Source of the DNA: Kofleriaceae bacterium
Lineage (GTDB): Bacteria > Myxococcota_A > Polyangia > Haliangiales > Haliangiaceae
Reading direction: 5' to 3'
Assembly (NCBI GenBank): GCA_965215005.1
Contig: CBDCCZ010000004.1
Location: 128,001-192,000 of the forward strand
Length of the DNA: 64,000 nt
Notes under the pieces: model-generated
The model's input: the letters and a program-made list of their open reading frames with translations, nothing else
The model's database searches: none
Told to the model about the DNA's origin: nothing
Shown: in pieces, positions 1 through 64,000 of the stretch
Layout: every line of letters begins with the position of its first letter
How positions within the stretch are numbered: position 1 is the first letter of the stretch
Made by a program: the position numbers and the translations under genes

Positions 1-147
1 GGCAACCTCAGCGCGCTGTACTCCTACGTCGAGGACCAGGTCGGTGCTGCGGCGGTGCAGATGAGTCAGGAGCCGGTGGAGCTGGCGGTGGCGGTCATCG
101 TCAATCTGCAAAGCGCGTTTCGCGAGGCGGCCTCTCAGAATCAATGA
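1..147 (+). CDS. fliS: Flagellar export chaperone FliS, C-terminal part (truncated by window start)
   Basis: Frame 1 reads GNLSALYSYVEDQVGAAAVQMSQEPVELAVAVIVNLQSAFREAASQNQ*. This matches the FliS NLxxLYxY...L..AW/F pattern, and fliL lies nearby. Confidence 0.75.
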   Translation, partial: GNLSALYSYVEDQVGAAAVQMSQEPVELAVAVIVNLQSAFREAASQNQ

Positions 148-482
148 GTGAAGCGGCGCTTCATGAGGCGCGGCGCTTGCTTGCCGCGACCCTCGAGCAA
201 ACCCCAGAGCCCGCCGAAGGCGCTGATCCCGAGGTCGTCGTCGAGCGTGGCCAGGCGATGCTCAGCGCACGCCGGCCGCTATTCGCCGCGCTCGAGCAGG
301 TCGTCGAGGTCATCGGACGCGCCGCTATCGCTGCCGACGAAGCTTGCAACGTGCTGCTCGTCCAGCTCGATGAACGCCAGGAGCGCTGGAACGCGGCTAT
401 GCGGCAAGCTCGCCACGTCGCCGGTGAGCGCCTGCGCGGAGCCTCATCGCTTCGTCGCCGCGGCGGCAGCTACGGCGGCTGA
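144..482 (+). CDS. Small helical protein, probable FliT-like flagellar chaperone
   Basis: ATGA overlap with the fliS stop; 112 aa, helical, with an 'LSARRPLFAAL' segment; occupies the usual fliT position after fliS. Confidence 0.5.
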   Translation: MSEAALHEARRLLAATLEQTPEPAEGADPEVVVERGQAMLSARRPLFAALEQVVEVIGRAAIAADEACNVLLVQLDERQERWNAAMRQARHVAGERLRGASSLRRRGGSYGG

Positions 483-621
483 GCCACCCCGCAGGTCGCC
501 GAATCCTCCTCGCGCGCCCCGGGCTGGCCAAACGCTTCTCCGCCGTTGGCAAGGCGTCGCAGGCTCATAGCAGAACTAGCGCGCTCCTGCGGCGCTCGGA
601 GCCTGCGAGAAGACATCGAGA

Positions 622-1194
622 CTACGGCAGACGCCGACGCATTAGCAGGGCAGTGTGGGGCTCGTAGCCAAGACTTTCGTAGAAACCGATGACCTCTTGG
701 CGGCTATCTAAGAACACCGCGACCAGGCCCCGAGCACCGGCGTCGCGCTCGCAAAACTGCAGCAGCGCGACGCCCACGCCTTGGCCGCGGCAGCGCGCAT
801 CGACGACCAGATCATCGACATGCAGGTGGGGACCACGCGCGAGCGTGTGCACCGGCCGGATGCCCGCAACGGCGACTAGTACGCCGTCGCGGGATTGATG
901 ACGCAGAAATCCGCCACCCCGATGCGGGGCAAGGGCGGCATATTTCTGCTGCTCAGGCGCCCCCTTCGACGTCTCCCCAAGCGATTGTTGTGTTTCTAGC
1001 GGTTCACGACTTCCGCCGTGAACCACTAGCGAGCCGTTGCGAAACGCGCCGATGAGCTCATAGCCGCTCGCGCGCTGCATTTCGATTCGACGGACGAGCT
1101 CGGCTTCGTCGAGGTGCGAGCGTAGCTGCAAGAGAATGGGGGCGGCAGCGCGCACCTCATCGGCGCCGAGTCGGCGAATCTCGAGCTCGTTCAT
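622..1194 (-). CDS. GNAT family N-acetyltransferase with a 50-aa in-frame repeat insertion
   Basis: Motif A HVDDLVVDARCRGQGVG and C-terminal FYESLGY. Removing 150 nt between the two CTAGs restores GAFRNGSLV-AVAGIRP. Confidence 0.9.
   Translation of the reverse strand: MNELEIRRLGADEVRAAAPILLQLRSHLDEAELVRRIEMQRASGYELIGAFRNGSLVVHGGSREPLETQQSLGETSKGAPEQQKYAALAPHRGGGFLRHQSRDGVLVAVAGIRPVHTLARGPHLHVDDLVVDARCRGQGVGVALLQFCERDAGARGLVAVFLDSRQEVIGFYESLGYEPHTALLMRRRLP
876..1029 (-). repeat. Structured ~150-nt dispersed repeat, copy A (CTAG-flanked, inside the GNAT gene)
   Basis: CTAG at 876-879 and 1026-1029, 150 nt apart; closely matches 22769-22916. Confidence 0.9.
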
Positions 1195-1446
1195 GGAAAT
1201 CCTCTGCTAGGAGCGGCAAGCACCTCCGCAATGGCGATGAGAAGCGAAGGCTTGGCCCGCCTCGAGCCGGCCACTTTCGCATGCTCAAGCGCGCCGCGGA
1301 TAGGCATCGCGAGCCACTGCGCTCATGCCGGCCGTGGCGACGCGTCCACTGCGTCGCGTGTCGGCGCCGAAACGAGCGAAAGCGCCGGACCATTCCGGCG
1401 CCCTCTCGGGTGCAGCGCAAATGTCGGTTGGAGACAACCGCAGGAT

Positions 1447-1947
1447 CTATTGAACGACAAACTCGGCGAAGTAGACGCGCTTGACCTTCTCGCCTTGCAG
1501 CACTTCATTTAGTCGAGCGACGATGTCGCCTTGTATCTTGAGCTTGGCTTGCTCGCCCATGGTATCGACGACCGTTAAGTCGGAGAAGTAGCGCAGGAGA
1601 TTGTCACGCACCTCTCGGCTATCTTGGGTGAGCTCGGCTAGCGCGGCATCGTCGGAGAGCTGAACTTCGACGGTCGCCTTGAGAAACCGGCCGCCGCTGG
1701 CCTCGTTGAGGTTGACGATGTACGGATCCATGGTGTGAACCGGCCCCGGAACCTCCACTGCCGCCTTGTCTTCGGCTGCGGCGGCGGTCTCGGCTGCAGG
1801 TGCCGGTGGCGGCGCTGTCATCACCTTCGCCGCGACCGCGCCGCTCGCGCCCAGGTTGAGCACGAGCAGCAGCAAGAGCAGCTTCGGCGTCTTGATCTTC
1901 ACCGCCGGTGGTTCGGGCGACTCGACTTTTTCATTCTCGTCTGCCAT
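1447..1947 (-). CDS. fliL: Flagellar basal body-associated protein FliL
   Basis: N-terminal TM helix, then YIVNLNEASGGRFLKATVEV...VRDNLL...KRVYFAEFVVQ, the FliL signature. Start set at ATG 1947. Confidence 0.9.
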   Translation of the reverse strand: MADENEKVESPEPPAVKIKTPKLLLLLLVLNLGASGAVAAKVMTAPPPAPAAETAAAAEDKAAVEVPGPVHTMDPYIVNLNEASGGRFLKATVEVQLSDDAALAELTQDSREVRDNLLRYFSDLTVVDTMGEQAKLKIQGDIVARLNEVLQGEKVKRVYFAEFVVQ

Positions 1948-1966
1948 GGCGTCGCTGCTTCCTAGG

Positions 1967-1982
1967 AGCAAACGCCTTGCCA
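1967..1982 (-). promoter_or_regulatory. Putative sigma54 (-24/-12) promoter of fliL
   Basis: Minus strand TGGCAAGGCGTTTGCT (GG-N10-GC), about 20 nt upstream of the ATG. Confidence 0.6.
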
Positions 1983-2122
1983 GGAAGCATCACGTTTCTT
2001 ATCCGCAGGTTACGCCGCGATTGCCCGTCTGGCACGTTGCCCAGATTGACGCCCAGTGCGCGCTGCGCCGGATTTTTGACGAGACGGCGCGCTCGGTCGG
2101 GTGCCGCGTTGACTGGTTGCCG

Positions 2123-5207
<3,085 letters not shown>

Positions 5208-5372
5208 GAGCGAGCGACTCCAATGGAAGGAGACGAGAGATTTGACTGCCACTTCTAGCACAGCCGCTCGGGCCATGCTCGCCGCGAGGTATTCCGGTCC
5301 CGCGCGCGCTATCGGGCAATTTCGTGAACGGTTACGGCGTGATGAGCTCGGCGGAAGGGCAGTGTCGCAGCG

Positions 5373-5819
5373 CTACGAGCGACGCCAGCTGCGGAGAAAG
5401 TCGATGAGGTCGCTGCGCAGGTTGAAGTGCACCTCGCAGCGCCCGATCGTCCGGCCGCTCCGCGCCTCGCAGACCTCGCCTGGAAGTCGCGTCAAGCTGC
5501 GCACGGGATCGCTGAGCTGCAAGTCTTTTTGTCCGTTTATCCGGTACGGCTGGCCATCATCGCCGGTGAACGCTAGCTCGTAGCGAATGAAGCGGCCGCG
5601 CACGGGGCGCAGGGTCAATACACCCTCTACGGGAACCCGCTTGGCCAGCTCCTCGGCGTGGAGGGTGCCGGCGAGGCGCGCTTTGCCATCCCGTAGATGA
5701 CGCCACAAGGAATCTGCGTGCGCCTCGACTGAGAACTCCAGCGCCCGAGGCAGCTCGGGCGCGTCGAATCGCGTCCAGGTGCCGCTCATCGTTTCAGCGA
5801 AACGGAACCCGCGTTTCAT
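5373..5819 (-). CDS. Hypothetical protein
   Basis: 148-aa ATG ORF with protein-like composition (FAETMSGTW...YRINGQKD), co-oriented with its neighbours. Confidence 0.7.
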   Translation of the reverse strand: MKRGFRFAETMSGTWTRFDAPELPRALEFSVEAHADSLWRHLRDGKARLAGTLHAEELAKRVPVEGVLTLRPVRGRFIRYELAFTGDDGQPYRINGQKDLQLSDPVRSLTRLPGEVCEARSGRTIGRCEVHFNLRSDLIDFLRSWRRS

Positions 5820-5836
5820 TCCTGCGACCTTAGCCG

Positions 5837-5881
5837 AAAATACGAGCGGCGGAACCGGTGCTCTTCCGGTCCCGCCGCTCG
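5837..5881 (-). terminator. Probable intrinsic terminator
   Basis: Stem CGAGCGGCGG.ACCGG / CCGGT.CCGCCGCTCG followed on the minus strand by TATTTT, just downstream of the 5900-6682 gene. Confidence 0.55.
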
Positions 5882-5899
5882 CGGATACTCTACGAAGCC

Positions 5900-6682
5900 T
5901 TAGCGGCGCGCTTGTAACGTGGCCGCAGGGTCCTCGTTGTCGACGCAGCCCTGATAGGCAAAGCTCTCGCAGGTGCAGTTGGACTCTTCGATGGTGCAGC
6001 TCGAGCCATCCGGCGACTCACAGTTGATGCCGCGGTAGACTGCGGAGCACGCGTCGGCGGCCAAGCACTCAGCCTCGCTGCCCAGCTCTTCGCACGTCGG
6101 TGTGCATACGCCACCTTCGCAAGGCACGCAGGTGTTGCGCTCGTCGCACTCGGAACCTTCCGGGCACTCCCCTTGCGGGTCGCACGTGCCAGTCTCGGTG
6201 CACTCGCCGGTCGAGGTATCGCAGTAGCAACCCTCCATGCACTCTTCGCTGCTCTCACACGGCAGCGGTACGCAGGTGTTGCGCTCATCGCAGGTGTAGC
6301 CAGCTCCGCACTCGTCGTCGCCCTGGCAAACGACCGAGTCCATACAGGTGCCGCTTTGCTCGTCGCAATAATCGCCGACCATGCAGTCACTGTCGGTGGA
6401 GCAACCGGTGCTCGATCCTTCGGGCACGCAGGTGCCGCGGTCATCGCACTCGAACCCGATCGCGCAGTCCCAGTCGACCGAGCAGAAGCCAGACTCTTCG
6501 CAGGTGCCTTCGGCGCCGCAGTAGCAGCCTTCGAAGCATTGATTGTTGGTTTGGCAATCGCCGCCGAATGGGTCGGCGATGCTACCTCCGGAGTCGGCGC
6601 GATCTTCAAAGTAGAGATGGCAGCCTCCAAGGGAGACTGACAGCAGCATCACGATGGCAGCAAAGAGCGTGTGTCGGGTCAT
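5900..6682 (-). CDS. Cys-rich repeat lipoprotein
   Basis: Signal peptide ending LGGC, followed by repeated CxxDxxCxxGxxCDxxGxC units. Confidence 0.85.
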   Translation of the reverse strand: MTRHTLFAAIVMLLSVSLGGCHLYFEDRADSGGSIADPFGGDCQTNNQCFEGCYCGAEGTCEESGFCSVDWDCAIGFECDDRGTCVPEGSSTGCSTDSDCMVGDYCDEQSGTCMDSVVCQGDDECGAGYTCDERNTCVPLPCESSEECMEGCYCDTSTGECTETGTCDPQGECPEGSECDERNTCVPCEGGVCTPTCEELGSEAECLAADACSAVYRGINCESPDGSSCTIEESNCTCESFAYQGCVDNEDPAATLQARR

Positions 6683-6740
6683 GTCGAGCGATCCTCCGGG
6701 TAATCCTGTGTGCGCGGTCGGCTAGTTGGAACAGGCGTAA

Positions 6741-6756
6741 AGCACGGGGCGTGCCA
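6741..6756 (-). promoter_or_regulatory. Putative sigma54 promoter
   Basis: Minus strand TGGCACGCCCCGTGCT, about 60 nt upstream of the Cys-rich lipoprotein start. Confidence 0.6.
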
Positions 6757-7085
6757 CGATGGCGAGCTTCTGAGAGCTCCTAAGAACAACGTGACGCGGG
6801 CGAGGGCTCGTTGCCGCGAAAGCGTCGTCGGGCTGACATGCGGGTCCGGAAATGCTGGCTGCGCGAAATCGGTCCGCGCCGCGTCCTCCCTCTCCAGCTC
6901 GGCCACGGCCGGACTGTACCACCAGGATCCGAGCTGCGAAGCGAAATCGTTAACCGGGGTTCACGTGGCGCTGTCGCCGGCGATTCACACCCGAGTGAGA
7001 CAGGCTGTCACGTGAACGACGGAAGGCATGACATTCTCGCGTCTTCGTCTACTCCGGAGCGGTCGACGATCGGCGCGGGAGACTC

Positions 7086-8039
7086 CTACATCGTGGAGTG
7101 GCTATCGACGGAGCGAATCGTGTCTCGCAAGGTGTGACGCGGCCGATATCCCAGCTCGCGCGCTGCCCGGCTGCCGTCGACCATGCAGACGTAGCGAATG
7201 AAATCGAACTGGGCGACGGGAAAGGTGCTAAGGCCGAGACGAAACGCCAGCGCCCACAGCGGCTTGGCGATCGGATGCGGCACCGGAATCGACTGCCGGC
7301 CAAGCTCACGCAGCGCCACCGAAAGCGGAATCTCGCCGGGGCCGGTGATGTTGAAGATGCCGCGGGTTCCGGGCTCGAGAGCGCACAGCACGGCCTCCGC
7401 GACGTCTTCTTCGTGGACGACCTGCATCATCGGATCGAACCCGAGCAGCACCGGAGCGGCTTTGAGGCGCAGATAGTTCGACGGAGCGTTCTTGACGCCG
7501 CCGAGGATGTGCACCGGGCGCAAGATGACAGTCTCGGTTTGACTCGCACGCCAAAAGAAGGACGAAGCCATGTGGTCGATCTCGACCAGGTCGCGCATCC
7601 GCGGAAACTCCTGCGCGGCCATCAGCGGTGCTTCTTCGGTGAGAAATTGGGTGTTCTCCGGCCGCGGTCCATAGACGTTGGCGGACGACAGCACGACGAC
7701 CTTGGGCACCCGATATGTGATGCAAGAGTCGAGGAGCTTGGCCGTGCCGCCGACATTCCAGCTGTAGAGCTCGTGGCTCGACGCGCGTGGTCCGTGCAGG
7801 AGCCCCATATGAATCAGCCCATCGATGCGGCCGTTGCGAAACACCTCACGAGCCTTCTTTGAGCGCAGGTCGACTTGATGGTGTTCGATATCTTTCGGTC
7901 GGTCTGGAAACGGCCGGCGATCGACGCCAATGACCCGATAGCGGCTCTGCCGGTGCAGGCGACGCGCGACGATCCGACCCAACCGGCCCGAGATGCCGGT
8001 GATGACGATGTTCTTCTGCTCGCCGTTACCAGAAGACAT
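7086..8039 (-). CDS. NAD-dependent epimerase/dehydratase family protein
   Basis: Rossmann motif ITGISGRLG, plus SSANVYG, VHEEDVAEA and GIFNITG. Start at MSSGNGEQ overlaps the upstream gene's stop. Confidence 0.9.
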   Translation of the reverse strand: MSSGNGEQKNIVITGISGRLGRIVARRLHRQSRYRVIGVDRRPFPDRPKDIEHHQVDLRSKKAREVFRNGRIDGLIHMGLLHGPRASSHELYSWNVGGTAKLLDSCITYRVPKVVVLSSANVYGPRPENTQFLTEEAPLMAAQEFPRMRDLVEIDHMASSFFWRASQTETVILRPVHILGGVKNAPSNYLRLKAAPVLLGFDPMMQVVHEEDVAEAVLCALEPGTRGIFNITGPGEIPLSVALRELGRQSIPVPHPIAKPLWALAFRLGLSTFPVAQFDFIRYVCMVDGSRAARELGYRPRHTLRDTIRSVDSHSTM

Positions 8040-8883
8040 GACGCCGCTCCTGCAACCCAACGTGGAGCATCGACTGGATGCGATTCTTGACCACGCGGAC
8101 CTTCTCGTCGAGCACCTCGGCTTCGTCGTCCGGATCGCCCTCGAAATGCATCGGCTCGCCAAAGTAGAGGCGATACTTGACCGGTAACGGCACGAGCGGC
8201 ACGAATGGCGGGTATGGCACCACCGGGAACGCCGGCGCGCGCAGCATCCGCGCGAGTGGCCGCAGATTGATGGCGGGTGCTTGTTCCTCGGAACCGACGA
8301 CGGCGATGGGAACGATGGGCGCACCGGTCTCGAGGGCCAAGCGCATGAAGCCAGAGCCAAAAGGAGCCAGCTGATAGCGCTTGCTGAACGGCTTGGAGAT
8401 GCCGCGCGCGCCCTCGGGAAACACCAGAATGGCTTCTTCTTCGTTCAGGAGCCGCCGGCAGTTTTCCGGCGTGCCGGTAATTTGTCCCCAGCGACTGAAT
8501 AAGTAGCTGGCGAAGGGCAACGTGGCGACGAAGTGCTCGACCATCGAGCGCACCATGCGCGGCGGGTCGAGCTCGAGAAATAACGCCGCCCCGATGACCA
8601 TGCCGTCGAACGGTAGCTGGCCGGCGTGATTGGCAACGAACAACACGCGCCCGGCGGGGGGAACGAGCTCGAGGCCATGGGCCTCAGCGCGAAAGTAGTG
8701 GCGGTAGAGTAGGCGCGCGACCAACGCGACACTCTTGAGGTTGTGCGGATGGAAGCCGAAGGGGTCGTAGCCATACTCGTTGCGGCGAATCGTGAGCGCC
8801 TTGGTGCGACGATCGATCTCTGGCCCCGCCAGGTGGTCGACCGTGCGATCGATGCGCTGCTTTACCCACTCGGCGACACCCAC
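8026..8883 (-). CDS. Lysophospholipid/glycerol acyltransferase (PlsC-like)
   Basis: NHAGQLPFDG (HX4D-like), FPEGARG and PIVPIAVVG motifs. Confidence 0.9.
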   Translation of the reverse strand: MGVAEWVKQRIDRTVDHLAGPEIDRRTKALTIRRNEYGYDPFGFHPHNLKSVALVARLLYRHYFRAEAHGLELVPPAGRVLFVANHAGQLPFDGMVIGAALFLELDPPRMVRSMVEHFVATLPFASYLFSRWGQITGTPENCRRLLNEEEAILVFPEGARGISKPFSKRYQLAPFGSGFMRLALETGAPIVPIAVVGSEEQAPAINLRPLARMLRAPAFPVVPYPPFVPLVPLPVKYRLYFGEPMHFEGDPDDEAEVLDEKVRVVKNRIQSMLHVGLQERRHVFW

Positions 8884-8950
8884 GGCGGGAACGTAGTGTG
8901 CCCCTCCGAGGGTGTCAATGTGCCGGGTGCGCTGTGGTAGAGTCGCAGCG

Positions 8951-9715
8951 ATGTCGGGGGAGCAGTTCGTCGACGTGCGCTACCGTGGGCTCGAGGTTGG
9001 CCAACGCGTCAAGCTGCACGATCTCGGCCCGACGACGGGCTATTTAGAGCTACCTGCCCCACTTCCGGTGGGCTCGATCCTCGAGATCTCCACCGATGAG
9101 GGGATTCGGTTGCGAGTGCGGGTCGCGCGGGTGCAGGAGCAGGTGGCCGGTGCCGCCATCGCGCCCGGAATGCGGGTCGTGGCGCAGCTCGACAACAGCT
9201 CCGAAGGGTGGTGGCGGGAGCGGGCGCAAGGCGCCGATCCCAAGATACCCGAGCCGCGGAAGCCGCCGGTGCGCGCGGAAACTGGGCCGGTGATGGTGCC
9301 ATCGTCATCGGTTCCCGCTGCTGCGAGCGGCAACGGCGCGCACAGCGCCACTACCGCGGTGATGAGCGCGGCCGAGATCTCGGCCGCGCTCGAGCACGAT
9401 GAGGGACCTGCGGTCGTCGATGCGTCAGATGGCGCAGAGGATACGGCCGATGCCGACCGTTCTAAGACGGACCGTTCTATGACCGACCGTTCTAAGACGG
9501 AGGTGATGAGCGCCGTTGATATCGCGGCGATCGAGGCAGATGCGCGAGCGGACGCCGAAGCCCGTGCGCGAGCCGAGCAAGCGGCCGAGCAGGACGAGGG
9601 CGCAGACGGCGACGTAGCGGGCGATGGCTCCGGCAATGGCGCGGGCAATGGAGAGACCGAGTCGGGTGCTGGGAAACGCCGGCGCCGGCGCAAGAAACGC
9701 CGCACGCGCGGTTAG
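8951..9715 (+). CDS. Hypothetical protein with a PilZ-like N-terminal beta domain and a low-complexity tail
   Basis: DLGPTTGYLE..PLPVGS..GMRV pattern; acidic tail ending in poly-Arg/Lys. Confidence 0.65.
   Translation: MSGEQFVDVRYRGLEVGQRVKLHDLGPTTGYLELPAPLPVGSILEISTDEGIRLRVRVARVQEQVAGAAIAPGMRVVAQLDNSSEGWWRERAQGADPKIPEPRKPPVRAETGPVMVPSSSVPAAASGNGAHSATTAVMSAAEISAALEHDEGPAVVDASDGAEDTADADRSKTDRSMTDRSKTEVMSAVDIAAIEADARADAEARARAEQAAEQDEGADGDVAGDGSGNGAGNGETESGAGKRRRRRKKRRTRG
9454..9499 (+). repeat. 15-bp coding tandem repeat x3 (DRSKT/DRSMT/DRSKT)
   Basis: GACCGTTCTA(A/T)GAC(G/C) repeated three times. Confidence 0.8.
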
Positions 9716-9795
9716 GTGCGCGTGCGCGCGATAGGCGCGCGTGGGCGCTCCGCGCGTGGGCGCTCTGTGAGGGCATCGGCCGGCGGAGATCGCAA

Positions 9796-10425
9796 CTAGC
9801 GATGTTTCGCCGCGCGTCGGGCTCGCCAGCGGCGCCCGACGCCAACGCCCAAATAGATGATGGCAGCGGCGCCCAGCGCTATCCAGACCACCATGGTGTA
9901 GCGCGCAACCCAGCGCTTGAGGGTTTCGAGGTTGGCGCCGAGCAGCGCGCCGATGCCGATGAGCCCCAGGTTCCAAAGCGCGGCGGAAATGGCCGCATAC
10001 ACGGCAACCGAGAGAGCTCGCATTTGCGCCATGCCGGCCGCGACGAAGAACAGCGCGCGCAGGCCCGGCAAGAAGCGGTTGAGCACCAGATAGGCAGGTC
10101 CGCGGCGGTGAAACTTGGCGACGAGACGAGCGATGGCTTTGCCGCGCTTGCTATCGGGCCGCGGTCTTCCTCGCCTGGCGAGATAGCGGCCACCGTAAAA
10201 CGCGAGCATCGCCCCGGCCACCGAGCCGGCCAACACGGCGCTAAACACTGCCGTGAAGCTCCACTCATAGGCGGTGATGAGCACTGCTCCGAACAGGGTT
10301 ATAGTATCGCCGGGGAATGGCGGGAAGACGTACTCGATCATCGCGGACGCAGCGAGCACCAGCAGCCCCACGGGGTCGTTGGAAGACGAGACGAAGTCGA
10401 TGAGCCAGTCGGCGAGCGTGTCCAC
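9796..10425 (-). CDS. DedA family membrane protein
   Basis: [10 protein letters not shown] and RFLPGLR motifs with several TM helices; GTG start inferred. Confidence 0.9.
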
Positions 10426-11326
10426 AGCACCACCAGTACGCGCGGGCGCTACCGTAGCGGTGTGTGCCCCTGCGAGTCCAGTGGTACCGGAGCGGCTCGC
10501 CAAGGGCCTGGAGCGGCTCGGGGCGCGGTTTCGAATCGTTACCGATCCCGGCATCTTCGAGAAGGCTCGTTATCTGGCCGGGTCCGATGAGCGCCGCGCC
10601 GCCGAGCTCAATCGCTTCTTCCGCGATCCCGACGTGCGGGCGATCATCGTTGGCCGCGGCGGGTACGGCATCATGCGTATCTTGCCGCTGCTCGATGCCG
10701 CAGCGCTTCGTGCCGATCCCAAGGTGCTGGTCGGCTTTTCAGACTGCACCGCGCTGCTGTGTTGGGCGCTCGCCACTGCCAACGTCCGCGGTATCCACGG
10801 ACCGGTCGCCAGCCAGCTGGCCGACTTACCGGCCGAAGACGCGGCCTGGCTGTATCGATTACTCGAGGATCCGCAGCCGCTCGGAACCGCGCCGTTTCAG
10901 CTGCACTCGGTGGGGCGAAGGGCGCGTGGAGCGGTGGCGGGACGCCTCGTTGGCGGCAACTTGTCGTTGCTTTCGCATCTCGTTGGCACCCCCTATGAAA
11001 TCGACCTCGACCAGGCTGTGCTACTCGTCGAAGACCTCGGTGAGCGGCCGTACGCGATCGATCGCTACTTTACCCATTTGGGTCTTGCGGGGCGTCTGGA
11101 TCGGCTGGCCGCTGCGTTGATTGGCGACTTCACCCGCTGTGAGCATGGCCTCGATGGTCCCGTCGAAGACGTGATCGACGAGCGTTTGCGTGCCTACGGT
11201 GTCGCGGCCCTGGGCGGGTTGCCCAGCGGTCACGGCGAACGCAACGTAGCGCTGCCGTTCGGAGGGCGCTGCGAGCTCGACTTCGACCGCGGACTATTGC
11301 GACTTGTCGATGCCGCGGTCGGTTGA
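10400..11326 (+). CDS. LD-carboxypeptidase (peptidase S66)
   Basis: [24 protein letters not shown] and GH catalytic motifs; start is 10400 or 10418. Confidence 0.9.
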
Positions 11327-11336
11327 GTCGCGCGGC

Positions 11337-11630
11337 TCAGTGCACGATTGGCTCGTCGTCGCCGGAGCCGATGTCGATGGCGCCGAAGCGTTCCTCGTAG
11401 CGCTCGAGGTTCTTTTGCAAGGCGCGCACGAGCCGCTTGGTGTGCCGCGGCGATGAGATGATGCGAGCGCCCACTTTGGCGATGGCAGTGCCAGGCTGAA
11501 TGAAGGAGAAGTCGAGAACAAACTCATTCTCGGCGTGATTGATCAGCACGAGGTTGGAGTAACGGCCGGCTGCCGTGTGCTCGTCCATCTGGACCTGAAT
11601 CTTGGGACCTTTGCGAACATCGTCGGACAT
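11337..11630 (-). CDS. DUF3467 family protein
   Basis: GRYSNLVLINHAENEFVLDF...RIISSPRHTKRL..AL..N..RYEERFG pattern. Confidence 0.85.
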   Translation of the reverse strand: MSDDVRKGPKIQVQMDEHTAAGRYSNLVLINHAENEFVLDFSFIQPGTAIAKVGARIISSPRHTKRLVRALQKNLERYEERFGAIDIGSGDDEPIVH

Positions 11631-11788
11631 GGCGACTGTGTATCGCATTGCCGCGCCGGTGGTGGCCGTTGGCGATCGCGGCGTGCGTTGCGAACGTCAC
11701 GAGGCCGCGTCCCATGCCGCCGCTCAAGACGCGACGCGCTGGTCGGTCGCTGCGCGGAGCAAGCGCGATGACCGCGAATGGAGAGGGA

Positions 11789-11907
11789 GCGCAGCGGCCA
11801 ATCGAGCGTAACGCAACGTGCTGGGGAGGGCGGCCGGGCGAGGATTTTTGGGGGAGGGAGGTTCACCCGGCCTATATGTTGCTGCGTTACGTGACTGGCC
11901 GCTGCGC
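11789..11907. ncRNA. Candidate structured RNA, copy 1 of a tandem pair
   Basis: Nested stems 11789-11800/11896-11907, 11807-11815/11883-11891 and 11832-11841/11863-11872; two GGGGAGGG motifs. Confidence 0.55.
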
Positions 11908-11944
11908 GACGTCGCTCGAAAGCGACGTACAACGGAAAGAGGAT

Positions 11945-12066
11945 GCGCAGCGGGCGAGTTCTCTCACGAGACGGGGTGCTGGGGAGGGCGACCGGGCCCT
12001 ACTTGCTTGGGGAGGGATTCGAGCCCGGTCCTGTGGTTAGCCCCATGAGGGATCGCACCGCTGCGC
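11945..12066. ncRNA. Candidate structured RNA, copy 2 of a tandem pair
   Basis: Same basal stem GCGCAGCGG/CCGCTGCGC and inner stem 11990-11997/12023-12030; same GTGCTGGGGAGGGCG and TGGGGAGGGA-type motifs. Confidence 0.55.
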
Positions 12067-12589
12067 GTTGATACGATAACTAAACGCCGCTCGCGCTCCT
12101 GACGTTGGAGCTGCGCGTGGCGCTAACGACGCCGTCATAGACAGCGTGCGCTACCTTTGCGGCGCATTCGCCGCGTTTGCTCGCCCAACTCATTCTCACC
12201 ACCACCTGGTTCCTTCGAGCGCGGCGTTCCAATAACACCCCTCGATCGACGGCGTCCACTCCAACCAGGTGGCAAAGTTCGATCGCGTCCAACGCAGCGC
12301 AACGCGGCGACCACGCCGCTTCTGAGCGGGTCGGGGTAGGCGCGCGCGGGCTGGACACGGTCATGTCCCGCTCGCAAAGCAATCGATGTACCAAGCTCGC
12401 TACGTGCGGTAGCGAGCGCTAACCTGCCGATCCTGCGCATGCTCCCGCCCGGCTCAACCGGGCATCCTGGTGCCGCTGGCGGTTTCATTGGCCACTGCGC
12501 GCGGTTCGATCTCGCCAGTGACCGGTCGAGCAGCCACCGGCGAGCGTCACATAGGCAACATTCGGGAGTGGGCGCGCTATGGTCTGCCG

Positions 12590-13015
12590 ATGCGCGCTTT
12601 GGGCTTGGATGTCGGCATGAAGACCATTGGCGTGGCGGTATCAGACGAGCTCGGCCTCGCGGCGCATCCCGTGACGACTCTGGCGCGCCGCGGAACGGCG
12701 GCTGACGTCACGGCGGTGAGCGAGCTCATCAGCGCGCACGCCGCCGGCGCCGTGATCGTGGGATTGCCCCTGGACTTGCACGGTCACGTCGGTCCGAGAG
12801 CGCGCCGGGTGCGGGTATTTGGCGCCGCGCTGGCCGAGCGACTGCCCTCCGACGTCACGTTGGTGGAGTGGGACGAGCGGTTTTCCACGGTAGCGGTCGA
12901 GCGGGTGCTGCTCGAGGCAAATCTCTCTCGTCGGCGGCGCAAGGAGGTCGTTGACAAGCAAGCCGCGGCATTCATCCTCCAGGGGTGGCTCGACGCTCGC
13001 CGGTCGACGCTGTAA
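12590..13015 (+). CDS. ruvX: Holliday junction resolvase-like / pre-16S rRNA nuclease RuvX (YqgF)
   Basis: [27 protein letters not shown] and [11 protein letters not shown] motifs. Confidence 0.95.
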
Positions 13016-13027
13016 CGTCGGTCGACT

Positions 13028-14116
13028 ATGCCCAAGCGGTCGTTCCGCATAGCCCTGGCGATTGTCGTTGGCTCGCTGCTATTCGTTGGCGCCGCCGCGA
13101 TCTACTTCACCCAGCGCGCGCTCAACTATCCCGAGACCCCGCACGCGGGCACCGGCGCAGAAGTTCCGGTCACGATCGAGCGAGGCATGAGCTTCCCGGA
13201 AATTGCTCAGCGCCTGACCGAGAACCAGATCATCGACCGGCCGCGCTGGTTTCGGCTGTACGCGATGCATCGCGGCGTGACGACCAAGATCCGAACCGGT
13301 GATTACGTCCTTGCCGACGACATGAGTCCTCGCGAGGTGCTCGACGAGCTGCTCGAAGGCGTTCAGGACGTGAGCGTGAGCGTGACCATTCCCGAAGGTC
13401 TGCACATGCTCGAGATCTTCGCCATCATCGAAGCAGCGGGTATCGCTTCGGCCGCTGAGCTCGAAGCGCTGGCGCGGGATCGAGCGTTTCTCGACGCGCG
13501 TGGCATCGAGGGCGACAACGTCGATGGTTACTTGTTCCCCGAGACCTATCGGTTTCCCGCGCCGAGTAAGCCCGAGCTGGTGCTCGACACGATGATCAAG
13601 CAGCACCGCATGGTCTGGAGCCAAGTCAAAGAAGCCAATCAGCGCTCCTACGAGCGGCTGCGCGACCAGCTCGGCTGGACCGATCGCGAGTTCTTAGTCA
13701 TGGCGTCCATCGTCGAAAAGGAGGCGGTAGTGGACGAAGAGCGGCCGCGCATCGCGCAGGTATTCATGAACCGCCTCACGATGCCTAGCTTCACGCCACA
13801 TCGCCTCGATACCGATCCGACGATTCGCTATGGCTGCATGGTGCCGGTGCAAAAGAGTGAGGGTTGCAAGATTTGGGATCCCACGCAGCGGTTGCGTCGC
13901 GCGCAGCTCGACGATAAGGACAATCCTTACAACACGTATCAGCACGATGGCTTGCCACCAGGTCCTATCGCCAATCCTGGTGAAGAAGCGATGGCCGCCA
14001 CGCTGAGCCCCGACGGCTCGAAGTACCTCTACTTCGTATCGCGCAACGACGGCACCCACGTTTTCTCGCGCAGCCGCGCCGAGCACGAGCGCGCTGTCGA
14101 TAGCTTTCAACGCTGA
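13028..14116 (+). CDS. mltG: Endolytic transglycosylase MltG
   Basis: [40 protein letters not shown] and YLYFV motifs. Confidence 0.95.
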
Positions 14117-14317
14117 GCATTGCCTACCTCACGGCACACGTGCCTGCACAGGCGCGCGCCGCATGGCGTTGCGATCTGTGGCCAGGGTGCTACGCCGTAA
14201 GAGCAAAGGGGGCGGCTAACGGTGCGTTACTTTTACCGCTCCGCGGCGGCGTGGTACCGTTTTACGAGCAGCCCTCACCGCTTCCGTGTTTTCGACTCCA
14301 CACACCGAGGAACGAGC

Positions 14318-16360
<2,043 letters not shown>

Positions 16361-16370
16361 ACCAGCGCTC

Positions 16371-16586
16371 ATGGATCCCAAAGGTGTCGGCCCGGTCACT
16401 ATCGAGCTGAACAACACCGCTGCTCAGCTCCTCGCCAGCCTGTGCGTGGAGCTGGGCACCGATGATGCGGTCGGTGTTTTGTCTCGGGCACTGGGGCTCT
16501 TCGAGATGGCCCAGCGAACGCGGCGTCGCGGCGGCCGGCTCGTGTTCATCAACGAGCGCGGCGAGGAAGCCGACGTGGTCATCTGA
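16371..16586 (+). CDS. Small hypothetical protein, possibly ribbon-helix-helix-like
   Basis: 71 aa; AGGAG upstream; lies inside the operon; VTIEL strand followed by two helices. Confidence 0.6.
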
Positions 16587-16622
16587 TCACTGGCCAACCG
16601 GCGCTATGCGGGGATTTCACAA

Positions 16623-19231
<2,609 letters not shown>

Positions 19232-19271
19232 TCGTGCGGTGGACGTTGAGTCCGGCGCAGCGAGGTGTGCG

Positions 19272-20159
19272 ATGAAGCTCATGGCTTGGGGCCGCTCGGA
19301 TACCGGTCGCAAGCGGGATCACAACGAAGACAACTATCTCGTCGCGGCTGATATCGGCTTGTTTGCGGTGGCCGACGGCATGGGAGGTCATCAGGGCGGT
19401 GATATCGCGAGCAAGTTGGTGCTCGAGGTGTTGCATCGCGAGCTCATGGCCGTGGCAGGTGACTTTGCGGGCGCAGCGGAGCGCCTCGAGCTCGCAGCGC
19501 GCGGCGACGTTGGTCGCATCACGCAAGAGATGAGCACCATGACCGACGCCGAGAGCGAGAGCACCGATACCTCGAGCGGCGACGATGAGGCCACGGCAGG
19601 GGCGCTCGGAGCGCACGTACTGCAGCCGGTGACCGCGGTGCTGCGAGCCGCCGCGCGTTTGGCAGGGCAGACGGTCTTTGATACCGCGCTAGGAGAGCCG
19701 ACGCTGCGTGGAATGGGCACCACGCTCACGGCGATGCTCTACGACGCCGGCCGGATGTATGTCATCCATGCGGGTGATAGCCGTGCCTATCTGTTCCGCG
19801 ATGGCAGCCTCGAGCAGCTCACGAGCGATCATTCATGGGTATCGGAGCAGGTACGCGCCGGAGCGATGACCGAGGAAGAGGCGCGAGAATCCAAGTTTCG
19901 CCACATCATCACCCGCTCGGTTGGGTTTGAGCGCGAGGTCGAGGTCGATGTTCGCGGAGTTGCTGTCGAGCCCGGCGATTGCTTTCTCCTCTGCTCCGAC
20001 GGGATGTCTAACTATCTCGACAACGATGAGCTCGAGCGGCTGCTCGGAACCACGTGGTACCGGCGCACGCCCGCGCAGCTCATCGATCTCGCAAATCAAC
20101 GAGGTGGCGACGACAACATCACGGTCGTGGTGGTGTACGTGGCCAACGAATCGGAATGA
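19272..20159 (+). CDS. PP2C-family Ser/Thr protein phosphatase
   Basis: HNEDN, VADGMGGH, GMGTT, GDSRAY, LCSDGM and GGDDNIT motifs. Confidence 0.95.
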   Translation: MKLMAWGRSDTGRKRDHNEDNYLVAADIGLFAVADGMGGHQGGDIASKLVLEVLHRELMAVAGDFAGAAERLELAARGDVGRITQEMSTMTDAESESTDTSSGDDEATAGALGAHVLQPVTAVLRAAARLAGQTVFDTALGEPTLRGMGTTLTAMLYDAGRMYVIHAGDSRAYLFRDGSLEQLTSDHSWVSEQVRAGAMTEEEARESKFRHIITRSVGFEREVEVDVRGVAVEPGDCFLLCSDGMSNYLDNDELERLLGTTWYRRTPAQLIDLANQRGGDDNITVVVVYVANESE

Positions 20160-20314
20160 GGTTGCTCTTCGGTTTGATCCTGCCGTTGGTGGTGTTTGCC
20201 ATCTACGCACTTGCGGGCACGCGCTGGGCGCTGGTGGCATTGGTGGCCACCTTGACGGCGATGGCGGTGGTAGCGCTTTATGATTGGTGGCGCTGGCGCG
20301 GTCGCCGTGACTAG
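20156..20314 (+). CDS. Small membrane protein (52 aa, two TM helices)
   Basis: ATGA overlap with the PP2C stop; MRLLFGLILPLVVFAIYALAGTRWALVALVATL... Confidence 0.65.
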   Translation: MRLLFGLILPLVVFAIYALAGTRWALVALVATLTAMAVVALYDWWRWRGRRD

Positions 20315-20541
20315 CGGGCGTGGGGCAGCTGCTCGGCGAACCGACGAGAAAGTTATCCTTCGAGGCCAGAAATCTGGCGGCTGTGGTGCAGGGCGTTGCC
20401 GAGGAGCCCAACCCTGGCTTCGTTGATCGCTGCTCCCGGGAGCGCGCATTTGGTGCAGCTGCGTTTGCTGCAGCGATGGGCTTTGGCGTTGTAGAGTTGC
20501 TGTGGTTGCCAAAGGTGCCGAGCCATCGATAGGAGGAGCGG

Positions 20542-21018
20542 ATGCGTAGCAGCAAGCGGAACGACGCCCGAGGGCGGGGCAGGCAGGGGCAGGGGAACGT
20601 CGCTTCAGAGGCTGCCTGCTCGGGCTTTCATTCACGTAATTCCGCGAGTCGCTCGTGGAGACTCGTGCTTCTGTGTTGGTGCCTTGGCGGCATTGCTCTG
20701 TCCGGCTGCGACGATGATTCGAGCGAGCCGCTTCCCGACGCCGGCGGTGATGTTGGCCCCGCCGCCTCGTTCACGATGGACCCGAGCTGCACCGACTCGA
20801 TCACCACCGAGGTCACCTTCACCTCGACCGCCACCGCAGCCGGCGGCGGGCTCTTGTCGTGCGAGTGGACGTTTGCCGGCGGCTCGCCCGGTACTGCCAG
20901 CACCTGCGTGGTTGAAGGAGTGCGCTTCGCCGGCCAAACCCCTTCGCAGGTCAGCCTCACCGTGACCGACGAAGCCGGCAATCGCGACACCGCGTCGATG
21001 GCGATCGGTCCCTGCTGA
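20542..21018 (+). CDS. PKD/Ig-like domain lipoprotein (start uncertain)
   Basis: Lipobox LSGC; PKD-like EWTF...VSLTVTDEAG. Confidence 0.7.
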   Translation: MRSSKRNDARGRGRQGQGNVASEAACSGFHSRNSASRSWRLVLLCWCLGGIALSGCDDDSSEPLPDAGGDVGPAASFTMDPSCTDSITTEVTFTSTATAAGGGLLSCEWTFAGGSPGTASTCVVEGVRFAGQTPSQVSLTVTDEAGNRDTASMAIGPC

Positions 21019-21035
21019 GCCGCCGTCTCGCTGCC

Positions 21036-22202
21036 TCAGCCGCGTGTGATGGGTCGGTAATGCCAGCCATTGAACACGTATCCCCAGAGATTCCACGGCA
21101 CGTCGCGAGGCTGCTTGCGGCCACGCGAATCGATGGCTCGCACCGCAACTTGGGTCGCACCCGCAGCCACCGGTACACGCGCGCGCCATAGCCGCCAGCG
21201 GTACTCGATCGCCGGCGTGAGGAGCTCGGCGCGATGCCAATGGCGGCTGTCGGTGGTTACCTCGACAGCCGCTACGGTGACGCCGCGCTCTCCCGGGGCC
21301 AGGCTCCAGCCGCGCACTTCGATCATGCCGTCTGCGTCCACCGGACTCATGACTCGCAGTGCTGCATTAAGCGGAAGCCGCTGCAGCGACGCCGCGTTCT
21401 CGAGCTCGCTCGGGCGGGTCACGAGCCGATACGCGCGCGTCATGTAATGGTGGTTGGAAGGCGCGGCGCTGACCGTGATGCGACCGAGCCACTTCACGCT
21501 GCGCGCGCCGATGAAGCCAGGAACCACCGCGCGGGCGGGAAAGCCGTGACGCGGCGTGAGCGCGACGCCGTTGAGCTCGTAAGCGACGAGCGCGGGCGCC
21601 GTTGACGGCTCGAGCGCGCGTGACAACGGGATCGAGCCGGCGTAGTCAGTGCGGCTCCCGCCCGCCTCGATGGTGTCTAGGCCGTGCAGGTGTACGTGGC
21701 GCGCTCCAGCCGCGATGCCGGCGCGCGCCAACAGCGCTGCGATCGGCGTGCCCGTCCACTGTGGCGTGCCGATTGCCCCAGGACCCCATTGAGCGCCTTC
21801 TACGGGCCGTTTCGCCGAGTGCTCGCGTCTGCGGAGGCCCGCGCAGGCGAGGGTGGCGATGACGGTATGCGGGGTAAAGTCGTTGACCAGCTCACTGAGT
21901 GAAAGGACCAGCGGTCGGTGCACGAGGCCATCGACAACGAGGCGATAACGGTCGGCCGCGATGGCCGGGGTGTTGCCGTGACTGAGGACGTAGAGGTGCT
22001 CGGTAGGCGTAACCGGCGATTCGAGAAGCGCTGCGAGACACGGCTCGCCGTTGTAGGGATGACGCCAGCGCATGGCTAGAGCCGCGTGGTCGGGCGCGGG
22101 CAACCACTGCGTCGCGCCGCGAGCTGCCGCGCGGGCGGGAAGCGCCAGAAGCCCGGCGGCCGCACCGGCGGAAGCTACGAAGCGGCGCCGCGACAGCATC
22201 AC
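21036..22202 (-). CDS. Tat-exported sulfite oxidase family molybdoenzyme
   Basis: SRRRFV Tat motif, Mo-ligand CAGLRR, HGFPARAVVPGFIGARSVKWL and WNLWGYVFN. Confidence 0.9.
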   Translation of the reverse strand: MMLSRRRFVASAGAAAGLLALPARAAARGATQWLPAPDHAALAMRWRHPYNGEPCLAALLESPVTPTEHLYVLSHGNTPAIAADRYRLVVDGLVHRPLVLSLSELVNDFTPHTVIATLACAGLRRREHSAKRPVEGAQWGPGAIGTPQWTGTPIAALLARAGIAAGARHVHLHGLDTIEAGGSRTDYAGSIPLSRALEPSTAPALVAYELNGVALTPRHGFPARAVVPGFIGARSVKWLGRITVSAAPSNHHYMTRAYRLVTRPSELENAASLQRLPLNAALRVMSPVDADGMIEVRGWSLAPGERGVTVAAVEVTTDSRHWHRAELLTPAIEYRWRLWRARVPVAAGATQVAVRAIDSRGRKQPRDVPWNLWGYVFNGWHYRPITRG

Positions 22203-22384
22203 GTCCCAGCATCAGCAAGAGCCGCGCCCGCGCTTGCCACGGCGCGAGCGGACCAGGCCGTGAGGCAAATCTCGCGGCGAGCTGACCCACTGTGACGCGT
22301 TGGTCTGCCCGCGAATCCCCCGCCATGCGAGAAGCATCGCCGCCGGTAGCGGCAGACCTCTTCCTATTCGCCGTGTTGCGTCAT

Positions 22385-22400
22385 TGGCACCGCCTCTGCA
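22385..22400 (+). promoter_or_regulatory. Putative sigma54 promoter
   Basis: TGGCACCGCCTCTGCA, 60 nt upstream of ATG 22461. Confidence 0.55.
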
Positions 22401-22460
22401 GAGTCGGCGGCTCAGCGAGCGAAGTCTCGCTCGGTGTTACAACTCTTCAAGGAGCGCATC

Positions 22461-22772
22461 ATGCGAGCATTGACATTCATTTTGGCGGGGCTGCTCGCCT
22501 CGGCCACCGCGGCTGGTTGCAAGGATCGAGACGTCGAACACGAAGGCGCACTCGAGAACAATCTCGAACAAGCCGGCACTGACATCGGTCAGGGTGCCGA
22601 AGCAGCCGGACAAGAGCTGCAGCACGATACGCGCGAAGCGGCCCAGGATATCGAGCAAGCGGCAAAAGCGGCTGGCGCGGAAATCAATCAAGAGGCCAAC
22701 GAAATGGGACGCGAGCTCGACCATGCAGGCGACCACGCAGAGGCTGAGTTGGACGAGGAAATGGCCGACTAG
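22461..22772 (+). CDS. Small acidic helical lipoprotein
   Basis: AAGGAG RBS, AAGC lipobox, and ~11-residue amphipathic repeats. Confidence 0.8.
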   Translation: MRALTFILAGLLASATAAGCKDRDVEHEGALENNLEQAGTDIGQGAEAAGQELQHDTREAAQDIEQAAKAAGAEINQEANEMGRELDHAGDHAEAELDEEMAD

Positions 22773-22992
22773 TACGCCGCCGCGGGGCTCGTGACGCAGA
22801 AACCCCCGATGCGGGGCAAGGGCGGCAGATTACTGCTGCTCAGGTGCCCCGTTCGGCGTCTCCCCAAGCAATTGTTGTTTTTCGAGCGGTTCACGACTTC
22901 CGCCGTGAACCGCTCGTACGCCGCCGCGGGGCTCGTGACGCAGAAACCCGCCGCCCCGATGCGGAGCACGGGCGGCAGATCTCTGCTACTCG
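22769..22992 (-). repeat. Same repeat family: copy B (22769-22916, 144-nt unit) plus partial tandem copy C (22913-22992)
   Basis: Closely matches 876-1029; begins at the CTAG that forms the lipoprotein stop codon. Confidence 0.9.
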
Positions 22993-23089
22993 CGCGCCAT
23001 TGTCGCGTTGCTAGCGGGTTGCCGACTTACGCTGGAATCCACTCGCTCGTGACCCTGGCGCGGCTGCTGTAACACCCGCAATGTTTTAT

Positions 23090-23207
23090 TAGCCTCGGGA
23101 CCCTGCCGTGAGCAGAGGCTCGTGTTGCGTGACCGTCCAAGTCTCGTGCGAAACCGTGAGCCGAAGGGCTCCCGTAAGCACGCAGGCAACGCGGGGTCGC
23201 GAGGCTA
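23090..23207 (+). ncRNA. Candidate structured RNA or element between convergent genes
   Basis: 17-bp closing stem TAGCCTCGGGACCCTGC / GCGGGGTCGCGAGGCTA, inner hairpins and a T-rich tail. Confidence 0.35.
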
Positions 23208-23280
23208 GTTGTCTTTGTTTATCCCCTTAACCAATAGCTCGCGTTGAGCGACGGCAAGGCTGCCGCACTACTGGGCCGCA

Positions 23281-25160
23281 CTACTGGTTGGCTCGCAGTG
23301 CGGCGGGGCAGTCCATGGCCGCTTCACCTCGCGCTCGTGCGACGATGCCGACGCGCTCCGCCGAGTCGTCGGCGCCTACCACACCGAGCCGCTCTGCCGG
23401 GAGGCCGCGCTCGACCAGGCGCGCTTTGATCGCTTCCGCGCGCTGCCTGCGAGCCGCTCTTTGCTCCCACGGCAATGAGCCACTCGGTAACCTCGGGATT
23501 GGCGCGCATGAGAAGTGCAGCTTGATCCACGATGACCTCGCCGCCGCGGGCGCAGCCTGCCACCGGCGAAGGCTGGTAGTTGCGCGAACATGAGCTTATC
23601 GCCTTCGAGCGTTACTAGCTGAGCGCCGCCGCTGTCGGGGCAGCCGTCGAAATCGTCGACGCCGTTGATCACCTCCGGCTCGCTGGGACATTGATCTTCA
23701 CCGTCGTCGATGCCATCGCCGTCGTTGTCGAGATCAGGGCAGCCATCTTGGTCTTCGAAGCCATCGATGTCTTCGCGACAGAGACTGCAGCTATCGGCAT
23801 CATCGGCGATGCCGTCGTTGTCGTTGTCGGCATCAGGGCAGCCATCTTCATCCAGAAATCCGTCGACGTCCTCACTGTCCTCTGGGCAGGCATCGACATC
23901 ATCCATCACACCATCGCCGTCTGAATCGCGCGCGCCGGCAGGACAGCCATCATCGGGTGACGGCGGCGCCCCGTCTTCTGCGTTCATGGGGCATCGGTCC
24001 TCCAGATCATTGATGCCGTCGCCGTCGTTATCGGCATCGGGGCAGCCATCGTCGTCCTCGAAGCCATCTAAATCCTCGCGCTCATTGGGGCAGCGATCCG
24101 TGGCGTCGTCGCGCATGTCGCCGTCATTGTCGTCGTCTGGACAGCCGTCGCTATCTTCGAAGCCGTCGCGATCTTCACTCACGAGCGGGCAGCGGTCGTC
24201 GCGATTGCTGATGCCGTCGGCATCGTCATCGGCATAGTCGGGCGACCAGCCGATCGCCACGAATGCCCGAACCGCAGGAGCACCGATGCCGCGCATCACT
24301 CCACCGCCACCGCCGGCAAGCACGCTGAGGTCACTGGTGGCGCGAACACGGACCGCACCGGTAAGCTCCAGAGGGCTCGACGCTTGGTCGAAGGCGGGAA
24401 TCCCGCTGCGCCCAAACAGCTCGCCAATGATGGCGACTCGACGCGTGCCTGCAACGCTAGCAGCAGCCCCATACGTGAGCTGCTGGCCGACGTCGCTCGC
24501 GTAGAGCTCGCGCGGTTTGCGCAGGATGACGCCGGCGTTGACGCCCGCACTAACGATGCCGCGAGACCACTGCGCGGCGAGTCGGCCGCGCAGAGTTGGC
24601 AGGTCGTCGCCAAGAAACTGGCTGCCACCGGCGCCGACGCTAGTCGGCAGCGTGATGCCGCCAATCGCCGCCAGCGCAACGGGACCGGATTGAGCCAGCG
24701 GTGTCTTGGCTTCGAGCCGCAGATCGCCGATGCCGGTGGACTGGATGCCGTCCAGCGCAGGACCGCCGCTGCTCGGCTCGAGTCCTTCGCCCGTGATGGA
24801 GAAAATCACCGGCAATGCGACTCCGAGCTGGAGCCGAGGCGAGAGTCCGTACGCCAGCACGGCCTCTGCGGCCAGCAGCGTCTGCACGACCTCGGTGCGC
24901 TCGCTGGTTAGGTCGTCGTCGCGAACGTTCCAGACGGTGAACGGATGGGTGAGAAACGTGACCAGTAGGTCGGCGCTGAGCGCGCCCGGACCGGTCAACT
25001 CCGCGTTGTCGACGGTGAGGAACGAGCGTTGGCCGAGCGAATACTCAAACAGCTGGACGCCGATAGCTGCATCGAACGGTGGCTCGGCCTGCGCCTGCGC
25101 TGCGTTGGCAACCGTAAGCAGCGCCAAACCTAGAATCAGCTCCCCCCGAAGCATGCGCAT
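23281..25160 (-). CDS. Outer-membrane barrel + thrombospondin type 3 repeats + OmpA-like C-terminus, with two frameshifts near 23550 and 23450
   Basis: Signal peptide, beta-strand region and DxDxDG..D.CP repeats. The C-terminus continues in other frames: GGEVIVDQAALLMRANPEV, then RQRAEAIKARLVERGLPAERL. Confidence 0.85.
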
Positions 25161-25413
25161 GAAGCGAGTGTAGCCCCGTGGGCAGCGGGGTTCCTAGCGT
25201 GGGAAGCCGCTGGATTGCGGCGCAACGGCTGCCCCCGTCCTGGATGACACGCAGTCGCGCGAGTTTCGTACGCAGGCCTGGCGTTGGCCGCGTATTGACG
25301 CTCCGCAGCGTCGATGGTAGTCGTCGAAGGTAAGGCTCGATTGCACGCTGGACGGTCTTTGCGCCGCGCGTGCTGGCTACGCGACCGTTGCACAATACAA
25401 CACCGGGGCTGCC

Positions 25414-26052
25414 ATGCATCACACCGACACGTCTGAGATCCTGCTACGCGGAGTGCGTTCTACGCTCGAGGCATGGGCGCCTAAGCAGGGCGACCATGAA
25501 GTGCTGTATTGGGTGCTTCGGCTGCAACTTGCCGAGACGGGGCTTGCGGATGGTGCGACGGTCGCTGATGTGACCGAGCGAATTCCGGCGCCGGTGCGCA
25601 GCGCTGCGGTTGAGCAATTCCGCGCAGCCACGGAGTACTTCGACGACGTGCGCTACGCGGCGCTCGAGCCGATCACCCAGGTTTGGGGCACGCTCGTCAA
25701 TGCAGCTCGCGTCGCCGCCGATAGCGCTCGTGCCACCGCAGTGCAAAAGCGGGTGTTTGCGGTGCCCGTGGAGACGTTGGTGAGTTTCTTCCGTGCCGCG
25801 CGCGAGCGCATGGAGGTCGCCGATGAGCTGTTCCACGTGTTCAAAGCGATGCCGGCCCCGGAATGTCAGGCACTCGCGGCGTTGCTCAACGTGCACGTCG
25901 ATGCGCGCCTCGACGGCGAGACGCTGTGTCGCCTGGTGCGTCTGCTCGATCACGAGGGTCCGATGAGCGCTGAGGAGCAAGCCGATTTGCAGGCAATCTC
26001 CAACACTCGTCTGGTGCACGCCGCCTTCACGGGACTTCGCGCCAACGCTTAG
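25414..26052 (+). CDS. Hypothetical protein
   Basis: 212-aa ATG ORF, helical, with GC3-rich codons. Confidence 0.7.
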   Translation: MHHTDTSEILLRGVRSTLEAWAPKQGDHEVLYWVLRLQLAETGLADGATVADVTERIPAPVRSAAVEQFRAATEYFDDVRYAALEPITQVWGTLVNAARVAADSARATAVQKRVFAVPVETLVSFFRAARERMEVADELFHVFKAMPAPECQALAALLNVHVDARLDGETLCRLVRLLDHEGPMSAEEQADLQAISNTRLVHAAFTGLRANA

Positions 26053-26090
26053 CTCATCGTCATTCTCGGCGGTGAGAATCCGATGCGAGA

Positions 26091-26132
26091 CCTGAGCGGA
26101 AATTCACCGCCCTTGCCTCGCATCGTAGCGGC
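26091..26132 (+). repeat. Fragment of the same repeat family
   Basis: CCTGAGC..GAAAT..CCGCCCTTGCCTCGCATCG matches the repeat core CCTGAGCAGCAGAAATATGCCGCCCTTGCCCCGCATCG. Confidence 0.6.
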
Positions 26133-26146
26133 CTAAGGATCACGAC

Positions 26147-26974
26147 TCAGTCGTCATCGGGCAAGCGGAAGCGAAACGTCCACACGATCGTCGAGGCAAC
26201 CGGACGATCGCTGGTGTCGATGGCAGGCTCGAAACGGAGTTTTTTTGCGAGCCGGAGCGCGAGCTCGTCGAGTCCATATCCAAGCCGAGTCACCAGCTCA
26301 CGCTCGACTACACGGCCGCGCGCATCGACCAACAGGCGCACGTTGAGGGTCCCTTCGACCTGCCGGCGGCGCGCTTCGGGAGGGTAATCTTTGCCCGCGT
26401 CGAAGAAATCCGTGTCGCCTATGGGAACGGCGCGGCGCTTGAGCGATGCCACGGAAACCGGGCGAGGCGCATCGCTGCTATCGCCTCCGCCTCCGCCGGT
26501 ATTGGTGCCGCTGCCGCCACGACCCACCGCGCGCGTGGTAGGTCGGCCAACAGCCACCGGAGGCCCGCTGCCGGCGACGCCGAGGTCGGGCATCTTGATG
26601 ACCGGAGCCGGTGGCCCCGCGGCCGACGGGGTGCCGGCCGCAGCTTCCGTGGGAGCCTGCGGCGGCGGTGCCGTGGCTACGGGTGGTGTGGGCGCAACGC
26701 GCTTTGGCTCAGGCTCGTCGATCGGCTCGGGTTCAGGCTCGGGCTCGGTAATCGGCTCGGGTTCAGGGTCGGGCTCGATGATTGGCTCAGGTTCGGGGTC
26801 GAGCTCGGGCTCGTCAACCGGCTCGGGCTCGATGAGCTCGAGCTCGATCGGCGGCTCCGGCGGCGGGCGCCGGTCGAGCCACCGGCTCGTCGCATAGAGC
26901 CCTCCTCCGAGCGTCGCGTGTATTGCCAGGGTCAAGAGAGGAGGCACCAGCCGCGACGACCACGAGCGATCCAT
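26147..26974 (-). CDS. tonB: Energy transducer TonB
   Basis: TM helix with His, EP repeats, and [17 protein letters not shown]-terminal domain. Confidence 0.9.
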
Positions 26975-26983
26975 CGCTGCACG

Positions 26984-27424
26984 CTACGGCTCCGCCGGCA
27001 GCTCACTGCCGAGCGGATCGCTGGTGATGGCAAACTTGCTAATGCCTGCCTGTTTGACGAAGTCGATGACCCGCATGACCTCGCCGTGAGGGACTGAGGC
27101 ATCGGCGCTAATGATTGCCTTTGCTTCGTCGTCAGCTGCGCGCAGCTCCACCACTCGTGCCTTTGCCGCCTCGTAGGAAGGGTAGGGATCGCCGTTGACA
27201 TAGACCTGCCGGTCGCGGTCGATGGTGACCTGTAAAGTGCTCTTGACCTCATTGCCGCTCGCCGTCTTTGGTTGCTCAACCTCGATACCACGCGCCACGA
27301 TGAGCTGCGCCGTCACCATGAAGATGATGAGCAGCACCAGCACAACGTCGACCAGTGGCGTGACGTTGATATCGCTGATCGCACCGGTCGACTCTTCGTC
27401 TTGATAGAGCGAGCCCCCCGCCAT
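26984..27424 (-). CDS. exbD: ExbD/TolR biopolymer transporter
   Basis: INVTPLVDVVLVLLIIFMVT motif. Confidence 0.92.
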   Translation of the reverse strand: MAGGSLYQDEESTGAISDINVTPLVDVVLVLLIIFMVTAQLIVARGIEVEQPKTASGNEVKSTLQVTIDRDRQVYVNGDPYPSYEAAKARVVELRAADDEAKAIISADASVPHGEVMRVIDFVKQAGISKFAITSDPLGSELPAEP

Positions 27425-28068
27425 CAGCCCACCTCACGCTCGTGCTCGCGAGCGTGCAGACCGCCGAGGATCGCGTGCGCCACCTCATCTGTGGCGATGA
27501 GTGCGGCACGAACGCGACGGTTGAAGTAGTTAAACGCGATCACCGCCGGGATGGCTACTAACAGCCCCACGGCGGTCGCCACCAGCGCCTCCGAGATGCC
27601 ACTCATCACCACGTCGGCTCCGCCTTGCGTATCCTGCGACAGATCTTCGAAAGCTTTGATGATCCCGAGGACGGTGCCAAACAAGCCGATGAATGGTGCG
27701 TTGTTGCCAAGGGTGCCGAGCACGATGAGGAGTCGCTCGTGCTCACCTCGACCCCGCGTCTTCTCGCTGTTCATCGCTTCGGCCGCGGCTTCGACCCCGT
27801 GATCGCGTTCGCGCAGCCCGCGTACCGCCACCCGGGCGGCGAGCGCTTGCGAGTCGCCATACTGCTGCTCGACCGCGCTCGGGTCATCGTCTGCAACTGC
27901 CTTGCGAGCTGCCGCTACCAAGGCTTCGGCGTCGATGCGGCGGGCGCGAAAGTACAGCGCGCGTTCGATCATCACGCCGACGGAGAGAATGGAGAGCGCG
28001 ACCAGGAGCCAGAGCACCCACTCGGCGCCGAGCAGCGTGAAGTTGAGAAACTGTTCGGTGAGATTCAT
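27424..28068 (-). CDS. exbB: ExbB/TolQ/MotA proton channel
   Basis: [14 protein letters not shown] and [19 protein letters not shown] motifs. Confidence 0.92.
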
Positions 28069-28128
28069 GGAAGGCCTATCGAGGAGCTGTCCGGTGCGAC
28101 CGACGCGGCGTCGAGAAGGATGCTCGAA

Positions 28129-29202
28129 TCATGCAGGAAAACCATCGACGTCTTTAATCACTTCGCGCATCACCGCGGTGGCGTACGCTCCGGCCGGCAA
28201 ATCGAAGCCGACCTCGATGCAGTCGCCGTCGACCATGACAACGGTCACTCGCCCGAGGTCCACGGCGATGGGCCGACGAGTTCCGGCCGATAGTTTGCCG
28301 CCGGCGCGAAACGTTTCCAACGTGATGCCGTTGTTAGCAAGAATCGCCTGTTCCCGCATCGCTGCCACGCTTTCCGTCGCTGGTTGGCGCATGCGGGGAC
28401 CGAACATCGGTCCCGTAGGAACCACTTCGCCAGCGTGCAGCCGCGGCTCGTCGTGCTGCGGATCTTCGCACACGAAAATCCCGCCGGAGACACGCTTTTG
28501 CAGGACGTCACCGGGCCACACGCGGGCAAAATCGCCACTCAAAATACGGTCGCGCAGGTACTCGTTGAATAGCGCCGATTGAAACGCGGAAATGAAGAGT
28601 CGTCGCTGGCGACCGCGTGCAGAACGCGGGATGTGTCCTTCGCCGGTGAGGATGGCGCGACCAACGGCGGCGTTGTCACCCGCGGAGCCAAATCGCTGGC
28701 CGCCAAACCAATTGGGCGCCCCCGGCGCGGACGCTAACTGCGCAAAGATGGCTTCAGCGCGCGCCGCGGCCTCGTCCGCTGGCACCGCTAGCTTGCGCAG
28801 TCGGAGTACGAAGCGATTGCCCCGCAAGTGCCCCGTGCGGAGCTTGTGGGGGTGACGCACCGCGCTGAGTACGGTGAGACCTTCGGAGCTGGCGGCCGAG
28901 GCTGCTTCGGGAGTTGCTGGCGGTGGTAGCGACAACATCTGCCGCGTCACTGCGTGGCGATCTTTCATGCCCGCCCAGCCGACGTCGCGGGGCTCGACAC
29001 CCACGGCGATGGCAAGTCGGCGCGCGGCTTCGGAGGTGGTGAGTCCGCGCTTTTCGATGCAAGCGAAGACGTGGTCCCCTTGTCCTTCCGGTTCGTAAAC
29101 CGGCAACTCCTCGACGTGAAAGTCCTCGGGCGTGGTGCGCAGAACGCCTCCCGTACCGGGCAGCGCGGCGGTCAGGAGTGGGAGCTCGACAGGCGCGGAC
29201 AT
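28129..29202 (-). CDS. truD: tRNA pseudouridine(13) synthase TruD
   Basis: [30 protein letters not shown] and [10 protein letters not shown] motifs. Confidence 0.95.
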
Positions 29203-29362
29203 GGCGACAGCTTACTCCAGCGTATCCCGAAGTACGACGCCGCAGCAGTTGCGAGCGCGGGCAAGGGTAGCGAGATGCTGCTGGCACCTCTACTGTTGTT
29301 CGGGTGGGATTCGGGCATGGGCACGTAGCCGCCGCGCGGCCACACCGCACAGGAGAGACGTC

Positions 29363-30325
29363 ATGAACAACATCCACGTGCTGCTGACCGCCGTGCTGCT
29401 GGCTGCAACCGGCTGCGCCGGCCGATACCCCCGCCCCGATACCGCCAAGTCCGGCGCTGCGGCAAACACCAACGCGGTGGCCGCCGCGGGACTACCCTAT
29501 CGAGTGCTGCTCGGCAAAGGCGGTCGCGAGCTCTCTGACGATGAGCTGCTCGCCCAGCTCGGCAGGGCGCAGGCGATCTGCATTGGCGAAACGCATCCCA
29601 ACCCGCACGACCACTGGGCGCAGCTCACCCTTTTGCAGCGCATTACCGCGACGCGACGTGGCCCCACCGCCCTGGGAATGGAGATGTTTCAGCGGCCGTT
29701 TCAGGGGGTTCTCGATGACTACGGCAGCGGTCGCATCGACGAAGATGCACTGCTCGTGCGCAGCGACTGGGCGTCGCGCTGGGGATTTGATTTCGCGCTA
29801 TATCGGCCGATGGTCGAGTTGGCGCGCGATCGTGGGCTGACGCTGCTTGCGCTCAACGCGCCGCGTGAGCTGACCAAGAAGGTCGCGCGGCGTGGCGTCG
29901 GAGGCTTGAGTGACGGCGAGCGCGCGCAGTTGCCGGAGATGGTGCTCGATGACGCCGAGCATCGCGCGTGGTGGGACGACATCATGGGGGGCATCGAGCA
30001 TGGTCACGGCCCGCACGGAAGCGAACGCTCTGGCGATAGCATCTACGCTGCGCAAGTCTTGTGGGATGAGACCATGGCTGAAACTGCCGCTCGCTGGCTA
30101 ACTGATCAGCCAGGCGGGCTCGTGGTCATTCTCGCCGGCAACGGCCACTGCCACGACTTGGCCATTGTGCGCCGGCTGCAGCGTCGGGGCATCGAGCGCG
30201 CGGTATCGGTGTTGCCGATTGTGGACGATGGCCAGGGCAATGTAGCTGCCGAGCTGGCGGCGCCCCTTCACGACTACTTGTTCGTAATGAGCAGAGGGGA
30301 CGAGAGTCTGGGCTCACGAGACTGA
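29363..30325 (+). CDS. ChaN-family lipoprotein
   Basis: AGGAG RBS, ATGC lipobox, and GETHPNPHDH, LGMEMF, AQVLWDETMA, LAGNGH motifs. Confidence 0.85.
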   Translation: MNNIHVLLTAVLLAATGCAGRYPRPDTAKSGAAANTNAVAAAGLPYRVLLGKGGRELSDDELLAQLGRAQAICIGETHPNPHDHWAQLTLLQRITATRRGPTALGMEMFQRPFQGVLDDYGSGRIDEDALLVRSDWASRWGFDFALYRPMVELARDRGLTLLALNAPRELTKKVARRGVGGLSDGERAQLPEMVLDDAEHRAWWDDIMGGIEHGHGPHGSERSGDSIYAAQVLWDETMAETAARWLTDQPGGLVVILAGNGHCHDLAIVRRLQRRGIERAVSVLPIVDDGQGNVAAELAAPLHDYLFVMSRGDESLGSRD

Positions 30326-30398
30326 CGACGGATGCGGTTGGCTTCGCTGCGGTGCAAGGGCTGCTACGGCAGGAATGACACGGGTAGGGCGCCTCGCC

Positions 30399-30593
30399 TC
30401 ATCCGACACGCCGCGCCGGTTCTTGGCGATACCGATAGGGGCGATACCAAGAACCGTCGGGATTGCGAATGGCACAGCTGTTATCTCCATAACTTCTTGC
30501 TTTATAGAGAGCTTCAGCGAGGGTTCGGAAGCGCGGTCCCCGCCGGAGACCGTGCGCATGAGAGATCCAGATTTCGTACATCGGCGCCGTCAT
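30399..30593 (-). CDS. Possible small protein (64 aa)
   Basis: MTAPMYEIWISH..GPRFRTLAEAL..AIRNPDGSWY; fills the gap and is co-oriented with the upstream gene. Confidence 0.4.
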   Translation of the reverse strand: MTAPMYEIWISHAHGLRRGPRFRTLAEALYKARSYGDNSCAIRNPDGSWYRPYRYRQEPARRVG

Positions 30594-30657
30594 GGCGGCT
30601 CGCCGATTGCGAAATGCGTGCCCGGGACTCGTCCCGGGCACGATGCTTCACTCGCCG

Positions 30658-32154
30658 CTAGAACAGCGTGACGCGACCGCGGGCCATGATGGTTTGGTCG
30701 ACCTGCACGTCGCTGGTGAAGTAGCCGTCTTTCTCGACTCGCAAGGAGTAGTCGAGACTTACCTCGAGGAGGTCGGTGAGGATCGGCAGTCGAAAGCCGC
30801 CCGTCGCCGAAAGCGACCACAGCAAGCGATCAACGAAGTCATCGCCGGCGCGGTCGGTGTCTTTGACCGGTGCCATGACGTCGAAGCCGGCCTTGCCGAA
30901 CAACCACCGAGTCACCGTGATTTGACCATCAGCGCCGACGACGGGGCCGTGGGTATCGTAGTCATCGACCTCATTGAGGGTGACGGTGGGGCCGGTCGAG
31001 TCGCCTTCGACCACGTACAGCCCACGCGAGAGACCTTGTCGCAAACCATAGCCAACCCGGCTAGCGACGTTGAGCTTGACCAGGAGCAGGTCGAGGCTCA
31101 CCGCTTTGAGATTGGCGCCCAGCTCCTCTTGCAGCACGATGGGCGCAAATTCGGGCGCCAGCTCGACGCGCAGATTGTCTTGATTTGCCTCGTCGCCATA
31201 GGTCTCCGTTAACGTGGTGCCATCGATTTGCTGCTTGGTCAGAGTGATCTCATCCGCGTCGCTTTGCATGAACAGATAGCTGGGGAATACGGAGGTCTGA
31301 AAGCTCGCGCGCGCGTACGGCCCAACCCAGGGATTGTTGATGTTGTAGGCGTACAGCGCTTCCGCTGAGAAGATGTCGGACGTCGCGAATGCCGAGGCTG
31401 CCTGTTGGTCGAGCAGCGTGAGCTCGAGGTCGGAGCGGACGTCGAGATAGTGATTGCCGCGGTCGAACACCAAGCCGAAGTTGGCGAAAATGCCATATAC
31501 GGCTGTCGTGCCGCTGGTCTGGCCGACGACGCTGCGCTGTTGATTGAGCATGAGCGAGCCGCCACCGCTCAGGCTGACTTCGATACCGGCAATCTTCACC
31601 CCGGTCGGCAGCGCCGTGGTCACCACGCCAGAGCCGCGGAAGTCATTGCTCACCGAATCCACGACGATGACAAAGTCGGTCGTGGCGCCGGGGGCGACCA
31701 TGACAGTGGCGAAGTTGGTCGAGGTGTTGAAAGGCGCACCCGCAGTGACGACCTTATATAGACCTGGATCGAGCTCTAACATCAGCGCTTCTTTGCCAGC
31801 GGCTTCGTCGGTCGAGGTCCCCGAGGCGACCACGCGGCGGGTGGCGACGTCATACACATCGAGCTCGACCTCGGCATACTGGTCGCGGGTGTCGAGCACG
31901 TGGAGGCGCACGCCGCTGAGCTCGGTGGCAACCGCCTCGGTTGTCGGCGTGGGCGCGAAGGGATCCGCCGGTGCCGGATCCGCCGGTGCGGGATCGAGCG
32001 GAGCCGGATCGTCGGCCGGGGTTTCGACGGGGTCAATGGGATCGGGAAGGTCTTGAGCGAGAGCGCTCGCAGGCATCCCGAGCAGGAGTAGAGCGGCGGC
32101 TGCGCCGCTGACTTTTCCAGCCGCGGTGAGGGCTCGATAGGCTTGAATTAGCAT
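30658..32154 (-). CDS. Predicted outer-membrane beta-barrel protein
   Basis: Signal peptide, Pro/Asp linker, amphipathic strands and C-terminal Phe. Confidence 0.75.
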   Translation of the reverse strand: MLIQAYRALTAAGKVSGAAAALLLLGMPASALAQDLPDPIDPVETPADDPAPLDPAPADPAPADPFAPTPTTEAVATELSGVRLHVLDTRDQYAEVELDVYDVATRRVVASGTSTDEAAGKEALMLELDPGLYKVVTAGAPFNTSTNFATVMVAPGATTDFVIVVDSVSNDFRGSGVVTTALPTGVKIAGIEVSLSGGGSLMLNQQRSVVGQTSGTTAVYGIFANFGLVFDRGNHYLDVRSDLELTLLDQQAASAFATSDIFSAEALYAYNINNPWVGPYARASFQTSVFPSYLFMQSDADEITLTKQQIDGTTLTETYGDEANQDNLRVELAPEFAPIVLQEELGANLKAVSLDLLLVKLNVASRVGYGLRQGLSRGLYVVEGDSTGPTVTLNEVDDYDTHGPVVGADGQITVTRWLFGKAGFDVMAPVKDTDRAGDDFVDRLLWSLSATGGFRLPILTDLLEVSLDYSLRVEKDGYFTSDVQVDQTIMARGRVTLF

Positions 32155-32169
32155 TGTGGCGCGCGGCTG

Positions 32170-32185
32170 TGCACCACAGATGCCA
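32170..32185 (-). promoter_or_regulatory. Putative sigma54 promoter
   Basis: Minus strand TGGCATCTGTGGTGCA, about 15 nt upstream of the ATG. Confidence 0.45.
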
Positions 32186-32381
32186 TGTCATAGCCGCCGG
32201 CGACGCAAGTGAGCTTGCGGGAGACCCTTTGTCTAAGCCTCTACGAGCGGTTTCGCCGGGAGCAGTCGCGAACTGCGTTCATGCGGAATCGCCTCAATGC
32301 GGCGAAACGTCACGAGCGTTGCTGCTCGACCGGCACGTCGGGCCCGGTCCATCGCATCGAGGAGGTCCGCAGCTCACGCTC

Positions 32382-33131
32382 TCAATCCTCGCGAAGATCG
32401 CGAAGGAGCGCACTGCCCGCCACCGGACCACTCTCGTCTTCGACCATGCGCAAATACAGCTGCGCGCTTTTGTTGCTCGGATCGCGATTGAGCACAGCGC
32501 GCCACTCACGAATGGCATCGGCTTTGCGCCCGAGCGAGAAGAGTGTGACGCCCAGGAAGATGCACGCTGGGACGTATTCTGGGCGTTGTCTCTTGGCCTG
32601 CTCGAACTCGGCAATCGCCGCATCGAACCTGCCCATATCGCGATAGACGTTGCCGAGGCGCGTGCGCAAATCGATGAATTCGGGACATAAGTCGAGCGCT
32701 TTGGAGTATTCGCGGACGGCTTCGTCGTAGAGTCCGATGCCCGCGTACACGGCACCGAGATCTGCGTGCATGTTGCCTATCTTGCCGCGGGCGAACGGAT
32801 CGATGCTGCGCGGTTGTTGATAGGAGTTGTTGATGGCCCGCGCATACACCTCGCGCGCCTGATCATACTTGCCGCGATCGTTGTAGGTGACCGATAGGTT
32901 GAGTGCTGCTTCGGTGTAATTGGGGTTGAGCTGCAGCGCGGTCTCGAAGGCCTCTTCCGCTTCGGCAAATCGACCCTGGCTATAAAAAATGACACCAAGC
33001 ATGTTGTGAACGTCGGGAAAGCTAGGCTGCGCCGACACCACTTGACTCAGATACTGCTCAGCGCGCTCGTACTCGCCAGCGTTGTAGTGCTCGCGTCCCA
33101 GAGTGATGAGTTGCCGCAGCCGTTCGTCCAT
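32382..33131 (-). CDS. Tetratricopeptide repeat protein
   Basis: Successive TPR units (LG..Y...G....A......AL...P). Confidence 0.9.
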
Positions 33132-33143
33132 GCGTTGCGCCGC

Positions 33144-33938
33144 CTATTGGCTAAGGGCTAACTTCGAAAGCTCGCTGCGAGCCTCGCCTGCGTGCTCGTG
33201 CTCGGGGTGTTCTTTGACGAGCTCTTGCCAGGTCGCTGTGGCGCGATCGAGCATTCCGACCTTCTTATAGGCGCGGCCTAGCAGCCACAACGCATTTGCA
33301 TCGTAGCCGACGCCGCTGTAGCGCTTGAGCAGCCGGCGCAGCCGCAGCACCGTGCCCATCGGCTTGCCGCGATCCCAATAAAAGTTGGCCACGTACCACT
33401 CATGCGCCGCGAGGCGATCGGCGACGTTGGCCAGGAGCTCTTTGCCGCGCTTGGTGTACGGCGAGTCCGGGTACTTCTGCAGGAACGCGCGCAGCTCGCG
33501 CTCGGCATCGGAGCTCGCTGACTGATCCTTTTCGTGCGCTGGCGGCAAAAGCCACCAGTCATCGGGCAGCATGCGCGTATAGGCCTCGCCGATGCGAAAC
33601 GCGGCATAGCCGTTGGTGACCATCTCGTGCGTGGGATGGAACTTGATGAAGAGCTTGTAGCTATCGATCGCTTGCGGATGATGACCGGCGGCGAACTCGG
33701 CATCCGCGAGGCGGAGCTCGGCGAGCACGGCGTACTTCGAGTAGGGAAAACGAGCTTTGAGAAACGAGAAGTACTTGGCGGCGGCGATGTAGTCCTCGTC
33801 GCCGAGCTCGGTTTGGCCTTTGTCGTAGTTTTCTTTGGCCGAGACAGCGTAATTGACGCTGCCTTCCGAGGTTCCCCCGCAGGCGCTCGCGACGCTGGCG
33901 AGCGTTGCGAGGATGATGACTCTTGTTACCGAAACCAT
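33144..33938 (-). CDS. bamD: Outer membrane protein assembly lipoprotein BamD
   Basis: ASAC lipobox; RFPYSKYAVLAELRLADA, FIKFHPTH, YPDSPY and LAAHEWYVANFY motifs. Confidence 0.9.
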   Translation of the reverse strand: MVSVTRVIILATLASVASACGGTSEGSVNYAVSAKENYDKGQTELGDEDYIAAAKYFSFLKARFPYSKYAVLAELRLADAEFAAGHHPQAIDSYKLFIKFHPTHEMVTNGYAAFRIGEAYTRMLPDDWWLLPPAHEKDQSASSDAERELRAFLQKYPDSPYTKRGKELLANVADRLAAHEWYVANFYWDRGKPMGTVLRLRRLLKRYSGVGYDANALWLLGRAYKKVGMLDRATATWQELVKEHPEHEHAGEARSELSKLALSQ

Positions 33939-34062
33939 TCGAGAAAACCGATTCACGTTCATTCTATATCCAGGCGCTATCGAAGGGTCAAGCAAGCGTT
34001 TGACTCGCACCGACCGATGGCCGTTGCATTGCCGGTTGGCGTCGCGGCTATACTGCCGCGCC

Positions 34063-34752
34063 ATGCCGGCACGAGCCCTGCCACGTCCATATCACGTCGC
34101 TGCGCGCTTGGCGCTCGCTGTCGCTGCGCTGAGCCTATCTTGTGGCGGTGCGGGCAGCGACGCGACCACGCTGCCGCCGCGGTTCACCCGCGCCACCTTG
34201 GTCGGACCCTTGTGTGATGCGGACCGCTGCCAGTGCCACAACGAGGCCGGCAGCGACGCCGGCGCTCCGCCGAGCTCGGAGCTCAAGCGGTTCGAGGTGC
34301 GCCTTGGACCGGTGGAAAATGAGCTGTGGGTCGAGCTCGACGGCATGACCTTTTACAAAGGCACGGAGCGGGCCGAGGAGTGCTTCTACGTCGACTTGGC
34401 GCCCGGCCAGCACCCGGTCGTGATTCATGGCGCCGGGGACCCTGGCTTTGGCGCGCGCATGTCCGTCGCCGAGCGGGGCCAAGGGGGCTGGTACGACACC
34501 TTCGAGTTTGGCTGTGGCGCCCCCGGCTGGTGCGACTTCGACGGGCTGAAGGAGTGGGAGCAGGCGGTTTTGAGGGCGCCACGGCAGCTGCATGATCCGT
34601 GTGGGTCCACCAAGATTCGCGACGCGGAATGGAAGGCCGGCGGCGCCGTCGACCGCACCCATCCTCAGCACCTCGAGGTCAACCTGGTGCTCGACGTCTA
34701 TGATTTCACTCCACAGCACAATCCTGGCGATCCTGCCTGCGCTAACAAGTAA
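34063..34752 (+). CDS. Hypothetical Cys-containing lipoprotein
   Basis: SLSC lipobox; 229-aa ORF. Confidence 0.75.
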
Positions 34753-34784
34753 AACGGCGCGTTGCCCAAGCGAGTAGTACTGAC

Positions 34785-36713
34785 GTGTTCACGTATCCTG
34801 AAACTTACGATGTCGTCGTGGTCGGCGCGGGCCATGCCGGCTGTGAAGCCGCGCTGGCCGCTGCTCGGCTAGGTGCGCGCGTGTTGGTCCTAACTGGCAA
34901 TCTCGAGATGGTTGCTCAGATGTCCTGCAATCCGGCGATCGGTGGCGTCGCCAAGGGCCATTTGGTCAAAGAGATCGATGCCCTGGGCGGCGAGATGGCC
35001 AGTGTCATCGACGAAACCGGCATCCAATTTCGCCGTCTCAATCTATCGAAGGGACCGGCGGTGCGTTCGACGCGCGCGCAAGCCGATAAGCGCCGCTATC
35101 GCGAGCAGATGCGCCAGCGACTCGAAGCGCAAGAGCGACTCTCCTTGCGTCAAGCGGAGGTGAGTGAGCTCTTCACCGAGAATGGCCGCGTGGTGGCGGT
35201 GGGCACTAAGATGGGGGTGGCGTTTCGCACCCGCACCGTCATCCTCACTACCGGCACGTTTTTGCGCGGGAGAATCTTTGTTGGCAAGGAGCGCTCCGAT
35301 GGCGGCCGTGCTGGCGAAGCGCCAGCGCTGGGGCTATCGCAGTCACTTGCCGAGCTCGGTTTTCCGCTCGCGCGCCTCAAGACCGGCACCCCGTGCCGCC
35401 TCGACGGCGCCACGCTCGATCTCGCCGCGCTCGAGGAGCAGCCAGGGGACACGCCGGCACCGCGATTTCGCGTGCTCGCGCCCATTGGAGAGACGCCACC
35501 GCTGCCGCAGCGCGTGTGTTGGGTGACCTACACCAGTGAAGCGACTCATAGCGTTATCCGCGACAACTTGCACCGCTCGCCGCTCTTCGCAGGTGACATC
35601 GACGGTGTCGGTCCGCGCTATTGCCCCAGCATCGAAGACAAAGTGGTGCGGTTCGCCGATAAGCCGCGCCACCAGGTGTTCCTCGAGCCAGAAGGCATCG
35701 ACACCGACGAGTTTTATCCCAACGGGATCTCCACCTGTTTGCCCTACGACGTACAGCTGGCGTTTCTGCGCACCATACCGGGGCTCGAACGCGCGGAGAT
35801 GACGCGGCCTGGATACGCCGTGGAATACGATTTCGTCGATCCGCGTGAGCTGTGGCCGACGCTGGAGACTCGCCGGGTGCGCGGGCTGTTCCTCGGTGGA
35901 CAGATCAATGGCACCTCGGGGTACGAAGAAGCAGCTATCCAGGGCTTGCTCGCAGGGATCAACGCGGCGCTGTCGCTGGGGCTTGGCCACAATCGTGAGG
36001 ACGGCCTGGTGTTGCGACGCGACCAAGCCTATGCCGGCGTGCTCGTCGACGACCTGGTGGCGAAAGGCACTCGTGAGCCGTATCGCATGTTCACCTCGCG
36101 GGCCGAATATCGCCTCATACTGCGCGAAGACAACGCCGCTGAGAGATTGCTGCCCATCGGCCGGTCGCTTGGTTTGATAGATGACGATCGTTGGCGGCTA
36201 TTTACCGCTCGCCAGCAGGCACTCACCGCCGAGCTCGAGCGCGTTCGGGTGGCCACGGTTAATGATACTGTCGCCGTCAATGAGGCGCTCGTGCGCGAGG
36301 GGTCGGCGCCACTGAAAAACGGTCGCCGCGCGACGCTCGCGGAGCTCATGCGGCGGCCGGAGATGAGCTACGAGTCGACGTGTCGAGTGGCCGTGGCGGG
36401 CGGACTCGGCGAGGCTTTGGGTGATGCGCACGTTGCCGAGCGGGTGGAGATCGAGTGCAAGTATGCGGGCTATCTCGACCGCCAGCGCAGCGATGCGCAG
36501 CGATTGGCGCGCTATGAGGATGTAGGTTTGCCGGTGGATCTCGACTATCGAAGCATCCATGGTCTCTCTACGGAGGCCATCGAGAAGCTCGAGAGCCAGC
36601 GGCCGCGCTCGCTGGGACACGCGTCTCGCATTAGCGGAATCACGCCGGTGGCCGTTTCGATTCTGCTCGCGCACCTCGATATCGAGCGGCTGCGTGCAGC
36701 TGGCGAGCTTTAA
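34785..36713 (+). CDS. mnmG: tRNA uridine 5-carboxymethylaminomethyl modification enzyme MnmG (GidA)
   Basis: [43 protein letters not shown] and [14 protein letters not shown] motifs. Confidence 0.97.
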
Positions 36714-36794
36714 GCGGTATCGACCGTCGGGTTCGGCCGCTCAACGCTTGATCTTCGCCCCCTAGACCCCGATTCTGGCGATAAGGGGGAGCCG

Positions 36795-38351
36795 ATGATG
36801 CAACGTAATCTGCAGGCCAACATCGTGAGGCTCATGGCGCTCGCGGCGCTTATCGCACCTGTGCCCGCGGTGGCTGGAGGGCTGTATTTGCCGGGCGTTG
36901 GGCCAGTGGCGCAGGCGCGCGCTGGAGCCTTCGTCGCCAACGCGGGGGACGGCTCGGCGCTTTACTACAACCCGGCGGGCTTCGCGAAGCACCAGGGCAC
37001 GACAGTGCTGCTAGGGGCTAACTTCATCGACATGTCGCTGCGCTATCAACGCGCTGGAGCCTACGAAAACGTGCCTGGACAAGAGCTGCCGTATGCAGGT
37101 CAGCCGTTTGCCGCTGTCGAGGATGCCTCGTCGCCGGCGGTCGGCATTGGCGGCTTTCAGGCATTGCCCCTGTTGGTGGTGAGCACGGATCTCGGGCTCG
37201 AGATACCGGGCTTGCGCTTTGGCGGCGGTTTCTTCGTGCCCAACGGGTTTCCAGAGCGCGACTTTGGCAGCGATTACACATTTGAAGAAGAGGGCGTTCC
37301 GCCGCCACCCCAGCGATATGACGTGGTCTCGCAGGATGCAAGCACCATCGTGCCGTCCGTTGCGGTCGGCTATCGAGTGCACGACACCCTCGACATTGGC
37401 GCACGCGCCAGTTGGGGTATCGCGGGCATGAAGGCCACGACGTACACGTGGGGGTTGGCGAACCACGAAGAGTGGGTTGCGAGGGATGGCGAGTTTCGTA
37501 TCGACGTTAGTGACAACTTCGTCCCTTCCTTTGGCATTGGAATCCTCTATCGTCCTGCGGACGCCATCGAGGTTGGCGCTGCTTACAACAGCAAGATGAT
37601 CATTGATGGCAAGGGCACTGGCGTGGCGACACTCGGTAGCGACTTGACGATTGGTGGTCAGCTCATTCCATCGCCCGATCCCCGCTGTGCGAGCGGCGGC
37701 ACGCCCGAGGCCTTGAAGGTATGCGCAACGATCCCGCTTGCGCGCACCGCGACCGTGGGCGGCCGCTACATCGTGCGCGATGCTCGCGGGGCCGAGCGTG
37801 GTGACGTCGAGCTCGATGTCCGTTGGGAGGACTGGTCGAGTGCGTCCGACTTCGACATCGTCGTCGATGCTAGCTCGTCGCTGCTTGGGCCGCTGAGCAA
37901 GACCGTCGTTCGCCACAACCTCCATGACAGTGTGTCGTTTCGCTTGGGTGGCTCGTGGGCCTTTGCCGTCGGCGAGCATCGGCTCATCGCTCGTGGCGGC
38001 GCCGCTTACGACACGGCGGCGGCCGATGAGAGCTGGACGCGGCTCGACTTCGACAGTGCTGCTCGAACCACACTCGCGCTCGGCGCGGGCTATGAGCTCG
38101 GTCGCTTTCGCGTCGACGTCGGCGGTGGCGTGGTGCTCGAGAGCGACCGCCGCGTCGCGCTGTGCAACCGCGGCGAGGCAGATCCCGGATGCGATGGCTC
38201 TGCGCAGCCGCCACCGGTGTCCGAGCGGACCCAGCCCGACCCCGTGCAGCCGATCCAAGGACCGGCGGCGCAAGCGCAAAGCCCGTTCAACGGCGGTGAA
38301 TACAGCTCGGGATACGTGCTGCTCAGCCTCGGGCTATCGGCGCAGTTTTGA
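36795..38351 (+). CDS. FadL/OmpP1-family outer membrane transporter
   Basis: AGGLY...RAGAFVA..DGSALYYNPAG hatch motif; C-terminal Phe. Confidence 0.85.
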   Translation: MMQRNLQANIVRLMALAALIAPVPAVAGGLYLPGVGPVAQARAGAFVANAGDGSALYYNPAGFAKHQGTTVLLGANFIDMSLRYQRAGAYENVPGQELPYAGQPFAAVEDASSPAVGIGGFQALPLLVVSTDLGLEIPGLRFGGGFFVPNGFPERDFGSDYTFEEEGVPPPPQRYDVVSQDASTIVPSVAVGYRVHDTLDIGARASWGIAGMKATTYTWGLANHEEWVARDGEFRIDVSDNFVPSFGIGILYRPADAIEVGAAYNSKMIIDGKGTGVATLGSDLTIGGQLIPSPDPRCASGGTPEALKVCATIPLARTATVGGRYIVRDARGAERGDVELDVRWEDWSSASDFDIVVDASSSLLGPLSKTVVRHNLHDSVSFRLGGSWAFAVGEHRLIARGGAAYDTAAADESWTRLDFDSAARTTLALGAGYELGRFRVDVGGGVVLESDRRVALCNRGEADPGCDGSAQPPPVSERTQPDPVQPIQGPAAQAQSPFNGGEYSSGYVLLSLGLSAQF

Positions 38352-38420
38352 GCGCTGCGGGCATCCTGCGCGGGTGACGAACGGGTTCGCCTCCGGCGCT
38401 TGGTCCGCTAGAGTGTCGGG

Positions 38421-39243
38421 ATGTCGCAGTTCGACCATTTCCAGGGCACCGATACCTACATAGCGTCGGCAGACCTGCGCCACGCTGTCAACGTGGCCAT
38501 CGCACTCCAGCGTCCGCTGTTGATTCGCGGCGAGCCGGGCACCGGCAAGACACTCTTAGCCGAGAACGTCGCCGCGTCGCTGGGGTTGCCGCTCATGACT
38601 TGGCACATCAAGTCCACCACCAAGGCGCAGGATGGTCTTTACGTCTACGACACGGTCGCGCGGCTGCACGACAGTCGCTTTGGCGACGGCGACGTCAAAG
38701 ATATCTCTAAGTACATTCAACTTGGTCCCTTGGGCCGGGCCCTCAGCTCTTCTGAGAAGGTGGTCTTGTTGATCGATGAGATCGACAAAGCCGACATCGA
38801 GTTCCCCAACGACTTGCTGCTAGAGCTCGACTCGATGCGGTTTCGCGTGAGCGAGACCGGCGAGGAGATCGTCGCCAAAGAGCGACCGTTCGTGCTGATT
38901 ACCTCCAACAATGAGAAGGAGCTGCCGGATGCGTTCCTGCGCCGCTGCATCTTCCACTATATCGAATTTCCCACGCCGGAGCTCATGGCGCGCATCGTTC
39001 GCGTTCATCATCCCGATGTCGCCGATAAGGTGCTAGACCAGTGCCTCGACGTGTTCTATGGGCTGCGAGGAGTCAAGCGGCTGCGCAAGCCCCCCATCTA
39101 CGAGTGAGCTCATTGACTGGATTTGTGCCCTGCAGCGAGCGGGTGTCGATTTGAGCAAGATCGGCGGTGGCATTCCGTTTCTCGGCACGCTGCTAAAGAC
39201 CGAGCAAGATATCGAGCTAATGGGTAAACGCGCCAAAGCGTGA
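38421..39243 (+). CDS. MoxR/CoxD-like AAA+ ATPase, frameshifted at the C6 run 39090-39095
   Basis: [17 protein letters not shown] and [10 protein letters not shown]. Removing one C gives the conserved [11 protein letters not shown]...LLKTEQD. Confidence 0.9.
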
Positions 39244-39250
39244 GGCTATC

Positions 39251-40462
39251 GTGCTAATCGACTTCCTCTACGAGCTTCGGCGACACAAGCTCAACGTTTC
39301 GAGTCATGAGTGGCTAACGCTCATGGAAGCCTTGGGCAAGGGCCTCCATGAATCGTCTCTCGATGGTTTCTATCACCTCGCTCGATCTGTTTGCGTCAAA
39401 GACGTGGCCGAGTTCGATGCATTCGATCAGGCGTTTGCCAGCTATTTTCGCGGCGTGCATAGCGATGCCTTGGCAATGTCTCAGGAGCTGCTCGACTGGC
39501 TGCGCGACCCCAAGCAGTTCGCCGGACTGAGCGACGAAGAGCGGCGACTCCTCGAAGAGCTCGATCTCGAGCGATTGCGGCAGATGTTTGAAGAGCGTCT
39601 GCGCGAGCAAAAAGAGCGTCATGATGGCGGCAATCGCTGGATCGGCACCGGTGGTACGTCTCCGTTTGGCCATGGGGGTCATCATCCCAGCGGCCTGCGA
39701 ATCGGAGGTCCGGGAGGCGGGCGCTCGGCCATGCAAGTGGCTGAGGAACGCCGCTATCGCGAGTACCGCAAAGACTTGGTGCTCGATGTGCGGCAGATCG
39801 ACCTGGCTTTGCGCGAGCTTCGGCAGCTCGGCCGCGAAGGTGCGGTGGAGGAGCTCGACCTCGGCTCGACCGTCGACCAAACTTGCAAAAACGCTGGTGA
39901 CCTCGAGTTAGTCTGGCGCGCACCGCGACGCAACAAGGTCAAGCTGGTCTTACTCATGGACGTCGGCGGCTCGATGGATCCCTACGCGCAGCTCGTGGGG
40001 CGCCTGTTTACTGCCGCCTCGAGGAGCGGGCGCTTTGCCCGCTTTCGCAGCTATTACTTTCACAACTGCGTCTACGACAACGTCTACGAAGACTCCTACT
40101 TTCGGCAGCCGGTGCCGGTTGCCGATCTCTTGCACGGCTCCGATCGCGACGAAAAGCTCGTTATTGTCGGCGATGCGCTCATGCATCCCGGGGAGCTGCT
40201 TAGCGCGGGTGGCGCCATCTACTTCTACGAGAACAACCGGTCCGCGGGCATCGACTGGCTGCGCAAGCTGGCGGAGCACTTTCATCGCAGCGTTTGGCTC
40301 AACCCCGAGCCGAAGCGCTTTTGGCCCCGCACTACAATAGAAGTCGTCGCCAGCGTCTTCGGCATGTACGAGCTAACGCTCGAGGGGCTCGAGGAGGCGG
40401 TGCGTTACCTAGTGCGTGGGGGGCGCGGCGCGGCGCTGGCGGAGCTCGCTCGACCGATGTGA
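39251..40462 (+). CDS. vWA-domain CoxE-like protein
   Basis: [30 protein letters not shown] and WLNP motifs; partner of the upstream ATPase. Confidence 0.9.
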
Positions 40463-40475
40463 CGAGTCAGCAGAC

Positions 40476-41909
40476 CTACCCTCCGTAAGCGGCGGCGAGC
40501 ATGGCGGCGGCGAGCAACACCGTCGCCGCCACCGCGAGGATGACCGTCCACCGACGTGGTGATTGCAGACGGATGACGTCGAGCACAGCGGCGGCTGGCG
40601 CCGGAAAGCGAGCGGCGGCCTCGGGTGAGGTGGTCATCGCGTTGCTCTCGCTCGATAGCGGAGCATGAGGCGGCGCTGGTTTGCTGGCCTCGGATGGACG
40701 AGGCGTAACAATGGTACGCGCAGAGTGAAACGCCTGCTCGTGAGCTGTTGCAGCGGCAGGAGATTGCCTTGCAAGCTCGGCTTCAGCGGCTAGCTCGGGG
40801 CCGAAAGTTTGGCTCAGATAGCGCCGCAGCTGCCGGCGTGAAAAACAAAGGCCGGTGTCGAATAGGGCCTCGCCAAAGGCGCGAGCCGTTGCCCAACGCC
40901 GGCTGCGCTGCTTGTGCAGGGCCTTGTGCACGACCGCCTCGACGACGGCTGGCAGGTCGCCGCGGAGCAGCGTGAGCGGCGGCGCTGGATCATCTTTGAC
41001 CGCGTGGAATGTAGCAACGTCATTGTTTCGCCTGAACAGACGCAGGCCGCTGAGCGCTTCGTGCATGACGACTGCGAGCGAGAACAAATCGGAGCGGCGA
41101 TCGAGCGGTTCTGCCCGCACCTGCTCTGGGGACATATAGGCTGCCTTGCCCTTCACGATGCCGACGCGGGTGTGGGCGCTATCGGTGCACTTGGCGATGC
41201 CGAAGTCCAGAACCTTGACGTCACCCTCGCTCGTGCAAAACAGGTTCGGCGGCGAGATGTCGCGATGCACCAGAGCACGCGGTCGCTCCCATTCGTCGGC
41301 GAGCTCATGCGCGAAGTGCAGCCCTTCGAGCGCCTCGAGCGCGACCCCGAGCACGAACCCAACCGGCAGCCGAATATCTAGCTCGGCGGCGAGTGACATG
41401 ACGTCAGCGAGCGACAATCCATGGAGATACTCCATGACGTGAAAATAGGTGCCGTCTTGCGAGCCGAGGTCGATCGCTGGGCACAAGTTTGGATGGCGCA
41501 GCGTCGCGCTGAGGCGCGCCTCCTGCAGGAACATCTCGACGTAAGCTTGTTCCTGCGCGAGGTGGGGCAGCAGACGCTTCACCGCTACGCGCCGGCGGAA
41601 ACCGGCCGCGGCGCGATAGTCGGCAAGATACACTTCACCCATACCGCCGGAAGCGAGCAGCGCGAGCAGAGTGTAGCTTTGGTGCGTGGCGCGGTCGCGG
41701 TGGCCAGGTCGGACGACCTCGGGCTGGCTGACTCCATTGACGCAGGAGACCCCATTGTCAGCGCGTGGAGGGGAGCTGGCGGGCGCTGTAGGCCGGCGGG
41801 GCAGGAGCTCCGGGCAGGCGGTAGGCAAGTGCAACATGCGAACTCGTCTGCAAATTGCACGGCTCGTGCCCAGATTCCTCCGGCAGGACGGCGACGGCAG
41901 CGTAGGCAC
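40476..41909 (-). CDS. Hanks-type Ser/Thr protein kinase with a C-terminal TM helix (start uncertain, probably shorter)
   Basis: GGMGEVY, VAVK, HRDISPPN, DFGIAK, YMSPEQ and DLFS motifs. Confidence 0.9.
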   Translation of the reverse strand: MPTLPSPSCRRNLGTSRAICRRVRMLHLPTACPELLPRRPTAPASSPPRADNGVSCVNGVSQPEVVRPGHRDRATHQSYTLLALLASGGMGEVYLADYRAAAGFRRRVAVKRLLPHLAQEQAYVEMFLQEARLSATLRHPNLCPAIDLGSQDGTYFHVMEYLHGLSLADVMSLAAELDIRLPVGFVLGVALEALEGLHFAHELADEWERPRALVHRDISPPNLFCTSEGDVKVLDFGIAKCTDSAHTRVGIVKGKAAYMSPEQVRAEPLDRRSDLFSLAVVMHEALSGLRLFRRNNDVATFHAVKDDPAPPLTLLRGDLPAVVEAVVHKALHKQRSRRWATARAFGEALFDTGLCFSRRQLRRYLSQTFGPELAAEAELARQSPAAATAHEQAFHSARTIVTPRPSEASKPAPPHAPLSSESNAMTTSPEAAARFPAPAAAVLDVIRLQSPRRWTVILAVAATVLLAAAMLAAAYGG

Positions 41910-42003
41910 ACACGATTCCAGTTTGGAGAATGGAAACCGCCGCCGCCGTCCATACCAGAGAAAATGATTGTGGAGGCTCGAGCTCAGCGCGCGGCTCAGT
42001 CAT
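41758..42003 (-). CDS. Possible small membrane protein (81 aa)
   Basis: AGGA 7 nt before the ATG; one hydrophobic helix; lies just downstream of the palindrome. Confidence 0.4.
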   Translation of the reverse strand: MTEPRAELEPPQSFSLVWTAAAVSILQTGIVCAYAAVAVLPEESGHEPCNLQTSSHVALAYRLPGAPAPPAYSARQLPSTR

Positions 42004-42014
42004 GAGCGGTCCTG

Positions 42015-42037
42015 TTGAAATCGATAATCACTTTCAA
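42015..42037. promoter_or_regulatory. Fur-box-like palindrome
   Basis: TTGAAATCGATAATCACTTTCAA; the core matches GATAATGATAATCATTATC at 14/19. Confidence 0.55.
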
Positions 42038-42365
42038 AAGCTATGGGTTCTTTGTACAGCGTGTGGCGGTGGTCGTCAACTGCCTTACGCACGACGAGAG
42101 CGGACGGAGCGACGGTTCAACTTGACCCGAGTAGCCGGGCCGTCGTGGCCATCCACTGCTAGACGGCCAACGAAGAGCGGAAGGTCTCCATCCGCGCAAT
42201 GGCGGCAAGCAGCTCGAGATGGTCAATGAGGTCGGTGAGTTGGCGCGATGCGCAGGAGACCGCGCCGAGCTTGGCGCACGAGATATTCGGGCTGCCTCGG
42301 GCTGGTGAGTCGTTTGCACAGTGCCTCGTCTGCAGATCACGATGATCCAGCTTCGGAGATGTACT

Positions 42366-43814
42366 ATGCGAGTTCATTGGGCACTGGCGGCGAGCGCTGC
42401 TTTGTTTGGTTCGGCGTGCCTCGATCAAGGGGACGCCAGCGATGTTGATTTCGATCCAAATCGTGCCAACGTCGGCACGTCAGATTCCACCGCTGGCGTG
42501 GTGGCGGTGTTGGTTGGCAAAGACGATGGAATCGCTCCGTGTACCGGCACCGTCATCGAGCGGAACGTCGTTCTGACCGCGGCGCATTGCGTCGAGGGAG
42601 CGAACTGGGTCGAGATCTATCAAGGCGATACGTTTCCCATTCCCTACGCTTCAGGTACGGGGATCGCGGGGCAGGTGCTGGCGGATAGCGAGTGGGACGC
42701 GGCCACTCGCACTGCAAGCAATCCAACCAACGACGCAACGGAAGGGCATGACCTCGCCTTGATCGTCGCTGGTAGTGACCTAAACGTTACGCCGCTGCCG
42801 GTGAGCTTCGAGCGCGTTACCAGCGCCTCACTCGGCGGCGTGCCGATTCGCTCCGTTGGCTACGGGCTCGACGGGAACAACGAAAACCGTGGGACGAAGC
42901 GTTCGGCGACGACGCGTGTACGAAGCGTCAAGAGCAATCACATCGAAGTCGATCCGGTCGTCTGCGATGGCGACTCCGGTGGACCCCTGCTCGCAAACCT
43001 CGATGGTCGTGAGGTGATCATTGGCGTGTCCGCGTTTAGCGACGGCCCCGTCAACGCGCTTTGCAAAGACAATGTCAGTAGCTACATAAATCGCACCGAT
43101 ACCGAAGCGGCGTTTCTGCGCTGGGGCCTCGAGAACCTCGCCCAGAAGGGAATTCTCGCGGCACCCTTCAGCAATCACCGGTCGCCACCATTCTCGGACT
43201 TGGTCGTCGTCGATGGCGAGCAGCGCCTGGTCGAGCTCGCCTTGGGTGAGATCATGGCTCTGCACGCGGCAAGCATCATTGGTGGCTACCGCGATGGCAG
43301 CTTTCGGCCCCAGCAATCGATCACTCGAGCGGAGCTCGCAGCCGTGTTGGCCGCAGCATTTACTTCGGGTACGGGGGCATCCAGCTCCTTTAGCGACGTT
43401 CCACCCGACTCCTGGGCCAAACCGGCCATCGATGCGGTCGTCTCCGCAGGCTTCATGCGCGGGTACGCCGATGGGACGTTCAAGCCCGCAGCCAACGTCA
43501 CTCGGCAAGAGGTGCTGGTTGCGCTAGCGAGCGGACTGCGTCTGCCTGCAGGCGACTTTGCGCGCGTCGCCGCTGATTACATCGACGACGCAGCCGTGCC
43601 GGAATGGGCTCGTGCGGGCGTGGCTGCAGCCCACGATGCCGGGCTTCTTCACAACGTGCTATTGACTCGCGCCGCGTCCGCCGAGGGCCTCGAGCTCCGT
43701 CCGACCACCGATGCCACGCGCGCCGAGGCCGTCTCGTTCATCTGGCAAGGGTATCAGCGGCAAGGCGCAGAGGCGTATCCGTGCCGGTTCCGCTTCGGCT
43801 GTACAACGAACTGA
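42366..43814 (+). CDS. Lipoprotein: trypsin-like (S1) protease + S-layer homology (SLH) domains
   Basis: GSAC lipobox; LTAAHC, HDLAL and GDSGGP triad; SLH motifs GYRDGSFRPQQSITRAE, FSDVP..W..GYADGTFKP..VTRQE and ATRAEA. Confidence 0.9.
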   Translation: MRVHWALAASAALFGSACLDQGDASDVDFDPNRANVGTSDSTAGVVAVLVGKDDGIAPCTGTVIERNVVLTAAHCVEGANWVEIYQGDTFPIPYASGTGIAGQVLADSEWDAATRTASNPTNDATEGHDLALIVAGSDLNVTPLPVSFERVTSASLGGVPIRSVGYGLDGNNENRGTKRSATTRVRSVKSNHIEVDPVVCDGDSGGPLLANLDGREVIIGVSAFSDGPVNALCKDNVSSYINRTDTEAAFLRWGLENLAQKGILAAPFSNHRSPPFSDLVVVDGEQRLVELALGEIMALHAASIIGGYRDGSFRPQQSITRAELAAVLAAAFTSGTGASSSFSDVPPDSWAKPAIDAVVSAGFMRGYADGTFKPAANVTRQEVLVALASGLRLPAGDFARVAADYIDDAAVPEWARAGVAAAHDAGLLHNVLLTRAASAEGLELRPTTDATRAEAVSFIWQGYQRQGAEAYPCRFRFGCTTN

Positions 43815-43920
43815 CAGCAATGCTGCTGAGTAAGCGGATCACGACTGAGAACGAGAACCGCATCCCGCACTCGCCGCGGATCGCCCACGAGCGCAGCAGT
43901 TGCCCAGATTCGTTGAGGTG

Positions 43921-43950
43921 AGGCGGCTACGATCAGTCTCGTAGCCGCCT
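43921..43950. terminator. Hairpin between convergent genes
   Basis: Perfect 12-bp stem AGGCGGCTACGA / TCGTAGCCGCCT. Confidence 0.55.
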
Positions 43951-43980
43951 GCTTCGGGGTTGGTCAACTCCTTACGGCTC

Positions 43981-46900
43981 CTACGTGCTGGCCTTCGCAG
44001 CGCGCAGCGCGGAGCGGCGCAGTACGAAGACGAGGCCTAGCAGCGATAGCAGCGCGGTCCACGGTGAGCCGCCGGCCGAGCTCTGACAGCCGCTCGAGTT
44101 AGGAGGGCGAGGTGATTGAGGCATCGGTGGTTGCTGCTCGTCGTCGCAACCGGCGGGGTCGGTGCAGTCATCCGCCGGCTGCTCCGGCTCCGGCATTTCT
44201 TGCTCACACATGGCAGGGTCGCCGCCGATGCACTCACCGCCATTGCACATGTCACCTTCTTCACAACCCTGTCCATCGCTGCAGGCGGTGCCGTCGGCGA
44301 CTTCGGGATCGCTGCACACACCGGTGCTCGGCTCGCACTCGCCAGCTTGATGGCATTGATCGCTCGCCTCGCAAACCACGGGATCGCTGCCCAGGCACTC
44401 GCCGCGCTGGCAGCTATCGATTTGCGTGCAGGAGTTGCCATCGTCGCAGGCGAGCCCGTCGTCTTTGGCGGGCGAGCTACACGTGCCCGTGGCCGGGTCG
44501 CAGACGCCAGCGTCAAAGCACTGACCCATGGCTTCACAAACGATGGCGTCGCCGCCGGTGCAGGCGCCAGCCTGGCAGCTGTCGGTTTGGGTGCAGGCGT
44601 TGCCATCGTCGCAGACAGTGCCATCGTCGTTGGCGACATCGGCGGGGCACTCGAGGGAGGTGCCGTCGCACGCTTCGGCGGCGTCGCACTGGCCGGCTGA
44701 GTCGCGGCAGGTGGCGCCGGCCGCAACCGGCCCACAGATGCCATTGACTGCAGCGCCGGCCTCCGCGCTGCATGCTTGGCAGTCGCTCGCGCCGCCGCCG
44801 CAAGCGGAGTTGCAGCAGACGCCGTCGACGCAGAAGCCGCTCTCGCACTCGATGGCGCTGGTGCATTCGATTCCAGTGCCATCGAGCGAGATCAGCTTGC
44901 CGCGCACGCGCGTCGTTAGATACGTATCCTCGCCGCCCCAGGCCGCGTAGGCGATGAGCCAGCGCCCCGGACCCGCCATCGCCAGGGTCGGTTCATCATA
45001 GTAAGTGTGCTGGTCGGCGAGGACAATCGGCTGGGCAGCGACCAAGGCGCCATCCGCGGTGATGCGCGAGGCCCGTAGTTCGGAGGCGCCGGCTGCCAGG
45101 GGATGACGCCAGGCCACCAGCACGCTGTCGCTATCGCTGGCGGCAGCGAACTGCGCGTATCCATCAGGGTTCGCTACGGCGATATCGGTCACAATAACTG
45201 TTCCGTCTGCGGCCACGACCGCGCCTAGAATGCCGCGCTCGTCATTGGTCCACAGGACGACGTGGTTGTCGCCGGCAGCAACGGCGCGCAGTCGAAAGCC
45301 GCTGAGGCTCGACACCTTTTTGCCCAGCGCATCCTGGAGCTGGCCATCGGCGGTCACGCGTGCGACGTAAATGCCATCGCCGTCCCAGCCGTTTCGCCAG
45401 AAGACGAGAAAGTGATCACCAGCGCGGACGACCGTTGCGGCTTCCTCCTGAGCGGATGACGTGGTGATGCGAATGCGCTCGCGAAGCGCTTCCTCTCCGA
45501 GGATCAGGCGATCGACGTACACGTCGCCGCCGTCTGGATAGTGAGGAAAAAGGCATACGCTGTCGGAACAGGCGCCCCTAGCAAGGTACGTATTCGCCAC
45601 ACTGAGGATCGGCGTGGCGTCGCCGGCGGTGCCGTCGTTAGCGAGGCGCGCGTATCTCGGCCCCTCGGCGGCCCGCCAGAAGGCGACGTAACCGGAGCGA
45701 GCCTCGAGAACCTCGAGCTCCGAGGGAACGGTTAACGGCTCATCTTGCAGCGGGGTTCCAGATAGGCTCAGCCAAGCGGTTTCATATCTAAGCTGGTCGT
45801 TTTTCCACTGCAGTAATAGTCGCTCTCCGATGCGCCACAGAGCTGGTTCTTGCTGCCAATCGACGGCCCATGCGAAGAGAGTCGCCGGTGGCATCGGAGT
45901 TAGCTGTTCGTCGAGGCGCCAGGCGCGACCGGTCACGAAGAGACGATAGCCGGTCGCATCCGCGAACAGGTGGCTCGGAACGCCGAGCTCCGGGAGAGCG
46001 AGCGGCTCACTGATCTCGCGGCTAGGCGACACGCGCACCGCCACCGCCTCGCCGCTACCGGTTTGACCGACGACGACGTGGTGCTCGCCATCGAACACCG
46101 ATGCGATGTTGGTGGTCGCATCGGTGAAAAGGGTGGCGGGGTCGGTATCGAGGATGATCCCGCGGGGTGTCACCTGCAGTGCCTTCGCCTCTCCGCCGCT
46201 CGACACCCAGCTGAGCAGATAGGTGCTGCCATCAAAGGTGACTTCTGTGCTGCAGGGCGACCCGCTAATGGGGGAGCTCAGCAGTGTGTTTATGATTTGT
46301 TGGCCCTGGCGGTCGAAAAGCCGCGCATAACTAGCAGCGCCGTTGCAGGTGGCCGCGAGAAAGCGCTCGCCGTCAAAGGCCACACCTCCGAGCGAGCTGC
46401 GCGCCCAGATCGGAAGGTCGCTACTGGTGCTGTCGTCGCGCAGGATGCGGCCGCTGACGAAGTCACGACGGTCGTCTCCTCGCGCTTGCCAGAGGAGGAG
46501 GGTCTCGCCGGTACCGCGAATGGCGCGGAGAGCCTCGATGCCACGTCTTGATGCATCGACGTAAATCTCCCGCTCTGAGCCGGCCACGGTCTCGAGTGCG
46601 GGTGTCATGGTGAGCGCGCGAATACTTCGAGGAAACGCGTTCGTGATCCAGAAAACAGTGTATTGGCTGCCATCGAAAACCATGGCGGCGTCAGTGCCCA
46701 GCGTCTCGGTGAGCACCTGACCGAATTCATCCAGCGACGCGCCATTGGCGTCGATGCGATTGGCCACCAGCTGATCTCCGCGCTCCCACAGCGCTACGTA
46801 ATTGGTGCCATCGTAGGCGGCAGCGAGAGTTCTGCTGTCCGGGCGGTAGACAGGCGGCCGAACGCGGATCTCCTCCGAGATCAGCGGCGCCTCGGTGCGT

Positions 46901-47097
46901 GAGACGCTGTCGGCGCGTTCACTCGCGCAGCCAGTCGCCGCGGCAACGGCGATGAGTGCAAGAAGAAGGCGGAATGGTCGACGGTGAGCGCGTTGCAACG
47001 GAAGTCTCCTCAAAGGGTGCGGCCACGCAGCCGATGGCCAGAGCTCGACCGCTGGGCGGCCGACGACGCAGATGCTGCGGGCTGCGATATAGCGCAT
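43981..47097 (-). CDS. Large surface protein: beta-rich repeats, Cys-rich/disintegrin-like repeats and MYXO-CTERM sorting signal (start uncertain)
   Basis: ATGC lipobox-like signal, FDGxxYxxxW repeats, CDDGNACT units, and C-terminal SGCQSSAGGSPWTALLSLLGLVFVLRR. Confidence 0.85.
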   Translation of the reverse strand: MRYIAARSICVVGRPAVELWPSAAWPHPLRRLPLQRAHRRPFRLLLALIAVAAATGCASERADSVSRTEAPLISEEIRVRPPVYRPDSRTLAAAYDGTNYVALWERGDQLVANRIDANGASLDEFGQVLTETLGTDAAMVFDGSQYTVFWITNAFPRSIRALTMTPALETVAGSEREIYVDASRRGIEALRAIRGTGETLLLWQARGDDRRDFVSGRILRDDSTSSDLPIWARSSLGGVAFDGERFLAATCNGAASYARLFDRQGQQIINTLLSSPISGSPCSTEVTFDGSTYLLSWVSSGGEAKALQVTPRGIILDTDPATLFTDATTNIASVFDGEHHVVVGQTGSGEAVAVRVSPSREISEPLALPELGVPSHLFADATGYRLFVTGRAWRLDEQLTPMPPATLFAWAVDWQQEPALWRIGERLLLQWKNDQLRYETAWLSLSGTPLQDEPLTVPSELEVLEARSGYVAFWRAAEGPRYARLANDGTAGDATPILSVANTYLARGACSDSVCLFPHYPDGGDVYVDRLILGEEALRERIRITTSSAQEEAATVVRAGDHFLVFWRNGWDGDGIYVARVTADGQLQDALGKKVSSLSGFRLRAVAAGDNHVVLWTNDERGILGAVVAADGTVIVTDIAVANPDGYAQFAAASDSDSVLVAWRHPLAAGASELRASRITADGALVAAQPIVLADQHTYYDEPTLAMAGPGRWLIAYAAWGGEDTYLTTRVRGKLISLDGTGIECTSAIECESGFCVDGVCCNSACGGGASDCQACSAEAGAAVNGICGPVAAGATCRDSAGQCDAAEACDGTSLECPADVANDDGTVCDDGNACTQTDSCQAGACTGGDAIVCEAMGQCFDAGVCDPATGTCSSPAKDDGLACDDGNSCTQIDSCQRGECLGSDPVVCEASDQCHQAGECEPSTGVCSDPEVADGTACSDGQGCEEGDMCNGGECIGGDPAMCEQEMPEPEQPADDCTDPAGCDDEQQPPMPQSPRPPNSSGCQSSAGGSPWTALLSLLGLVFVLRRSALRAAKAST

Positions 47098-47480
47098 CCG
47101 CCCGCTGCCGTGGCTGGCAAGGATGGGCAAAGTGATGCCATCTCGAATGCTGGCCCTCGGGTGTGCAGGCAGTTTGAGCTCGACCGAACCGGCCTCGAAT
47201 GGCGAGGTCATCGGACGCAGGCTGAAGCGCCGCTCGACGCGCGACACCTACGGGACGATGCTGCGACTCAAATCAGCCGGAGCATCCGCCGAGGGCCTTT
47301 GATGCCGCCACGCGGGAATAATCGATACGAATTTGCGCTCCGAGGCGCCCGGATGGCTAGGCTCGAAGCAGCGCGTAGTGGTCTACGCAACCGATAGGCA
47401 ACGTCGCCAGCCGGGCCAACCGGGAAAGAATGGCGTCCAGACCGCGGCGTCTTTGCGCGGCGCCTCAGCCGCTGCGGTCG

Positions 47481-49352
47481 CTATTGCATCCAGTCGGGGG
47501 TGGGGCCGACGGGGACGTCCGGCTCTTGCTCGGGGGGCTTGGTGGTTTCACTACCCGGCTCCGGCGCAGGCGGCTTGGTGGCAGGCGGTTTGTTGGCAGG
47601 CGGTTTGTTGGCAGACGGTCGCTCCGCGGCTGCGGTGTTGTTTAGCTCGCGTTCAGGGGCGGTGGGCCGGCGAGTAGGTTCGGGCTTAGCGACGCGGTCT
47701 TCTCGCTCCTGGACCTGACGTTTCTCCAACACCGTCGTCACCACTTGCACGAGCCGATCGCCGCGTTCTTCGAATCCTTCATTGGCAGCGACGGTGACAT
47801 CGCTCTTTTCGTGGCCGCGCTTTCGCACGCTGATTCGATAGCGCTCCGTCTCGCCGAGTGCGCCCTTCAAGGCGACCTCGGCAGGCGTGGTGTCGCGCAG
47901 TCGCGTTCCATTGATGAACACGAGCGCACCCTCGGGCTCGGACTCGATGAGCAGAAACTTGTTCATTGGCTCGAGCTCAACCGACATTTGCACGGGAGAA
48001 GCGGCTGCTACGAAGCTCTTCTCAACTGGCAAAAATCCTGGATGGCTTATACGAACCGCATACTGCTTGCCCTCTTCGAGGGAATCTAGCGTCATGGGAG
48101 AAGGGCCATTTGTCGACTCGCCTAGCAACTCGACCATTGCTCCCTCGGGCATGGTTTCGATGGTGGCGCGCGCCGTGGCAACCGGCTCCGGCTCAGGAGC
48201 CGGCGCGACATCCGCCGTCTCGGGCGCGACGGCAACGATTGGCGGCGCCGACTGCTCAGCCACCAGTTGTTGCTGCTGCCAATACCAGAATCCAGCCCCA
48301 CCTGCGGCCAATAGTACCGTTAGCGCCGCCACAATCTTCCAGCCACCGCCTCCTGTCTCGGTGGCAACGGCGGCGGCCACCGGCGGATCCTCTTCATATC
48401 GCTCGGCAGTCGTCGATCCTGGACGCGCCGCGACGGCGGTGTGCGCGTGCTCTAGCTCCACGCGGTCGTTGAGGTCGCCAAAGTCGTGTTCGAAGTCGCC
48501 GGCGTCGCTGGCCGCGGGCTCATCGATGATGTTGCCGGAGACGAGTGACGCGTTTGCCTGATCCGAGGCCACGACCGAGTCGCCCGCCCCATCGCTGGCG
48601 GCCTCGTCGGTCTCTGAAGTTGGCAGTTGCGAGCGGCGCTGCGCGAGCTCGTCGACGATGACCTCGGGCTCGGACTCATCACTTCTAGTCGCCGGGTTGC
48701 TCGCTCGGCGGAACACGACGTCGTTATCGTCGGTGTCGCGGGTGGCGGCGACGAGCTCGTCGAGCGAGCGGACTTTGGTCGCTTCTTCGAACGCTTCTTC
48801 AGGGAAGTCGTCAGCGTCGCTGTGAAACGGCATCGGCGATGGCAGCGGCGTTGCGTCGGTACGTTCGTCGACGAAGCTCGAGGTCCGCGGGGCCATATTC
48901 CCGAATTTCGGATTGCTCTCTTTGGCCAGACCCGCAACCAGCGGCGAAGGCGCAACTCGTGTCGGCGCCTCATTGAAGACCGGCGGATGGGTATCCCGGC
49001 CGCCTTTGGCGCTTTTCTGCGCGAGAATCTTGTCGAGAACTGCTTGGCTGCCCTCGGCCAGGCGGTCGAACCGCACGCCCATTCCCGGCGCAACGCCGGT
49101 GCGCGTGGGATCATGCTCACGCGTCCAAACCACGGTGCCCTCTCCCGTGATCAACGGCGAGGCGTCTCTGAGCTGAAACTCGAATCGCAGAGTCGTGCCG
49201 ACCGGCAGCGGATCCTTCGTGCGAATGAAGATTCCGCCGTGACTCACATCCACCGAGTAGCGCTCGATGAACTGGTCCAGGGTAGCGCTCTTGAACTTGA
49301 TCTTGAGCGTTACCGGCGTGCGCTTTGCTTGTCGAGTGTGCGTATCGGCCAA
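47481..49352 (-). CDS. TIGR02266-type PilZ domain membrane protein with PEGA-like domains
   Basis: RxxxR and DVSHGGIFI motifs, GEGTVVW..GMGVRF, a TM helix, and ESEPEGALVFING; TTG start after GGAGGAG. Confidence 0.85.
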   Translation of the reverse strand: MADTHTRQAKRTPVTLKIKFKSATLDQFIERYSVDVSHGGIFIRTKDPLPVGTTLRFEFQLRDASPLITGEGTVVWTREHDPTRTGVAPGMGVRFDRLAEGSQAVLDKILAQKSAKGGRDTHPPVFNEAPTRVAPSPLVAGLAKESNPKFGNMAPRTSSFVDERTDATPLPSPMPFHSDADDFPEEAFEEATKVRSLDELVAATRDTDDNDVVFRRASNPATRSDESEPEVIVDELAQRRSQLPTSETDEAASDGAGDSVVASDQANASLVSGNIIDEPAASDAGDFEHDFGDLNDRVELEHAHTAVAARPGSTTAERYEEDPPVAAAVATETGGGGWKIVAALTVLLAAGGAGFWYWQQQQLVAEQSAPPIVAVAPETADVAPAPEPEPVATARATIETMPEGAMVELLGESTNGPSPMTLDSLEEGKQYAVRISHPGFLPVEKSFVAAASPVQMSVELEPMNKFLLIESEPEGALVFINGTRLRDTTPAEVALKGALGETERYRISVRKRGHEKSDVTVAANEGFEERGDRLVQVVTTVLEKRQVQEREDRVAKPEPTRRPTAPERELNNTAAAERPSANKPPANKPPATKPPAPEPGSETTKPPEQEPDVPVGPTPDWMQ

Positions 49353-49691
49353 GTTGTCTCCTCCCACTCGCCGGGATCGAACGACGTCCTTCGATGGGTG
49401 CCGTCGGTCGGCTCGAGCGTCGTCGTCAGCGGGCAGGCTCCGGGAGAAATGGTGTAGGAACAATCATATGGGACGGCGCCGGCGATTTGCAACGCGCTTG
49501 ATGATTGCGGCAGGTCGGGCCCATGGCCGCCAGCAATCTGGCTGCAGGATCACCTTGAGCGGCGTTGCCCCACCTGCTCCGACACTGCAACCTATCCATC
49601 TTGGTTTGACCGCGACTCGCTGGCGCACGTGACACTCTCTTCGCTGGGCGTACGTCGCGGATGCCACTGCAGGGCTCACTTACTCATATAC

Positions 49692-50954
<1,263 letters not shown>

Positions 50955-50979
50955 GCGCAGAGCTTACCAGCCGTGCTAG

Positions 50980-52785
<1,806 letters not shown>

Positions 52786-52851
52786 GTCCTAGACTCTGAG
52801 CGCGGTCTCGAGCTGCGCAGGCATCAGAACCCCGGTCTTGTCAAGCATCTT

Positions 52852-52913
52852 TGCAAGTCCAATGCCACTGGTGTAATTCGCCTCTTGAAAGAGTGGCACC
52901 TCTCTTGTATCCT
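52852..52913. promoter_or_regulatory. rpoN upstream region: sigma70-like promoter overlapping a sigma54-like site, plus an antisense sigma54 consensus
   Basis: TTGAAA-N17-TATCCT at 52885-52913; TGGCACCTCTCTTGTA at 52894-52909 (+); TGGCATTGGACTTGCA at 52852-52867 (-). Confidence 0.65.
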
Positions 52914-52960
52914 AGCCCTGAGACCCGCCTCTAAGGTCTCGAAGTTCAAAGGAGAACGCG

Positions 52961-54451
52961 ATGGGCATGGAGATGCGCCAGGAGCTGAAGCTCTCCCAGC
53001 AGCTGGTAATGACACCCCAGCTGCAGCAAGCGATCAAGCTGCTGCAGCTCTCGCGGATGGAGCTCGTAGACCTGGTTCGCGAGGAGATGCTGGAAAATCC
53101 GATGCTCGAGGACGACCTCGAGAACGCAGCCGAGCAGAGTAAGGAGCGGGAGGCGCTTGGCGGAGACGATCACCTCGATCGGCAAGTAGAGGCTGCCGGG
53201 CAAACCGAGGTTCCCATGACCGATGGCGCCAGTGAGACGGCGCAAGAGGTCAAGGCCGACGGTAGCGCGGTTAGCGAGATCGACTGGGAAAACTACCTCG
53301 ACAGTTACAGCAGCTCGGCGCCGACCGGCCCTTCGTTTCGGCCTGATAATGATGACTTGCCGTCGCTCGAGGCGACTCTCACCAAAGGCGAGAGTCTCTC
53401 TGACCATCTAACGTGGCAGCTCAAGATGAGCGGGCTCGATGAGGCCCAGCAGGAGATTGGCCACGTCATCATCGGCAATATCGATAAGAACGGCTATCTC
53501 AAGGAACCGCCACTCGCGGACATCGCGGCCGAGGCCGGGTGCTCTGCGGACGAGTGCGAGATCGTCTTAGAGAAGATTCAGACGTTCGACCCCACGGGAA
53601 TCGGGGCTCGCAGTCTCGCCGAGTGCCTGCTGATTCAGGCCATTCACCAGGGGCAGGATGATGACCTTCTCATCAAGATCATCAAGGACCACCTCTCTAA
53701 CCTGGAAAAGAAGAACTACCAGGCGATCGCGCGGGACCTCAAAGAGCCCCTGGAGGAGATCTATGAGGCTGCCAAGGTCATCATGGAGTTTGATCCTCGG
53801 CCGGGTCGGCAATACACCGACGACGAGCCGCACTACATCACCCCCGACGTCTACGTCTATAAGGTGGGCGATAAGTACTTCGTCGTGCCCAACGACGACG
53901 GTCTTCCCAAGCTCAAGATCTCCTCGTTCTATCGCTCGGCGCTTGGCGGTGGCGGCAACGCCAAGGAGTACATTCAAGACAAGCTGCGCAGCGCGCAGTG
54001 GCTGATCCGCTCCATTCAGCAGCGCCAACGCACCATCATCAAGGTCACCGAGTCGATCTTGAAGTTTCAGCGTGAGTTCTTCGATAAGGGCATAGCCTAC
54101 CTAAAGCCGTTGATTCTGCGCGATGTCGCCGAAGACATCGGGATGCACGAGTCGACGATCTCGCGGGTCACAACCAGCAAGTACGTGCATACGCCGCAAG
54201 GAATCTTCGAGCTGAAGTTCTTCTTCAACTCGGGCATCTCGCGCACCAATGGCGAGGACCTTGCGTCGCAGGCGGTGAAGAGCAAGATCAAGATCATCAT
54301 CGACGGCGAGGATAAGAAGAAGCCGTACTCCGATCAGAAGATCGTCGAGCTCTTGAAGAAGAGCACTATCGACATCGCTCGGCGCACCGTCGCCAAATAT
54401 CGCGAGCAGATGGGCATCCTCAGCTCATCGAAGCGCAAACAGGTGTTTTGA
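52961..54451 (+). CDS. rpoN: RNA polymerase sigma-54 factor
   Basis: MTPQLQQAIKLLQL, HESTISR and the RpoN box ARRTVAKYRE. Confidence 0.98.
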   Translation: MGMEMRQELKLSQQLVMTPQLQQAIKLLQLSRMELVDLVREEMLENPMLEDDLENAAEQSKEREALGGDDHLDRQVEAAGQTEVPMTDGASETAQEVKADGSAVSEIDWENYLDSYSSSAPTGPSFRPDNDDLPSLEATLTKGESLSDHLTWQLKMSGLDEAQQEIGHVIIGNIDKNGYLKEPPLADIAAEAGCSADECEIVLEKIQTFDPTGIGARSLAECLLIQAIHQGQDDDLLIKIIKDHLSNLEKKNYQAIARDLKEPLEEIYEAAKVIMEFDPRPGRQYTDDEPHYITPDVYVYKVGDKYFVVPNDDGLPKLKISSFYRSALGGGGNAKEYIQDKLRSAQWLIRSIQQRQRTIIKVTESILKFQREFFDKGIAYLKPLILRDVAEDIGMHESTISRVTTSKYVHTPQGIFELKFFFNSGISRTNGEDLASQAVKSKIKIIIDGEDKKKPYSDQKIVELLKKSTIDIARRTVAKYREQMGILSSSKRKQVF

Positions 54452-54487
54452 TGCCACCGACGGCCGCCGGCCGAGCGGCGGCCGCGG

Positions 54488-54664
54488 TCATCCATCCTGC
54501 GAGTGATCGCGGACCGCGCCCCAGCTGGCGGCGCCGATCACCACGAGCAGGCTGCTAACAGCGATCGTTAGCAGCCACCCGCGCGGCGTCTGGGGGCTGG
54601 CGAGAATTCCTACCGCCGCCACGACGGAGATCGAGTACGCGACGAACGGCGTCTTGCGCAGCAT
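54488..54664 (-). CDS. Small two-TM membrane protein (58 aa)
   Basis: MLRKTPFVAYSISVVAAVGILA..GWLLTIAVSSLLVVIGAASWG; a hairpin at 54461-54484 separates it from rpoN. Confidence 0.55.
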   Translation of the reverse strand: MLRKTPFVAYSISVVAAVGILASPQTPRGWLLTIAVSSLLVVIGAASWGAVRDHSQDG

Positions 54665-54876
54665 CGACGCAGTGTAGCGGCCAAGGCGGCAACCCGGCAT
54701 CCGCTGACGCTGATTGGGTCGACACACGACGCACGTTCGGGGGCTCTTGCGGTTGGGGTCGCAGCGGCGCCTGCTTTGGCCCCCGACGACTACCCTGCGA
54801 CGCGCGAACTCTCGCGTTTGCTGGCGACGGGGAACGCGATATGCTGGAGCTCCGACAACTGAATAGGAGAGGTTCT

Positions 54877-55506
54877 ATGCAATTCTCGGTGACGTTCCGC
54901 CACATGGAGCCCACGGCGGCTCTCAAGGGCTATGCGCAGGATCGGATGCTGAAGCTCAAGAAGTACTTCCCCGACCCCATCGCCGTGAACGTCGTGATGA
55001 GCACGGAGAAACATCGACACTGCGTCGACGTCAACGTGCAGCTCCACAACGGCTTGTGCGTTGCTGGTCACGAAGTGTCGGAGAACATGTACTCGTCGAT
55101 CGATCTCGTGCTCGCAAAGCTCGAACGGCAGGTAAAGCGTTACAAGGACAAGCTGCGCGAGCACAAGGTCAAGTCGAGCTTTGAGCCGCTGCCGTGGTCC
55201 CATGTGGTGCTGCGCGATGATGACCACCCCGCCGATGGCGCGGCGAGCGATGCGGGCGAGCCCAACGGGCACGACAGCAATGGCCACGATGGCGCTGCCG
55301 GGCTGCGGTTGGCACTTGGTCCTGTGGTGATCAAGACCGAGAAGTTTCACGCCAACCCGCTCACCCCCGCCGAGGCCATCATGCAAATGAACCTCCTCCA
55401 CCAGCAGTTCTTGGTGTTTCGCAACGACGTCGATGGATCGGTAAATGTCGTGTATCGGCGCGAGGATGACAGCTACGGGCTGATACAAACCGCCCAGCTT
55501 TCCTAA
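54877..55506 (+). CDS. hpf: Ribosome hibernation promoting factor (long HPF/RaiA)
   Basis: VTFRHME, MYSSIDLV..KLERQVKRYK and C-terminal FLVFRN..VNVVYRREDDSYGLI; AGGAG RBS. Confidence 0.93.
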   Translation: MQFSVTFRHMEPTAALKGYAQDRMLKLKKYFPDPIAVNVVMSTEKHRHCVDVNVQLHNGLCVAGHEVSENMYSSIDLVLAKLERQVKRYKDKLREHKVKSSFEPLPWSHVVLRDDDHPADGAASDAGEPNGHDSNGHDGAAGLRLALGPVVIKTEKFHANPLTPAEAIMQMNLLHQQFLVFRNDVDGSVNVVYRREDDSYGLIQTAQLS

Positions 55507-55665
55507 CCCCGTCTCGATTCCGGCGAAAGGCGCGATGAAAAGCGCAACAATCGCTGGGCGAGAGGCCCGAGTGGCCCGTTGAGCAGCGCGGGATGGCCAT
55601 CCTAGGGGCATCGGGATGGCCGCCCTCTCGTCACCACTCCTGCGGCGTGCGAGTGGTTCACGGCG
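55503..55665 (+). repeat. Diverged copy D of the repeat family (147-nt unit) plus the start of a further unit
   Basis: CAACAATCGCT, TGAGCAGC, GCATCGGGATGGC and CGTCACCACTCCTGCG are collinear with the reverse complement of copy A; followed by CGAGTGGTTCACGGCG. Confidence 0.75.
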
Positions 55666-55692
55666 TCCTGTGCTAGGCTGCCGCCCCGGCAG

Positions 55693-56154
55693 ATGAAGAT
55701 CGTCGACCTCATCAAGCGGGAAATGATCATTCCCGCGCTCCGCTCCACCGACAAGACGGGCCTCATCAAAGAGCTCGCCGCCCACCTAGCGGCGAATCAT
55801 CCCGACGTCGACAAAGGAGCTCTCACGCGCGTCTTAATCGACCGGGAGAGCCTAGCCTCGACCGCCATCGGTGAAGGAGTCGCTATCCCGCATGGCAAGC
55901 TTCCCACCGTGAAGGAGATCGTCGCCTGCCTCGGTCGAGTACGTCGCGGAGTCGATTTTGATTCGATGGACGGGCAGCCCACCCATCTATTCTTCGTACT
56001 GGTCGCGCCCGAGAACTCGACCGGCGCGCATCTCAAGGCGCTGGCGCGCATCAGCCGCGTCTTCAAGGATCCTGAGTTTCGCTCGCGCCTGCTCGGCGCC
56101 GAGGACGACGAAGCGATGTATGGGGTCATCGCCGCCGAGGACGCCAAGTACTGA
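55693..56154 (+). CDS. ptsN: PTS EIIA (Ntr/Fru type)
   Basis: RESLASTAIGEGVAIPH, FDSMDGQP and HLKALARIS motifs. Confidence 0.93.
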   Translation: MKIVDLIKREMIIPALRSTDKTGLIKELAAHLAANHPDVDKGALTRVLIDRESLASTAIGEGVAIPHGKLPTVKEIVACLGRVRRGVDFDSMDGQPTHLFFVLVAPENSTGAHLKALARISRVFKDPEFRSRLLGAEDDEAMYGVIAAEDAKY

Positions 56155-56167
56155 GCGGCACGCCGCC

Positions 56168-57127
56168 ATGCCTGTCATCGTCGAACAGCTGATACTCGAT
56201 CCGGAGGCCCGGCTCGAGCTCGAGCTTCGCGCCGGTCGCAATGGACTTCGGCGCGAGATACTCGTGCCTCGCATCCAGAAGCCCGGGCTCGCTCTCACCG
56301 GCTATACCGGGCAGCTCCACGATGGCCGGCTGCTGGTGCTAGGCGGCACCGAGGTTGATTTTCTCGCCAGCTGCGCCGCCAGCGCCCGCGCTCTCGCGGT
56401 GTCTACGATGATGGCGGCGCATCCGGCGTGCCTGGTCGTCACTCGCGAACTCGAGCCTCCCGCGGAGCTCTCGGCGGCGTGCGAGGCCGGCGACGTGACG
56501 CTGATGGTGACGCCCCTCAGCAGCCCCGACTTTATCGGGCGGGTCACCGACTACTTGGCCCATCAGTTGGCGCCATCCACCTCAGTGCACGGCGTCCTCC
56601 TAGACGTGCTCGGGATCGGCGTGTTGCTGCTGGGAAAAAGCGGCATCGGCAAGAGCGAAGCCGCTCTCGATTTAGTGGTCCGGGGTCATCGCCTCGTGGC
56701 CGATGACATCGTCAACATTCACTTGCGTGGCACGATCATCTTCGGCTCAGGCTCTGGGATCATCCGGCATCACATGGAGATCCGCGGCCTCGGTATCATC
56801 AACATCAAAGACCTGTTCGGCATCTCGTCGGTTCGAGAGGCAAAGAAAATCGAGCTCGTTATCGAGCTCGCGGAATGGGACGAGAACGAGGAGTACGACC
56901 GCCTGGGGATCGACGAATATAATTATCCGGTGCTCGAGCAGCACATTCCGATGTTGCGGCTGCCGGTGCGGCCGGGACGCAACGTCGCGACCATCATCGA
57001 GGTCGCGGCTCGCAACCAGCTGCTCAAGTTACAAGGACACAATTCGGCCCGCGAGTTCCAGGACCGTCTCAATCGAGCGATTGCCGAGGCGCGCCCCCAG
57101 CGCTACGACATCGACCTCATCGAGTAG
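56168..57127 (+). CDS. hprK: HPr kinase/phosphorylase
   Basis: HGVLLDV.G.GVLLLGKSGIGKSE, LVADD, MEIRGLGII and PVRPGRN motifs. Confidence 0.96.
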   Translation: MPVIVEQLILDPEARLELELRAGRNGLRREILVPRIQKPGLALTGYTGQLHDGRLLVLGGTEVDFLASCAASARALAVSTMMAAHPACLVVTRELEPPAELSAACEAGDVTLMVTPLSSPDFIGRVTDYLAHQLAPSTSVHGVLLDVLGIGVLLLGKSGIGKSEAALDLVVRGHRLVADDIVNIHLRGTIIFGSGSGIIRHHMEIRGLGIINIKDLFGISSVREAKKIELVIELAEWDENEEYDRLGIDEYNYPVLEQHIPMLRLPVRPGRNVATIIEVAARNQLLKLQGHNSAREFQDRLNRAIAEARPQRYDIDLIE

Positions 57128-57129
57128 TC

Positions 57130-57972
57130 ATGCACATCGTGTTCGTCACAGGACTCGCGGGAGCCGGCAAGAGTACTGCGCTGCGCGCACTCGAGGATCT
57201 CGGCTACTACTGCGTCGACAATATTCCACTGCCACTGGTGGTGCCGTTCGTCGATCTGGTCTCGCAGCAGCAAGGAATCAGCGACGCGGCAATCTCCGTA
57301 GACGCACGCCAGCACGCGTATCTGAGCGAGTTCAATGAACAGCTGGCGCAGCTCAAGAAGGCGGGGCATCGCGTCGAGGTGCTGTTTCTCGAAGCGGGCG
57401 ACGACATGCTGCTGCGGCGCTACTCAGAGACCCGGCGTCGCCACCCGATGTCGGGGGATGATCTGCGGGAGGGCATTCGGCAGGATCGCGAGGTGCTCGC
57501 CGAGCTGCGGCATTCGGCCGCGGTGCTCAATACCGCGGCACTCAACGTGCACCAACTCAAGGGGATCATCCAGGAACGCTACGGCAAACAGGAGGGTAAG
57601 CTCGCGGTCACGCTGCTCTCCTTTGGCTTCAAGAACGGTGTACCCGTCGAGAGCGACTTGGTCTTTGACGTGCGATTTTTGGCCAATCCTTATTTCGACC
57701 CGGAGCTCTCGGGGCTCGACGGCAGAAACGCTGGGGTGGCCTCGTACGTGCTCGATACCGATGAAGGCAAGCAGATGCTCGACAAGATCGACGACTTGCT
57801 GCGCTTCTCGCTTCCGCAGTTCGAGCGCGAGGGCAAGATGTATCTCACGGTGGCCATTGGGTGCACCGGCGGGCGTCACCGTTCGGTAGCGATCGTCGAG
57901 GAGCTGTCGCGGCGGTTGCAAGCCGAGTGGGATTTGCAGGTGCGGCATCGGGACCTGGAGAGGCGCGGCTGA
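57130..57972 (+). CDS. rapZ: RNase adapter RapZ
   Basis: GLAGAGKS, SFGFKNG, DVRFLANP and GCTGGRHRSV motifs. Confidence 0.95.
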   Translation: MHIVFVTGLAGAGKSTALRALEDLGYYCVDNIPLPLVVPFVDLVSQQQGISDAAISVDARQHAYLSEFNEQLAQLKKAGHRVEVLFLEAGDDMLLRRYSETRRRHPMSGDDLREGIRQDREVLAELRHSAAVLNTAALNVHQLKGIIQERYGKQEGKLAVTLLSFGFKNGVPVESDLVFDVRFLANPYFDPELSGLDGRNAGVASYVLDTDEGKQMLDKIDDLLRFSLPQFEREGKMYLTVAIGCTGGRHRSVAIVEELSRRLQAEWDLQVRHRDLERRG

Positions 57973-58259
57973 TGGGTGCAAGTACCGACACCTTTGAGAC
58001 TCAAGCGATCATCTGCAACGAGCTCGGTATGCATGCCCGCGCGGCTACCAAGTTCGTGCAGCTCGCCGCGAAGTTCCCTTGCGAGATTTCGGTCGAAAAA
58101 GACGGCCAACAGGTAAACGGTAAGAGCATCATGGGGATTTTGATGCTCGTGGCCGCGATGGGCTCGATAGTCATCATTCGCGCCCGCGGTGCATGTGCCA
58201 AGGAAGCGGCCGAGGCGTTGGCCGCGTTGATTGGCGATCGCTTCGGCGAGGAGAAATAG
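57972..58259 (+). CDS. ptsH: Phosphocarrier protein HPr
   Basis: GMHARAA and NGKSIMGILML motifs. Confidence 0.95.
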   Translation: MGASTDTFETQAIICNELGMHARAATKFVQLAAKFPCEISVEKDGQQVNGKSIMGILMLVAAMGSIVIIRARGACAKEAAEALAALIGDRFGEEK

Positions 58260-58263
58260 CGGC

Positions 58264-60012
58264 TTGCGCCAGGAGCTGCGCAAGAGCGGCGTCGCGGCTG
58301 CCCATGGAATCGGTATCGGCCGCGCGTATCTGGTCGATCGGCGGAGTCTGCAAACGCCGCAGCGGCAGCTGCCCGCCGATGAGGTCGAAGACGAGCTGGT
58401 GCGGTTTCGCGCCGCGCTCGCCGCCAGTGACAGGCAGCTCGAGCGCATCAAACAGAAGATGAAGCAACGCTCGGAGAGCGAGCACTACAACATCATCGAG
58501 GCGCATCAGCTCATCCTTCACGACGAGCACCTGGTCGATGAAACCGTTCGTTACATCCGCCAGGAGCAGATCAATGCCGAATGGGCGCTGCGGCGGACCG
58601 TCGAGCACATCAAAGGCGTGTTCGACGCCATCGAAGACGATTACTTTCGCGAGCGGCGCAGCGATATCGACTTCGTCGGCGAGCGCGTCCTGCGCAACCT
58701 CCTAGGTCGCGAGATCGGCCCGGTGCGGCCGCCACCGGATGCGATCGTGGTCGCGCATGACTTGTCGCCTGCCGACACCGCGCAGCTCTATCGCGCCGCG
58801 GTTGCGGGTCTCATCACCGACGCCGGCGGCAAGACCTCGCACACCGCCATCATCGCTCGCGCTCACGAGATTCCTTCGGTGGTGGGCCTGGAAAACGTCA
58901 CCCACGTCATCGAGACCGGCGACTTGGTCATCGTCGATGGCACCAGCGGCATCGTCATTGCCCATCCGACGCCGGAGACGGTGCTGGAGTATCGCGAGCT
59001 GCGTCGGAGGGAGGCGGCTTCTAGCGCCGCGCTGCTGTCGCTGCGCGACCTGCCGGCGGAGACCACCGATAAGGCCCGGATCGAGCTCATGGCCAACATC
59101 GATCACGTCGATGAGATCGGCGGCGCGCTCGACCACGGCGCCGAAGGGGTTGGCCTGTATCGCACCGAGTATCTCTTCATGACCGCGGCGCAGATGCCCG
59201 ACGAAGAGTCGCATTACGCCTCGGCCTGCGCGGTTCTTGATGCTCTAACGGGCCGCTGCGCGACGTTTCGTACCTTCGATTTAGGTGCCGACAAATTGGC
59301 GTCCTTGATCCGCTCGAGCGGCGAAGCCAATCCCGCGCTCGGTCTGCGCTCGATTCGCCTGTGCCTGACCGAGGCAGTGCGGCCGCTGTTCAAAGCGCAA
59401 TTGCGGGGGCTGTTGCGAGCATCTCCGCGCGGGCCGATGCGGATCATGTTTCCGATGATCTCCGGTCTCGGCGAGCTGCGCCAAGCGCGCGCGGTTTACG
59501 ATGAAGCGGCGGCCGAGCTCGAGAGTGAAGGAATGTCGATCGGTAGTGACATCCAGGTCGGCGTGATGATCGAGATGCCCTCGGCGGCTGTCGTCGCCGA
59601 CTTGATCGCGCCCGAGGTCGACTTCTTTTCAATTGGCACCAACGACCTCATCCAATACACGCTCGCCGTCGATCGCGTGAATGAGCACGTCTCGTACCTC
59701 TACGAGCCGCTTCATCCGGCGCTACTGCGGTTGATAAAAACGGTCGTCGATGCCGCCAAGCGTCATGGCATTGCGGTGGCGGTTTGCGGGGAGATGGCCG
59801 GCGATCCGGTTGTCGCCCCGGTGCTGCTCGGGCTCGGCCTCGAGGAGCTGTCGATGAACGCGGTCTCGATCCCCGAGGTGAAGAGCGTGGTGCGGAGCTG
59901 TTCAGCACAGCAGCTCCGCGCACTGGTCGATCAGGTGCTGCAGATGGCCACTGCCGCGGAGATTCGCGGCGCTGTGGAAGAGCTCCTCAGCCAGGTAAAG
60001 CGGGCGCCGTGA
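58264..60012 (+). CDS. ptsI: PEP-protein phosphotransferase (PTS Enzyme I)
   Basis: GGKTSHTAI, GLYRTE, NPALGLRSIR, SIGTNDLIQY and VCGEMA motifs; TTG start inferred; no N-terminal GAF domain. Confidence 0.95.
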   Translation: MRQELRKSGVAAAHGIGIGRAYLVDRRSLQTPQRQLPADEVEDELVRFRAALAASDRQLERIKQKMKQRSESEHYNIIEAHQLILHDEHLVDETVRYIRQEQINAEWALRRTVEHIKGVFDAIEDDYFRERRSDIDFVGERVLRNLLGREIGPVRPPPDAIVVAHDLSPADTAQLYRAAVAGLITDAGGKTSHTAIIARAHEIPSVVGLENVTHVIETGDLVIVDGTSGIVIAHPTPETVLEYRELRRREAASSAALLSLRDLPAETTDKARIELMANIDHVDEIGGALDHGAEGVGLYRTEYLFMTAAQMPDEESHYASACAVLDALTGRCATFRTFDLGADKLASLIRSSGEANPALGLRSIRLCLTEAVRPLFKAQLRGLLRASPRGPMRIMFPMISGLGELRQARAVYDEAAAELESEGMSIGSDIQVGVMIEMPSAAVVADLIAPEVDFFSIGTNDLIQYTLAVDRVNEHVSYLYEPLHPALLRLIKTVVDAAKRHGIAVAVCGEMAGDPVVAPVLLGLGLEELSMNAVSIPEVKSVVRSCSAQQLRALVDQVLQMATAAEIRGAVEELLSQVKRAP

Positions 60013-60036
60013 GCGTCTTCGGCAGATGGCAAACCC

Positions 60037-60375
60037 ATGCGTGGTGACGCCGTCCTCGACCGCCGTGGTATCCGGCGAGGGCGGTCAAAGGGCGCTACTC
60101 GTGGCGCCGGACCGGCATCTTGGCCACCGCTGGTCGCTGCGCCCGTGCCACGCCGCCAACCGTACATCGCTTTCCTGCTTACGGTCCTGATGGTCTTGGG
60201 GGCCTGCGGCTCGGGTTCGCCGCCACCGGCCGTTCCCGCGGAGCTCGAGCTCGACTGGCCCGATGCCAGTCCGCTACTGCATGAGGAGGACGCGCTGACG
60301 CAGGACGCCAGCGCAGCGCTCACGCAGGACGCGGGCGCTGCGCCGCTGCCATCGCAGTCATTCGCGCCGAAGTAG
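60037..60375 (+). CDS. Small hypothetical lipoprotein (start uncertain)
   Basis: LGAC lipobox; duplicated ALTQDA. Confidence 0.5.
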   Translation: MRGDAVLDRRGIRRGRSKGATRGAGPASWPPLVAAPVPRRQPYIAFLLTVLMVLGACGSGSPPPAVPAELELDWPDASPLLHEEDALTQDASAALTQDAGAAPLPSQSFAPK

Positions 60376-60432
60376 CGACATCCCTGGCGGCGGTGATTTC
60401 ACGGCTGCTGCCGACTCCGCTACAATCAGCGG

Positions 60433-63315
60433 GTGCGTACGCTCATGGTTGCGCTCGCGGTGCTCGTCGCGGCCGCGAGGCCTGCCGCGGCCGGCGACCC
60501 GTTGCGCCACTGGAAGACGCTCGAGACCGCGCACTTCGTGGTGAACTACTACGAGCCGCTGGGCGAGGTCGGCCGCCGCGTCGCGGTGGTCGCGGAGCGC
60601 GCGCACGCCGTGTTGGTACCGGTGTTCGGCCACGAGCCCAATGAGAAGACTCAGATCATCCTGCTCGATAATACCGACGGCGCCAATGGCTTTGCGCGAG
60701 TTCTACCGCGAAATCAAATTACGTTATTTGCGACCGCTCCCAACGGGACCTCGGTGCTCGGCGACTATGACGACTGGCTGTATTTGCTGGTCGCCCACGA
60801 GTACACCCACATCCTCCACCTCGATTCCATTAGCGGCCTGCCGCGCATCGTAAATCGGCTGCTCGGCAAGACCTGGTCGCCAAACCAAATCCAGCCGCGC
60901 TGGGTCATCGAGGGCATCGCCACGTACGAGGAATCCAAGCAGTCCTCGAGCGGTCGCACGCGCAGCGCGCTGTTTCATCAAGAGCTGCGCACCGCCGTGC
61001 TCACCGACGCTGAGCTAGACCTCGACGCGATCACCAGCGGGCCGAGAACCTGGCCCCGCGGCACCGCTGCCTATCTCTACGGCTCGCACTTTCTGCAGTA
61101 CGTCTTCGACCGCTTTGGCCACGATGCGCTCCGCGACTTGAGCTGGACGTATGGCTCACAGCCCGTCCCCTACGGGCTCAATCGGGCGATGCGTGCCGTC
61201 ACCGGCGAGACGTTCGAGCAGCTTTACCGCGACTGGCGCGAGCAGCTGCGAGCCAGATATGAGCTCGAGCTCGAGGCGATCGAGCGTCGCGGTGTTCGCC
61301 AGGGGCGACGTCTAACCTTTCAGACGGAAATCAATGTCAACCCGCAGTACACGCCATCGGGCGATGCCATCGTGTGGCTGCAAGCGGATGGACTCTCTCC
61401 AGCACGGTTTCGCGCGATCCCTCGCGGCAGCAACATCGGTGATGCCTACGAAGTGGCCGACCTCCAGCGCGTAGGTGATTTCGCGATGCTTCGCGATGGC
61501 CGCATGGTCGTCGAGCAGACGGCCATCTATCGCACCGAATACAACTTTCAGGACCTGTTTCTGTGGAGCGGCTCCGAGGACATGACGCGCCTTACCTTGG
61601 GCATGCGTGCCCGCGATCCGGCGGTGAGCCCGGATGAGCGACACGTGGCATTCAGCATGAATCACGCGTCGCAGTCACTGTTGGCGGTGATGCCGCTGCG
61701 CGCCGGCGGCGAGCCCACCGTGCTGTGGCGGGGGGGCCGTTGGGATCAGGTCGATCGCCCGAGCTGGTCTCCCGACGGCCGTCACATCGCCTTCAGCGCC
61801 TGGCGGCAGGGCGGCTTTCGGGACATCTTGATCGTCGATGCTACGACTGGTGAGCTGATCCGCGAGCTCTCGCATGACCGCGCACAAGATCAGGATCCGG
61901 TCTACGGGCCCGATGGCCGGTATCTCTATTTCGCCAGCGATCGCACGGGCATCTACAACATCTACGCATACGACCTGGAAGATGACGAGCTGTATCAAGT
62001 GACGAACGTGGTCGGCGGGGCGCTATCCCCGTCGATATCGCCCGATGGCACTCATTTGGCCTACCAGGCGTTTGTCGGCCGGGGCTGGGACCTCTACGAG
62101 CTCGAGCTCGATCCGCGCAACTGGCTCGAGCCCGAGCTTTACGTCAACGAGAGACCCGCGCCCACGGTCGTTACCGAAGCAGAGGTTGCGCTCCCTGAGC
62201 CGCGCGACTATCGGGCACTCGAGACGCTAGCGCCGCAAGCCTTTACCCTCTCGCTCGGCACCAACGTCTTCGGACCCGCCTTGAGCGTGCAAACCGGCGG
62301 CGGTGATGTCGTGGGACTTCATGCGTATTCCATGGCGGTGACGCTTGGCGGCGAAGCGGACGTCAGTTTTGGCGGCGCCTATTCCTACAATCGCTTCTGG
62401 CCATCGCTGCGGGTTGCGGCGGGCCGCAATGCCAATCGTCGCGGCGGTGTGGTGATCGATGGAGTCAACACCAACTTCGATGAAGACGTCTATCGGCTGA
62501 CGTTTAGCGCTGGGCTGCCGGTGCTGCGGCAGGCGCGCGGTTCTGCCAACATCAACCTCGATTACGACGTCGACTGGTTGCGCAACACCGGCGATGCGTT
62601 CGACGAGCCAGATCCAAACGACACGGTGCCGAGCTTTCCTACCACCGACGCGGTCATCGCCGGTGCTTCGCTGCGTTTCAGCTATTCCGACGTGCGCGGC
62701 GCGGCGTTGGCGCTGGGGCCGCTCGATGGTCAGGAGATATCTGCCTCCGTGCGCTACAACCATCCGGCGTTGGGATCGGATTTTCGCTCGCTCGTGCTTG
62801 GCTACACGTGGCGCGGCTACAAGTCGGTGCCATGGAGCGACCGCAGCTCGCTCAGCCTGCGACTCTCCGGCGGCATCCGCACCGCTGAGTCGGGGCGCGA
62901 GGGCGCGTTCGTGCTCGGCAGTGTCCCGCAACAGAATGTCGTCGACGCCATCATCAACAGCGTGCGCTTCAACAACACCACCTACTTGCGCGGCTATCCC
63001 GTGCGCGCTGCGGTGGGCACGCAGTTTCACCTGGCCAACTTCGAATACCGCCACCTGCTCGGCGATATCGAGCGCGGACTCGGCACCTTGCCGGTTTACG
63101 TGCGGCGGCTGCACGTCGCCGGACTCGTCGATAGTGGCGATGCCTTCGACGGCGAGCTCGATCCCGCGAATCTGAAGGTGTCTGTGGGGGCGGCCCTTCG
63201 ACTCGACGTGGTATTTGGCTACTTCATTCCGGGCTCGTTCGATATCGGCTACGCCCGCGGTCTCACCAGCGGAGGCATCAACGAGACCTGGATGCTACTA
63301 ACGGGAACGCTATGA
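60433..63315 (+). CDS. Omp85/BamA-TamA superfamily protein with an N-terminal HExxH peptidase domain and TolB-like beta-propeller
   Basis: Signal peptide, HEYTH..EGIA, P.WSPDG repeats, and barrel motifs LRGY, NFEYR, VGAALR. Confidence 0.8.
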   Translation: MRTLMVALAVLVAAARPAAAGDPLRHWKTLETAHFVVNYYEPLGEVGRRVAVVAERAHAVLVPVFGHEPNEKTQIILLDNTDGANGFARVLPRNQITLFATAPNGTSVLGDYDDWLYLLVAHEYTHILHLDSISGLPRIVNRLLGKTWSPNQIQPRWVIEGIATYEESKQSSSGRTRSALFHQELRTAVLTDAELDLDAITSGPRTWPRGTAAYLYGSHFLQYVFDRFGHDALRDLSWTYGSQPVPYGLNRAMRAVTGETFEQLYRDWREQLRARYELELEAIERRGVRQGRRLTFQTEINVNPQYTPSGDAIVWLQADGLSPARFRAIPRGSNIGDAYEVADLQRVGDFAMLRDGRMVVEQTAIYRTEYNFQDLFLWSGSEDMTRLTLGMRARDPAVSPDERHVAFSMNHASQSLLAVMPLRAGGEPTVLWRGGRWDQVDRPSWSPDGRHIAFSAWRQGGFRDILIVDATTGELIRELSHDRAQDQDPVYGPDGRYLYFASDRTGIYNIYAYDLEDDELYQVTNVVGGALSPSISPDGTHLAYQAFVGRGWDLYELELDPRNWLEPELYVNERPAPTVVTEAEVALPEPRDYRALETLAPQAFTLSLGTNVFGPALSVQTGGGDVVGLHAYSMAVTLGGEADVSFGGAYSYNRFWPSLRVAAGRNANRRGGVVIDGVNTNFDEDVYRLTFSAGLPVLRQARGSANINLDYDVDWLRNTGDAFDEPDPNDTVPSFPTTDAVIAGASLRFSYSDVRGAALALGPLDGQEISASVRYNHPALGSDFRSLVLGYTWRGYKSVPWSDRSSLSLRLSGGIRTAESGREGAFVLGSVPQQNVVDAIINSVRFNNTTYLRGYPVRAAVGTQFHLANFEYRHLLGDIERGLGTLPVYVRRLHVAGLVDSGDAFDGELDPANLKVSVGAALRLDVVFGYFIPGSFDIGYARGLTSGGINETWMLLTGTL

Positions 63316-64000
63316 GCGGCAGAGATGATGCGTTCGATGATGCGCGGGAGGCGGCTGAGGATGAGAGCTCAGACGTGCTGGCGCTCGAGCTGCGCGCCGT
63401 CGCTGGTGTCTTAGCCAGTGGTGTGGCCGGGCAGATGGCCCACCCGCTGCGGCAGCTGCGCGAGACGTTGGCAGCGATGGTGGAGAGTCTAGATCGCCAC
63501 GTTTCAGGAGCTACCGGTCCAACGCCGCTTGCCTGGAAGGCGGTGCAGGCGTTGCGTCAGGAGCTCGCCGCTGCATATTTGCAGAGCCGCACCGTCGCGA
63601 GATTGGCCGGCGATCTGCACGACAGTGTGAGTCATTTAGCGGGCGCTCCGGCGGCAGTGGATCTCAACAAGCAAGTCGAAGCGGCGCTCAACCTGGCCCG
63701 TCATCGTCTCACCGGCCACACGGAGATCTTCGTCGACCTCGGCTCGGTTCCGCACGTGCGTGCTAGCGAGGGGCCGCTGATCCTTTGCATGGCGCGCGTG
63801 ATGCTGCTGTGCGCCGATTCGGCCAGCGCGATCGATGGCGGCGCGGTCTCCGTGCGCACTCGATATGAGCCGACCCACGAGGTCGTCGTCGCGCTCGCCG
63901 ACAACGGCATTGGCTTGCCAAAGGAAGCAGCGGCGCTGCGCGGGTTGTTGGCACGTATCGCCGAGCGGTTCGGCGGTAGCTTCGAAGGGACGTCGGAGTC
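63312..64000 (+). CDS. Degenerate histidine-kinase-like protein (runs off the window end)
   Basis: ATGA overlap with the upstream stop. Manual translation gives ...GVLASGVAGQMAHPL...VDLNKQVEAALNLA...VSVRT...LADNGIGLP...RFGGSF. Confidence 0.75.
   Translation, partial: MSGRDDAFDDAREAAEDESSDVLALELRAVAGVLASGVAGQMAHPLRQLRETLAAMVESLDRHVSGATGPTPLAWKAVQALRQELAAAYLQSRTVARLAGDLHDSVSHLAGAPAAVDLNKQVEAALNLARHRLTGHTEIFVDLGSVPHVRASEGPLILCMARVMLLCADSASAIDGGAVSVRTRYEPTHEVVVALADNGIGLPKEAAALRGLLARIAERFGGSFEGTSE

Follow-up and report, generated by a model that had tools for sequence, protein, structure and literature searches.

The host gene and its insert

The window, as we call the whole 64,000-nucleotide stretch of DNA analysed here, belongs to a 6.2 Mb genome of 65% G+C (G000) and carries on its minus strand a 190-residue open reading frame encoding a GNAT acetyltransferase (PF00583, E 2e-14; Table 1). 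Inside this frame two CTAG tetranucleotides start at 876 and 1026, exactly 150 nt apart as the first-pass annotation had stated, with a third, internal CTAG at 996, and the target in the GNAT frame is Leu-Val, at the start of strand beta3. The same annotation had counted 50 extra codons in the gene and had expected their excision to restore an ordinary GNAT strand. Both statements hold, as the protein exceeds its homologues by exactly 50 residues at the beta2-beta3 turn, where the flanking sequences NGSLV and AVAGIRP join precisely into the turn of the family.

The homologue search scored 8,000 candidates and found 125 proteins; among the best 120 of these 125, which were examined for length, all measured 111-160 aa except the query, one protein of 173 aa and one of 258 aa, in accordance with the expectation of orthologues of about 140 aa, and the 50-residue segment occurred in none of the 26 homologues aligned. 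The beta2-beta3 site appears to tolerate insertions, since in one homologue (P0042) this turn is longer by about 15 residues. A search of PDB sequences with the protein matched four GNAT chains. AlphaFold, run with the homologue alignment as input, returned a confident core (pLDDT of at least 90 at 132 of 190 residues) and values below 50 only at residues 63-93, a low-confidence loop that places the insert structurally; the core fold is thus predicted to be kept, with the insert disordered and looping out from the beta2-beta3 hairpin.

The GNAT copy of the repeat shows five differences from the closest genomic copy. One of them, at 885-887 (codon 48 of the insert on the minus strand), makes the insert end in R-D-G-V-L-V, which resembles the native R-D-G-A-L-V turn of several GNAT homologues, a likeness that may be due to chance. 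In this genome of a Myxococcota family the GNAT gene is adjoined by a gene for FliL, a flagellar component (1447-1971, minus strand). Further on, secA (2123-5276, minus strand) is split into two overlapping open reading frames by a frameshift near 3144-3208, the SecA_SW domain being found on both; the Logan contigs of sequencing run X1 are interrupted at 3154 and reveal no indel there, a CTAG lies at 3144-3147, and the frameshift may be either an assembly error or real.

Table 1. Position of the repeat, its parts and its host gene in the window (numbered from the first nucleotide of the window).
Feature	Position	Strand	Remarks
GNAT acetyltransferase open reading frame	622-1194	-	Residues 58-107 derive from the insert; motif A and family-invariant residues intact
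Left CTAG junction	876-879		TA at 877-878, one copy of the putative target duplication
Element proper, 148 nt, G...C	879-1026	+	With one TA, adds 150 nt, i.e., 50 codons
Left end resembling IS630 terminal inverted repeats	879-905	+	Measured on the near-consensus C3 copy, 16/27 against each resident IS630 end
Central hairpin	903-949	-	Covaries from the G000 to the G016 family; minus-strand G-U pairs
Terminal hairpin between two CTAGs	996-1029	-	Minus-strand GNRA loop at 1011-1014; most conserved part between genera
Right CTAG junction	1026-1029		TA at 1027-1028, second copy of the putative duplication
Second copy	22769-22916	+	144-nt period; 12 substitutions and a 6-nt deletion relative to 876-1029; on the TAG stop of an open reading frame ending at 22772
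Degenerate tandem unit	22913-23043	+	Junction in common with the second copy

A family of dispersed repeats

In G000, blastn retrieved 119 matches to the unit (E ≤ 1e-3) and nhmmer 164, 81 of which reach both ends of the profile. The insert is therefore not a product of chance, given these 119 blastn matches and its folding energy relative to 200 dinucleotide shuffles (z -2.9 on the plus strand and -3.5 on the minus strand). The proposal of a non-autonomous repeated element that contributes a peptide and leaves the frame intact was supported by this genome-wide family and by four further genes hosting the element in frame. Anchoring was attempted on the 57 nhmmer matches scoring at least 90 and holding both ends; three were skipped and 54 anchored, yielding 54 units at 50 loci, 137-168 nt long, with a period of exactly 150 nt in 28 and of 149 nt in 10. 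Part of the units form head-to-tail arrays in which neighbours have one CTAG in common. The element is short, multicopy, dispersed and without a transposase gene, as a MITE (miniature inverted-repeat transposable element) is. The stretch at 22769, which had been read as the same DNA in an intergenic position, turned out to be a shortened variant sitting on a stop codon (Table 1). Two weak nhmmer matches on the minus strand of the window, at 55517-55648 (30.9 bits) and 26072-26135 (25.1 bits), look like remnants of the repeat.

A homologous family occurs in the genome of a relative (G016), where the units are mostly 149 nt long and 11 hairpin sites were found; the two families are colinear and much diverged except for the terminal hairpin. 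An older subfamily of G000 (C60:96086-96237, C60:39598-39749 and C61:88165-88257) has a central hairpin nearer to that of G016 than to the main family of its own genome. The element was present in 2 of 61 and in 2 of 147 genomes of the two sets searched, a further single match among 401 genomes of the phylum being rejected as chance, and a scan of genome contigs matched only G016 (5 loci). Metagenome contigs gave no match to a 29-nt pattern; the 39 matches to a 20-nt pattern were rejected on inspection, as they were without the flanking element. No published description of this repeat family was found in a literature search that covered subscription journals incompletely and excluded supplements.

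Junctions and landing sites

With tandem and mis-anchored rows excluded, 40 rows were left for comparison, giving 33 left junctions and 31 right ones. The outer bases of the junction tetranucleotides differed from CTAG in 14 of 64 cases and the inner bases in 2 of 64, and C>T/G>A transitions were found nine times at outer positions and once at inner ones (p = 0.02). Since the outer bases vary and the inner ones hardly do, the duplicated target is most likely TA, and the same asymmetry disfavours a 4- or 5-bp duplication. The direct repeat that had been described as (A)CTAG stands as far as CTAG is concerned, while the 5-bp form ACTAG is coincidental. From the junction sequences the most likely geometry would be Y-TA-[G...C]-TA-R, an element 148 nt long that duplicates TA, and a geometry with no duplication would fit equally, since variants at the left and right TA positions rarely match. 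At the protein level the comparison with empty sites gave exact 50-residue gaps (GNAT homologues and a kinase paralogue); at the DNA level no empty allele was seen.

Site classes were assigned with a hexamer gene caller (5,119 genes, 87% coverage) after removing each unit in silico. The 50 loci comprised 17 host stop codons, 22 intergenic sites, seven sites in CTA (Leu) phase, three mis-anchored sites and one out-of-phase site near a gene end, against a background of 6,730 genomic CTAGs that are for the most part in CTA phase (3,662) and otherwise intergenic (1,649), out of phase (957) or at stop codons (462). Stop codons were favoured 2.8-fold over intergenic CTAGs (p 0.003), whereas in-frame sites were 10-fold depleted relative to intergenic ones (Fisher test, odds ratio 0.10, p 9e-8, with the locus of a TonB-dependent receptor, called intergenic yet in frame, counted on both sides). 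The permissive CTA phase makes up 54% of the genomic CTAGs, yet in-frame landing accounts for only 5 of the 50 loci. CTAG is reportedly a preferred target of IS630, and the earlier remark that it is the target of some IS families holds as regards insertion at CTAG and can be narrowed to a mobiliser that is most likely of the IS630 family, with duplication of TA.

In-frame hosts and probable retention of the insert

Full copies lie in frame in five unrelated genes, encoding the GNAT, a kinase-AAA protein, a HAD protein, a CheA-like protein and the TonB-dependent receptor. Four of the seven CTA-phase loci hold up (GNAT, kinase-AAA, CheA-like and HAD); the other three were dropped, one lying in a 41-codon open reading frame, one 4 codons from the gene end and one 15 codons from the called start. 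The receptor adds a fifth, because its 837-codon open frame spans the element and the locus was called intergenic only as the gene caller had chosen a later start. The insert appears as a clean 50-residue gap between the kinase-AAA protein and its neighbouring paralogue and as a 48-residue gap between the HAD protein and five orthologues, while the in-frame status of the CheA-like protein and of the receptor is drawn from the open frame and the Pfam domains. Catalytic motifs are kept in the kinase, CheA and HAD. Two further open reading frames (G000:C42:207215-208591 and C4:221210-222178, both on the plus strand) hold truncated copies in frame; one copy is read on the opposite element strand in a 458-codon frame devoid of Pfam matches, and the other lies near the N-terminus of a DUF3575 protein.

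Neutral decay was simulated for stop codons only, leaving out indels because the assembly may hold indel errors. The joint chance that all five genes had stayed free of stops ranged from 0.014, with near-private changes taken as age, to 1e-5, with the distance to the nearest copy taken as age; an open frame had been required in the search that yielded these genes, and copy divergence serves as a rough clock only. For GNAT alone the same test was not significant (P 0.6-0.7). Relative to its nearest copy the HAD copy differs at 20 positions, and its left CTAG is gone; in the kinase copy both junctions are changed; since both copies nevertheless keep 150 nt and the frame, routine precise removal is argued against. 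Excision of the insert at the DNA or RNA level thus appears disfavoured by the sequences, and the best reading of them is that of an element similar to the Rickettsia palindromic ones, probably retained in the proteins. The capacity to be read in frame looks accidental, because the frame on that strand was open in 41% of 3,000 shuffles (both strands in 14%) and because the G016 family is mostly 149 nt long, which is no multiple of three; an open frame maintained by selection was rejected on the basis of the same shuffles.

We judge it very unlikely that the copy in the GNAT gene either entered recently and is mildly damaging or results from mis-assembly of the repeat, with the gene becoming a pseudogene. 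Such a reading would agree with the shortfall of in-frame insertions, over 90% of those that CTAG frequency predicts being missing, with the outcome of the GNAT-only retention test and with other frameshifts in the assembly (secA and the IS630 copies). The Logan contigs of run X1, which may be the source sample of the assembly itself, bear on it in both directions: none among them spans the whole insert, and no empty-allele joint was among those listed, but they match 400-927 and 1002-1600 with zero differences, including the private bases of the GNAT copy, and cover both junctions with 52 and 28 letters inside the element, the 28 letters on the right being below the 31-letter bridging rule. 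Further points against it are the intact GNAT motifs and modelled fold and the four other genes that show the same pattern.

A strand-specific fold

The consensus folds with -55.8 kcal/mol on the minus strand versus -36.1 on the plus strand, as G-U pairs on the former correspond to A-C on the latter. Across 29 sequences 95.5% of the cells pair, as compared to 42-47% in slid controls, and two-sided changes are found in 13 of the 31 pairs, a count reached by 33 of 500 shuffles; relatedness among the sequences inflates these pairing and covariation figures, and the covariation comes for the most part from two families plus a few subfamilies. Within G000 the terminal hairpin also covaries. Among 78 copies its loop is of the GNRA type in 58, and of the 42 variant loops 22, in seven distinct forms, are still GNRA, as compared to 4 of the 12 possible single changes that would preserve it. 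An intrinsic terminator was considered and rejected on inspection, as the T run lies before the hairpin.

These features raise the question of whether the element could act or spread through a minus-strand RNA, i.e., a small structured RNA or a processing signal whose ends derive from IS630, in which case coding copies might be removed from the transcript by processing. We regard this as quite unlikely. The pairing specific to one strand and the persistence of GNRA loops would fit, as would the finding that the five full in-frame copies all read the same peptide and the same element strand, the minus one (orientation p 0.06). On the other hand, a search of 700-1200 against Rfam gave no family match, only a 15-nt chance match below cut-off; no reverse transcriptase was found in G000, and the single one of G016 does not have the element nearby; the altered junctions of the HAD and kinase copies, with the frame kept, speak against processing; and in 11 of the 17 stop-codon copies the element is transcribed on the other strand and not on the minus one. 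Quasi-palindrome correction, moreover, can mimic covariation, which here has the narrow base mentioned above.

Likeness to IS630 and search for a mobiliser

A resident IS630 of 1,523 bp (PF13358) occurs at three loci of G000 (C14:184019-185541, C6:55892-58311 and C21:67490-69013) in near-identical copies, of which those on C6 and C21 carry single-base frameshifts and that on C6 has a partial tandem copy; left-end fragments lie on C40, C18 and C4. This IS is flanked by CTAG, forms a tandem with one common CTAG, and at two of the three loci (C6 and C21) lies inside the right CTAG of the element. The match of its two ends to the left end of the element (Table 1) is a level reached by 7 and 2 of 13,297 null sites, while the right end is matched at 8-10/27 only. 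On a profile built from 28 IS630 ends at 14 loci of other genomes of the family, the left end of the element ranks in the top 0.05% and the right end in the top 0.08% of 13,328 other CTAG sites, with scores of 4.2 and 3.2 versus 15.9 and 26.1 for the resident IS630, well below held-out true IS ends; the terminal hairpin, read inward, also scores as similar to an IS630 end, and eight element ends of G016 fall in the top 0.2-4.5%. The two ends of the element are alike at 13/27 positions in G000 and at 15/27 in a G016 copy; the level of 15/27 is reached by 17 of 13,297 null sites. C-TAG opens each of the 16 IS630 loci whose ends could be detected, in a search that was anchored on TAG. IS630-family elements duplicate TA, according to an excerpt of PMC2170065. 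On these sequence grounds the assignment to an IS630-family MITE is likely, with no cognate element found: an autonomous element with these exact ends was not detected, the best match among the IS630 ends of relatives being 16/27, and two queries returned no IS630 in G016.

Searches for IS701 DDE_5, IS110 Transposase_20 and DDE_Tnp_1 found none in G000 or G016, with positive controls. Beside an IS630 fragment, the region G000:C19:54300-56500 contains an open reading frame with upstream direct repeats and a second one, which we take to be replication-initiator-like and ParA-like, respectively; the region presumably derives from a plasmid.

The enzyme could instead be of the HUH type (REP/RAYT-, IS200/605- or IS91-like) and move a single-stranded element, with the terminal hairpin as the recognised end, a cut between the first two bases of the tetranucleotide, no true duplication, and right-end units of variable length as one-ended products. 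The terminal hairpin is indeed the part most conserved across genera, as well as covarying within G000, and Y1 genes are present in both genomes (five in G000 and eight in G016). Six shortened units of 54 nt and three hairpin-only units keep the right end alone and might, by analogy, be products of one-ended transposition such as those of IS801 (excerpt of PMC3189936). Their left junctions nevertheless vary from unit to unit and gather around the foot of the large stem-loop, a pattern that suits deletion. The element bounds none of the 13 Y1 loci, one of which lies about 430 nt from a copy, and a search of G000 for Y2 (PF04986) gave no match, with the positive controls equally silent. Both ends of the element resemble those of IS630, and canonical REPs carry GTAG, as excerpted in PMC8266576, in place of CTAG. 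All in all we hold a HUH-driven origin to be unlikely. The five Y1 genes of G000 (L001-L005; contigs C25, C3, C17, C4 and C46) are related to each other, encode about 220 aa with a basic N-terminal extension, and apparently form a separate mobile family without obvious ends.

Relation to known repeats and proposed mechanism

RUP, Correia and ERIC are MITEs flanked by TA. With IS630-family insertion sequences and MITEs (IS630, ISY100) the present element has in common the TA junctions in CTAG, the IS630-like end motifs, a stable fold and the lack of a transposase gene; it departs from IS630 MITEs in that its ends are alike at 13/27 only, its right end is itself a covarying hairpin and the cognate autonomous element was not found. 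The likeness to Rickettsia palindromic elements (RPEs) that had been pointed out initially is real as judged from excerpted descriptions (PMC10969869; PMC3184786): both are about 150 nt long, hairpin-forming and dispersed, and both place the same peptide in frame in several intact, unrelated genes, with the insert, for the GNAT model only, predicted in a surface loop of a preserved fold. Nearly half of the RPEs are in frame according to excerpts of a review (PMC10969869; PMC3184786), as compared to 5 of 50 loci for this element, which is further set apart by its free-living Myxococcota host, a defined TA/CTAG target, IS630-like ends and many stop-codon sites. Given this host, membership of a Rickettsia RPE family is unlikely, the likeness having been judged from published descriptions.

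At about 155 bp, bcr1 from the Bacillus cereus group is similar in size, and its RNA-level structure is likewise kept by compensatory changes, a finding thus already published; according to an excerpt of PMC3184786, bcr1 has 5-bp direct repeats and has been shown to be transcribed, whereas the present element has a TA/CTAG junction. REP/TnpA-REP systems and IS91-family derivatives resemble it in the terminal hairpin next to a tetranucleotide, the right-end-only forms, the tandems and the occasional in-frame insertion (excerpts of PMC6006769, PMC8266576 and PMC3189936), and the REP/TnpA-REP systems differ from it in the GTAG instead of CTAG foot and in the HUH gene flanked by the unit, of which there is none in G000 or G016.

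Taken together, we consider it probable that the GNAT gene carries a copy of a non-coding MITE of 148 nt, flanked by TA within CTAG, present in dozens and likely moved in trans by an IS630-family enzyme, and that this insert, instead of being removed, is translated as a disordered 50-residue loop that the protein tolerates. Starting from the genome-wide family with its TA/CTAG junctions and tandem arrays having one common CTAG, an IS630-family DDE transposase would recognise the two imperfect ends and cut and paste the element into YTAR, duplicating TA. As 148 + 2 nt make 150 and the frame is open in CTA phase, landing on a Leu codon followed by G would keep the frame, and landing on a C-TAG stop would keep the stop. 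Selection would then purge most coding insertions and leave those in loops or linkers, as in the GNAT, where the fold is predicted to be unchanged and the insert to loop out of the beta2-beta3 hairpin.

The model of an enzyme binding the ends of double-stranded DNA leaves the fold unexplained, with its strand specificity, its covarying pairs and its GNRA loops, as it does not require them. A combined scenario, possible though doubtful, would place IS630-derived ends around an RNA-like fold specific to one strand on which the spread depends, the element moving through, or being steered by, a structured single strand, while the CTAG target permits landing on stop and Leu codons without killing genes. 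If true, it would provide an identifiable mobiliser for a peptide-donating repeat of the RPE type and would make the spread of coding palindromes testable in E. coli.

In-frame insertion itself has already been published for RPE, BRE, BOX and REP. The present family offers a natural case, from a free-living bacterium, in which five unrelated folds receive the same 50-residue peptide from a mobile repeat, together with quantifiable target rules (stop codons about 2.8-fold favoured, in-frame sites depleted about 10-fold) and a candidate family of transposases, and small constructs could test which enzyme spreads RPE-like elements and how protein folds tolerate such loops.

Follow-up and report, generated by a model that had tools for sequence, protein, structure and literature searches.

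In the genome of a Kofleriaceae bacterium (Haliangiales), two rod-like elements stand in tandem between the gene for a DUF3467 protein and ruvX, and this locus raises the question of whether they represent an RNA, from which strand such an RNA would be read, and how it would act. The window referred to below is the whole stretch of 64,000 nucleotides that was analysed.

Position, fold and strand of the two units

The spacer of 959 nt is flanked by the DUF3467 gene (11337..11630, minus strand; PF11950, E 2.4e-23), located downstream of the predicted transcript, and by the divergent ruvX gene (12590..13015, plus strand; PF03652, E 4.5e-40) followed by mltG (PF02618). The latter opens a region at 13028-19231 of the window, in which it precedes a prkA (yeaG)-yeaH (DUF444)-spoVR operon. 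Among the 120 matches listed for the DUF3467 protein, the two named homologues were from Haliangium sp. and a Kofleriaceae bacterium (69% identity), which places the host among the Haliangiales-type myxobacteria; homologues with 76-79% identity were also present.

Unit 1 (11789..11907, minus strand; 119 nt) and unit 2 (11945..12066, minus strand; 122 nt) were both found where the earlier note on this DNA had placed them, with starts 156 nt apart. Unit 2 is a rod with a GCGC/GCGC closure, an apical stem of 10 bp, a C-rich apical loop of 21 nt and a C-rich 3' internal loop, and unit 1 has the same layout, including the length of the apical loop; a hairpin of 8 bp with a UUCG loop (11909..11928, minus strand) links them. 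As that note had also described, the units have a common basal stem (an identical 9 bp), middle stems that diverged in sequence, and two motifs each, giving four GGGGAGGG at 11823, 11851, 11981 and 12009. On the minus strand these were read as CCCUCCCC, and were predicted to be unpaired in the internal loops of unit 1 (11823..11830; p 0.88) and unit 2 (11981..11988; p 0.88), and in the apical loops of unit 1 (11851..11858; p 1.0) and unit 2 (12009..12016; p 0.85). The 42-nt core common to both units was 79% identical. These observations confirmed that the units are real, tandem, RNA-like rods. The whole stretch was also recovered without a difference in one public contig, which may be its own source.

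A covariance model from unit 1 only recovered unit 2 with a score of 58.9 bits (E 1.4e-11), and neither this model nor blastn detected a third copy in the 6.2-Mb genome; the genome-wide search proposed in the earlier note therefore gave two copies only, and not a high-copy repeat. GGGGAGGG itself occurred 89 times in this genome (both strands counted), and pairs 10-60 nt apart were seen twice, both in the units, versus 0.033 expected for the whole genome. A strong simple hairpin at 26797-26849 of the window scored 24.4 bits with the unit model, and resembled the basal stem only. When two spans including the units were searched against Rfam at E 10, nothing came near the gathering score; no tRNA or tmRNA was detected. 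A blastn search with the units against 40 relatives gave short chance matches only, and the unit model matched none of the 146 remaining genomes of the order. In metagenomes, a double-motif scan returned at least 116 stretches, two of which were fragments of R1, the RNA of relatives described below, and no window-type unit was found in the 100 of them searched with the unit model. Of 147 genomes, 62 matched the same pattern, mostly through repeats or by chance and a few at the R1 locus. Several of the matching loci (L029, L036, L038 and others in genus g14) carried a REP-like dispersed repeat with two GGGGAGGG around a short hairpin, present in several copies per genome and apparently unrelated to the units. 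Among viral contigs, 0 of the 24 pattern loci were R1, 0 unit-motif matches were obtained, and there were no DUF3467 loci. The source genome was the sole member of its genus among the genomes compared, and since the unit model had no matches in other genomes of the order or in the metagenome loci searched, only two sequences underlie the covariation of the units.

The earlier note had left the strand open, and had considered that some positions favoured the plus strand. Compared with 200 shuffles, the folding z-scores of units 1 and 2 were -11.33 and -4.97 on the minus strand and -4.80 and -3.03 on the plus strand. The energy of unit 1 was reached by 0 of 871 GC-matched random genomic 119-mers, and that of unit 2 by six. 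The ensemble diversities were 0.9 and 4.0 on the minus strand (nearly single-state) versus 17.6 and 28.2 on the plus strand. Of the 10 pairs of the apical stem on the minus strand, six were identical between the units, one had a one-sided change, three had two-sided changes and none was broken, so that the compensatory change in the earlier note was present and had been understated; on the plus strand two of the 10 pairs were broken. All four CCCUCCCC motifs were also unpaired (0.85-1.0) inside the whole predicted transcript of 767 nt, in which the basal pairs of both rods had p 1.0, and the G motifs of the plus strand were unpaired at 0.35-0.70. Because of the far better fold, the preservation of all 10 apical pairs and the four unpaired CCCUCCCC, the minus (C-rich) strand is likely to be the RNA strand of the units. 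Both sides of the stems changed after duplication with the pairing and loop motifs kept, indicating selection on structure.

Predicted promoter and transcript

Upstream on the minus strand, the spacer contains several features that the earlier note had missed, as it had the RNA of the relatives at this locus. A sigma54 -24/-12-type promoter (GG-N10-GC; 12378..12393, minus strand) was predicted, with a putative start near 12367. Its core score was matched by 154 sites in the genome, and its full 16-column score (6.1 bits) was below that of nearly all relatives. Approximately 310 nt separate it from unit 2, so that the two are not directly adjacent. A palindromic enhancer-like box of the TGGCyA-N7-TrGCCA type (12518..12536, minus strand), a predicted sigma54-activator site, scored highest in the spacer with a relatives-only matrix (12.1 bits; 135 genome sites were as high), and reached only 3.6 bits when the matrix was stricter. 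Taken singly, the box and the promoter are weak to moderate matches. The spacing between box and promoter was 143 nt; 24 of 28 relatives have a spacing of 143-148 nt. The box was identical at 18 of 21 positions to the same-locus boxes of the relatives G006 and G019. In the whole genome, a box and a promoter stood 100-200 nt apart in 10 cases versus 2.4 expected, two of them at 143-148 nt. Furthermore, the 13 nt leading into unit 1 were identical to the lead-in of the same-locus rod in G019. Strong copies of the box were also found elsewhere in the source genome (G000:C3:81360 (+), C3:315726, C23:7902, C20:29974, C10:170620, C10:196165 and C10:199421), one of which sits 69 nt before a sigma54-type site; these copies may form a regulon of the activator of the box.

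Between the promoter and the units is a third long rod (12159..12319, minus strand; 161 nt) without a C-rich loop on the minus strand (z -5.18; -4.57 on the plus strand), for which the 146 other genomes of the order gave short scattered matches only. It was rejected as 6S RNA: the 6S of this genome (G000:C4:61521-61690 (-)), found with a profile of relatives (E 3.7e-31) and missed by a genome search with RF00013, is located elsewhere on the contig, outside the window. The units were rejected as 6S (RF00013; a rod of approximately 180 nt) on the same grounds, and a separate 6S was also present in R1-bearing genomes.

The five spacer ORFs that were scored gave codon scores between -0.23 and -0.50, versus -0.13 for the first percentile of real genes, and look non-coding by this measure; among the candidates, a 94-aa ORF behind the promoter was rejected as a protein (negative codon score, no homologue and no Pfam match). 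No intrinsic terminator was found in 11600-12620. From about 12367, the predicted minus-strand RNA would cover approximately 580 nt up to where unit 1 ends, and its transcription may continue into DUF3467.

A conserved RNA at the same locus in relatives

Of the 147 genomes of the order, 103 were found to have DUF3467 and 135 ruvX, and the two genes frequently stood as the divergent pair seen in the window. A covariance model built in this analysis from the ruvX-spacer RNA of relatives (R1) describes a locus with a sigma54-type promoter, a leader of 90-170 nt, a rod of approximately 125 nt closed by GCGC/GCGC, and a terminator with a C-rich hairpin loop and a U tail. The rod has an invariant central bubble (UUUCGACUC / UGAGGCAA..AGUA), and both its apical and its 3' internal loop are C-rich. 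In an alignment of 36 RNAs, in which kin sequences are not independent, 96.3% of cells were paired and 20 of 34 pairs had changed on both sides; 0 of 500 shuffles reached this covariation, and slid controls were 29-44% paired. R1 was present as a single copy in each of 102 of the 147 genomes, a tally that includes the unpublished G067 and G068, both of which were left out of the alignment; by genus, the counts were 82/91, 13/17, 3/3, 3/3 and 1/1. R1 was not found in 134 genomes of the class outside the family. In all 29 top loci checked, ruvX was within 1.5 kb of R1. The orientation was the same as that of ruvX in 40 loci and opposite in 23, with three lacking ruvX in the locus, and a U tail was found in 65 of 66. 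From the occurrence of either orientation and from the U tail, R1 would form a transcription unit of its own, with the C-rich strand as the RNA.

Ten of the relatives' loci had no match near the gathering score in Rfam, and no description of the R1 RNA, of its family and the two-rod architecture, or of any sRNA from Haliangiales was found in the literature searched, to which subscription journals mostly did not belong. On sequence evidence, R1 is an undescribed, strongly covarying, single-copy and putatively sigma54-dependent sRNA gene, and is a larger finding than the units of the window. Examples are L059:1012-1175 (-) and L108:649-817 (-), with 100 more genomes, and this RNA merits a family entry of its own.

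More distant forms were present at the same locus. G003 has the promoter, a C-rich rod and a terminator in a divergent form. In G006 and G019, the order is promoter, gene, GCGC-closed rod and C-loop terminator; the gene driven by the promoter encodes a CUB/Kazal protein of 559 aa, and its 3' region contains the rod. This gene (L302:332-2200 in G019 and L303:358-2225 in G006) is near-leaderless and encodes a lipoprotein-like N terminus, and is directly followed by the C-loop rod, a second C-rich hairpin and the terminator; the rod is possibly a 3'-UTR-derived sRNA. In Myxococcaceae (L325-L329), a divergent sigma54-like promoter was recognised by eye upstream of ruvX and before a protein gene, which suggests that the position of the promoter may be older than its cargo. 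Among R1-less genomes, the spacer contains a small conserved ORF of about 100 aa in genus g16 (L052-L055), and a short lipoprotein-like ORF in family f3 (L233-L234).

The window has several features in common with R1: the spacer, an enhancer-like box and a sigma54 promoter at a matching distance, and a GCGC-closed rod of approximately 120-125 nt whose apical and 3' internal loops are rich in C. On the other hand, R1 has one rod, whereas the window has two plus the unrelated third rod, and the 5' part before the rod is approximately 300 nt in the window versus 90-170 nt in R1. The invariant bubble of R1 and its CUC/GAG stem are absent from both units, with no canonical copy elsewhere in the genome, and no counterpart of its C-loop terminator with a U tail was detected at 11600-12620. 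Neither unit was matched by the R1 model at E 10 or, using nhmmer with or without bias correction, by the profile of the relatives. Conversely, the unit model scored 9-16 bits on R1 rods, no better than on plain hairpins. When compared with R1 rods, the units ranked 7th and 155th of 1037 C-rich genomic controls. A descriptor of the layout in relatives (a GCGC-closed rod of 100-140 nt with an unpaired C-rich loop) passed 36 of 39 of them (including the two unpublished loci), and was loose, with 96 hits in the source genome; by energy density, the units were among the top four distinct hits. In a RuvX+MltG tree (500 columns, 54 taxa, FastTree), the R1 genera and G003 formed one clade (0.989) with the source genome outside, in a weakly supported sister group with G006, G019 and genera without detected R1, and most sister genera show no R1. 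Owing to the failure of the model and HMM searches and to the missing invariant bubble and terminator, the homology between the units and R1 is positional only; the units are therefore regarded, on these comparisons, as positional counterparts of R1, not members. The units are most likely a duplicated, remodelled form of an undescribed Haliangiales sRNA gene, which would act by C-rich anti-RBS pairing.

Known analogues, candidate mechanism and alternatives

Multiple C-rich single-stranded motifs also seed RBS pairing in Listeria LhrC, which is multicopy, and in Staphylococcus RNAIII; the units resemble them in having several such motifs, whereas there was no Rfam match and the phyla and promoters are unrelated. 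The nearest analogue of R1 and the units is Pxr (RF01812), an sRNA of Myxococcus xanthus that blocks the development of fruiting bodies. Pxr is reported to have a sigma54 promoter, to act without Hfq, to be processed from longer forms, and to have tandem paralogs in Cystobacter (PMC5568312, PMC5684412, PMC10217877). Its C-rich SL1 loop is essential (PMC5684412), its contacts map near Shine-Dalgarno (SD) sequences (bioRxiv 10.1101/2025.09.11.675593), pxrA has been proposed as a target (PMC11928866), and an origin within the Myxococcales lineage is described (PMC5568312, PMC8538405).

Pxr is a myxobacterial rod with a C-rich apical loop, and the units have such a loop too. Short motifs at the 5' end and in the loop are common to Pxr and the R1 RNAs, which have a similar terminator (alignment z 2.9-4.6), while the units had no alignment similarity to Pxr (z 0.3 and -1.0). 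Pxr is located at pxrKR, the units at DUF3467-ruvX; Pxr ends in the SL3 terminator with a U tail, whereas the units are single rods of 120 nt with two C motifs and no terminator. RF01812, which gave 129 bits with Myxococcaceae controls, matched neither the units nor the R1 locus of G023 (best E in the source genome 7.1, elsewhere), and had 0 matches in 151 genomes of the phylum in a run without a positive control. A Pxr model built here picked out neither R1 rods nor units. The 15 best PxrR matches (42-47% identity) were all on contigs other than that of the units, and the R1-type box was absent from all 25 authentic Pxr loci of the comparison set. The units were rejected as Pxr: no RF01812 match, another locus and enhancer, and no terminator. 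The R1 model gave a weak match at the Pxr position in six of 12 Pxr loci (best E 0.023). Since terminator-only R1 matches scored as high as these, Pxr was not among the matches of a genome-wide R1 search in five Myxococcaceae genomes, and the reciprocal model failed, homology to Pxr is not claimed.

sX13 (RF02232) resembles the units in its stable stems, C-rich loops and independence of Hfq, and differs in being composed of three short hairpins in 115 nt, in another phylum, instead of long rods. In the Xanthomonas report, action of its C-loops requires G-rich motifs close to the start codon and does not involve Hfq (PMC3771888). The sX13 model had no match in the units; one R1 member gave a weak match (E 0.15, 27.8 bits) below the gathering score of 50. 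For the Cuckoo/RSs0680 RNAs of Alphaproteobacteria, the source describes co-transcribed tandem siblings behind one promoter with variable stems and a conserved anti-SD loop, CCUCCUCCC in two to four hairpins of 24-50 nt, and Hfq binding (PMC4615179). The logic of siblings is like that of the units, while the motif differs: the units have CCCUCCCC in rods of 120 nt, and no Hfq was found. They were rejected as cuckoo RNA, their loop sequences lacking the CCUCCUCCC short-hairpin layout and Rfam giving no match.

The reading that we favour, with slightly better than even confidence, is that the units are tandem duplicates in a minus-strand, sigma54-driven non-coding RNA, whose CCCUCCCC loops would block G-rich ribosome-binding sites without Hfq. 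In the proposed sequence of events, the units would descend from the same ancestral RNA as the R1 gene of relatives, and duplication would have been followed by stem changes with the pairing kept. A sigma54 activator at the palindromic box would switch on the transcript, which would run leftwards from about 12367, at the sigma54 promoter, through the end of unit 1. The long basal helices may release or protect two rods of approximately 120 nt (RNase III is encoded), and the exposed CCCUCCCC loops would cover the G-rich ribosome-binding sites of mRNAs by base pairing, so that translation would be blocked in an Hfq-independent manner. Hfq was found in none of five genomes of the family, including the source genome, in searches with working positive controls. 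At the SD position in the source genome, an enrichment of 5- to 7-fold was found for the complementary hexamers GGGAGG and GGGGAG, which ranked 41st and 68th of 1207 and mark only approximately 1% of starts (14 and 18 of 1537); this would give selectivity. Sibling sRNAs with C-rich, anti-SD-like loops are the best-supported reading, and the interpretation in the earlier note is partly supported.

Plain duplex energies of the loops did not separate start regions from coding controls, and two of the three candidates tested were not conserved. The gene for an AAA_25 ATPase with a G8 RBS, the top-ranked target for both units, had no G run in five of five orthologues, and pilC had a G-rich RBS in one of 10 RNA-bearing versus five of 19 other genomes; both were rejected. 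An IHF-beta paralog remains (G000:C28:1663-2007 (+), L449), the RBS of which is a run of 5-8 G. A run of at least 5 G was found in 11 of 14 clade members, namely nine of nine with the RNA and two of five without, versus a background of 35 of 3439 starts in the source genome, and a tenth RNA-bearing genome agrees. Its interaction ranked only 57th and 187th of 3439, and the paralog was not found in five tested genomes of the largest R1 genus. Given this modest rank, its choice after the fact and these five genomes, it is no more than a lead. IHF is an established helper of enhancer looping in sigma54 transcription. A more ambitious picture, to which we give a small chance, is that Haliangiales would have their own family-wide, sigma54-dependent, Hfq-free sRNA switch that is an ancient relative of Pxr or its functional equivalent. 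In the lineage of the window, this switch would have been rebuilt as a multi-rod precursor, cut by RNase III into sibling sRNAs of approximately 120 nt, and would feed back on sigma54 transcription by repressing the IHF-beta paralog with its conserved G-run RBS.

Among other explanations, a rather unlikely one retains the same minus-strand RNA and assigns its C-rich loops to the binding of a protein or the sponging of another G-rich RNA in place of mRNAs, with duplication doubling the sites. Two identical motifs per rod in a fixed geometry (21-nt loops, 10-bp stem), the resemblance of the invariant bubble of R1 to a protein site and the lack of a conserved mRNA target that stands out are consistent with this, whereas the bubble was lost in the window with the C motifs kept, the complements of the motif are enriched at SD positions, and the closest characterised analogues act on mRNAs.

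We also consider it unlikely that the units are unrelated to R1 and were gained independently, as a private repeat or insertion remnant behind a conserved promoter. The failure of all model and profile tests of homology would be explained, and the cargo of this promoter can change, as there are protein genes behind it at the same position in G006, G019 and Myxococcaceae. However, an R1-like length, the GCGC closure and C-rich loops on the strand of the promoter would then be coincidental, the units stand in the top four distinct hits of the layout descriptor, and the genome has only two copies.

Quite improbable is a function of the rods as a cis-acting 5' leader of DUF3467, the tandem leader of the earlier note. 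The rods are followed by DUF3467 after 158 nt, on the same strand, and no intrinsic terminator was found in between; nevertheless, the R1 counterpart is terminated in 65 of 66 loci, occurs in either orientation to ruvX and points towards ruvX, away from the 5' end of DUF3467, in 40 of the 63 loci with ruvX, and the full-length prediction had no alternative fold joining the rods to the DUF3467 start. Should transcription run through DUF3467, the rods could be both leader and sRNA.

A functional plus strand, with G-rich loops as a CsrA/RsmA sponge or G-quadruplex, is very improbable. This strand also folds (z -4.8 and -3.0), carries four G tracts per unit, and has a sigma54-like site inside unit 1 that scored 9.3, above the 6.1 of the minus-strand promoter. 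However, two of its 10 apical pairs break, its motifs are half paired, the promoter and terminator of relatives fix the C-rich strand, and CsrA (PF02599) was found in none of the five family genomes, including the source genome (92.8% complete), with positive controls. The CsrB/RsmZ-type sponge was rejected for the same reasons, and the GGA/CsrA option of the earlier note, in which the motifs were read on the other strand from CCCUCCCC, falls with it. It is equally hard to credit that the units are a decaying, non-functional duplicate of a formerly functional RNA, as the lost bubble and terminator and the weak promoter match might imply, against stems that changed on both sides with pairing and loop motifs kept.

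For the reading as tandem anti-RBS rods, the class of mechanism is already known, so that what is new is a family and an architecture, not a principle. The window presents a possible remodelling, in which the promoter and C-rich loops were kept, the rod was doubled, and the bubble and terminator were dropped. R1, with its promoter and candidate activator box, offers an entry point to post-transcriptional control in abundant predators, mostly uncultured, that lack Hfq and CsrA. If the Pxr-like reading is true, a Pxr-like gatekeeper would not be confined to Myxococcales.
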